Of a DNA stretch of 64,000 nt, positions 1 through 64,000 are shown piece after piece. The number at the start of each line of letters is the position of its first letter. The stretch's first letter is position 1. Both the position numbers and the translations under genes were made by a program. Source of the DNA: Eledone cirrhosa. Taxonomy: Eukaryota. Location: assembly GCA_964016885.1 (NCBI GenBank), contig OZ024750.1, forward strand, positions 15,190,001-15,254,000. Direction: 5' to 3'. The notes beneath the pieces are model-generated. The model was not told the DNA's origin. It saw only the letters and a list, made by a program, of their open reading frames with translations, and ran no database searches.

Positions 1-1065
1 TCATTCACACGCACGTAGGTAAATTGCACAGCAATACTACAATGAATCTCTGGGTGAAAGGCTACAGTGGAAATCTGACTAGAGTTGCATATATTTGTGT
101 GAGTGGCACCTTCCTCTAGTAGCAAATAATAACTGTAATGGTGCGTTAAATCACTCCAGAATTTGTATAAATGTGAATGACATACAAATACAATTTGATT
201 ACAATAAATAAATGAATATATAAATAAGATAAAGAAGATATTTAAAAAAGAAATGAAAGAAAACTTTTGATGCGCATTTCATTTTTTTAATGTAAATGAA
301 GTAAAAGTGCGAAACAAATGTAGTGTTAACTATAAACGAGTTTCCTTCTTTAATGAATCATGATTTGTTTCTTCTAACGAAAATTTCAATCATAGCTCGA
401 CCTGTTAAAGTAACTCATTACATTAATGATATAACTTATCGAAAGAATGAACATTACAGACAAATAGCTGCAGGACAAACATTATAGGAAAAATCAGTCG
501 TAAATGTATAAATCAAATTTAGGAAGTGTGTTAAACGTATTATTAAGCCATCTAACAAAACGTTAATTATACAATCCAGTATCATATCCCTGTTGTCTAA
601 TGTCTAGCTGAATTTGAATCAACACCTAACCACATTCATGATAATAACTCTTCATTTAATTGAAAGTAAGTCTCATAGAGATAAATATTTCAGCTCTACC
701 CGAATACAAGATACTACAAATAAATGGTTTCTGTCGTCTCAACCGAATATATTTCAAAATTATACCAAAAATAATTATGTTCAAGAAATGAATAAAATAA
801 TAAAATAGTATTTCAATAATAGAGATTGTTGTTATTAATCAATGTTTAAAAATTTTGTTGAAACTAAAAATAATTTGAAGATTATAGAAAATGAATGTAC
901 ATATTGAAAATGCATTAACTACGGTATAGGCGTGAACCAAAACAAAAACTAAAGAAAATAGATTACAGTAGACTCATCATAGCCAATTTGCAAAACAATA
1001 TAGAATCCAACTTAGCAGCTACCCAGAGCTTCGATAGTTCGGTACACACACACACACACATACAC

Positions 1066-1138
<73 letters not shown>

Positions 1139-1147
<9 letters not shown>

Positions 1148-1541
1148 AATTAAAAAGAACAGAAAGATGCAGTAAAAGAGATTTATTCGGTTCTTACGTA
1201 CGTTTCAATAGACATCTATTTGCCTAGATCTCGCTACATCTATGATATGGGATCGATTGTGCATTGGATATCGAATGCTCTACTAAATATATAATATTAT
1301 AGATGTAGCGAGATCTAGGCAAATAGATGTCTATTGAAACGTACGTAAGAACCGAATAAATCTCTTTTACTGCATCTTTCTGTTCTTTTTAATTCTTTAT
1401 ATACGCCCCGGAATATAGCTAAACTGGAATATACACCTTTTTTCTGCATTTCGTTGAGCACCACTCTGTTGTAAGCTGACATTCCACTACACGGTACATA
1501 ACACTGTGTCCTGGAAAACATTAATGCACTCGTGCATAACC

Positions 1542-1545
<4 letters not shown>
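1139..1545. mobile_element. Fold-back element in (TA)n, probable Penelope-like inverted 3' end
   Basis: ~105-bp perfect inverted arms 1139-1243 / 1299-1403. The right arm has GAAACGTACGTA then AATAAA; a tail runs to the next TA run. Confidence 0.6.
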
Positions 1546-1575
<30 letters not shown>

Positions 1576-1994
1576 AGAAAGAGCCATATGTCGTTTGAGA
1601 AACACATAGCATTTTGTATATATATAAAGCCCATAATATTGAGGAAAAATATGTACTTTAAGGAGGAAAAGTTTTTCTTTCTTTATGGTACCATTTCATG
1701 TTTCGTAAAACGTAACAGAAATCGATCATCGACCACCAACTATCGATTTTGGTAAAGTTAGTGGAGACGCGAACAGATCATCAGAGGAATTCATCTTTAG
1801 ATAGGTTCCAATAGAGTATAGGGAACAAAATACTTTTATATCTGGGCAAACTCTCGGCTCACGAGAGTTTGCCTAAAACTAGCATGGAGTGATGGTGTGA
1901 AAAAGTTTTAACTGTGGCAGCAGATATAAATAGGACTGGACGTCGTATCCGCTATTATATATATATACATATATATATACACACATATATACAC

Positions 1995-2042
<48 letters not shown>

Positions 2043-2044
2043 TG

Positions 2045-2075
<31 letters not shown>

Positions 2076-2517
2076 CATACATGCATATACACATACATAT
2101 ATATGTGTGTATGAGTATACTGTATTAATGCATGAGGAATATTTATTCACTCTATATCTTAAAGAGGGAACCTACAAAACTAAATATAACTTCCATATTT
2201 TATAGCAATAGAGCAATAGCGTAAAGAGAATAAAAAAGAGGGGAAAGAAAATAGAAGGCAACACTTGAGAGTGAAAAACTATTGTAGCCGTAACATGACT
2301 GGAAGAAATAGAGGTTACGTTGAAATAGAAATAAAACTGCAATAGTATAATAAACGTAACAGTGTAAGCAAATACATGTATTCCTCGTTTGGCACGATAG
2401 ATAACACTAATAACAAGATGGCTACCCTAGAATAGATGGTGTTCACGTGCTACAAAAACACACTTGGCGAAAGCAATATGATCTTTAAAAACAAATCATC
2501 GCATATGACTTTTGAAT

Positions 2518-2564
2518 CAGCAGCAGCAGCGGCAGCAGTAGTAGCAGTAGTAGTGGTATTAATA

Positions 2565-2598
<34 letters not shown>

Positions 2599-2651
2599 CA
2601 TCAGCAGTATTACTAGTAATAGCAAGCAGGATTAGTAGTAGCAGCAGCAAC

Positions 2652-2716
<65 letters not shown>

Positions 2717-2769
2717 CATCAGCAGTATTACTAGTAATAGCAAGCAGGATTAGTAGTAGCAGCAGCAAC

Positions 2770-2803
<34 letters not shown>

Positions 2804-2972
2804 ACAGCAGCAGTAGTAGTAGCAACAGAAGTAGTAGTAGCAACAGCAGTAGTAGTAGTAGCAGTAGCAGCAGCAGCAATAGAAGTAGTAGTAGTAGTAG
2901 TAGTAGCAGGAGCAGGAGCAGGTGCAGCAGCAGCAGTAGTAGTAGTAGTAGTAGTAGTCGTAGTAGTAGTAT
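2518..2972. repeat. (TAG/CAG)n trinucleotide tract with a higher-order duplication
   Basis: GCATCAGCAGTATTACTAGTAATAGCAAGCAGGATT occurs twice. Confidence 0.95.
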
Positions 2973-3468
2973 TCAGCATGTTGAACCTCTCCCAGGCCGA
3001 TCAAGTTGATGCATTCGTTTAAGTAGGGAAGATATGGATATAGAGTAAATACTACAAAAGTGTAGTTTTGGGTTTAAACATTTGAACGCTGAGTTTAGAA
3101 CGGATTTGATGCCTCAAATACAGAAGAGATTCAACATATATTGGAATGGAAGGATCAGTTGATATTAAATGAAGATAATAGATAAGTACAGAAACATATC
3201 GGTAGAGGGTCGGATGCCATAGACCGATGGCAATGGTGGAGGAGTATGTGTAGGTAATTCAAATAAAATTATTCCCCCAAATAAACAAAAACTGGAATGA
3301 TATTGGAGTTCCAAGCATTTTTCAACCCAAATATAGAGACCAGCATCTCGGACTATTTCCAGTTCGAGGACTATGAGCAAATGAAGGATTATGTGAAGGA
3401 TAGAAAAATAAGCTATACAAATGCGGCTAAAAAATGCCTAGTGGCTTTTCATTATATATAGATGATAA

Positions 3469-3890
3469 GGGCAGTGGATTGGCAGTATCGGTAGAGGGTC
3501 GGACGCCATGCTTTCCAGCATAGTTATGTCCCTTTACGATCTGAGTTCAAATCCCGCCGAGGTTGACTTTGCCTTTCATCCTTACGGGGTCGATAAAATA
3601 AAGTACCAGTAATGCACTGGGTAATTGCTGGCCTTGTGCCTAAAGTCGAAACAATTATATATAGATGATAAGGGCGGTGGATTGGCAGTATCGGTAGAAC
3701 GTCAGACACCATGCTTTGCTGCATAGAGTTACGGCCCTTTATGATCTGTGTTCAAATCCCGCCAAGGTTAACTTTGCCTTTCATCCATAAGGGGTCGATA
3801 AAATAAAGTACCAGTAACGCACTGGGGTTGATTTAATCGACTTTCTCCTCTCCCAAAATTGTTGGCCTTGTGCCTATGTTAGAAACCATT
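3469..3890 (+). mobile_element. tRNA-derived SINE, head-to-tail pair (3469-3656, 3672-3890)
   Basis: A-box-like GGCGGTGGATTGGCAG, B-box GAGTTCAAATCCC, body GGGGTCGATAAAATAAAGTACCAG, ATT tail; ATTATATATAGATGATAA precedes both copies. Confidence 0.9.
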
Positions 3891-3959
3891 ATAGTAGCAG
3901 TGTAAAACCCCAAGGAAAATACAGCCCCTTAATCTGAAAGTAGTTGTAGAGTGTTAATG

Positions 3960-4580
3960 ATTTTGGTTTTGTAATTATGTGGTCTGGATTATTTGTGCGT
4001 TATGTAAACGACGATCTAGTATGAGAAGATAATTTCCTTCTATATATTGAGCAGCTGTTCACGTATGAAGAATGCTCTGGCCTCGTTGATAAGAGTTAGG
4101 AATTTTTTTTTTAGATAAGTAGCTTGTATGAGACATTAGAGATTGTGTTACGTAGCACTTGTAAAGCTTGTGGAAATGTTAAATTTACGTCAGGCAGAAG
4201 TAGAGAAGTGATAGAGCCATGTATATTTTATTGATATATGCATCGATATATGCTGTCGAAAAAGATTAGTTTCGCATGACCCCACTGTAGAATGTTTACA
4301 ATACATTTATTTAAAGAAGTAGTGAATTTCTTCCGTGATCTATCTAGGATGGGTTCGGATGCTCCATAAACCCGAAACATTATCATCATTGAGATTGTTT
4401 TAATATTCATAAGAGTCTGTAGGCAGTCAGGGATTACTGTGAAATAATTCATACCAGAAAGGAAATGTGGAGAACACTGAATCTCAACATACAGCGGAGT
4501 TAATATAATTTGAGTTTTAATAATATTGCTAATGTGAAAGTAACAACTGTGAAGTGATATGGTTTGGAATGGGTTCAACA
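3960..4580 (-). pseudogene. Possible decayed LINE apurinic endonuclease
   Basis: Weak motifs in the expected order: RVYGAS....RKKF...L, LDR, PDH. Confidence 0.3.
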
Positions 4581-5221
4581 TGCTAATGTGTGCACAACTA
4601 CATATATAATAATTTCTTTTGATTTAGCAGAAGGCCTCAAACATGTGAGATTATGGTGTATACCATGTCTAAAAGTGATTTTTTATTCATGATGATAATC
4701 TCAAGTCGAGAGAGGAGACACGTTTGGGAAATGTTTTTAATCGTTTTTAAGTCCGTTTTCTCGTGTTCTTTTTTTGTTGTTGACATGTTGCCAGCCATTT
4801 CTCAAGCCATCTCCATTTCTCGAGAAAGAGACGTCAGTAGATTGACACAACCCTTTGCGAGGTCCTCGATTCAAAGAGAGATGGGAGAGAGTGAGAGAGA
4901 GAGAAATATATAGAGAGAGAGAGTGAGAGAGTGAGAGTGAGAGATAGAGGAAGAGAGGGAGAGAGGGAGAGAGGGAGAGAGAGAGAGGGGGAGAGGGGGG
5001 AGAGGGGGAGAGAGAGAGATATCAACTAGAGTACTTGTCTAGTATTTTATTGACATCGAAAGGCTGAAAAGGAATGCCGAGCGGACTTTGAACTGAGGAC
5101 GAAGGAAGCCAAAATAAATACCACAAGGCATCCTATTCGTAAACTATACATGCACCTTTGATGAGTTGTAGTACACCTGAGAACTGTACACATTAATTTT
5201 CATTATCATTACTATTACATT

Positions 5222-5514
5222 GGGCGGTGGATTGGCAGTATCAGTAGAGAGTCGGACGCCATGCTTTCCAGCATAGTTACGTCCCTTTACGATCTGAGTT
5301 CAAATCCCGCCGAGGTTGACTTTGCCTTTCATCCTTACGGGGTCGATAAAATAAAGTACCAGTAATACACTGGGTAATTGCTGGCCTTGTGCCTAAAGTA
5401 GAAACAATTATTATTACAAATCTCCTTTCATCCTTACGGGGTCGATAAAATAAATTACCAGTGATGCACTGGGTAATTGCTAGCCTTGTGCCAAATGTAG
5501 AAACAATTATTATT
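5222..5514 (+). mobile_element. tRNA-SINE full copy + 5'-truncated copy
   Basis: Same consensus; ATTATTATTASAAATCTC follows each copy. Confidence 0.9.
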
Positions 5515-6057
5515 AGAAATCTCAATATGAAAGCAGAAAAACATTCTCTAATTTGCATCTAGCGGACACCAACAATATAGAAAAAGATGAGCAAGCTTCC
5601 TTCATAAAGAACTGGCGCTGAGATTATAATTATAAAGTCGTAGAGAAAATGATAGACCACATTCTACTAAACCTGACTTCATTCAAAATTTTGTCTTTTG
5701 TCACTAATAAAGAAATAGACTAATCAAAAACGAAAACAGTAACTTTATAACCAGACATTCTAACGCGACTTGTTAGTGAAAAGTAAAGATGGAAATATGA
5801 TTTAATATTTCAAGTGTGTAATGTAGGGAAATGGCTGAAAACATAGCAGTATTTTGGCTTCATGAAACATTATCACTTGAAGTAAAAACTATTGTCATAT
5901 AATCTCAATATTTGGCCCAAATTCTTACAATTTTGAAAGTTATACAACATACGAAATGATGCATATTATTTTTTTATATTCAGCTATCAGACAATCTGTA
6001 GCAATAACCTAAATAGGTAAACGACGTATTAGAGGCATTGTAATCTGTGTTTTATAG

Positions 6058-6188
6058 GCCTTTACAGTCCGAGCTCAAATCCCACCAAGGTTAACTTTGC
6101 TTTTCATCCTTACGTGGTCGATAAAATAAAGTACCAGTAATGTACTGGGATAATTGCTGGCATTGTGCCAAAAGTAGAAACAATTATT
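6058..6188 (+). mobile_element. tRNA-SINE, 5'-truncated
   Basis: Consensus match. Confidence 0.85.
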
Positions 6189-6193
6189 TAGCA

Positions 6194-6224
<31 letters not shown>

Positions 6225-6227
6225 CAT

Positions 6228-6400
6228 AACAAAGGAATTGTGGTAAGGAACCAGATGGGCCATAGCGCACCAGAATACTCAATACTTAGGGTAGTAGAGT
6301 GGGAAATAGGAAAAAGTATGACCCCGACGGCAGAGCTCAAGCCGTTTCGACGGCTATTTCTGGACTCCAGAAATAGCCGTCGGGGTCATACTTTTTCCTA
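6228..6400. mobile_element. Fold-back family A (putative Penelope-like 3' end with half-HHR), copy 1
   Basis: TA-flanked. Shared tail ...GTGGTAAGGAACCAG...TACTCAATACTTAGGGTAGTAG; internal hairpin GACGGCTATTTCTGG-ACT-CCAGAAATAGCCGTC; deletion in the right arm. Confidence 0.65.
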
Positions 6401-6778
6401 TATATATATACACACACGCATATATATATATATATATATAAATATACACACATATATATATACATATAAATATACACACATATATATATATATATAAATA
6501 TACACACATATATATATATATATATAAATATACACACATATATATATATATATAAATATACACACATATATATATATATATATATATAAATATACACACA
6601 TATATATATATATATATATATAAATATACACACATATATATATATATATATAAATATACACACATATATATATATATATATATATAAATATACACACACA
6701 TATATATATATATATATATACACATATATATATATATATATACATATAGTGAGAGGGAGAGAGAGGGAGAGAGAGAGT
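6399..6778. repeat. (TA)n-based minisatellite (TA..TAAATATACACACA) + GA run
   Basis: Direct inspection. Confidence 0.95.
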
Positions 6779-7079
6779 GACAAATAGATATACATATACA
6801 GATATTTACAAAAAGAAAGGAAGAAAGAAAGAAAGAAAGCAGGAAAGAAAAAAGAAAGAAAGAAAAATGATGTATTGTGTGTCTGTATACTTGTCTGTGG
6901 GAGGGAAGTGTGTTTGCTTATGTATATCCCCCCCCCCCCCCCCCACACACCTATATAGACATGTTTATTGATCCCTCTGAATCTACCTAACACGTAAACA
7001 CATAATACTCAGACTGAATAATAAGCTTGTTAGTAAAGTATAGAATGGTTTTGTATCATCTGTTATTCATTATATTTCA

Positions 7080-7330
7080 GCGTTCATATGCCTTCTCTCT
7101 CATATTTATATTGTTACTCTCTAACCGTATATGATCCCCCACACCTTCCCCGCTGTTTACAACAATGCTGTCTCATTCCTTTTTTGTCACAATGTTATAG
7201 ACTGTATAGCAAGCTTCCTTTTCTAGGCTGTCTTAAAATAACTTCTTTCACATTGAGCTGTTGTGAATATTGTTGAACCTAGCGTTGCATGTTGTCATTT
7301 GATCTTTTTGAGCTAGATTTGCCATTCGTT
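7080..7330 (-). pseudogene. Possible decayed CR1/L2-like RT C-terminal fragment
   Basis: EWQI*LKKIK*QHATLG resembles WQxxFNxxKCxxxHxG; otherwise heavily degenerate. Confidence 0.3.
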
Positions 7331-8019
7331 TCGTTTCTCTATGATGATTACATACGAAGGTGAGGAATGCCATCTAAATTAAGGCAACTTTCAGAAGCAG
7401 GTAGTGCTCCTACTTGGTGAATAGAACAGTTTCTAATTAGATACAATTGTGTGTGGAGTGGCAAGCTAACAGTAAAAGGCATTTTATATAAAAGGAAAGT
7501 GAATGAAAGTGGGGGAACGAAATAGAGAAAATCAGAACGAAATACAGGATATATAAAAATATAAAACTTGTATCCTTTTAGCTATGTAAACATACGAATA
7601 TTATAAAATCGTGAATTAAGTTGTTATTGTTTTTTTTAGTCACTCGTCGATCCTAATTGAGAAGATCTATAAGGAAAATCATTCAACCCATATCTTTTGT
7701 TTTTATGAATAGTGCATCCTAGACTACATGATTCAATATGGCTTTGTTTTAATAGACAGGATGTAATTTAGGGGAAATATAGATGCTATTTCTACATGGA
7801 GTGACTGAGTAGAGACTACGTTCGTGGCGTGTATTTAGTTAGATTTGATACTATTTCTTAGATGCATTAGGCTTGGAAAAGGGCACCGATTGAAAACATT
7901 TGATTGCATCAGACTTTGCCTTCCTCTACTTGTGTACCCTACTTGTAGATCTACCAGAAACTTAATCTCCTATGTTACTCACAAATGCCCCCCCCCCCCA
8001 CATCCTTGAAAGCGTTGTT

Positions 8020-8470
8020 AAAACAGTATCAACATTAGCAAAGCATTCGATTGTGTCTAGCTACTAGACTCTAGCATGTAAAACACCCGTCAAAACAATA
8101 CGCATATATGCTCCACCTATCTATCGATGCTTGAATGAGCGCCATCTTGTCAGATACTTTGATCTCGCTGTACGCTTATGGGGCCCTCTTTGACACGTAT
8201 TTTCATTCGGTATGTATTTCAGGGCTGCTCTTCTAATCAATAATATACATGATATCACCGTCATTAATGATTTCTCCCACATATATCATACCAACCTTTA
8301 TTCTTCTCTAAGCTTCCATAGTAAAGCCTCATTCACAGGAAACCTAAATTAGTCGCGTCAAACCTTGCTCTGACCCCATACAGAGAAACCTCAAAACTCT
8401 TCTGCATTTGAATAATGGCAATCTGGTCCAATTCAACAATATAAAGACACACTCGCTTCACATATTTAGA
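8020..8470 (+). pseudogene. Highly decayed LINE RT (L2/CR1 group)
   Basis: INISKAFDCV at ~8029 (DxSKAFD motif) and GNLVQFNNIKT at ~8417; stops and frameshifts in between. Confidence 0.55.
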
Positions 8471-8771
8471 AAATATTATTCCACCCTTCAAAGAATAAAT
8501 ATGTTTCGTAACGAAAGAATATTCTGTAATTTATATTCCTGCTTTGTAAGACATCTGATGTATTTACATTGAGCTGTTTCTCATACTGGTATTAAGGTGG
8601 TAAAAAATAAAAAAAATATTAACCTTTCCCGTTTATAATTATATATATCGTCCTCTATTGTCCTGTACTGTCCTTAATGTATACTTTGTGTAAACCCTTG
8701 TGGTTAATAAAGAAAGCATAATTATATGTAGTGTATATATAAGTATAGATAATATTATTATTATTATTATG

Positions 8772-9114
8772 AGGGCGGTGGATTGGCAGTATCGGTAGAG
8801 GGTCGGACGCCATGCTTTCCAGCATAGTTACGATCTGAGTTCAAATCCCGCCGAGGTTGACTTTGCCTTTCATCCTTACGGGGTCGATAAAATAAAGTAC
8901 CAGTAATGAACTGGGTAATTGCTGGCCTTGTGCCTAAAAGTAGAAACAATTATTATTATTATTATTATTATTACGGCCCTTGCCATTCTGAGTTCAAATC
9001 CCGCCGAGGTTAACTTTGCCTTTCATCCTTACGGGGTCGATAAAATAAAGTACCAGTAATGTACTGGATATTTGCTGGCCTTGTGCCAATAGTAGAAACA
9101 ATTATTATTATTAT

Positions 9115-9115
<1 letters not shown>
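8772..9115 (+). mobile_element. tRNA-SINE pair in (ATT)n
   Basis: Full copy 8772-8972 and truncated copy 8973-9115. Confidence 0.9.
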
Positions 9116-9147
<32 letters not shown>

Positions 9148-9149
<2 letters not shown>

Positions 9150-9292
9150 CAAAGAAAGTGTGGTAAGATACCAGGGGAACCATAACGCACCAGAGTACTC
9201 GATACTTAGGGTAGTAGAGTGGGTAATAGGAAAAGAGTCAGGAACGTGAGTTCGGATCTAGCTGTCGAAACGGGGTCCCGATTGTTTTCCCA
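9148..9292. mobile_element. Fold-back family A, copy 2 (rearranged)
   Basis: Same tail as 6228 and 38140-38222, plus a CTAGCTGTCGAAACGG remnant; TA-flanked. Confidence 0.6.
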
Positions 9293-9293
9293 C

Positions 9294-9388
9294 ATATATA
9301 TATATATATATATATATGTGCGTGTGCGTGTGTGTATGTGCGTGTGTGTATGTGCGCGTGTGTGTGTATGTGCGCGTGTGTGTGTATG

Positions 9389-9436
<48 letters not shown>

Positions 9437-9454
9437 TGTGTGTGCATGTGTGTG

Positions 9455-9522
<68 letters not shown>
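9294..9522. repeat. (TA)n(TGCG)n(TG)n compound microsatellite
   Basis: Direct inspection. Confidence 0.95.
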
Positions 9523-9523
<1 letters not shown>

Positions 9524-10955
9524 ATTTCAAGAGTTACAATATGCAAGTTGTTTCACCTAGAGGTAAGTAAGAAACATCTCCAGAACCTTCATGAATATGA
9601 TTTATAATTGAGTGCTGCAAATTACATTCTGAAGATTCTGGATTAGCTCTAACTTCATTTCGAATGAAATAAGCCTGCAAGTAATTTTTAAAACAAAATA
9701 ATTACACACAGTCATTGGCAGTTTTAGTAACCGCCGTAAGTTAGAATTTTAATAACTGTATAAGCATATTAGTATTTTTATGTAGAATGTTCCCCTGGGG
9801 TATTATGCCTGGGTCATCTTGTCAACATTGCAGCCTATAATTCAAATGAAGCAGTTTACATTACATTTTTAACACTATAATGTATAACCAATACACTATA
9901 TGGTTTACATTTAAACTACTTTTGTTACTACACGTCTTAGTATATTGCAGATGTTAGCACAAACTATATAAGTCATATAATCCAGACATCTAGTTCTTAT
10001 TTCTGCTTGCTTACTCTCTGTTGCCATAAATAAGTATAGTGATAACAAGATAACGTTACTTAATCGTTTGATAAGACTGAGGATAAGAAATGATGTGATA
10101 ATATATTTTAATATTAAATCTATTAGAAAATTGCTATCTTAGATTCTTTCTTAGATAACTCTACTTTTCTTATCGATGGTATTCAGTGAATTATTGCTGG
10201 CACTAAGATTTCTTGCAAAGAAACATATCATTTTACTGCTTCCCATTTCCTTTCAACGGTCAATTAATTATTTAATTTCTCCTACTAATGATGTTTTGGT
10301 ATCTTGAAATAACAGTAAAGAACTGGTATTATATTAAATAATATTTTCACCACAATACACTCAAGACAATTATTAAGAACATAAAAATATGATTATAGTT
10401 TTGTACTGGGTTACGTCTCAAAGATATAAGCACATTAAAAGTAAACAAACGCAGTTGTACATTCAGATGGTGAGATTCACCTCAAATAATATTATATAGC
10501 AATTAAACAGCATAAAAATTAAAGAAAGGAATGAAATGAAAAATGGTGGAACTGTCAAATAATAAAATGATCTACATTATTAAATAACTTGGCAATAAAT
10601 AAAAGATATGGTTAAACGCTTCGTGTTAATGTCCCAATAAATCTCAAATATTTCTCTTCAATAAAGCTATCAATGACATAAATTTTGGCATAGAAGTAAT
10701 GTATTTATGTGTATATAATGTTTAAAACTCTTAAATAAGACTTTCAAAATTATTGATGATCTTCTCTTAGAAGGATAAAAAATATTAATTCGTTACAATT
10801 CCAGATTTGCTCGAATCTAGTCGAGGTTATCAGCATGCAGGATATCTTATTACAAATAAAAACAATGACTTTCCAAGGTTTGGTAGTTTTAATGAAAATT
10901 GTAAAATAAAGAGAAGGTTCAGTTTTAAGGATGTAAAGTATTGATTATTCTTCGA

Positions 10956-11121
10956 TTAATGGTTTCTGATTTAGGCACAAGGCCAGCAATTTGAAGGGAG
11001 AGGGGATAGTCGATTAAATCGATCTCAGTGCATTACTGGTACTTTATTTTATCGACCCAGTAAGGATGAAAGGCAAAGCTTACCTCGGCGGGATTTGAAC
11101 TCAGAACGTAAAGGGCCGTAA
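10956..11121 (-). mobile_element. tRNA-SINE (long 3' subtype), truncated
   Basis: Reverse complement of consensus. Confidence 0.85.
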
Positions 11122-11149
11122 ATGTGTATCTAAGGGATAGGCATCGTCA

Positions 11150-11399
11150 TATGCTTCTTGGTCCTTATGGTACTTCCGATGTACGAGGAGCTATATCTTT
11201 TGCATGTGATCTTATAGACCACATATGCTCTCATGCAAACCTCTGCGTTGTTGACGGGATAATTAGGTGTGCATATATCACTGTATGTAGGTTGGTGTCT
11301 GTGGAGCAGCCTCCTCAATAAGGGTCTCGAGTGTGCCAGCCGTATATCCAGTCCCTCCCTACGGATGGTTTCTCTGGTGGCAGTTTAGGCAGCTTTAAG
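11150..11399 (-). pseudogene. Penelope-like element fragment: linker + N-terminal GIY-YIG endonuclease
   Basis: Translates ...TIRREGLDIRLAHSRPLLRRLLH...CTPNYP...CMRAYVVYKITCKRYSSSYIGSTIR, matching the VVYxIxC..C...YIGxTxR GIY-YIG signature of PLEs. Confidence 0.75.
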
Positions 11400-11841
11400 G
11401 GCACGTGCCCTCCTTTTTTTTTTAAGTGTTGCTGCCTTGGCATTTAGGTGTGGGCAAAAAGCAACTGGTAACAACGAAGCAAGGAACACAGTACAATGAA
11501 GAAATATATTAGTTTAACACTTGATATAGTAGGAAAAATGTCTATGCTTCAGACACCGATCCTTCATACAAAGATAGAATGAGAAATAAAAGATGAGAAG
11601 AGAAAGAAACCGAAAATCTTTTTAAGAAAAAGCACGTGTGTATTCAGTCAACTATTATGGAAAAAAATATATATATGCGCTCCATCATTCACTTTTCTAA
11701 AAAATTAAATTATACACAAAACGCCAGCACCAACAGTTTTGCAAGAGATGTCAACATGAATGGACCTGTTATTTCTTATCTAAAGACATTTTTCCAATTC
11801 CAACCCGCCCGTCCCCTCAATCTATCTTATTTCTCATTCTT

Positions 11842-11877
11842 TCTTCTGATGAAGGACTAGCGTCCGAAACGTTAAGA
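11842..11877 (+). ncRNA. Minimal hammerhead-like motif (Penelope-type)
   Basis: TCTT-CTGATGA-A-GGAC TAGC GTCC-GAAACGTT-AAGA; extra A after the core and a very short stem III. Confidence 0.55.
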
Positions 11878-12049
11878 CCCTCTTCCTGTTATATCAAGCG
11901 TTAATCTAATATATCCCTACCATATACTGTACCGATCGTGTTGTTATTTCTGTTTACTTTTTACCACTCTCAAGCGTGAAACTAATATTAACATTTGTAC
12001 TGCCTCTTCGCTTCCACGTTTTTTTGTTTTCTATTTACTGTCTCAACTT

Positions 12050-12414
<365 letters not shown>

Positions 12415-12561
12415 GAATTATTTCGTATATCCAAATATCGAAGCTAAATTATATATACCCATATTTGAAGTTCTAGTTAAACATTAATTAGTTACCTACC
12501 TAGCTATGTGTGCTTACACACTTTACAAATTATTCCCCGAGATTGTTTTATGTGTTTATTT

Positions 12562-12597
<36 letters not shown>

Positions 12598-12736
12598 TAT
12601 TAGAAAGTGAGGTTTTTTTTAAAATGAAAAATAACCGAGGTGTCCTACACGAGTGGAAGTATAAAGAAAAAGGGATGAAATCGAAAATGCAACTGAAGTC
12701 TTATTTTTTTTAAAAAATATATATATTTATTTGGTT

Positions 12737-12774
12737 CCTTTACCGGTTTCGCAGTTCTTCTGCTTTTCAAAAGG
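12737..12774 (-). ncRNA. Minimal hammerhead ribozyme, U3-A8 core variant
   Basis: Minus strand CCTT-TTGAAAA-GCAG AAGAA CTGC-GAAA-CCGG-TA|AAGG, followed by AATAAA; palindromic ACCGGT. Confidence 0.7.
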
Positions 12775-12802
12775 TGAGTTGAGATGGAGGGTCTGTGGTT
12801 TT

Positions 12803-12844
<42 letters not shown>

Positions 12845-12847
<3 letters not shown>

Positions 12848-13074
12848 AATCTATTTCTAGTTGATATAAAATGCACGGAATTATTCATTGGAATCTTTGA
12901 GCTTATTCTGCTGTAAATATGGCGCATGTCTCTCAGACATGATATATATATCCAAAATTAAATTGAGGTAAGGTTGTCATGTCTGAGAGACATGCGCCAT
13001 ATTTACTGCAGAATAAGCTCAAAGATTCCAATGAATAGTTCCGTGCATTTTATATCAACTAGAAATAGATTGAC
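12845..13074. repeat. Fold-back element in (TA)n
   Basis: 98-bp inverted arms 12845-12942 / 12977-13074 with about 3 mismatches; TA runs on both sides. Confidence 0.75.
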
Positions 13075-14436
13075 ATATATATATAAAGGTGAAAATGAAA
13101 GAAAGATACAACATGGGTTTCTGACTTTAAGCATCGACATCATTTTCAAAAAGTATATCGGAAGTATCCCGGAAATTATTACAATCTATTTTCTTGACAC
13201 TGGGTTGAGATTAGTGGACAATAATTTATCGATGTAATACAATCTTAGCAGACTACAGGAAATCTATTATGTTAATTTTTCCTGGTCTATGTTACAGTAA
13301 CACCTTAGTCTTGAAGTGCAGCTACATTAAACCTTGTATTCTTTTTGACGTATAAAATGCCAACATTTGTTTGAAATAGGTTGAATAGTTTGAATCGGTT
13401 TCAGTATATTATTCTTTCCAAGGACACTTCGATTTCAAATTAGAAAACAGTGGGACAAAACTATTGCTTGTATTAATATTCTCCAACTTTATTTCATGAG
13501 AATCAGCGTCTATAAAATATATTTAATAAGTTTGCTACTATATTCTTGTCCAAACCATTTATTTGTAGTTACTGATATTTGTTTTTATCGATTTCTCTGA
13601 GATTCAATTATACCTTGTAAAGAGAATTTCTTATTCAATTAGTCACAATTAACTCTGGTTTATGCATTCAATAAATAAAATGTGAAGAAAACAGTTCAGA
13701 TCGTGTGCCAGACTTACGACTCATTGAAAAAACTACAAGTCTAGTATTTGAGACGATTCTATCAACTTTATATTACTCATAAAATCTAATTGGTATTGTG
13801 CTAACTTAAAAGAATGAACAGTTATCAGTTGCAGTAAACATTTCTGTACATGAAAAAGCACATCATCTTCCGGATGCAGCTTCATAGGAATGTTATTGCG
13901 CTTCACACACTGGAGTGACTTCCTGTTACTTTTTGTCTGTAAATCTTAGAATTTTGAACGAAAAATGGCGTGTGTTTTGATGTTCATACCTTTCCAAGGG
14001 CATTCGTGACGTACATGAAATGAAATAGCTACAACCGAACATATTTCTGAATGGCTGCCAACCAGTAATATCGTATATTCTGAGCTAGTAAAAAATATTC
14101 GTGTTTCGTATCCCAAAGATTAACGCGGTAGAAAAAACAGTAATGTGTTTTTGTTGTTACTATATTAAGCAAGCAATGTCCTTGGTTAGGCGAATTCAAA
14201 GTTAATGAGAAGAACTATGTTGATCTTTACATTAATTCATCTATAAATATAGGGCGTTATGAAATCATTATTACCTTCACATTCCATTCTAAAGATGATA
14301 AAAAAGAGGTTGGGGAAAGGGTAGAGGGAATGCTTTGGCCTGCTTAATTTGCTGACTTGTAGTTTTCGATTTGAAAATTGCTGAGTTGAAAACGTTGGAT
14401 GGCTTACTGTGAATACGTTATTTCATTTAGTTAAAT

Positions 14437-14782
14437 AATTGTTTCTACTATTGGCACAAGACCAGCAATTATCTCAGTGCATTACTGGTACTTTATTTTA
14501 TCGACCCCGTAAGGATGAAAGGCAAAGTTAACCTCGGCGAGATTTGAACTCAGATCATAAAGGGGCGTAACTCTATGCATTTAGTTAGATAATTGTTTCT
14601 GCTTTTGGCACAACGCTAGCAATTACCCAGTGCATTACTGGTACTTTATTTTATCGACCCCCCGTAAGGAAAAAAGGCAAAGTTAACCTCCGCGGGATTT
14701 GAACTCCGATCATACAGGGAGGTAACTCTATGCTTCAAAGCATGGCGTCCGACCCTCTACCGATATTGCCAATCCACCGCCT
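14437..14782 (-). mobile_element. tRNA-SINE pair
   Basis: Two copies separated and flanked by CATTTAGTTARATAAT (three occurrences). Confidence 0.9.
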
Positions 14783-15133
14783 TATGCATTTAGTTAGATA
14801 ATGTTACATAATTGTTGAAATTCCACAGTTAAATTAGAAAGAACCATGAAGGATTAAAGATCATTATGGCATTTTGAACGATTTATATGTAAATATATTT
14901 CAATTCAAGCATTAAACTAATGTATTTCTTCATTGTACTATGTCGAATACTTAATTTCTGTTTACTTTACACACTCTCACACACATATGTATACACACAT
15001 GCACACACATATAGACACACACACACGCATATATACATGCATATATATATATACATACAAATAATACAATCACCCATAATTAAAAAAAAAATAACAATTT
15101 AGAAGACAAACAGAAAAGGAGTGGGCGAGTTAC

Positions 15134-15170
<37 letters not shown>

Positions 15171-15286
15171 TATACATATCCATACATATACATATGCATA
15201 TATATACATATCCATATATATATGTATATATACGTATATGATTGCTAAGTTTCAAAAAGCTAGTACAATGCCATAGAAATATATAA

Positions 15287-15522
15287 AGAGCAAAGGATGA
15301 CAAATAAAACTAAAGAAATTAATCTTTGACCGAGTATATTTCAATATGATATTTCAGGGTTATAACCCTCTTTTCAAATTCAGTTAAAGAATCGATCGTT
15401 CGTTTTGTATGGAACCGTTTCTGCGTCATATTTGAAAAGAAGGTTGTAGCCTAGGAATATCATGTTGAAATATACTGGATAAAACATTACTTTGTTTTGT
15501 TTTATTTGTCATCCTTTGCCCT
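15287..15522. repeat. Old degenerate fold-back element
   Basis: CAAAGGATGACAAATAAAAC...CTTTTCAAAT versus ATTTGAAAAG...GTTTTATTTGTCATCCTTTG; ~90-bp diverged arms. Confidence 0.6.
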
Positions 15523-15570
15523 CATCAGTTATTTATTCATATCTCAGAATGCTTCATATTAACTATACTA

Positions 15571-15605
<35 letters not shown>

Positions 15606-15702
15606 GTTACGCTTACACAGCCGATGTGAAATTTTCTTTATAAATTAGTGAGAACGTTTATGATTTATGTAAATTCTTGTTTTGTAGCGCTGTTTCCTCT
15701 TT

Positions 15703-15837
<135 letters not shown>

Positions 15838-15979
15838 TTATATGTTAAGTATTTCCGAAGAAAAAGCAAAGGAAAAGTGAACAACACAAAATATAACTAC
15901 TCCATTACAAAAGACGTATGATAATATTGTCTAGGGTCCTGAAACCTATGGTAATGGAGTAGTTATATATATATATACA

Positions 15980-16200
15980 CAGCGTGTGGCTGAGTGGTTA
16001 GATAATTAGATTCGCAATCGTGAGGTTGTGAGTTCGATTCCTGCACCAGGCGATGCCTTATGTCCCTGAGCAAGACAATTTATTTCTCGTTGCTCCTTCT
16101 ACCTGGAGTTGCGACCGATAGATAGTATTAGCAATTGGAAAGACCAACGGAAACATCGTTTCCTTGGTCCGATTTGACGAAAGTCGATCGTTAAAGGATA
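15980..16200 (+). mobile_element. Second tRNA-derived SINE family (CORE-like central domain)
   Basis: TGGCTGAGTGG A-box, GAGTTCGATTCC B-box, then TGTCCCTGAGCAAGACAATTTATTTCTCGTTGCTCC. Confidence 0.7.
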
Positions 16201-16432
16201 TATATATATAGAGAGAGAGGGGTGAGAGAGAAAGAGAGAGAGAGAGAGGGGGGGGGGAGAAAGAGAGAGCGAGAGAGCGAGAGAGAAACATTAGCAGGGT
16301 AAATGAGAAATGTAATGTTTATTGAAGTCAAATCCTAGTTGGAAAAATTACTTCACAGTATATATGAATGTTTTACTATAGTTACTTATATATGCATGTA
16401 TTGTTCACCCCCGCCTCTCTCTCACCCCCCCT

Positions 16433-16474
<42 letters not shown>

Positions 16475-16929
16475 CTCTGATAATTATTTTTTGTCTTTTA
16501 GGTGAGTAAAATTCCGATATATATTTTCAAAAAAGAAATAGGACTTATGGTAAAGAACACATTTACTAAAAGGTATGCACACACATTTTCAAAATATATA
16601 ATAACTGTATTATTAGTGCTTAGTTCTGCCTATTATGAAAAAAGTATGTTTGATTATTATCCAGATCGATCTCTGGAGCTGGTTTTAAGAAAGTATTTTG
16701 GATTATTGAATACGTTGACAAGTGTCGATAAATAATGTATTATATGTCTCAGTGACTTGATTAAAATCCCACTTCTAAATATATCTGCCTTATTTCATGC
16801 GGAATTGTGAATGTGTTTATTCTCATTCAAAATATAGAAGTATTCATGAAAAATGGTCCATTTCTCTAAGAATGGACTTTAGTATCACATAAACAGGTAA
16901 TACTTACAGTGGAAATTATGATGAGAGAT

Positions 16930-17031
<102 letters not shown>

Positions 17032-17732
17032 GCTGGACTTCAAAATAGCTCCGTCTACCATATTTGGCCCCCATGGTTATGGAATGCTCGAAGTTCTGGT
17101 AGAAACACTTACCAATCTTCTCGTGTGGTGGGATCAAGCCTGAAACTACACGATTTGGAATATTATCATATGCAGACAAGCATGTGCATATAGTTCGACA
17201 TATACGTTTGTAAATATGTAAATATGTATTAACAAGCAGTCGCAAGAGTGTTAAGAATAGGAATGAGATAGAAGAGAAGAGTGTAGGGGGGGGGGGAGAT
17301 AGTTTGAAGATAAACACAACTCAAAATCACATTCAAGGAATAGGATTAACACCGAGAAGAAATATATATTTATATATCTGAATTGGTCTTTCAGTGGAAT
17401 CTCATCACGAATACAATGAATGATATTATAGCTAGGAACATCTCAATCCCACACGTGAGAAACTATACAAATACTCTTGGCTGTAAACTTGTTATGCTGT
17501 GTATAACACTAAACCATTAGCTATGTTGTTGAATAGTGTTACCATTCCACTAGTAATGCAGAACCAGTAAATTCTAGTTAGAGAAACGGTGGGAATTGTC
17601 ACCGGTTTTAAGTTAATTATTAGTTACATTTCTAGTTCCTAGTTGTAGTTGATACTTCGGTTTCACTGCTTCTGTCTAATTCTATTTCATTCATCTCTCA
17701 GACTTCACCTTTTTCTTTTCTCTTTCTAATTA

Positions 17733-17780
<48 letters not shown>

Positions 17781-17896
17781 GCCACCACCACCACCACCAG
17801 CATTAATACTATTACTACTACCACCACCACCGCAATTACCATTACCAACACAACAACTACTACTACCACTGCAACCGCAACGATCCCCAGCATCAC

Positions 17897-17927
<31 letters not shown>

Positions 17928-18132
17928 GCAATCACAACCATCACTAATACAACTACCGAAACCACAACCATCACCACTACCATCACAATTACTAGTTCTA
18001 CTACCACCGCAACCACAACCATCACCACTACCATCACCACTACCACCATTACAACAACAACAACAACAACTACTACTACTACCACTACTACCACCGCAAC
18101 CATCACCACCACCACCACCACTACTACTACTA
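17733..18132. repeat. (CTA/CCA)n degenerate trinucleotide tract
   Basis: Direct inspection. Confidence 0.95.
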
Positions 18133-18490
18133 TGTTCACACAGCATATACAAGTAATCATATTTATATAAGTCTCGATGAAGGAAGGGTGTCAGTTATAC
18201 TCGACGAAATAAGAACAGAGTTTCATAAGATTTGTTGCAAAATTTATATTTAAAAAAAAAAAACATATTTTATTAATAATTACTTTTATTTTGACTTCAT
18301 GTTGTTTTTGATTTTTCATCTTGAAAATTGGTGCCACTGGGACTAACAGAATCTTAAGTGAATTTTATAAGTGATTGGAGAAAAATATAGAATGTATGTA
18401 AACATGCACACGCGCACAAACACGTGAACGGATAGACGGATACACACAAACACAGCTACGGATCTATATAAACAGATGAATAAAAATACT

Positions 18491-18494
<4 letters not shown>

Positions 18495-18548
<54 letters not shown>

Positions 18549-18691
18549 AGCATATATACATACATATATATATAAGCATATATACATATATATATATATA
18601 TATACAAGCATATATACATACATATATATATAAGCATATATACATATATACATACATATATAAGCATATATACATACATATATATGCATAT

Positions 18692-18722
<31 letters not shown>

Positions 18723-19608
18723 AGCATATATACATATATAAGCATATATACATACATACATACATATATAAGCATATATACATACATACATATATAAGCA
18801 TATATACATACATACATATATAAGCATATATACATACATACATATATAAGCATATATACATACATACATACATACATATATAAGCATATATACATATATA
18901 AGCATATATACATATATACATATATAAGCATATATACATATATAAGCATATATACATATATAAGCATATATACATACATAAGCATATATAAGCATATATA
19001 CATATATACATACATACATATATAAGCATATATACATATATACATACATATATAAGCATATATACATATATACATACATATATAAGCATATATACATATA
19101 TACATACATATATAAGCATATATACATATATACATACATATATAAGCATATGTACATATATGCATACATACATATATATGCATACATACATATATATGCA
19201 TACATACATATATATGCATACATACATATATAAGCATACATACATATATAAGCATATATACATATATACATACATATATATATATATATGTATGTGTATA
19301 TATATGTGTATATATGTGTATATATATATGTGTGTGTATATATATATATGTGTATATATATATATATGTGTATATATATATGTATGTGTGTGTATATATA
19401 TATATGTGTATATATATGTATGCGTGTATATATATGTGTGTATATATATGTATGCGTGTATATATATGTGTGTATATATATGTATGCGTGTATATATATG
19501 TGTGTGTGTATATATATGCATGTCTGTATATATATATGTATTTATGTATGTATGTGTATATATATATATATCTATATGTATGCATATATATATATATATC
19601 TATATGTA

Positions 19609-19653
<45 letters not shown>

Positions 19654-19707
19654 ATGTATGCATATAAATATATATATATATATATACACACACATATATA
19701 TACATAC
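18495..19707. repeat. 1.2-kb TA-derived minisatellite (TAAGCATATATACATA units, then TG/TA units)
   Basis: Direct inspection; source of the longest spurious ORFs. Confidence 0.95.
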
Positions 19708-20267
19708 AAAAAGAGAAAGAAGGCGAGAGGTGTATAGCTGATATAGCTGATATGAAACATTGTGAAATAGAATTAAAAGTGTTTTATCAATCCATTAAAG
19801 TACAAGTTGGAAATAAAGGCAAGAAAAAAAAGTAAGAGAAATATATAGACTTTTACGTTTTATCTCAATATTTCGGATTTAAATTTTTCACGTTTTAAAA
19901 TCCTAGATATTGGAATATAAGGTCAGCATATATATATATAGTTATGTAATAAACAACATAAGGCAATTATTTCATTTACCAGTGGTTTCTTGAAAGCAAA
20001 CAAAATTTGCTTTCAATCATCGGAATGAAAAAATCCTGGTGTATTTATTGACATTGGATTTTAAAAACCTATTGATATTGGTTTTTATTTCATATATTAA
20101 TATGCCAATTCTTCTTTGGTGCTTTATTAATCTTTTTTCCTGCTTCTATCTAGTTACTATCTAAAGAATTGTTTAACCCTGGTATTCTTGTAGATTTCAA
20201 GAAAACACGTTCACCATATACTGGAAGAAATAACATTTTTTTGAACGTAGATGTGAAACAATTAACA

Positions 20268-20428
20268 AATTATTGTATCTACTTTAGGCATAAGGACATT
20301 AATTTGAAAGGGAGGGGAAAATCGATTAAATCGACCCCAGTCGATTATTGGTACTTTATTTTATTGACCCCATAAGGATGAAAAACAAAGCTAACATCAG
20401 TGGGATTTGAACTCAGAACATAAAGGGT
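20268..20428 (-). mobile_element. tRNA-SINE, diverged
   Basis: Reverse complement of consensus. Confidence 0.75.
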
Positions 20429-22869
20429 TATATTATATAGTGTTGTCACATTCTAAGATACCTAACTTTACCTAATAGCAAAAGAGAACATGCTCTCTTT
20501 AACTGTATGGAAATGACTTTACTAAATGAAAATAAAGTAAAATAAGAACAAACGTGGTTATAACCTATGTGACTGAAATGTTGCAACATTCCTGTCTTTA
20601 TCGGAAGTTTTAGCTATGCAATAGAAACCAAAAGTCTTTACCCGGCAACAAACATTAAAAGTTACATCATGTACTAAAGTGTTCATTATTTATATTAGGA
20701 AATGTATGCCAAATATATTTAAGACATCAGGGTGTTGAGGTAGGAAACTAAGCACCCTGTAGTGAAGTTGTGCCGTATTCCGCAAAAGACAAAATAGATT
20801 TTATTATCATTCTTTTTTTGTTTCAGAAATAATAAAACTGCATATGGTTTTAATTAGTGATGGTATTGCATTTACTGCCAGTTAAACTTGTTAAACTCGT
20901 TGTTAAAAATGAAGATCTAATTTACGTGTCATGAAGCTAGAAACTATTTCATAAATGAGGTTTACGAAATAATTAAGACACAAATGCTGTGCATGAATTA
21001 GTATATTTATCTCCTTGATTTCATTGTAATTGTAAAGGAAATAAACAAATATTTTCTTAAATAATTTGATGAATGAGTCAGATGAAGCTTATTCCTCTCC
21101 AGAGCTGAAGACAACCGATTTCTTACAAAGAAGGAGAGGGAGAAGTGGAGAGAATCGGTTCCCAGTATTGAACTGGTACTTTTTCTACCTCGAAATGAAG
21201 ATCTTGTTATGATTTGAACTAAGCACACAGAGAACCAAAACGAATGCGGCAATCATTTTTTCCTACTTTTTATTAGCTCTGTAAATTCGCTGCATTCTTA
21301 ACCCGAATGACCTATCTCTAAATATATAAGAATATTCAATAGCCAAGCGATAACGCGAAGCAAGAAAACCATTTTCAGAAATATTTTCATATTCAATATT
21401 TTGACAGACAAAAGATAAATTCTAGTAGAGCCACGTCTCAGAGACATTTAGCAATATTCTAACATACGCAGAACGATAAAATAAAATAAAAATGATAATT
21501 TGATGCGATCAAAAAAGTATTTCAAAATGTATGCTCATAAATGTTAGGTTTAATCTAAAAGACAACATTTTTATATATATTTTGCTAACCACAGAAGGCT
21601 ATTACTGCTTTGTTATATATTTAAAGACAAGTGAACTGAGAACATTTGTCCAATCGATACTGATTGTAAGTCATTGCTATTTATTATAAAGTTTCATAAA
21701 TACCAACGCCCATCCAAGTCTATGTAGAGAAATTCCTTCTTTCGCTTGCGAGAGTGTGGTTAAAGAGAGATATCGACTCGTCTATTTTTATTTTGGAGAA
21801 GGCAATGTGTCTTTGCAACTAATTCATTATCTATTATTGATACATTCGTTGTTTTTATGTTCCCATTAGAATTAACCAGCCAGCTGGCTCTTGAGACTTG
21901 TCTAAATAAATACGCATTTCAGTCATATCGTAATTCAGTCATATTGATGTGTGTGTTTATGTTTGTCTTAGTTATTCCTGAAATATATATATTTACATAT
22001 AAATATCAATGTTTTCTAATTTTACTGGATACATAACGCCTATTGCGTTCCAATGCAACATTCAGTAGTTGTCATAACCTGTATCCTATCACATTTTTCT
22101 AGACATCCCTCATATCCTTGTGGACTTAAAATAAGTCACTTTAGATGGTTAGTAGAAGTCTATTTCAAATGAAAAGACATCGACGTCTCATATTATGTCT
22201 CAACTTCCTTTGATAGTAAGCATGTGAACTGGAGAAAACGACCAAACGCTATAGCAAACTACACACACAAAAATTCTCAATTAATAAAAGGTTAAACTTA
22301 ATAAATCAAGGACATTTAAAAAAAAATCAATATCTAAAATACTTTGAACACTACATCAACAACCACAAAATTATAATCGTATAATCACAGTTAATTTTAT
22401 ATATAAAATAAAATGTATATCTATCTCTCAATAGATATATACGGTTGTATGCTCCTTAATTCATTCGCTAGAAGCTTTACCATTTTACTCATCTACATTT
22501 TACCTCTTCAGAACAGTTCTGTCTTGTTTTTTTGTACGAAAGAGTTAATGTTCATCGTTCTGATTCTAACAATGTTAGAAAATACAAGCGACTATACATG
22601 AAATTGGTCGCCTTACCTTTCATTTCATACGGGTTTGTATTTATTCTAGTTTATACATGTTGGAAATGACATATAATCTATTGGAATCAAACTATTTGTA
22701 TTGTAGCTCCTGGGGGAATTTTAACACGATATGTTAAAGGATGCAGGAAGTTTCATTTCTGACAATTTTTTAGTGCCAACTCGTCACCTTTCTTATTGAA
22801 TTCAATACTAAGTTTACTGTGGTACAGTAATGTTCTTTATGACATCATTGTTAAGGCTGTAAGATTAAC

Positions 22870-23150
22870 ATTAAAAACATGGACCTCCGTCGGGTTCAAT
22901 GATGAATCTTTGTTGAGAGATCAACTAAACAAATCACTTAATTTGCAAAAGGCTGGATATTTCACACACTTTAATAGTAAACCCCAAACAGAGTATTTGA
23001 ATTACAGGTACAATCAATTCCACGAGATTCCTCACAATTTATATCTACACAATTTATCTCACAATGCTTCGATCGACACGCAGCTATGGTTAAAAATCAC
23101 TTGCCCTAGATGCTGCGCCGTGAGATTGAACTGCCGATACTCATAACTGT
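22870..23150 (-). mobile_element. Old CORE-like SINE remnant
   Basis: GGTTAAAAATCACTTGCCCTAG...GAGATTGAAC resembles a reversed CORE/B-box arrangement. Confidence 0.4.
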
Positions 23151-25154
23151 TTGCCATTTATTACCCATTATAATTACTATGTATCATTAATGATTTCTCT
23201 TTAACAAACTATTTAAGGTTTTGTAATAAAACAATTTTATTTGTTTTTGTAATCTTAAAATGAAATATGACTTTTATTCATTCTTATTTTCTTTATGTTT
23301 TATGATTGTATCATTAACTAAAGCAAGTTTAATGAAATGTTAGAAATTAGCATTCATTTATAAACTTAGAATTAATTCCGCCCTACTTGCTTTGCACACA
23401 TTTTTATTTCAAAGGAAGAAAAACACGAGCAAAAGTAAAACAAGGAGAGATAAATAGTGTTCTCGTATTGGAAATTGCATTTCTAATAGTTATTGTTTCT
23501 CTAATTTATTCGATACATTCTTCAAGTCAAGAGAACAAAGTCTTTTCGGATATTGAAATACAAAAGAAAATGAAAGAGATAGTTAACAGAAAAAAAGCAC
23601 GATTTAACAATGAAAACTCATTTTGATGGTTTCATTTAATACTACATCAACTCATATTTAAAGTGGTTAACGAAGAAATAGTTAAGAACCAAAATACTTT
23701 ATTTAAAACGCAATTACTGAAATGCAAATAATTCGATAGGCAGCGAATATGTTCGATCATCTAGTTACATATTTTGTCTTTGTTTTGTCTATTTAGAGAA
23801 AAACAAATTCTTGTTTGTTAAATTTTAACTAAACACTGGAAGATAATGAAAAACTTGTCAATCAAACGACATGCTAACAGACACGAGAGAATGCCAAAAT
23901 AAATCGATTACGGTATATAGGTTCTAATCCGTATTTTACAGGTTCAAATAATATCTAAAACACCATCATTCTATTCATAATAATCAAACATTTATAATAT
24001 AGAAAACATTTAGATTGATCATACCTACCTCTATGAAAAGACTGTTAGTGTGTTTAGAAAATGTAGTCAAATACATAGTACGCTTGTTACTTACAGTATA
24101 CAGGGACATTACGTTTAGTTAGACAGGGATATTTACAAACGAACTAAGTACTCAAACTCCAAGACTACCGATTCTTAATTTACTCTATCCCAAATCTACA
24201 CTGATGTAATATACATACATAGGCGGCGAACGTCAGATATAATGCTTTGCGCTATTCGTTTCTCCTCTCTGAGTTCAAATCCCGCCAAGGTCAACTTTGC
24301 CTTTCGTGAATTCAAGGTCAGTAAAAATATGCCAGTCTAGTACCGGGGTCTATATGTTTTTCTCACTTTTTCTCTCTCTCCTTCTCATGGAAAACTGTAT
24401 TCAGATTTAATTTAATCGCCAGGTTTAAAAATGGCCAACAAGTGATATATGTAAATACAACGGCCCTACGATTCCATTGGGATCTACGGGTCTATACATG
24501 CAATATACAGGCCATGGATTTAACATAACAAAGACATTAACAATACTTACAGCTAAGGTAGCTAAATAGGTATTATTACTATATACCTCAGTGATTTATA
24601 TTCATGAAGCATATTTATAGACCTCTTAATATCTCAACTAGTGACAGTGAAGTTTTACAATGGCATTTTATATAACAGTATAGCTATAATTGTTCAAGCA
24701 ATGATTATTGCATTCTTCATTAAGTAGAAGATATTCATGAAATCTAGACAAAGCAATCCACAAGAAAAGAATCTGAATCTTGTTTCCAAATATTTTGAAT
24801 TCTTTATGGAATGATACATACTAATGAAAGTTTGTGCGGGTATTTTAAATGAGAGAAGCCGCTTCTCTTTCATAAGTTTCCAGAGAGGATTATACGCATC
24901 AGTAACACTTTTCAGGGAACTATCTATAGTAATTTAGGTAAGATTGATAGCACTAATTACTACGAAATTTAATAAGTAAGCTGAGGGCTCTTAATCTTCC
25001 TGTGATCAGTTTAGATTCTTACTTATTGTCTCAGCAAAGAAAATGGCAATGACAAAGGATTTGACAATTAGCTTAAATTCATTCAGGCATGAACATATTA
25101 AGTGACAGTACAGATTGCTGTGATATTATCGCGAACTCAACGTATGTTGCTAGT

Positions 25155-25341
25155 GCTGCTGTAACTACTACTACTACTGCTGCTGCTACTGCTGCAGCTA
25201 CTGCTGCAGCTACTACTACTACTACTACTACTACTGATGCAACTACTACTACTACTACTGATGCAACTACTACTACTACTACTACTGATGCAACTACTAC
25301 TACTACTACTGATGCAACTACTACCACCACTACTACTACTA
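25155..25341. repeat. (CTA/CTG)n tract with GATGCAA(CTA)n higher-order units
   Basis: Direct inspection. Confidence 0.9.
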
Positions 25342-26186
25342 TATTTTCTCATATTACATCTTAATAGGTATCTTGTTCTGATAATGTGTACTCTACTTCC
25401 TTGTAACAGTTCTACTTCTGCTGTGACCAGTAGAACTTTCTCGTTGATTCTGCTTGTAACTATATACCATTGATTAGATTTACTGACTAGTCAGTTTCGT
25501 AAATATTTCGAATTAAAGATCAGCTGGTTTGCTGTTGCTACTCTCTATCTATATTAGTATACACAAAGAATCTTCGTCAAATTCAATTAGCTTCATTATC
25601 CTAAATATATCAGTAGTTATCGTAGTGAGGGACGCGAGATTAGTTTACAAAGATAAAGTTCTCACAAAGAGAGGCTAGGTGTTTCTTATCGATAAAATTA
25701 AAGCAAATTATATGGCGTTTTATGCACGACATAGCATACGAATAGACTAACATATCATGGAATCATAGTAGCATAAAGACATCCAGATCAATAATGAATG
25801 AGAGACATTTGTCTGGGCATAAGAAATTATATAATACAAACGTATTAAAATGTCTGCTAATTTCAAAATGGTTAGACTCATTATTCCAATGATTTGAACA
25901 TCTATTACTTCTCAACTATTGTTTACTTGTCTCATTTTGGTGATGCATATGAGATACAGTGATAAGGGACTCAGTGAAACGATGTTAAAGTTAGATATTA
26001 AAGATAGAACCTCTTCACTCTATCTTGTAAATAATAGGATTATTATATGAATACAAAGCATCAGTAACGTAATTGAAGAGCATTAAGATGCATTATCATG
26101 TTAGTATACAACAAAGAAAATAGTTACTTATCATATGTGTAACTTTCACTTTCTTTAACTGAAAGAGGACGGGCGATTTTAGTTTG

Positions 26187-26220
<34 letters not shown>

Positions 26221-26235
<15 letters not shown>

Positions 26236-26472
26236 AATGAAATTATTGTGTACAGTGCTCAGGTGCACTATAACTCATCAAAGGTGCATGTATAGTACAT
26301 AGAATAATGTACAAATGTCAGGAAAATGAACAGTGTATGAGTCATGATATAATAATAATAATGAAATATTGTGTACAGTGCCCAGGTGCACCACAACTCA
26401 TCAAAAAGTGCATGTACAGTACATAGGGCAATGCACAAACATCAGTAAAATGAACAGTGCACGAGTCATGAT
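26221..26472 (-). repeat. Two tandem diverged copies of a ~125-bp repeat ending in (ATT)n (probable LINE 3' end); third copy at 5143-5217 (+)
   Basis: GTGTACAGTGCYCAGGTGCACYAYAACTCATCAAA occurs twice; its reverse complement TTTGATGAGTTGTAGTACACCTGAGAACTGTACAC is at ~5157. Confidence 0.65.
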
Positions 26473-26512
26473 ACACACATGTATATATATGTATGTATCT
26501 ATACATATGCAT

Positions 26513-26547
<35 letters not shown>

Positions 26548-26603
26548 GGCTCTGATACCATCAACACTATAAACACAGAGCTGGCATATCTAAGAACTGA
26601 CTA

Positions 26604-26659
26604 ACTGCCTGATGAGGTCATAGCCATTCAATGGCTATCATCGAAATATATATAGCAGT
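26604..26659 (+). ncRNA. Type I hammerhead ribozyme (Penelope-like 3' end remnant 26548-26705 in TA repeat)
   Basis: ACTGC-CTGATGA-GGT C ATAGCCATT C AATGGCTAT C ATC-GAAA-TATATA-TA|GCAGT, followed directly by AATAAA. Confidence 0.8.
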
Positions 26660-28994
26660 AAATAAAGGATTATGAGTTCATGCAATTGACTTATGTTTCG
26701 TCACTATATATATATATATATATATGAATATATGACTATATGACTGGGTGCGTAAAATATCTGCAATGACATGTTCACATACAGATAGTTTTGTCGGAGT
26801 GTACATCTGTGTGTATGAATGTACGTATGTGTATTTGTGTATATAAATATATGTATATTTTTTATATATAATTACAAGGATAATTTTTGCATCAGGGTAT
26901 CTTCTATCAAGTGAAGTGAACCTACTATTGGCGCAAGTCCATAATGGTCATCCTTGAATAGAATATGGTGGTAATGAAGAATTGAAGACACGTGTGATTT
27001 TATAACAAACATATTTTCTCATGTAACTTAAAGTCTGCCGATACATAGTTTTAGTTGTAAGTATATGTATGTACCCGTAACCCCTAATGGAGTCGTAGCG
27101 GTGCCGCAGTGATATTTCTTGGATGTTTTATATACCTGCCAGAGCCCGTTTCCTTTCTAGGTATGAACAAAGCAGATTTCTTCTAGAGGGGGCTTGCAAA
27201 AGAGAATGGTAAAGAGAAAGTGAGAAATAGCTAGAGAGGAACAAATCACCCTCCGTACTTAACTGGCAATTTTTTTGTTGACTTCAGAAGAATGAGAGAC
27301 AAAGTTAACTTCGGCGGGATTTGAACTTAGAACAGAGTCGGAACAAATACAGCCAAGCACTCTATCCAATGTTCTAGTAGCCTTGCCAATTCGTAGCCTA
27401 GAGTTCGATACATAACAGTTCTTATATATAAAATCTCTATTTTGTATTGCATACTTTCATTTGTTTTTTAATATATATACTGCGCAATTAATGTAATATA
27501 CTGGGCTAGAGCATGTCTCTATGCGGCCTTACATTACTAATTCTACTGACCTTTTTCCTAAAAGTGGTATAAAAGATTTGTGTGTACAGTAGCAGCAGCG
27601 GTTCAGCCGTAAGACCATTACATACTCGTGTGCCTCACTAGAGATTTTTAGTATGTTAGAAAAGAAGGACCAGTGTTTGAGACGTAGACTTAGTTACATC
27701 CAAAAAGGTCTTCAGTGTTATTCATGTTTAAGGAGGTGCGATACAATATTTTCTTGATATGAGCACGAGCAGTGTTTGTGTTTCTGGTCGTTGAACGAAA
27801 CACGATTAGCGTAACCATGAGTTCGCAATACAATTTGCAAATGTATGGAATTCATAATTTAGTATTTCTGTTGCCGTTTCTAAACTAAGCATTTCTTGAA
27901 CGTTTATTGATGTTCCTTTGTTTTATGAATATAATTAAATTCTCTTGACATATCTACTATTGAATTATATACATAACTAATGATAAACAGTCACACATCT
28001 TGAATCCATTCGTAATCTACACCACAAAACTAAACCCACCAGTGTAAAAGTTTTCAAAGCTTCTTAAATGAGGATCTATGATAAATCAAACTTTGTTGAT
28101 GGTTAAGTGACCATCACAGTTTCAAATTTCGGGAATTAATTGTTCAATTAAAGCTGCTCATAGTTTCATAAATGTGCTTATTGATATTTTTGCTGAGTAA
28201 ATAAAATTGAGAAACAAGATGAATGTGTATTTGAATTTAAAATTTCAGAAAACAAGATAAACTTACCGATTCCATATATATGAAATAGAATATTATACTG
28301 GATTATCTAAATGTATCTCAGGCATATTAATTATAATAGGATTTCGAACTAATTATCAAAAGCACACGTCTTGAGAGAATTAATCACCCTTGTGCGCGTA
28401 AAATAATCCCCTGACTATCTTTAAAATATTCAAAGCAACTATACTTTCTCGAATGACTATATTAAATTGCATAGTTTTAATAAATTTAGATCTTTTACAT
28501 GTTTTTTCATTTGTAATGATATTTATATTTTATTTGGTAATTTTATGTTGATTTTAAATATTCAATTTTAAACAGAATTGTGTTACTATTTTGCTATGGT
28601 AATACGTTCGTAATACAAGTTTGCAAATACAAGGATTCATAATTATTATTTCTTTTGCCTTTTCCCTACTATGCATAATTAGAATAATATTTAAATCACC
28701 TTTACAATACCAAAGAATGAAAACAAACGATAGTTTATCGATCTTATATCTTTGTGGTTTAAAAGACACTCAAATTCTCTTGACAATATTGCATCAAATT
28801 AAAATATTTCGCCTAATTGGTTTGTTGACAAGACTCAAAACATCTATTTCATTAGAAATTGGAATAAATGCTCTGAAATAGCGATATATATGTGAATATA
28901 GACATAGAATATTCGAAAATATTCTGTATGTTTATAATAAACATTTTGAAGACCTAATCGCTATAGAATAGAATACGTCACGTATTACAATTAG

Positions 28995-29083
28995 ATTCTC
29001 GATAAAAGCAAGGGAAGTAATCTACGCGTTTCATTCTCGTTAGAAATCATCAGGACTACATATCCAGTGCTTTTATCGAGAAT
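28995..29083 (-). ncRNA. Type I hammerhead ribozyme, inverted unit
   Basis: Reverse complement of 29233-29321. Confidence 0.85.
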
Positions 29084-29232
29084 GACACAGCTAGAGACTT
29101 ATGTCTATATTCACATATATATCGCTATTTCAGAGCATTTATTCCAATTTCTAATTTCTGCCGGACCGGCAACCGCTCTTTCAAACCAGTTCCTGTACAC
29201 AGCTAAGTATTCTATAAGTCTCTAGCTGTGTC

Positions 29233-29321
29233 ATTCTCGATAAAAGCACTGGATATGTAGTCCTGATGATTTCTAACGAGAATGAAACGCGTAGATTACT
29301 TCCCTTGCTTTTATCGAGAAT
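29233..29321 (+). ncRNA. Type I hammerhead ribozyme, unit 1
   Basis: GTAGTC-CTGATGA-T TTCT AACG AGAA T-GAAA-CGCG-TA|GATTAC. Stem I GTAGTC/GATTAC is extended past an internal loop by a perfect 16-bp helix ATTCTCGATAAAAGCA/TGCTTTTATCGAGAAT. Minimal palindromic stem III (ACGCGT). Predicted cleavage after A29293. Confidence 0.85.
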
Positions 29322-29542
29322 CTAATTGTAATACGTGACGTATTCTATTCTATAGCGATTAGGTCTTCAAAATGTTTATTATAAACATACAGAATATTTT
29401 CGAATATTCTATGTCTATATTCACATATATATCGCTATTTCAGAGCATTTATTCCAATTTCTAATTTCTGCCGGACCGGCAACCGCTCTTTCAAACCAGT
29501 TCCTGTACACAGCTAAGTATTCTATAAGTCTCTAGCTGTGTC

Positions 29543-29631
29543 ATTCTCGATAAAAGCACTGGATATGTAGTCCTGATGATTTCTAACGAGAATGAAACGC
29601 GTAGATTACTTCCCTTGCTTTTATCGAGAAT
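29543..29631 (+). ncRNA. Type I hammerhead ribozyme, unit 2
   Basis: Same sequence as 29233-29321 shifted by +310. Confidence 0.85.
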
Positions 29632-29852
29632 CTAATTGTAATACGTGACGTATTCTATTCTATAGCGATTAGGTCTTCAAAATGTTTATTATAAACATAC
29701 AGAATATTTTCGAATATTCTATGTCTATATTCACATATATATCGCTATTTCAGAGCATTTATTCCAATTTCTAATTTCTGCCGGACCGGCAACCGCTCTT
29801 TCAAACCAGTTCCTGTACACAGCTAAGTATTCTATAAGTCTCTAGCTGTGTC

Positions 29853-29941
29853 ATTCTCGATAAAAGCACTGGATATGTAGTCCTGATGATTTCTAACGAG
29901 AATGAAACGCGTAGATTACTTCCCTTGCTTTTATCGAGAAT
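29853..29941 (+). ncRNA. Type I hammerhead ribozyme, unit 3
   Basis: Same sequence as 29233-29321 shifted by +620. Confidence 0.85.
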
Positions 29942-30162
29942 CTAATTGTAATACGTGACGTATTCTATTCTATAGCGATTAGGTCTTCAAAATGTTTATT
30001 ATAAACATACAGAATATTTTCGAATATTCTATGTCTATATTCACATATATATCGCTATTTCAGAGCATTTATTCCAATTTCTAATTTCTGCCGGACCGGC
30101 AACCGCTCTTTCAAACCAGTTCCTGTACACAGCTAAGTATTCTATAAGTCTCTAGCTGTGTC

Positions 30163-30251
30163 ATTCTCGATAAAAGCACTGGATATGTAGTCCTGATGAT
30201 TTCTAACGAGAATGAAACGCGTAGATTACTTCCCTTGCTTTTATCGAGAAT
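30163..30251 (+). ncRNA. Type I hammerhead ribozyme, unit 4
   Basis: Same sequence as 29233-29321 shifted by +930. Confidence 0.85.
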
Positions 30252-30711
30252 CTAATTGTAATACGTGACGTATTCTATTCTATAGCGATTAGGTCTTCAA
30301 AATGTTTATTATAAACATACAGAATATTTTCGAATATTCTATGTCTATATTCATCTATTTCATTATTCAACTCAGCCTTATACAATTATTTCTCCATATA
30401 TGTTATATTGCATCAATGAAATACAGTCGTTAAATTTTTTTATATCGCAAATGCAGACCAATACCGCCACTGCTTACATGTTTAAACATGTCTGTTACTA
30501 GCTCACTGTACATTTGATAGCAAGTGCGTCGATGAAGTGTTTACAATTTAGTTTAAAACATACTGCAGGAACATCGTTCGAAAAACACAAAATTTTCGTT
30601 TACTTGCCAGTATAAATCGACGAAAGATACACCTATACGAACCCCCATATATATATATATATGGGGGGGGGGGCGGTTTACCGTTACGCATATATTTATA
30701 TTTACTTTGGA

Positions 30712-30812
30712 TCTCCGATGAAATGGTATGTTTATATGTATTGTAAGTTGATTTGTACATCTCCAGTATTTACCAATTTATAGACAATTCTACCATGGAA
30801 ACAATTGTAAGA
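30712..30812 (+). ncRNA. Degenerate hammerhead motif
   Basis: TCT-CCGATGA-A ATGGTA...TACCAT G-GAAA-CAATTG-TA|AGA; U4C change in the core; ATTAAA and (TA)n downstream. Confidence 0.45.
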
Positions 30813-30859
30813 CTATAATTAAATACACTTATTTGTTTTGTCAACGATGTTATTCTTAA

Positions 30860-30991
<132 letters not shown>

Positions 30992-31011
30992 GTTCAAGTC
31001 CTTTAGAAGCC

Positions 31012-31315
<304 letters not shown>

Positions 31316-32060
31316 ATATATATATATACACTCGGGGACCGTCTGCTATCGATATAACACCAAATTAGCAGGCTTTCCCCGAATCGAATCAGTCCACTAT
31401 TTTCCATTCTCTACCTTCGATTTTTTCTATCGCCTATCTTCTATTCTATATTTAGGTTCATCCTGTTACATAATTTTATAATTTGGTAATACCGCTACTT
31501 GGACAGTTGTTGCAAGAGTATCACTTTACCCGGTTTATCAATAATGCTATATTATGTAGTTTTGTAGAACTGATCAAATTTGAACTATTTTCTAATCTTA
31601 GATCGGAAGCCTAGTATTTGAAATAAAATTTTGCAATGATATACAAGGTCAGATATCCGCAGGAGGGATGTCAGCAATGTTAGCCTTGGCATTTATAATT
31701 ACTTACAGAGCTTTAGGTTTATGTTATTCCTGTAATTTATGAGTAGTGAAGGAATGTTGGACAATCTTTTTCATTGGTATGAGTAATGATGAATGGTGTT
31801 GAAGAATATGTCATCCTGTCATCATAAATTGATGCTTAGATCTCGGTTCATATAATCGGTGCACGTCTGGAATAAGATATCTAAGTTGCCCGTGGCGGCT
31901 GCTGTCTACGTGCTAAAAATTAAGAATGATGTATAACAGCATTTGCAGAGAAGTATATGTAGTTAAGACTAACGCCGTGTCGATCATGTAATACAACGTG
32001 GTTTGTAAGGATCCGACTCACTTATGGTCATTGGATCGTTTATCACTTTACTATTCATTA

Positions 32061-32525
32061 TCAGTATCGGTAGAGGGTCAGACGCCATGCTTTCCAGCAT
32101 AGTTACGTCCCTTAACGATCTGAGTTCAAATCCCGCCGAGGTTGACTTTGCCTTTCATCCATACGGGGTCGATAAAATAAAGTACCAGTAATGCACTGGG
32201 TAATTGCTGGCCTTGTGCCTAAAGTAGAAACAATTATATGTATTACGGGGTCGATAAAATATAGTACCAGTAATACACTGGGTAATTGCTGGCCTTGTGC
32301 CTAACGTAGAAACAATTATATGTATGTATATAAGGGCGGCGGATTGGCAGTATCGGTAGAGTGTCGGACACCATGCTTTGACGCATAGAGTTACGGCCCT
32401 TGCCATTCTGTGTTCAAATCTCGCCGAGGTTAACTTTGCCTTTCATCCTTACGGGGTCGATAAAATAAAGTACCAGTAATGTACTGGGTAATTGCTGGCC
32501 TTGTGCCAATAGTAGAAACAATTAT
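32061..32525 (+). mobile_element. tRNA-SINE triple cluster
   Basis: Copies at ~32061-32237, 32244-32320 and 32334-32525, each ending GAAACAATTATATGTAT. Confidence 0.9.
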
Positions 32526-32532
32526 ATGTATG

Positions 32533-32592
<60 letters not shown>

Positions 32593-32626
32593 TATATATA
32601 TGTATGTATATATGTATATATATATG

Positions 32627-32657
<31 letters not shown>

Positions 32658-32679
32658 GTATATATATATATATATATAT

Positions 32680-32877
32680 TCATCCTCTTCTCCTCTCCTC
32701 ATCTTGCTCTTTCTCACCGAAGCTGGGGGTCATCCTAAGCCAACGATCCCAAATCATCTTCGCGCGTAGAGCCGACCAATTCCACCAGCGCCCTCCATCG
32801 CTGGTGGGCTTCTGTCAGCTCATTCGTATCCCCCAACGTGATTTCGAGCCTCCAGAGATCTTCCCTAATGATATCCA

Positions 32878-32878
<1 letters not shown>
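32680..32878 (-). mobile_element. Second, shorter copy of the same RTE LINE 3' end
   Basis: Highly similar to 33988-34180; flanked by (TA)n. Confidence 0.75.
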
Positions 32879-32926
<48 letters not shown>

Positions 32927-33246
32927 AAAGTTATATTTAAATTGTTGGGTTACAACGAGTAAATATGTTCAACTACCTACTTTTCTCTATATATATCTAT
33001 CTCTATCTATTTCCTCTCTCTATATATCTCTCTCTGTTTCTTTACATGAAGTTCTTCTCTTTATCTATCTTTCCATCTCTCTATTTAGTTGCATGCATTT
33101 CTTCTTTTTCTTCGTTTTCTTTCTTTCTTTCCTTCTTTCTTTCTTTCTTTCTGTTTACAATTTTCACTGCCAAATCAACTTTTCAAATGCAAGTCGATGT
33201 TGAAAGGTATGTCAAATCTATTTATTTATAAAACTGTCTATATTGT

Positions 33247-33310
33247 ATTTTGTCTGAAGAAGGCATAACATATTGTTAATATGATATCCCTGAAATATAT
33301 ATAATGAAAT
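33247..33310 (+). ncRNA. Degenerate hammerhead motif
   Basis: ATTTTGT-CTGAAGA-AGG...CCT-GAAA-TATATA-TA|ATGAAAT overlapping AATAAA, with (TA)n nearby. Confidence 0.5.
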
Positions 33311-33351
33311 AAATATGGTTTTATAAATATAGTTTCCATTTATTTAATATC

Positions 33352-33401
<50 letters not shown>

Positions 33402-33987
33402 GCATGCAATTAATGTTGGTATAACTGCAGTTATTTTATGATCCTCAATATATAAAGGTGAACAAATATGAAAACAATTTTGTTATTATTTTCCTAAACA
33501 GAAAATCATTCATATGCTTCACGGTTGTTCATCAGAAGACAGGTATCTATATCCTTCTATTCATGTAGAAACAGTATTTTGCTATTAATATCAAATGTAA
33601 ATAAACCCTTAACAGAAATAGCCAGTATAATTTGCATAGCGTGCATTCAACTATGTGAAATTTCTCTTAAACTTTCTAATTCAGGTTGTGTTGCGTATAC
33701 AAATTTATTATATTCCTATTTGTATATTCTTCATCGAAAAATATTTACTGTGATAAACAAACAAGCGACATATTTCAGAAAAGAATATATCGATTCGTAA
33801 GATCAATAAACCAATAATAAAAAGTTGCTACTACTTATCTCTATTTAACTCCGTCTTTCGTGGTTTCTGCTTTTTTTTCTTCCTATTCTCTCACCTTCAC
33901 CATCATCTCCCCACACCTAGTCTCTCCCTCTCACTTTCTTTCTTGTTGCTATTAAAACATCTCTTATCCAGGTAATATGGAATGCGT

Positions 33988-34245
33988 CCTCTTCTCCTCT
34001 CCTCCTCTTGTTCTTGCTCAGCGAAGCTGGGGTCATCCTAAGCCAACGATCCCAAATCATCTTCGCGCGTAGAGCCGACCAATTCCACCAGCGCCCTCCA
34101 TCGCTGGTGGGCCTCTGTCAGCTTCCCCATATCCCCCAACGTGATTTCGAGCCTCCAGAGATCTTCCCTAATGATATCCAGCCACCTGGTGTGGGGCCTA
34201 CCGCTGGGCCTCTTCCAGCCTGCAGCTGCTGCGTCGAACGAGAGT
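33988..34245 (-). mobile_element. RTE-clade LINE 3' fragment
   Basis: Translates KRPSGRPHTRWLDIIREDLWRLEITLGDMGKLTEAHQRWRALVELVG (RxxGRPxxRWxD...WR C-terminal motif); purine-rich 3' tail. Confidence 0.75.
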
Positions 34246-34249
34246 AAGA

Positions 34250-34480
34250 CATGTAGTTACTTACAGGAATGTCCTTTATAGTTCCACTTGCTCCATATCG
34301 ATTACTGGGAGACAAGAGGTCTCCATTCCTCACAGTAGGAAGTCTTTTCATGGACCTGCTCCCAGACCAGGGTTATAACTGCAAAGTCCTCTTCTACAGA
34401 CCAATCCCAGAGCTTGATGGGTCTGCCTTGTTTTCTATGTCCACATTCTGGATTGCTTTCGAGGGTGGCTACCACTAGTC
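34250..34480 (-). mobile_element. Different RTE-like LINE 3' fragment
   Basis: PECGHRKQGRPIKLWDWSVEED...LVWEQV...EEWRPLV* (ORF 34302-34586). Confidence 0.65.
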
Positions 34481-34852
34481 TCTTCGTGTACTCACGTAGG
34501 GCATGATCAAGTATCGAGGATCTGTTCAGTGCAGCAGTATGTTTTATCAAGCAGTTGAGATGCCCAGTAATGATATTGCCACTCAAATTATCATATCACT
34601 AGATTTGAAATCTTATTTCACTTACTTGAACAGAACCCTTAATGATAAACACATCTATCTATATGTAAACACATCTATCTATATGTAAACACATCTATCT
34701 ATATATATTTATACTATATATATTTATACTTTACATTCAATGTATTTTCTATCTTTGTGTATGTAGTTCTTTCATTTTTGTCTTTGTTCTTTTATTCTTT
34801 TACAGGTTTCAGTCATTAAACTGCCACTATGTTGGGTCACACGCGCACACAC

Positions 34853-34900
<48 letters not shown>

Positions 34901-35121
34901 GTGTGTGTGCGTGTGACCCAACATATATGGGACTTGACTCTTTCTTCCTCACTTTTCGTTGCTTTACCATCTTTGTTTGTTTACACTCTCGCTCGTTCCC
35001 CTTATTTACGTGTCCCAACGACTTTCTTTAGCCGTTGCTCGCACCAACCGGAGGTATATGGTCTTTAAAGCGATGAAATACCAATGATGGTTGGAAGATC
35101 ACTGATGAAGGACTAACTTTA

Positions 35122-35163
<42 letters not shown>

Positions 35164-35251
35164 GAAATATCTGAGACCGCCAGCAGACAAATGATGAGGA
35201 AAACTCTCCCCCCCCCCTCTGTTTTTGCTCTCTTCTTATTCTAATTTTTAA

Positions 35252-35344
<93 letters not shown>

Positions 35345-35401
35345 CATACAATCTCATATACAAACACACGTATATGTATGTGTGTATATATATATATATA
35401 T

Positions 35402-35455
<54 letters not shown>

Positions 35456-35924
35456 GGTGATGATGATGATGATGATGACGATGATAAAGAGGAAAGGAAG
35501 AAGTATATGATAATGATCCCCCTGTTTATGATCATCTTGATGATCTTTTTATGCCTGTTGCAAAGGAACTATTTCTCTCCTTCGACTATAACCTACATAA
35601 ATCATTTAGACAGGTTACCTCGTTCAGCTGTTTTGAAGTTAGCTTTGTCAATAAAAATACTTTTACAGCCACTTACCTGTTAAAAACCTAATTTCAATGC
35701 CGTTTTCATTTTGTATTTCCCCGCCTTCTAGCCTAAATTTTACTTAGAGCTGGCCTCATCTTTTGTTCTATTTTTTCTTTAAATATTGTGTAAATTATGC
35801 TGAGGTCGATTTTAGTAACAGCTAACTTAATTCTTAAAGCATATCAGTGTGATAGTAAAACAGTCATATGAAGTATGTTTAGACTAAGTCTAAAGTGTGT
35901 CTCAAGCCAGAAGGCTCGTTAGAA

Positions 35925-36188
35925 CGGTACTTATCCTAGCTTCGTGGCGTGAAGCGACTAGCCCCCCCCCCCCCCCACACACCACACTTCCTGGACAGGG
36001 CGCCAGTTCATCGCAGGGTTAAACTCCCCAGCTATTGCTGGTACTCATTTTCAACTGAGTATACTGGAGCAACGTGAAATGAAGTGTTTTGCTCAAGAAC
36101 ACAGCACGCACCCCAGTCCAGGAATCGAACCCCACGACATTATGATCGTAAACTCAAAACCATTACCACTAGGCCTCGTGCTTCCACG
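35925..36188 (-). mobile_element. Second SINE family, near full length
   Basis: CTGGAGCAACGTGAAATGAAGTGTTTTGCTCAAGAACAC...GGAATCGAACCC...ACCACTAGGCC. Confidence 0.8.
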
Positions 36189-36425
36189 ATACGAAGTATG
36201 AGTGTACGTAAATCAGAATAGATGAGAAGTGGATAAAACAGAGCCTATCAGTGTACATCTTACTTATTGTAACTAGAATAGCAAGAAATCTGACTGTACA
36301 TGATAAATATTTAACCAGGCACTATATAAATGTTATTCGATATGATATAGAGGTATGTATTTAAAAGACTAATAAATATTTCTTGGGGAAGAGCGGTGAC
36401 CAAAGTGTGTGTGTATATATATATA

Positions 36426-36524
36426 TAGGAAAATGTTTAACCCCGTTTCGACGGTTATTTCTGCACTCGAGAAATAGCCGTCGAAACGGCTTGAGCTCTG
36501 CCGTCGGAGTTAAACATTTTCCTA
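36426..36524. mobile_element. Fold-back family A, copy 4 (palindrome only)
   Basis: TAGGAAAATGTTTAAC...GTTAAACATTTTCCTA with core GAAATAGCCGTCGAAACGGCTTGAGCTCTGCCGTCGG; in (TA)n. Confidence 0.65.
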
Positions 36525-36846
36525 TATATATATATACACACACACAAAGAAATAGGAACAACAATCGACGAAAAAAGAAAAAGCACTGTAGAGAAAATGT
36601 AGCACCATGAAACACAGAAATAAGAAAAATATATACTAGTGATTTCAAACGTGCATGTGGAGTAATATCTATAGCATATTTAGTCTATGTGTCATGCAAC
36701 ATGCCTTAGTCTGCATTTTAAATTATTACTTATTGTAAATGTTCTGGCGGTAGAGGAAAATGTTGCTCTCGCTGCTGCTTTACAAGCGATATTGTAGAGA
36801 ACTAGCATCAGCTGATTGCAACGTTAAGCATGTTCTTTATCAAGTA

Positions 36847-37794
36847 CTAGCAGTAAAGCCCGGCGTTGCTCGGAGTCGCTCAGTAGCTGTGTTAAAGTTA
36901 CAATGTTAAGTTTCTTTTTTGGCTTAAAAACTGTAGTGTCTACTGTGCAGACTTGCATGTGGTGTTTTTGATTAATATTCCCTCAACCAACAATATGCCT
37001 TATGAAGTTAAGAAAACATAACGATAACCCGAATGTTATAACAAAAGAGGATGCTGGGGATAGAAACTGCACTGGTTATTTATTAACAAAGATCGAAAAT
37101 GTAAACACTGCAACGCAGAGAAAAACATTAGCGTAACCAAATTATCAGTTATGTCTGTCTGCACGCCTATATCACCTCTCTGCACGACTATCTGTCTGCA
37201 CGCCTATATCACCTCTCTGCACGACTGTCTGTCTGCACGCCTATATCACCTCTCTGCACGACTGTCTGTCTGCACGCCTATATCACCTCTCTGCACGACT
37301 GTCTGTCTGCACGCGTATATCACCTCTCTGCACGACTATCTGTCTGCACGACTGTCTGTCTGCACGCCTAACGACGAAATATTTGCTTGTTTTACGTAGT
37401 CTTTAAATAGACTTGTTTTCAAGTAAAAATATTGTTTTAAAATGCTTTTAAATGGAAATGAAGCAAAACGGAAGCTTAGTGTTCGAACTGATGAATTTTG
37501 CAGGTCAATATGTCATTTTAAACGCTGAGAAAGCCAGCGTAATTTTTTACGTAAGACGCTCAATGTAAACAGAACAAAGGGAAATAACTGATCACTTACG
37601 CTCAAAAATCGATACATTATATTCGATTTCGTCACATAGGGTGGGTCAATTTGAAATATTTTTTTTCCGATGTCTTCGCGAGGGCTCAATGTACAAGTAT
37701 AGCAATTTCGGTGCAATTCTGTGAGAGATTCTAAGAGGAGATGTGTGCCAAAAATCGATAGACAGACAGACAACCACAGTTTTATATATATAGA
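36847..37794 (-). mobile_element. Non-autonomous Helitron
   Basis: Minus strand begins A|TCTATATATATAAAAC followed by (CTGT)n and ends CCGAGCAACGCCGGGC-TTTACTG-CTAG|T: 5' TC, subterminal GC-rich hairpin, 3' CTAG, AT target, no TSD. Confidence 0.85.
37153..37369. repeat. 37-bp minisatellite inside the Helitron (~5.5 copies)
   Basis: Unit CTRTCTGTCTGCACGCCTATATCACCTCTCTGCACGA; ATCACC at 37171, 37208 and onward. Confidence 0.9.
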
Positions 37795-37919
37795 TTAAAG
37801 TTTAGCAAATTGAAAACAAAACAGAAAAAAAGACTTTATATATAAAGACACGCCCGTTCACACACACACACACACACATGTCTGTTTGTGTATGTGTTAT
37901 ATATACTTTTACATATCTG

Positions 37920-38222
<303 letters not shown>

Positions 38223-38387
38223 TATATATATATATATATATATTTATATATACTTAGCTTTAAATGTGTTGAATTCGAACTCGAGATACTATTTACCTTA
38301 TGATCGAATAAATTGTTACCTGATTTGATTTAATCTCACTTGTCTTTTAAAAACACAACTTTTATCTCGAACGCTTGATATAATATA

Positions 38388-38500
38388 CAGGGTGCGTCGT
38401 ATACGCGCACCAAAGCATAAATTAAATTAAAAGTAAGTTATAATTTAGTTCTTACGTTGAGACATTTAATGTTTTAGAGCGCGTCTTAAGGCCCACCCTG
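38388..38500. mobile_element. Tc1/mariner-type MITE
   Basis: TA|CAGGGTG...CACCCTG|TA with imperfect ~21-bp TIRs. Confidence 0.7.
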
Positions 38501-38593
38501 TATAATATTAAATGTCATATCAATTCTTTCCATACATATAATATGTACTACCATATAGATATAGCAGTGCATATTTATATGTGAGTCTATGTA

Positions 38594-38807
38594 CAGGGTG
38601 GCCCAAAAGCCACACAGGGGTTTTTAGTTTTTATTAACTTTCTGAATTGTACAGATCGATGTATGAAATTTCGATATAACTTAAAGGGCATAATGTAAAT
38701 TATTTTTCACTCGCCAATCCTTGTCACACCTCTACATTACTAAATATTATAAAATAAAAAAAAATTATAAACATTTGCGACCCCTGTGTGACTTTTGGGA
38801 CCCCCTG
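38594..38807. mobile_element. Tc1/mariner-type MITE
   Basis: TA|CAGGGTGGCCCAAAAGCCACACAGGGGT ... ACCCCTGTGTGACTTTTGGGACCCCCTG|TA; ~28-bp TIRs. Confidence 0.85.
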
Positions 38808-39161
38808 TATATGTGTTCTTTTTCAACGTGTAAAGCTATTTCGAAAGATATCGTATAGAGAGAAATGTATTAAATAATATAGAATTATTTAAACGTTTAT
38901 TCATGTCTGTGGTAGTTTGCTTCCAAAATGCTGTAAATTTCAAGCACTATGAATAAAAGGGGCGTTTATAACGTAGATTATAGACTAAGCACCTATATAC
39001 ACGGAGAGAATGTTCTCATATTAATAGTTTATTATTGTGAATAACATTCACAAGTTTTGAATAATTGTAGATCGCATTTACAAGAAGTTAGTGTGTGTAT
39101 ATTATTTATTTAAATAGATAGGAGAAACATTGTAAACTTAGAAACATGTACAAACTTATAA

Positions 39162-39203
<42 letters not shown>

Positions 39204-39324
39204 ATGTGTGTATGTGTGTGTGCGTGTGCCTGCGAGTACGTGGGTTTGGTTGTGTGTGTGACTGTAAGTGAAAAGTAAATGGATAAACAAAACAGGAAAA
39301 CGATACAGTACATTGAAGATATAA

Positions 39325-39900
39325 AGGCATCTTTAACGACCTGATTGAAACAAAGGGTCATCTTGTTACCCGGCGCCACACCATGCCGCTTTCCCCTGCA
39401 ATATATTATCAACTGAAGTAGAAAATGTGATCTGAACAGTCCCCACTTCATTTCAATGTACCCAGTTTGCTCAGGGAGTTCTTTGAATTTGGATGCAATA
39501 ATTGTTTCTACTTTTGGCACAAGGCTAACAATTACCCCAGTACATTACCAGTACTTTATTTTATTGACCCCCGTAAGGATGAAAGGCAAACTGAACCTCG
39601 CCGGGATTTGGACTCATACTATAAAGAGGCGTAACTCTATGCTGCAAAGCATGGCGTCCGACCTTCTACCGATACTGCCAATCCCCTGCCCTTTGGATGC
39701 AATAATATCTGCATATCTGGTCTTCACTTGCCTATCTACTAGAGCTTCTCACTTTATCCTATAGGTTGAGCTGAACCTTCCAGTTTTGTGGGTTGTTTCA
39801 GTTTGCATGTAATTAGATGGTGATCAGTTGACAGCTCAGTACACCTCTTGATACGGTGGGGTTAAGATAGACCAAAATAGAAATGACCACTACACTAGTA
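39325..39900 (-). mobile_element. RTE (Rex3/Expander-like) LINE fragment: APE C-terminus + linker, split by a SINE
   Basis: KRCTELSTDHHLITCKL (~39800-39852) and IEMKWGLFRS...CRGKRHGVAPGNKMT...VVKDA. The SINE at 39497-39692 has a TTGGATGCAATAAT duplication on both sides. Confidence 0.7.
39497..39692 (-). mobile_element. tRNA-SINE with TSD
   Basis: Full copy with TTGGATGCAATAAT on both sides. Confidence 0.9.
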
Positions 39901-41002
39901 GATGTCGAATTATATTCGTATTAACAAATATCAATATTTGTCCTTTTAACAAACCTTAATTTTGTCAATATGTTTGTTTTCAAAATTTGCTTGACACAGG
40001 GACTCACAAATCTTTAAGGAAATGGTAAAAAAACAAAACATTTCTTTACATTCATTCAATTTATATCATGGACATAGATTAATTTTCCTTAAGGTAGAAT
40101 CGAAACTGGCATTTATTGTAGATACGCCCAGAGCTTTATCCCTTGTATTGCGGACGTTAATAACTCGGTCAATGTTCTTAAATAACCTTAATGTTTAGAC
40201 ATTTAAAACTGTTAAAAATTATTACGAGCCTCAAATTAAAACATTTAGATTATATATTTATTCTATAAACTTTTAATATGCCTTAAAGCTCTTAACAATA
40301 TAAAAAAAACTTATATATTGAATAAATCTTATAACACATATTACACACAATACACACCTTTTCAGTCAGTCTTTTAAAATTTATAAATATATAGATTATA
40401 AAAACGTGAATATTTTATTATAAAGGCATCAAACGTGTATAGCATAAGAACATTTACTGAGAGTGAGAAAAATCATTTAACGAAATATATACATTCAAAA
40501 TTTATTCTCTCTTTTACCTGAAGTCTAATTGAAGTACTGAAGTTTAACATATTGACTATGGTAAATATGTCGATATAATAAAACAATTATAGAATGACTT
40601 AAAATTACTAATTCCTGTGTTTCTCTTGCTATAATCAAGATAGATTTAACACGGTTAATTTAGTGCTCTTGCATTAAGCAACAGGATAACGTAATACATT
40701 TGTAAAGGTATCAATATTAGAGTTTTTAAATTAATTCGATAAAGATCATGGGGTGCTTTCAGCAGCCAAACAATAATGAATTTCTTAAACATTTTAACTT
40801 ATAATGTTTTGCTTTCGAAATGTTAAAATACTATTAAGTATATCTAATAAAATAAAATATTCTAGATGCTGAAACAAACATTATCTAGAAAAGAAAAACT
40901 ATTAATCGTTTAAGTGGGGTTGGAGTATATTTTGTGCTGTAGTATTTTCAATATTAATATCTTGACACGTCAGCCTCGTTAAAGTTAAGTTTAGTTTCCA
41001 CA

Positions 41003-41146
41003 TCGGTGGAGCGTCAGACACTATGCTTTGCAGCATAAAGTTATGGACCTTTACGTTCTGAGTTCAAATCCCGCCGAGGTTAGCTTTGCTTTTCATCCTT
41101 ACGGGGTCGATAAAAAAATACCAGTAATGTACTGGGGTAATTGCTG
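41003..41146 (+). mobile_element. tRNA-SINE, partial
   Basis: Consensus match. Confidence 0.8.
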
Positions 41147-43749
41147 TTACGTACGTAGTGTTATTCATGCAGGGGTTAGAGGCTACTTTTCCAAAGTTGA
41201 TATCGACTAAAGTTAATTTTATATATCAGATATATTACAAAAAACAAAACTACATATAGACCTTTAAACACTAAAAGCAAATGTTCTAGAAATTCCTTTA
41301 GAAAATATCTTATGAATGCCACATTTAATGTTACTTATATAATGATTCTTGTAGTACTATGCTATAAATTTCTGACAGAGATGAATATTTCACAATGGCT
41401 CCAACAATTCGATGTCTCAAGATGATGTTACTTTAAACATAGGCTGCAAATGACACAATATTTTAATGTTTCCATCATAACTTCGCATGAACTTAATATC
41501 TTTGTTATGTAGATGAATTGTTAGGCTTTGTTTGCTGTCATCATATTGAATAATTGCTTCAGCATATTTTTCAAGTCGAACAATACATAAATAAACTTGT
41601 GTCTTAGACTAATAGACTTTCATATAACTAAAGTACAATTATTCAAAAAATAACAATTTCTTGCATCTAAGATACATACTTTGTTTAAACCACGAGTTAT
41701 CTCGTCATTTTCTGAACCTAGCAACTGTTATTAATTCTTCAGCGTATTAATTATTTTTATTTATGCACTCCTGCACTCCGCATACTATAAACCTGTTTGA
41801 AAATGTCACTTTACACAAAGATCAATATCTGATTCGTTAGAAATATTGATGGTAAAATTGATCACTTAAGTAGTTAAATATTCGACAGTTCTATTTCTTA
41901 AGTCAACTTGAGATAAGAAAATCAGTATGTGAATGATCATTTTTAGATGATAAGGAGACGTCTGGAAGATGATAGTATTTCTAGTGCTCTCTCGAAATTT
42001 CACTATATTTAAGGATTCAGTGATCTTTTTATTAATTGTAGTTTAAAGTAAATTGGCATAAGAACATTAAGAACATTAAAGATAATGCAGCTAAACTACA
42101 AAGTATCAATGAGCTACACTTCACTTAAAGACAATTATCTGTGTGCTCCAAAGAAACAATTGAGGAATTAGCTACTTGAACTCCCTAATGCACACACACT
42201 CGCAACAATCACATGTACACTGCACACACGTACAAACAATGCCCACATATATATGTACACATACATACATTCATACATACATACATCCATACATATATAA
42301 TTGCATCCATCCATCCATCCATACATACATACATACATACATACATACATACAATGTTAGTAGACACTTTGAAATATTTGTTGTAGTGTGTGATGAAGAT
42401 ACGTTTGGTTACACCCGCAAGCATTAGAATACATACGCACATACAGTATACCCCTACATAAACACACATACTCTAACATACAAACATTTATATATAAGCG
42501 CGTATGTGAGTGTTCGCGTGTGTGTGTGTATATGTATGCGTGCACAGCGTATTTCTATGACTTTAAATTAAGAAGTAGAATAACATATGTAATTTAGTAA
42601 ATCATAAAACACAGATAAGCCTGGCAACAATACAATAAAATGATTAAAGTAATACTATGTATATTATCATATATATCGAAATGAACTTTAGATACATAGC
42701 TATGCACATATTCAAAACATTAATTTGAATGAAATTTATTATAAAATCTTCATTGACATCTTTTTTTATATATCTTCTTTATTCTTAACAAGAGATTTGA
42801 AACGTTGGAACAGATTTCGATGTAGTTCTGTATAGCGATATATATCTCTTATTTAACACGTTGAAGTCACTTTCTACAGATAAAATTAATCAACTCAAAT
42901 TGACGAATATCTAACAACGACTTGTAAATTACGTAGAAGAGTTAACAAGTTCATTCATTGCAGTTAACTGAAAAATAAAAGAATATAGTAAATTTATATT
43001 TGTATATGAAATTTTAATTTCTTTATCTGTGTAAACTTGTATATGGAACGTTTAATATCCAGTTCATTCGACTACAACAGAGTAGTTATACTTTTAGTTT
43101 TAATTAGAGCTCAGATGCTGTCGTAAATTATTCTATGAATTACTGTGAAGTATATTGTTTAAGTTTTAGTAATGTTACATAGAAAATGCATTTGACTAAG
43201 TGTTATCAACAATATTACAGCGTTCTATTGAGTTAAGTATTCTTATAATGTATCAGACACAGACACAGGAGAAAATGCGTATTCAGAAATGCATATTCAG
43301 AAATGCGTCTGATTTCTCTGTATTTTTATTGGTGTGTTTATAAAGTGATTTACCTATTTAATTTTATTCACGGAGTATTTTAGAGAGAAACGGTTAATGC
43401 ACGTAAGAAATACTTTCAGCTCTGATAAGTCGTAAAGATTTCTTTTATTATTATTGGAGTTGTGTGTAATCACCACATTACTAGTGATGGTTCTATTCAA
43501 AACATATTTATAAATTTGATTTAAGACGTCAATTAATTCATTGACATGGATTCTTTAAGCAATCTAATGTAACATACCGCTGTCATATAATGATTCTCAA
43601 AATGCTTCTTTCTTCACTACACAAAGTCAAAATGTTTTAAGTGGGTAAGTGAGTAAGTGGGAATGGAGTGAATTAGGATTGTAAGAGAAATGAAATTATT
43701 TCAGTCACGTTCTAATCCTGTGCTACAGCGACCATTACTATGGTACATA

Positions 43750-43942
43750 TAATTATTTCTACTTTTGGCACAAGGCCAGCAATTATCCCAGTGTATTACT
43801 GCTACTTTATTTTATCGACCCCGTAAGGATGAAAGGCAAAGTTAACCTCGGCAGGATTTGAACTCAGTTCATAAAGGGCCGTAACTCGATGCTGCAAAGC
43901 ATGGCGTCAGACCCTCTACCGATACTGCCAATCCATCACCCT
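43750..43942 (-). mobile_element. tRNA-SINE
   Basis: Full reverse-complement copy. Confidence 0.9.
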
Positions 43943-44305
43943 CTATATATATGAATAATAATAACTAGGGTGGAAAGCCGGTTGTTCAACCAAAGAGGAT
44001 TGAAGATGCATGCTCTGCATGAAGCTACTCTCCAATTCGACCTGGACATAAAGGCGGAGAAACGTTGAAATCTTTGTAAACCCCTCATAGTAATATATCT
44101 AACAGCGGTAGCATTAATAAAGAAATCTAGTTACAACTGCACATGATAATAACTAATGTTTCAATAAGCTCGCCAATAACGACAACTCTTACTTTCGTTC
44201 GTTACCACTGGATTATCTGACACCTTTTTTTCTTTGACTTATATCTACATGTGAGGCGGGAAAGATATGTATACGTTTGTGTGTTTGTGTGTATGTATGT
44301 GTGTG

Positions 44306-44367
<62 letters not shown>

Positions 44368-44669
44368 CAAGAAAGAAAGTAGACGGGAGAGATATAGAGA
44401 CAACAATAGTTCTAAAAATACTTCAAAAAAATATATTGGTAACATTCTGTCTATGCTTAAACAAATATCTTGAAGTCTTCTCAGATTCTTACATTCTATT
44501 GAGGTTAAATAACTTAGTGCTGTCTTTGAAGGTGGATATACGAATGATAACAGTTCAGCTGTTACATAACGTTCAATATAACAGTATTCTTGTTAACGCT
44601 ATTATGTAGAGTAAAGGTTTTCAAAGTAAGCGATATCACCCACCGGTTTGGAGGAAGGCTTGACAGGTC

Positions 44670-44810
44670 CAGGGGTTGCTGGATCCTAAGGGGGGCGGTA
44701 GAGATGATATAATGGTATATTAAATATCAAATGATACATATTATATATAAATATAGTAAAATAAATATATATAATATTTATTTATACATAGTATACATTA
44801 TATTATTTTA
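44670..44810 (-). mobile_element. Partial inverted copy of the hAT MITE interior
   Basis: AGAGATGATATAATGGTATATTAAATATCAAATGATACATA matches the reverse complement of ~48580-48625. Confidence 0.6.
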
Positions 44811-44822
44811 TATAAATTAACA

Positions 44823-45423
44823 GGGCGGTGGATTGGCAGTATCGGTAGAAGGTCGGCTGCTATGCTTTGCAGCATGGAGTTACGAACCTTTACGGTCTGA
44901 GTTCAAATCCCGCCGAGGTTAACTTTGCCTTTCATCTTTATGGGGTCGATAAAATAAAGTACCAGTAATGCACTGGAATAATTGCAGGCCTTGTGCCTAA
45001 AGTAGAAAGATTTATATTATCATATATAAATTAACAGGGCGGTGGATTGGTAGTATCGGTAGAGGGCCGGACGCCATGCTTTGCAGCATGGAGTTACGGC
45101 CCTTTACAGTGTCGATAAAATAAAGAACCAGTCAAGCACTGGGGTCGATGTAATCAACTTTCCCCTCCCCCAAAATTGCTGGCCTTCTGCCTATATAAGA
45201 AACTATTATTTGCGTTATATTGATAACGGTGGATTGGTAGTATCGGTAAGAACGTCGGACAACATGCTTTGTGGCATAGAGTTATGGCCCTTTACGTTCT
45301 GAGTTTAAATCCTGCCGAGATTATCTTGGCTTTTCATCCTCACGGGGTCGATAAATAAAGCACCAGTAATGCACTGGAGTCGATTTAATCCGTTGGCCGT
45401 GTACCTAAATCAGAAACTATTAT
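44823..45423 (+). mobile_element. tRNA-SINE triple cluster
   Basis: Copies at ~44823-45010, 45036-45210 and 45227-45423; TATAAATTAACA precedes copies 1 and 2, ATTATTTRCGTTATATT follows copies 2 and 3. Confidence 0.9.
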
Positions 45424-46500
45424 TTACGTTATATTACCTCCAACTTACGAATCCAAAACCAACTTATTCTAAGTGACATTATTAATCAAATCACGCGTCA
45501 ATAGTCTATAAACTTCAATTATAGTGATTAACCTTGGTAAATTAGTGTCATCAGAATGACAGAACTCCTCATTTAATTTCAATTAAAATTCCCAGGCTAA
45601 GTGATCATGTATGATGAATATATTAATGAAAACCAAGTAATTAGCTACTGATGTATAATGTATATCGTTATATTACATAATTGTACAGTTTACATGAAAG
45701 AAAGCAAATTTACTATATTGTTAGGGCAAGTATGTCAAAAGTCATACTGATACTATTTATGAAACAGCCTGTTACTGTTAAATCTATTAATATAGAACCG
45801 CCTATGATAAGAATGGCAGTTTGATGAGGCAAAATAACAACAGAGAATCTTTAGTAATCTAACAAATACTTTCACAACATAGTAGCAATATGGCGATCTT
45901 GACGAAAACATTTTATTCAATATAATACAATTATCCTGACGGTGTCTTGCAATTGTTGTAGTTCTATATAGAAAATTTATTTTATAACAGTAAAAAATAC
46001 TTACTGATTGAGTAAGATCACAAAAAATAGCTATATAGTTTATTCAGCAGTTCTGTTTTGTCAGTTCTTTGTCTGACTTGTCATTATCATTGTTGATGTT
46101 GTTGATCTTATTGATGTTGTCGATGTTATTGTTGTTATTAATGTTGATGTTGAATATTTTAGTGGGAGTGGTGACAGTCAGCTGTACACGATTTATAGTT
46201 TCTAAGTAGAAGTTGACTGCGGTCGACATCCACTTTAGACATGTCATAAATTATATGGGATATATAGACATATATTTTGATGGAGGACACTTTAATACTC
46301 GCATTGGTTTGCTTAAATTTGTATGAAGTATTATAATACAGCTTGTCACATCTCATAATATTGGCAAAAATTTGATCGGAGTGCTTACGGATCAAAAGTT
46401 ACAGTAAAGGAATATTTCACATCGGTACACAGTACACAGCATTCATGTATTCTCTATTCCACAGTACTCAACTATTATATGACAACATTTTTCATTACCA

Positions 46501-46685
46501 GTGGATTGGCAGTATCAGTAGAGGGTCGGACGCCATGCTTTCCAGCATAGTTACGTCCCTTTACGATCTGAGTTCAAATCCCGCCGAGGTTGACTTTGCC
46601 TTTCATCCTTACGGGATCGATAAAATAAAGTACCAGTAATGCACTGGGTAATTGCTGGCCTTGTGCAAAAAGTAGAAACAATTAT
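46501..46685 (+). mobile_element. tRNA-SINE
   Basis: Consensus match with CATTACCA / CATTACCA flanks. Confidence 0.9.
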
Positions 46686-46981
46686 ACATTACCACTACAC
46701 AGCCCATTGTTTTACGAACAGAATACATGATATTCTATTTTATTATATTTCTTCACGGAAATGTAAACATGCTATGTTTGTGGACTATTTTAATCACACA
46801 TACACACACATATATATACACATGTATGTATATATATATATTATAAGATCAGATTAAAGTTTAAGCAAAGAATCGTTGCTTTCACACTTAACGGGATCTT
46901 CTGAAACTAAATCCTTATCGAGCCCTCTTCGGATTTTAGTCTTCACATTTATTATTACTATTATTATTACTATATATATAT

Positions 46982-47070
<89 letters not shown>

Positions 47071-48376
47071 ATATATATATATACAATAATCTAGAATAGA
47101 TATAACTGCTTCTCCTAAAAAGTCTCAAACTTTCTTGAATGGACCTTGGAGCTTATACTGTTTAATGTGTAGCAATGTTCACATATCATTCAAAATACTT
47201 AACCTAAGTATAGAGGGCTGGATTTATCTTGGCATTGAAATTGCATCGCTATCACAAGTTGAAAATTTACTTCTTGCTTCATGGCACTAACCATAATCTA
47301 AGGGAAATATTACTCCCCTACTAACCTATCTGCTATGTGAATTTTGACATTTTTATCTAAAGAATTTTAGGAAATTATTTCTATTGCAGTATATTTATTT
47401 GTTGTTAAATAAAAGCGATGCTAATTCTGAAAGAATTTGTGTATATAGACTAACACAATATTCTATGCCTGAGAGAAATAATCATAGAACTCTTTCTTTG
47501 AATTATAGTTGACGTTATTATTCTATTTTGGCTATTTGCCATCTATAAATGTCAACGTGGAATAAAAGATATGGAGGGGAAAAAATCATATATTTTTCAA
47601 CAAGATTTCACCGACATTTAGATAATAAAATCGAATTATTTCATTTATTTGTAGGGGCCGCAATTATTATGCGGGGAGTCACAGAATCATGACAATATCA
47701 GAATGTAGAACAAATTGCCTTGCGGTATTTTTTCTGGCCTTTAATTTACTACTTTCAAATTTCATCGAGGTCAACTCCGCTGTTTATCCTTATAAAATAA
47801 AATAATGTACCAGTCAATTACTGGGATCGATTTATGCCAACATAATAGCAAGAATGAAGTGTTCATTCTACTGACATGGCTATAAAATTGAGGCTTGTTT
47901 GCATAATTGCAAACGAATCGAATGTTATTATTAATATTCGAAAAACTCAGATTACATAGATTTAATAAATTATTTCCCTTCCTCAGTTGCTGGCTTTGTG
48001 CCTAAATTAAAAACAAATTATATTTTTATCTTCGAATATCTCATGGACTGGTAGTAGGAATGAAATCCACATTTAATACTTGTTAGACATACGATCCGAA
48101 GACTGAAGAAAGAAAGACGGAAATAAATCTGTGAAGTAAAGATTGTCTGCTGTTTCTGTCAAATACGTTTCTATCATCAAATTATCGATACGTTGCTGGT
48201 CAGAAGATATTGGCTTGTATTTTACGAGTCATATATTTAGATACACGTATTTTCTTCATGGATTATAATGACATCATTGCTGTTCTACAGTTAAGCCGAG
48301 CGAATACTGCATGTGACATATATGTAAGTTGCAAGTATTTTATGATCTGAATAAAGTTAAATAAATTCAACTAAAT

Positions 48377-48721
48377 CAGAGGGTCTCAAACTTTTTGGGC
48401 TACCACCCTCACTCACAGCCACGTAATACCCTCCACGCCCAGCCCTATTTCCAGAAAGACCTACCTACACGCAAATTGTAAATATATAATAAATAAAATC
48501 GTTAATTTATATATAATAAATAACATAATATATACTATGTATAAATAGATATATTTTATTATTTTACCATATTTATATATATATGTATCATTTCATATTT
48601 AATATACTATTATATCATCTCTGCAGACCCCCATCCCCACCACAGTCCCTTGACGCCCCAGTGCCCCCCAGGACCTTCTCAATGCCCCTGAGGGCAGTAG
48701 TACTGACTTTGAGAACCTCTG
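48377..48721. mobile_element. hAT (Charlie-like) MITE
   Basis: TIRs CAGAGGGTCTCAAA / TTTGAGAACCTCTG; 8-bp TSD AACTAAAT / AACTAGAT. Confidence 0.8.
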
Positions 48722-49737
48722 AACTAGATAATGCAATAGTCACTCGATCTGGTCTTGTCGAGAGTTTATATCGTGTCATACAGCATTTACAGTAATGGTA
48801 GTATTTCATATTTTATTAACTCTAGAGTTAAACTATGACCATGTTGTTAGCTCTTCTATTAATATACGCAAATTCGTTGCTAGCGTTGGGAAACATAAAA
48901 TATATTGATAAAATATACGGTGAGGTATAGTATAACATTTCTAGTTTAAGTTTCATTTCACCTTTTTTTTTTAGTAAATTTTTAAGCATATAATGGGCAT
49001 TATCTTATTGTTATCTGAGCTCAAATCTTATTGAAGTCCATATTAGATTTTAATCCAATTTAGCCTAACGTCATAACGTAAAACCCAGCAAAAAAGCTTG
49101 TCACTTCATTTCACTATACTGTTTATGTATGAACACTGTGACTAAATATAATAGATGTATCGATAATACAATATATACCAAACCTCATCGTATGCTGGTT
49201 TCTAGTTTTGGTTGGTGATATTTCTTTATATTTACATTAGTGATGACCTTTTAAGAGATATTAGAGTCTCGGGATCTTGTTATTTGTTGAAGCACTTTCA
49301 CTTAATTAGGGACACCTATGACTAACGCAATTCAAACTTCCATAACCCTAAGAAGTAGGTAGAACATCGGATAGAATACTTCGCTGTACTTGTTCCAGTT
49401 CTCTACACACTGCGATCGAATTCCACCGAGGTCAACTTTGTTTTTCAGTTTTCGAGGTCGATAAATAAAGTACCAGTCAAGTACTGGAGACGATTCTCCT
49501 CTATATCTCTTTTCCTCTTTCTTTCACCCTCAATCTTTCTCACTACCTTTTTCTGGTAGACATCGGCTGTGTTTAGAACTGGATAGAGTATAGACTACCC
49601 CTCATTTCATCAGAAGAGAATTAAAAGAAGAAATAGGAAGATTGAGGAGAGTGAACACGGAAAGAAACGGAAAACAAATTTTGGAGAAAAATGAGCAGCA
49701 ATCGTAAAGAAGGCTGAGAATATAAAAAGGAGTAAAT

Positions 49738-49928
49738 TAATTGTTTCTACTTTTGGCACAAGGCCAGCAATTACTCAGTACATTACTGGTACTTTATTTT
49801 ATCGACCCCGTAAGGATGAAAGGCAAAGTTAACCTCGGCGGGATTTGAACTCAGAATGACAAGGGCCGTAACTCTATGCGTCAAAGCATAGCGTCCGACC
49901 CTCTACCGATACTGCCAATTCACCGCCC
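49738..49928 (-). mobile_element. tRNA-SINE
   Basis: Full reverse-complement copy, followed by the 3' stub of another. Confidence 0.9.
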
Positions 49929-50268
49929 TAATAACGTAAATAATGGTTTCTTATATAAGCACAAGGCCAGCAGTTTTGGTCGTGCAAGGTTTGGGTAGTT
50001 ACTAACTTAAAATGCTCATATATTAGTGGTCCGTTTGACTATTTCTTCTCTTCTTTGTCCCCCTTTCCTTCTGATCTTATTTTGTTTACAACATCTCATC
50101 TTTCTGGCGAAAGAACTTTGGCAAACTAACTAATAGCTATTAATAAAGATGAAGTGAAAATCAAATGGTGCGTGTATTTTTATTGGCAATATTGGCAACA
50201 TGACCATCCCAAAATATAACAATATCTGTTTCAACACACGATTTCACATAGATAATCTTTCAAAACAA

Positions 50269-50360
<92 letters not shown>

Positions 50361-50794
50361 TTAATGGAGAGTGTCTGGTTGATATTTCTTTTGTTCGTTT
50401 GCGTGTCTGGATAAATATCTGTCTGTTTGTGTGCATTCACATATAAATAATGTATTAATGCTGACTGCTCTCTTTATTACCTCTATGATTTCTACATGGA
50501 TAAATCTATTGATCTTTGATCAGCACATTTAGGGATTTAAGGGTCACACAATTTCCCTTTTCACATTGTATGATACAGTCATTATTTCCTTTCAATTTGT
50601 TTAAACATTTTATATCCCGTGATAGTTGTGTGATGTCTGCAATAGCAAATGATGACATATTGTAATTAGTTTTATATCTGGCCAAGGGTTTAAAAACTCA
50701 ACGTTCCAGTTCATGTAGCGTCACCCAGGTTAACACGAAGATCAATGACTCACTGCTGTAAGTAGAATTGCATAAATGCCAACTATTTTGTTGG

Positions 50795-51192
50795 CTTCTA
50801 GTACTGACCAACGTTTACTGGTGCTTTATTTATTGACTCCGTAAGGATGAAAGGCAAAGCTAAACTCTGTTGGATTTGAATTAAGAACGTAAAGGGCCAT
50901 AACTCTGTGCTGCAAAGCATGGTGTTCGATGCTTTACCAATACTTCCAATCCACCGCCTCCGGAAGTATTAAGTTAATGGTTGCTTATATAGGCACAAGG
51001 CCAGCAATTTTGGAGGAGGGGAAAATCGATTAAATCGACCCAGTACGTGACTGGTACTATATTTTATTGACCCCGTAAGGATGAAAGGCAAAGTTAACCT
51101 CAGCGGGATTTGAACTCAGAACGTAAAGGGCCGTAACTTTATGCTGCAAAGCATGGTCTCTGACGCTTTACCAATACTGCCAATTCACTGCT
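50795..51192 (-). mobile_element. tRNA-SINE pair
   Basis: CGGAAGTAYTAARTTAATGG follows both copies. Confidence 0.85.
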
Positions 51193-52890
51193 CTCGGAAG
51201 TACTAAATTAATGGCATGAATTACAATAATGAAAATTAACGATTCAAATTACTCAATGATGACATAACAAATATGTCATATATACGGTCCTTCGTGTGCA
51301 GGAGTATATAGCTTTGCAGGCGAGTTGTTGCTTTGCTTGTTGCCAAATAATATGGATACGCACATACATACATACATACACACATACATACACACATACA
51401 TACATACCCACATACATACATACGTACATACCCACTTACATACATACTCACTTACATACATACGTACATACACACTTACATACCCACTTACATACATGCA
51501 TACCCACTTACATACATACATATATACGTACATACATGCATGCATGCATACATACATACACACATGCATGCATACATACATACATACATACATATAGATA
51601 TTCCCATGCACACACACACACGCACGTATATTTATTGCTTTTATACGTTTCTTATTTAATGGAAATATTGTTATTTCTTTTTTCAAAATAATTTCTGCTT
51701 TAGTAGAATCTATTCGAGTAGAAGCAGCCTCATATACATACTGATTTCTTACATCAAGTAAGAAATATAAGAGTTATACCGCTAGGTAAGGAATATGCTA
51801 GTCTATTATATAAATGCTCCTGTTCTAAAGCAAAACAATCTGTTTAAGACACTATAGTTTTACCCATTTGTCTACGTATATGTTCAACTCTTGTGATAGT
51901 TTAACGAGGTGAACGTCCATTAGACGTTGTCGAAGAAATAAAGAGTACTTAATTCAGTTGGAAGATACCAATAATAAAAGTAAATAAAGCAAATATATTC
52001 ACGACATCCATCAAATAATCGAGCGTATAGATTTGCTTTTAACGCCGTTTTGGGAAAGAAAGACAGCTTCATTTTGTTTGGAATAGATTTGTGTAGCCAT
52101 CAAAGGAGTCGTCTAGTTAATGCAATAAGCCACTAGCTGTCCAATCAAAATGACTTACAGCTGAACTACTAATAAAAATAACGTTCTCTTATTTTCATTT
52201 GTTCTTTTCTTTCAATTTTGTTATTCCGTTGTTGTCGTGTTTGTAACTCTTAGAACCAACCAGGAAAATCATTAAAAGCCAAAACATATTATTTTTATAT
52301 ACTTCACACGTTTAAAACATGGTTCCCTGAACTATATCCTAGTTGAGTGCTAAGCAGGTATCTCAATGCGATTTCCCATTTATCTCTCGGGAGAAGTATT
52401 TGTTTAGCATTTTTTGTTTGTTTTCATTTCTTAAGATATTTTTTTGTTTGTTTGAGGGAGGAGATGTCAATTTTCTTTGTTTGGTGTTCTTTAACGTTTA
52501 TGAAGGAAAAGCCGATAATAGGAAGAGAGTCAGCAATATAATTTGGACTACTATAAAATATTCAAATAGTAAAATGAATTTTGATGAGCATAAATGTTGC
52601 CATGAATATGTTTCTAAAGACTGTGTAAACACTTACAAAACTACTTTAAGCCTAGACACATATTCCCATAAATACCCAAATTGACGCCTAATGCACTATA
52701 TATATATATATTTATATATATATATATTGTTATACTTTGGGAGGGCCATGTTGCCAATAAAAACACACGCACCTGTTGGTTTTCAATTCAATTTATTATA
52801 AATTTCCGGTTGGTTGGTTGGTTCAAAAAAGCTTCGATAATATATAAACAACCCTCCGGTTATCAAACCAACGACACCAACAGCGAGCAG

Positions 52891-52932
52891 AATCTGGATA
52901 AGGAGCAAAACACTCCGAAACAATTGTCGATT
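52891..52932 (+). ncRNA. Degenerate hammerhead motif, U3-A8 variant
   Basis: AATC-TGGATAA-GGAG CAAAACA CTCC-GAAA-CAATTG-TC|GATT; U4G change. Confidence 0.5.
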
Positions 52933-53659
52933 GTTTTCTCTCAGCACCAATGTTCTAACAATGCAGAGCAGTATAACGTCATAAGACAGTTGGAACATTG
53001 ATGCATATTTAGTTTTCATAACAACTGCATCAACCAATTAAATTCCTACGGAAATTTCAGCTAATCATACAGTATATCATTAAAATATTATGAAGAATTC
53101 TTTAACATTTGCCGATTACAGTAATAATATAAACTAATTAATGTGTCATGGAGTGATGTTTCAAACATTTTGAAAGTATTCACTTCAAAATAAATTTATT
53201 GAGATCTTCATTGTACTTATATATGAGACCTTCATTATTAAGATATTTAAACAAAGAACTTCAGAATATAATACAAAAAAACTGAATATTATGTATGTTT
53301 ATATCAATAGGTTTAATAAAGCTTCCTATTGATTACTTGCTTTTCAAACAGTGAGGAGATTCTTTAACCCCATTATGTACGTCGTTCTAAGTGTTCATTT
53401 GTCTCCTAGATATTCATAGATTTATCTCCTAGATATTCATAACGTCTGCTGTATTCAGATGTAGTAGTTCTTAATTTTGACAATATTCTCATGAATAACA
53501 ATAAGTCTATTGTGTTCGTTCATTATATATCACCATGTCTTTTGGTATTGACAGATGTTTGATCATTTCCGTACAATAATATATTAATCACTGGGTTAAG
53601 ATTTTTTATAATGCTTCCCATGGACGTAGATTGGAGTTCAATCTGACACAAAAAGACTA

Positions 53660-53905
53660 AAGTCTGTCACGAGCCCGGAGACTCATCAGGCCGGAGCTTA
53701 TCCTGGTTTCCGTGGCCTGAAGCGACAGATAATACAAGACTCTCCTTGGACAGGACGCCAGTCCTCAAAGGTTTACCCCCCCCCCCCCCAGCTATCACTG
53801 GTACTCATTTCCAGCTGAATCTACTGGAGCAACGTGAAATGAAGTGTTTTGCTCAAGAACACAACACAGTCCAGGAATTGAGCCTATGATATTACCACTA
53901 AGCAA
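53660..53905 (-). mobile_element. Second SINE family copy
   Basis: Colinear with 35925-36188. Confidence 0.8.
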
Positions 53906-54326
53906 CGTACAATACACCATTGAAGTGTTTCGTACATTAAATCTACATTGTAGAGCTGAAGGGTTGAGCATGCTGCTTCCGTGTGTCTAAAATATATAAT
54001 TCCTTATCTTTTAGCCTAACATTGAATCAAACAATATGAATTTTTAAAACTAGTTCTAGATATTATTCCAATGTATGTAAATGTTGTACTAAAATATTTC
54101 ATAGTTAAACAAATTTATTTTCTGATAAAACTTTGACTTGTAAACAACAATATTTGTTTTCTTAACAGCTCATCTAACTCTACCATGATAATTAGCCGTA
54201 TCATCCAATTAATCTCTATAATTTATTTCATAAATTATCCAATGCTTCAGAATGCCATACTTTCAAATATTGATATTGTAAAACAAATTCTTTATACACA
54301 AAAACTAAATAAATAAGCTAGACACG

Positions 54327-54518
54327 ATAATTGTTTCTACTTTAGGCACAAGGCCAGCAATTATATCAGTGCATTACTGGTACTTATTTTATCGACCCCG
54401 TAAGGATGAAAGGCAAAGTGAACCTCGGTGGGATTTGAAGTCAGACCATAAAGGGACGTAATTCTATGCTGCAAAGCATGGCGTCTGACTCTCTAACGAC
54501 ACTGCCAATACTCTGCCC
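54327..54518 (-). mobile_element. tRNA-SINE
   Basis: Full copy with CACGATAAT on both sides. Confidence 0.85.
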
Positions 54519-54862
54519 TAATCACGATAATGACAGTAAAAGAACAACCCAGTACCAGCAGTGATTTGAAATCAAAATGATGCAATTAGAATAAAATAAG
54601 GCTTAGATAACTAGAAATTGATCGTAGGTTAACCTAGCTTGAAAGGGCTCTATCATGTGTTACCGAAAAGAAGGAAAACACATTTATATATATTAGGGTG
54701 ATCAGAACAGTTTTTTTTAAATAGAAATCTATTCTCTTACTAATTGGTTTCCCTTAATGTAAACGAAAGAAACATTTAAATTGATGTCATCGCTGATATT
54801 AAAAAACAAATAGGAATATACACGCACACACACAGATATAAATACAACTCCAAACCTTCCTT

Positions 54863-55507
<645 letters not shown>

Positions 55508-56171
55508 TAAGTGAGTGTATCATTATCACTTGTGATATTTATCATATTGTAAAATACTCCAGATTTATTGATAGTGGGATTTGATTGAAAGTAATAAAGA
55601 TATAAAGATTGTTAAACTAACATATTTCTTTCGTGATATCTTGTAATTTAAATCTACCTTTCCCCACTGAAATTATATTTATATATTATATTTACTTTTA
55701 TTTTTATGGAAGATAATATCAGTGAGCAAATGGGATTTCATATAAGGGAAATAATTGATGAATTTAAATTACATCAGTTATTATTTATATATCTAATTTT
55801 TTTATTTCTTGTATTTATATTTATTGTCAGGGGATTTTATATAGATGTTAGCTGATGGTTCAGATCTACGTTATATTTCAAATTGTTTTGTCTATTTGAA
55901 TGTCATTAAGTACATGTATTTGGACTTCGTTTATTAATCTGATGTTACGTAATTTTCTTTCAAATATACACACTTACACATACATATATAAATATATACG
56001 TAGCTAGAGACAAAGGTATACACGAGCGTTCACACACTTAAACAAAGATATATACATATATACACAGCAAACAGACTTAGATACACGTGCATATCTTTCA
56101 AATATCATTCAGATGTAGTGAACCGCAGTTATATAAAAAAAAAGGCGCGTACACACACTTACACAAAGATT

Positions 56172-56202
<31 letters not shown>

Positions 56203-56203
<1 letters not shown>

Positions 56204-56397
56204 GTTTTAATATAGAAGAGATTCTACAGGACTAGAACTGTTTCATTCATTAGAAATCATCAGAGATTCCTGATGATTTCTAATGAATGAAACAGTTCTA
56301 GTCCTGTAGAATCTCTTCTATATTAAAACTGTTATACTCTGCTATGTATTGAGTACCTTACTTACTGTGGTTACCTCCGATTCAACCCGGAATAACG

Positions 56398-56398
<1 letters not shown>
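56203..56398. mobile_element. Penelope-like inverted pLTR remnant in (TA)n
   Basis: 61-bp perfect inverted arms 56203-56263 / 56270-56330, then a ~68-bp tail. TA runs on both sides; contains the HHR. Confidence 0.7.
56262..56316 (+). ncRNA. Type I hammerhead ribozyme inside a fold-back element
   Basis: AGAGATTC-CTGATGA-T TTC TAAT GAA T-GAAA CAG TTCTAGTC CTG TA|GAATCTCT: 8-bp stem I, 4-bp stem III, GUA cleavage triplet (after 56308). Confidence 0.8.
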
Positions 56399-56428
<30 letters not shown>

Positions 56429-56652
56429 GTTGGTGTTGATGTTGGTGTTGTTGGTGATGGTGATGGGTGTTGGTGGTGATGTTGTTGGTGTTGATAGTGA
56501 TGATGATGATGTATATATATATATTTATTAAGCTAACAGTTTAAAGTTTAAGTTAAGAATCGCTGCTTTCACCCTTAACGGGATCTTCTCATACAGTCTT
56601 CACGCACGCACACACGCACGCACGCGCACACACACACACACACCCACACCCA

Positions 56653-56702
<50 letters not shown>

Positions 56703-57071
56703 CAGTTACAGACAAACAGACTTAGATACATGTGCATATCTTTCAAATATTATTCAGATGTAGTGCGAGGCAGTTATATAAAAACGATAACATCATGCAA
56801 TTTAATTATATCCAAGATATCCTACCCAGGCTCTGTGTTACGTTAGGGAATATGTTTTTTTTATTAACTTATCAACTGTATGAGATCCAGATGTGTATAC
56901 GTTATGTGTCCATTCGCGTCACTTGGAATTCGTATAAAATGGAATGAAAATTCCAACTCGTTAATGCAGTAGAAATGAATAGAAGACAAATTTTGATGTG
57001 AAAATGAAACAATCTTTAATCAATATTGAAATTCAAGCTCATTGACTTCAGACTTAAGATAAAGCAGCAAA

Positions 57072-57085
57072 ACTAACTACTACTA

Positions 57086-57125
<40 letters not shown>

Positions 57126-57366
57126 GACGACGACGACCGCCACAACCACCACCACCACCACCACTACTGCTACTACTACTACAACTATTGCTACTACTAC
57201 TACCACCACCACCACCACCACCACTACTACTACTACTACTAATACTACTGCCACCACCACCACCACCACCACCACTACTACTACCACCACCACCACCACC
57301 ACCACCACCACCAACACCACTACTACTACTTCTACTACTACTAGTACTACTGCTGCTGCTGCTGCG

Positions 57367-57398
<32 letters not shown>
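57072..57398. repeat. (CTA/CCA)n tract
   Basis: Direct inspection. Confidence 0.95.
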
Positions 57399-57400
<2 letters not shown>

Positions 57401-58134
57401 TAAAGTTACAAAACAGAATCAAAATGTAGGGCAAAATAAAATTAGATTATCTCTTATATATCAATTCAGTTTAATAACGAAGTCGCTGGTGATAAGAAAA
57501 GTGCCTGTCGGAATTAATCATGTTAATAAGTATTGCATTCAGAGAAAAATGTAAAACACTGTATTTATTAATGTTTCCAATTGAGTGGAAGAATTAAATG
57601 AAGCGTACACACGCAACATAAAGGAAAGAAGGTGAAACAAAGAAAAGGAAAATGAACGTGTATTTAATCAATAATCTATAGGCTGGTTAGCATACAATGT
57701 ATTAATTACAAAAATTCATTTGAACTTAGCCCCGCTCCACCAATATTATCGTCAGTTTCTATTTAGTATCTTGTTTTAGTCAGAATAACTATGTTTAATC
57801 ATATAAATTATTTCTCAGTGTAATATATGAGTATAGCATTCAAAGAAAACTTATTTAAATTATATGACACTTTTTTTCAAAATAGCGGAGAAAATATTTC
57901 TCATTGGTTCTATTTAGCTAGACGAAGCGACGAATTGACAAAGTAGTAAGAACATCAGGCAAATTGATTCACTGTATATATATATGTTCATGATGGCTGC
58001 GTTCTGAGTTTAAATCCTGTTCAGGTGATTGTACACCTGTCTTCATTTCGAGGTTGATAAATTAAAGTAGCAGTCAAGTACTGAGACTACTTCTCGCACC
58101 GCTCTCACTCTCTCTCCCATCGCTTCCCCCTCTT

Positions 58135-58140
58135 CTATCC

Positions 58141-58236
<96 letters not shown>
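58135..58236. repeat. (CTAT)n microsatellite
   Basis: Direct inspection. Confidence 0.95.
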
Positions 58237-58536
58237 TTCTCTTTGGGAGAAATAGGCTGTGTCGTACAATTGAAAGAAGTTAAGTTTGAATAGTATACTG
58301 AGAAATGATTTAATTGAATAAATATAGAACAAAATACTACCAGAAACTGGCGTTAACAACATTTCGCAATAGTAAGAAATAAGGTGTAATATGTTTACAT
58401 GCTCACTAAACGCTTTTATTAATACCATCACACATTTTTTTGTTGTTGTTTTCGGTTAACTATTTCAATTATTAGTTGGCTGCCTATAAATACAGTTATT
58501 CATGTAAACAAACAAAATAGCTCACGTAAAGTAATT

Positions 58537-59206
58537 AATTGTTTCTACTTTTGGCACAAGGTTAGCAATTTTTGGGGGAGAGGAAAGTCAATTAAATCGA
58601 TCCCAGTGCGTGACTGGTACTTTATTTTATCGACCTCGTAAGGATGAAAGGCAAAGCTAACCTCTTTGGGATTTGAACTCAGAACGTAAAGGTCCATAAC
58701 TATATGCCGCAAAAGCATGTTGTTGGACGCGCTACCGGTATTGCCAATCCACCGTAATTAATGATTTCTAGTATAGGCACAAGGCCAGTAATTTGGGGGA
58801 GGGGAAAATCAATTAAATCGACCCCAGTACGTTACTGGTACTTTATTGACCCCAGTACGTTACTGGTACTTTATTGACCCCAGTACGTTACTGGTACTTT
58901 ATTTTATTAACCCCGTAAGGATGAAAGGCAAAGTTAACCTAGGCGGGATTTGAACTCAGACTGTAAAGGACCGTAACTCTATGCTGCAAAGCATGGCGTC
59001 CGACCCTCTACCGATACTGCCATTCCCCCGCCACTCAGTGTTTAAATAATGTTGGGACAATGGCGCCTTGTTGAAATGTATCAACCATTTAACACACACT
59101 GTGTTGAGCATTTGAACTCAGACTGTAAAGGACCGTAACTCTATGCTGCAAAGCATGGTGTCCGATTCTCTACCGATACCGCCGCAATCCACCGCCGCAA
59201 TCCACC
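58537..59206 (-). mobile_element. tRNA-SINE cluster with a captured 80-bp segment
   Basis: Copies at 58537-58753, 58757-59032 (internal ~28-bp triplication) and 59110-59206. Confidence 0.85.
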
Positions 59207-59990
59207 GTAATTAATTACCAAAAGATAACATTGAGTGCGTGTGTGATAGATTATCTATGAGCATTGCGTTGGAAGTTGAAATCTATTGCGGGCATCTCGT
59301 CAATTTTTTTAACATGATATGTTATGCAACGTACTTCAAAACACTCAGGAACAGCTGTTTACGATTGATTATTGCTGTATCTTAATATATGTGCATATTC
59401 AAGATTGAAATGTTACATGCACCTGCGGTGAGTAGAGATATGCATAGTTTTTACTCCAATACGTTTCATATTTGACTGTTTGATATTATCATATCATTTA
59501 AATTTGACAAATTATATCCTGAAGTTTCCAAAATATTTCATATACTTTATCCTAGATTGTGATGGGATAATATAACATACATACATATTATATTCAATAT
59601 AAAAATGTAACCAATAAATGTATGAAAGATAGCATGAAAAATACGATTATAAAATGGAAATGATATGATATATGTAATAAGTTCTTGCTAATATCTAATT
59701 TAATTTTTGAAATTATTTAAGCAAATTCAATATAAAGTTCCAAAATATATTAATAATCTGTGAAATTTAAACGATAAAAACTTTTCTTTTTCTTATTTCA
59801 TTCGGTAATAATATTTTTGGTAATCAGGCAAACAGATTTGTTTCCTGATCTACCAGAACACAGCAGTCTACGCAGAAGGAAAAGCAAATGCCGTATCATA
59901 TATATATAAATATATATACATTATGAAGAGAGAAGAAACATTTAGATATAATTAGTAATAAAATGTATCATACCTAAACTGCTCCTAAAT

Positions 59991-60080
59991 TCCTCGACTA
60001 CGTAGTTTCGTGGCATAAACAAAAACAATATATCATAAAGATATAGAGTTCTTGCGAGGTCTGCCGACTTATCAAGAGGA
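59991..60080 (-). ncRNA. Hammerhead ribozyme, U3-A8 core variant with long loop II
   Basis: Minus strand TCCTC-TTGATAA-GT C GGCA...TGCC AC-GAAA-CTACGTAG-TC|GAGGA; palindromic ACTACGTAGT. Confidence 0.7.
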
Positions 60081-60596
60081 TACCTCATTTTACTAGTCTC
60101 AAGAACGCGTCTACACGACGTGAGAAAGAATCCCAAAAGGCGGAGGGGGAGATAGTCACGCGATATAACGGTCGAGAAACAGAGCTAAGCCTCTTATAAC
60201 CCCGAAGAAAATACCACGGAGGCGGAGGGGGTATTTATATCGAGGCCGTAGAAGAGGTGGTGAAGAAGGCGAGAAGTATGAGTAATGGAAGCTTTCCAGC
60301 TGTCCCCACACTTCAAAGATTGCTCGACCAGAGGGAGTTATTAACAATATATTTAGAAACACACAGATACATGCGGACACACATATATCTTCTCTCTTCA
60401 TAATGTATTTTTAACTCTGATACTGGTTCAGTCTAGTTCAACTGAATTAGTCTGTCCCAGTCATTCATTGAGCAACATCGGTGAAGTTGGCACCCTTAAC
60501 TCACAGTTGGGTGCGGATGCATTCATGTATATATGTGTGTGTCCGCATGTATCTGTGTGTTTCTAAATATATTATAAATATATATATATATATATA

Positions 60597-60722
60597 ACGA
60601 AGGAAATGTGGTAAGGAACTAGGTGGACCATAACGCACCAAAGTACTCAATACTTAGGGTAGTAGAGTGGGTAATAGGAACCAGTAAGACCCCGACGGCT
60701 GAGTTCAAGCCGTTTCGACGGA
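60597..60722 (-). mobile_element. Fold-back family A, copy 6 (single arm + tail)
   Basis: Near-identical to the reverse complement of 31201-31315, with a small indel. Confidence 0.65.
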
Positions 60723-60775
60723 GAAAGAGACGATTATTAGGAAGAAAAATATATATACTATTCAGACACACACAA

Positions 60776-60840
<65 letters not shown>

Positions 60841-60875
60841 TATAAATATATATATATAATATATATATAAATATA

Positions 60876-60960
<85 letters not shown>

Positions 60961-60967
60961 ATATACA

Positions 60968-61168
60968 CTTGAGATCCTCCGTATACAAGATATGGTTGAT
61001 TATCGTGCCGTAGCATTTGTATTCATGTTCACTGTAGTTTAACATCTCGGTTAATGATATCACAGATAGGCAGTAGAGGAGTGGAGATAGAGAGTTCTGT
61101 TGAAAGATTCCTTTAGTAATTGAGAGGGACTCGGATTTTATCACTCCTTTGTTTGTTTGTATCTGCAT
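60968..61168 (-). pseudogene. Non-LTR retrotransposon RT fragment (R4/Dong-like)
   Basis: [21 protein letters not shown]...LN...[11 protein letters not shown], resembling GIFQGDSLSPLLF...HLLYMDDLK. Confidence 0.8.
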
Positions 61169-61204
61169 GTATGTGCTTATGAGTGTGTATTTATGGGTGT
61201 TCGC

Positions 61205-61238
<34 letters not shown>

Positions 61239-61859
61239 GTATGTGTATATGTGTATGTGTGCCTGTGTCTTTAAGTATGTGTGTGTATGTGTGTTTGTAT
61301 CAGATCGTAGACGCACATAAAAAGCAAAATGTAAAGCATTATTCTTGTTTTTTAAATAATTTCTCGCTCAGTATATTCCGTAATTCTTTAACATTTTTTT
61401 CTCATATCAATCAACTGAATTGAACCAGATATTTGTTATTTTATTATGCATCGCTAAACTTTTCAAGCCATGATCTTAAACTAGTCATTAGAAATCAAGA
61501 TAGTCATTAGAATTATTGATTTTCTCACCATCTATTTTTTTCTTTAACGGCTATTTTTCCTGTTATATTTCTCATTGCAGTTTTCAGTAGTGAAATAAAT
61601 ACGATCTTTCTATTTCGTTCTTAATTATTTCTGAGCTCAGAGGAGATATAAGAAAATTGATGTGATAACATTTAATCTATGTGCAATGGTAATAAACTTA
61701 GAATTAAAGATTACACATTCTACATATACAATATATTCGTTAATAGTTCGGGCATTCTTGAATTCATATACGTACATACATGCACATATATGCATACATA
61801 CATTATGATGGCTGCCCCCTCGTTATTGAGTATGGCCATTGCACGATATACCATTATTA

Positions 61860-62053
61860 ATAATTGTTTCTACTTTTAGCACGAGGTCAGCATTTATCCC
61901 AGCGCATTACTGGTACTTTATTTTATATCGACCCCGTAAGGATGAAAGGCAAAGTTAACCTCGGTGAGATTTGAATTCAGAATGGCAAGGGCCGTAAGTC
62001 TATGCGTCAAAGCATGGTGTCCAACCCTCTACCGATACTGCCAATCCACCGCC
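61860..62053 (-). mobile_element. tRNA-SINE
   Basis: Full reverse-complement copy. Confidence 0.9.
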
Positions 62054-62060
62054 GTAATAT

Positions 62061-62239
<179 letters not shown>

Positions 62240-62339
62240 TATATATATATATAACGAGAAACCAAGGCTCTTAGTCAAATTTCATCTTTAATCTATCCCA
62301 ACAAATGTATCAATGGGGAAACACTGCTTCGAAGAATCG

Positions 62340-62436
62340 AGACGTATCTGAGGATCTTGCGATTTCAGAGTCAGGTTCGATCATTGCATCGATCGTGCCT
62401 CGAGCTGGCCAGCAGAGAAACGATTGTAATATGTCT
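62340..62436 (+). ncRNA. Hammerhead ribozyme with long loop II, in a TA-flanked island (62254-62482)
   Basis: AGACGTAT-CTGAGGA-TCTTGC...GCAGA-GAAA-CGATTG-TA|ATATGTCT; 8-bp stem I with one G-U pair. Confidence 0.7.
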
Positions 62437-62479
62437 AATATATTTTAATTCGTCGCACCACTGATTCTCCGTTTCTTAT

Positions 62480-62530
<51 letters not shown>

Positions 62531-62949
62531 ATACATCTGACATATGCTCAGCAAGAATTCATATCGGTATCAAAGGATTCATGCCGGCATGAAACTATGC
62601 TGTGATCTTTGACCTGCGAATTCTGGCAAATAGCATGGACATGTTATTAAGTAACAAACTCGTGAATATTGAAAGAATATCTGTCGAGGATCTTTTATGT
62701 TTCTTGGCAAGATAATGGATTTCATATGCTTTGGTTCACAAAAATATTAGGAGAAAGGTAAAAAAAAATTGAAATAATTTAACTCATTGTTCATCATATG
62801 TTTGAAACATATATTCTATAAAGAACTTCTATAAAGAAATAGCTTCAAGTTACTTACTGAATCTTATCTTGATGCTCAACACAGTGTGTGTTAAATGGTT
62901 GATACATTTCAACAAGACACCATTGTCCCAACATTATTTAAACACTGAG

Positions 62950-63582
62950 TGCCGGTGGATTGGCAGTATCTGTAGAGGGTCGGACGCCATGCTTTGCAGC
63001 ATAGAGTTACGGCCCTTTATGATCTGAGTTCAAATCCCGCCGAGGTTAACTTTACCTTTCATACTTACCTGGTCGATAAAATAAAGTACCACTGGGGTCA
63101 CGCACTGGGGTTGATTCAATCGACTTTCGCCTCCCCGCAATTTACTAGCCTTGTGCCTATAAGAAAATCATTATTTAAACACTGAAGGGCGGTGAATTGG
63201 CAGTATCAGTAGAGGGTTGGACGCCATGCTTTCTAGCATAGTTACGTCCCTTTACGGTTTGAGTTCAAATCCCGTCGAGGTTAACTTTGCCTTTCATCCT
63301 TACGGGGTCGATAAAATAAAGTACCAGTAATGTACTGGATAATTGCTGGCCTTGTGCCAAAAGTAGAAACAATTATTTAAACACTGAGTGGCGGTGGATT
63401 GGCCGTATCAGTAGAAGGTCGGACGCCATGCTTTTCAGCATAGAGTTATGACCTTTTACGGTATGAGTTAAAATCCCGCCGAGGTTAACTTTGCCTTTTA
63501 TCCTTACGGGGTCGATAAAATAAACCACCAGTAACGCACTGGGATAATTGCTGGCCTTGTGCCAAAAAGTAGAAACAATTAT
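62950..63582 (+). mobile_element. tRNA-SINE triple head-to-tail array
   Basis: Three copies separated and flanked by four ATTATTTAAACASTGA motifs. Confidence 0.9.
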
Positions 63583-63968
63583 TTAAACAGTGAGATTATA
63601 TTAGGTATCAAATCCCATTAGGAGCCCCCTGCAGTAGTTTTCTTAATTAGTTTGGTGCTTTGAGGTAAAATATCACACACTTGTTACAATTTTTGAGTGG
63701 ATAGAAATGAAAATAATTTGTATAGGCTGGAGCGGAAATAGAAAGTATGTTGCTTTTGTTCAGTATATTTATTTGACGCTGGTAATCCTTAATAATTTTA
63801 ATTAATACTCATTGAATTGGAATTGATCACTTTGCTCATATAACATTTCAGAAGAAGAACACAAATTTCAGGAAGAACACAAATAAATATTTGATATTAT
63901 TACACCAGAGTGATGCAGAGTGATTTTTAATGCCACGACTATACGATCAATATAATTAATGTACAGCG

Positions 63969-64000
<32 letters not shown>

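Follow-up and report, generated by a model that had tools for sequence, protein, structure and literature searches.

The 64,000-nt stretch of Eledone cirrhosa DNA analysed here (the window) contains a tandem array of 310-bp units that is followed on one side by an inverted partial unit and framed by a short duplication, which raises the question of what kind of element this is, which enzyme inserted it, and from which form of RNA it was copied. The self-comparison of the window at a period of 310 showed no mismatches over 1254 bp of the forward arm (Table 1), and the 252-nt inverted arm is 100% complementary to the unit. The 14-bp TSD occurs exactly twice within the window, at 28841-28854 and at 30352-30365; 4 nt of the left copy and 2 nt of the right copy also belong to the element. 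The longest stop-to-stop frame at the locus is 76 aa and the longest ATG-started frame is 47 aa; no ORF for the RT and GIY-YIG endonuclease that mark an autonomous Penelope-like element (PLE) was found within the locus. The GC content of the unit is 34.5% (107/310). Four identical units, a 252-bp inverted partial unit with a fifth hammerhead, a 14-bp duplication at both edges, the absence of coding capacity, and the four predicted cut positions had all been described in an earlier note on this DNA, and each of them was reproduced. Positions within the unit are given below as phases, where phase 0 is the first base following the predicted hammerhead cut.

Table 1. Features of the retrozyme locus, in coordinates of the window
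Feature	Position	Strand	Basis
Left TSD, 14 bp; its last 4 nt are also the first of the inverted arm (microhomology for priming)	28841..28854	+	
Inverted arm, 0.81 unit; outer (left) end = site A, 171 nt past the predicted cut	28851..29102	-	
Fifth hammerhead hairpin; CUGAUGA core at 29053-29047; predicted cut between 29023 and 29022	28995..29083	-	core position and phase arithmetic
Inner junction between the arms, 3-nt microhomology	29100..29102		
Forward arm, 4.05 identical 310-bp units; outer (right) end = site B, phase 129	29100..30353	+	
Type I hammerhead 1; core at 29263; predicted cut after 29293	29233..29321	+	hairpin folding stability z = -5.2; sister-family covariation
Hammerhead 2; core at 29573; predicted cut after 29603	29543..29631	+	
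Hammerhead 3; core at 29883; predicted cut after 29913	29853..29941	+	
Hammerhead 4; core at 30193; predicted cut after 30223	30163..30251	+	
Tail segment between the inferred RT start sites B (~129) and A (~164-171); a copy in every unit	29423..29465	+	
Segment lying 3' of site A and also conserved in one sister retrozyme family; a PLE protein may bind here (candidate site)	29466..29524	+	analogy with PMC11167929

Across the genome, a degenerate core pattern detected 15,222 hammerhead-bearing units, from which we estimate roughly 2,000 loci, and the exact core of the window occurred 4225 times; the reversed controls gave 0 in both searches. The genome size is 3.0 Gb, and its repeats appear octopus-like. 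We read 101 loci, namely the window locus, the first 10 arrays on contig C1, and 90 C1 loci chosen on one end, after leaving out the first L073 locus (a duplicate of L072), L182 (no array), and L001-L030 (sub-stretches of L031 and L032); one misplaced row in each of the alignments A2 (L191:1116-1222) and A3 (L041:6140-6237) was disregarded. These loci comprised 86 complete two-armed, 9 single-armed, and 6 incomplete insertions, the last being truncated by a gap or by the limit of the retrieved sequence. The median arm lengths were 1468 and 936 bp, both arms exceeded one unit in 69 of the 86 two-armed loci, and the longest arms exceeded 27 units. None of the sampled arrays adjoined an RT/GIY-YIG ORF as its terminal repeat. 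Unit-specific variants numbered only 150 in 301 kb of array, indicating that the family is young, as the earlier note had supposed, along with its many dispersed copies, which carry locus-specific TSDs. The family also exhibits the sequence features of non-LTR retrozymes, that is, a multicopy tandem repeat of 150-450 bp with a GC content below 50%, no coding capacity, and TSDs longer than 4 bp. These results indicate that the window locus represents a single insertion from a young non-LTR retrozyme family with a non-coding 310-bp unit.

Every unit contains a type I hammerhead, as judged from the hand-read core and stems, the folding stability of the hairpin, and the covariation in sister families. 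As read from the sequence, the ribozyme consists of the core CUGAUGA/GAAA/GUA, a 4-bp helix II over a U·U, and a helix III of 1 bp capped by a palindromic CGCG loop; hammerhead 1 has an extended stem I of 16 bp plus a bulged stem. The whole unit has a self-paired fold (z = -3.9). A search against Rfam returned no hammerhead at the gathering threshold and none at E<=10, and the assignment therefore rests on the core nucleotides, the stems, and the sister-family covariation: in two older sister families of the genome, both helix II and the long helix I are preserved through compensatory changes on both sides. Within the 310-bp family, the helix II base (10.1-11.1) is U·U in the window variant and A-U in the 286A haplotype (22/88 loci), and the fixed variants map to N7, loop II, helix I wobble positions, and the U·U. 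None of the 33 fixed variants fell in the 11 core positions, a depletion that is not significant (P = 0.30). A relaxed hammerhead pattern with a shorter stem II gave 17 matches, which by look are only deletion variants of the 310-bp family.

The stable helix III and the paired helix II base of a canonical, monomer-competent type I hammerhead were not found in the unit. Instead, it combines the 1-bp helix III and palindromic loop of the axolotl HHR_Amex1 with the U·U at the helix II base of HHR_Amex2, and for axolotl ribozymes with such weaknesses, poor cleavage of the monomer and good cleavage of the dimer are reported (PMC7229834). By analogy, the 310-bp unit ribozyme would be a weak, dimer-type form that cleaves poorly as a monomer and well as a dimer. 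The "complete type I HHR fold" proposed previously needs correction in that the hammerhead is not a complete canonical one. Efficient self-cleavage into 310-nt monomers, which had been proposed as well, is doubtful for a ribozyme as minimal as this one, except in dimeric form; moreover, three or more loci were copied from uncut multimers, as described below.

The ends of the arrays follow a strict rule. All 86 complete two-armed loci pair one A end (phase ~153-171) with one B end (phase ~117-138) at an offset of 24-47 nt (median 35), and the same pairing was observed in 10/10 two-armed loci chosen without regard to their ends. Genome-wide, 1100 units break after phase 164 (site A) and 1273 after phase 129 (site B; some of these are internal point variants), whereas the window's subfamily has only 3 breaks at the predicted cut, two of which are point changes. 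The ends are thus unrelated to the cleavage site, in agreement with the earlier note, whereas the different circular permutations that it predicted were not seen, since the outer ends are fixed at two sites ~35 nt apart. Both flanks are TA-rich in 80/86 two-armed loci, the selection patterns having included no TA-flank requirement, and the window locus is one of the 6 exceptions. The readable TSDs (n = 22 loci) are 12-27 bp long, 13 of them 12-15 bp. Microhomology joins the two arms in 45/86 loci, and pieces of other repeats are inserted at 2/86 arm junctions.

PLE insertions are reported to comprise a truncated copy in inverted orientation and a tail of 30-40 bp at one end, and to occupy (TA)n targets (PMC8557442). 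For the anole PLE, it has been described that both target strands are nicked and extended and that RT begins at two internal sites, which define the tail (PMC11167929). Essentially the same features were observed for the retrozyme loci, namely the inverted arrangement, a 30-40-bp tail at one end only, and a bias toward AT-rich or (TA)n targets; the 35-nt offset of the outer ends is the "tail" of PLEs, which marks the use of two RT start sites inside the RNA. Because the array ends match those of PLEs, the unit was likely copied by a PLE enzyme, and, as judged from the insertion sequences, two-primer insertion by a PLE is very probable.

GIY-YIG loci are numerous in the same genome, with 10,597 candidates, of which 150 were scored, and they fall into at least 7 RT families. 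In the L153 family, an open frame of 1096 aa matches RT and GIY-YIG and contains a CX4CX2C linker, and many of the family's copies are 97-100% identical over RT. The ends of the L153 family exhibit A and B sites of their own, 37 nt apart, in TA repeats, and the L151 family shows the same end pattern with a wider offset. This match between the array ends and those of autonomous PLEs supports the earlier proposal of PLE machinery as the likely mover. When the ends of four PLE families (L151, L153, L197, and L169) were compared with the unit, 39, 218, 2, and 490 of 500 shuffles reached the observed score in the four comparisons; the best match, among families taken from the top GIY-YIG matches only, is AT-rich, and its ends are out of register. 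Hence, none of the four PLE families has ends with clear sequence homology to the unit, and we do not name a helper family. A TGTCT-N35-TTCCAAT spacing common to the unit and the L153 family was spotted post hoc and is not significant. Hammerhead-like matches near GIY-YIG loci were independent insertions.

The form of the RNA template is reflected in the distribution of variants and in the inner ends of the arms. Among 88 loci there are 33 haplotypes, 24 of which were seen once, and most are fixed across both arms; 17 variants are each fixed in a single locus over all covering units, and in L186 a rare haplotype is fixed in both arms, over up to 24 units. Such locus-"private" variants may stem from unsampled source loci; the sample covers about 100 of an estimated 2,000. 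The inner ends lie within 5 nt of the cut in 5/172 cases, compared with 6.1 expected, and their phases, although non-uniform (KS p = 0.002), neither pile up at the cut or at any single phase nor avoid any phase. The haplotype pattern, together with the absence of a pile at the cut, favours a monomeric, probably circular, template. Given PLE two-primer insertion, these sequence patterns make the circle the rather likely main template, and rolling-circle copying is the favoured mode.

The most serious alternative is that a PLE, using the same two primers, inserted mainly long uncut linear transcripts of existing arrays, and that the arrays later grew longer and were homogenised by unequal exchange, with the hammerhead playing a minor part. 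In L070, L093, and L180, unit-specific variants occur at an equal unit index counted from the outer ends of both arms; in L180 they remain in register although the arms differ sixfold in length (925 vs 5473 bp). These in-register variants indicate that the two cDNAs had a common starting unit, either on a single template or on templates identical to each other. For L180, the template must have been chimeric and 18 or more units long, which means that long uncut RNAs can be copied. The three loci show that uncut multimers served as the template there. The predicted weakness of the minimal ribozyme also agrees with linear copying, as do the periodic variants in long arrays, the local amplification proposed for retrozymes (10.64898/2026.07.22.740005), and the reports that insertion by the anole PLE in vitro needs no hammerhead cleavage and prefers unprocessed RNA (PMC11167929). 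In addition, shuffling after insertion in the long arrays L050, L051, L074, and L210 indicates that homogenisation at the DNA level exists.

Linear copying of ordinary arrays, however, should have left some 11-40 in-register variants (a rough expectation for 80 kb of arm overlap and an assumed source load of 0.14-0.5 per kb), compared with the 3 loci in which they were seen, and 63 covered variants are unshared between the arms. Neither would it account for the many rare haplotypes fixed in both arms. Moreover, the inner ends do not accumulate at a site of cleavage or initiation, none of the arms was seen to read clearly through a source junction, and foreign inserts are confined to the 2 junctions mentioned above. 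Therefore, we regard uncut linear transcripts as an unlikely main template.

Homogeneous long arms could also arise if the RT jumped from end to end on cleaved linear monomers, or if a host polymerase made multimeric RNA from the circle in a viroid-like manner. Template switching does occur, as shown by the fragments of other repeats found at 2 junctions and by L060, whose arms differ at one site, as would be expected from a switch or a change of template. Nevertheless, no indels or added bases were found at 959 cut-site unit junctions, which argues against end-to-end jumping, and the inner ends are not in excess at the cut. Viroid-like replicons copy RNA from RNA and often carry a ribozyme on each polarity; the antisense strand of the unit was searched for a hammerhead core and contains none, so that the term "viroid-like" used for this family previously goes too far. 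We consider both of these routes improbable.

A fold-back origin of the inverted arm by self-priming has been proposed for the inverted repeats of PLEs (PMC3846280), and the frequent microhomology at the arm junctions would be in keeping with it; a related possibility is twin priming of the L1 type on one linear poly(A) RNA. The inner end phases of the two arms, however, are unrelated within loci, which argues against fold-back, and the variants align from the outer ends rather than from the junction, which largely refutes it. As for L1-type priming, there is no poly(A) at the 3' end, and the forward segment does not continue from the point of inversion. This origin is thus very improbable, and the arms look like two separately primed cDNAs rather than fold-back copies. 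An assembly artefact, or a plain satellite expanded solely at the DNA level, would explain the 100% identity of the units and is scarcely credible, since the loci are dispersed, vary in their number of units, carry TSDs and haplotypes specific to each locus, and obey fixed end rules.

These comparisons lead us to prefer, with somewhat better than even confidence, a non-LTR retrozyme that was likely moved by a Penelope-like RT-endonuclease and for which a circular RNA monomer was probably the usual template. In this mechanism, the hammerhead, likely acting in dimers, would cleave the transcripts of an array, and a fraction of the monomers would be ligated into circles. The PLE protein would bind the RNA and nick both strands of an AT-rich target ~12-15 bp apart, and each nicked 3' end would prime RT at site A or site B, ~35 nt apart, on the same RNA. 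Each cDNA may then extend over less than 1 to more than 25 units, halting at no fixed phase, and the two cDNAs would be joined by microhomology into a lopsided palindrome with the tail at one end. In a minority of events, uncut multimers would serve as the template. Each insertion could then be a fossil record of a pair of Penelope RTs rolling from two fixed starts round a 310-nt circle made by the ribozyme, a reading that we hold tentatively, at a little below even odds.

With respect to known systems, the family resembles the metazoan non-LTR retrozymes of coral, mussel, and axolotl in its tandem repeat size (170-400 bp in that group), its type I hammerhead in each unit, its GC content below 50%, the lack of an ORF, its TSD of more than 4 bp, and its self-paired fold (Cervera and de la Peña 2020, PMC7229834). 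It differs in its two-armed palindromes, two fixed end sites, and (TA)n target, none of which is described in the main text of that study; conversely, circles and cleavage were demonstrated for those retrozymes, whereas the 310-bp family is known from sequence. With the anole Poseidon PAc (Frangieh et al. 2024, PMC11167929) and the Neptune and Naiad elements (Craig et al. 2021, PMC8557442), as described there, it shares the inverted 5'-truncated copy, the 30-40-bp tail, the two internal RT start sites downstream of the hammerhead, and the AT-rich or (TA)n targets. Unlike these PLEs, it has no RT/endonuclease ORF, the entire element is the 310-bp repeat, and its longest arms reach 27 units or more. 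The non-autonomous Chlamys elements, such as MRC1, are likewise non-coding PLE dependants with multicopy head-to-tail insertions (PMC8557442). According to that report, however, their sequences are similar to the 3' ends of the helper elements, and canonical hammerheads are mostly absent from their clade, whereas the 310-bp family shows no clear homology to any of the PLE ends compared and carries a hammerhead in every unit.

It has been proposed for vertebrates that retrozymes are non-autonomous PLE derivatives mobilised by PLEs (Li, Clavereau, Pollet, bioRxiv 10.64898/2026.07.22.740005), an argument that in its main text draws on co-occurrence and pLTR phylogeny and does not use insertion architecture. 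Rolling-circle reverse transcription by PLEs is already a proposed model (PMC7761336; bioRxiv 10.64898/2026.07.22.740005). The literature searched contained no mention of the A+B end rule, of palindromic arrays, or of a comparable haplotype test, although its supplements may show such structures.

Overall, the retrozyme family is real and young and belongs to a known class, and its insertion structure ties it directly to PLE machinery and opens the circle hypothesis to testing. The family contributes ~4.7 Mb of perfect palindromes to the genome. According to a review, the helper of animal retrozymes is not deducible from the retrozyme sequence (PMC7761336), and the formation of the tandem and inverted repeats of PLEs has been called open (PMC8557442); here, both leave a countable trace in ~2,000 young loci, in a genome that also contains young PLEs with long open frames. 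If the proposed mechanism is true, the insertions would be direct genomic evidence that the circles of animal retrozymes are the transposition template and that the inverted repeats of PLEs derive from a pair of target-primed cDNAs made on a single RNA. Both questions could be addressed in vitro with no more than a 310-nt RNA and a single protein.

The older sister retrozyme families share with the 310-bp family (the hammerhead-bearing repeat present in the window) the palindromic layout and the sequence that surrounds sites A and B, the two fixed outer ends of an insertion, whereas their hammerheads differ. One of these families has a 265-bp unit with a UUGAUAA core. For the tandem repeat at L161, the hammerhead is built like that of the 310-bp unit, with U·U at the base of helix II, a 4-bp helix II and a palindromic loop III, and the sequence of the repeat is unrelated to that unit. 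This repeat is probably another retrozyme family. In the ends of Penelope-like elements (PLEs), the hammerhead-like cores were read as carrying UUGANAA in place of CUGANGA.

Features of the window and of other loci in the same genome (L-numbers)
Feature	Location	Remarks
Second lopsided palindrome	window 31133-31325	set in (TA)n; longer extension at one end
Its relatives	window 6218-6382, 9138-9232, 36443-36510, 38045-38231, 60586-60721	
GC-rich foreign insert	L081:1441-1712	272 bp; at inner junction of arms
Duplicated inner junction	L041:5518-5695	two copies; local duplication of ~170 bp
Atypical hammerhead-like cores in PLE ends	L194:2600-2660; 3' regions of L151, L169, L170	read by eye
Older sister retrozyme families	L151:332-705, L191:1111-1626, L105:2449-2864, L165:9008-9103	
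Tandem repeat with hammerhead	L161:7818-9901	roughly 490-bp unit

The second palindrome in the window, whose type is abundant, resembles a terminal part of a further PLE-type element. At the inner junction of L099, where the two inverted arms of the insertion meet, lies a 54-nt fragment of such a palindrome. The insert at the inner junction of L081 had no match among the other sampled loci.

In 20 public sequencing runs under 18 organism labels, 65–100% of the unit's words were present. Two of these runs, X2 and X9, each contained the unit as a single closed 340-nt contig lacking the flank of the window locus, with the window's haplotype (combination of fixed unit variants) in X2 and a minority haplotype in X9. 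Two Hi-C runs under the organism label of the run with the largest share gave no reads on the window. The words may represent trace DNA, related species or RNA.

Variants at unit positions 275, 19, 1, 258 and others were compared across loci. Those fixed within a locus comprised 10 A>G and 4 T>C, compared to 8 and 20, respectively, for unit-specific variants (Fisher p = 0.019, post hoc). The 275A>G change, which sits within a UAG of helix I, was seen repeatedly, on several haplotypes. This pattern may reflect A-to-I editing of the RNA template. In L060, one arm switches from A to G in the inward direction.
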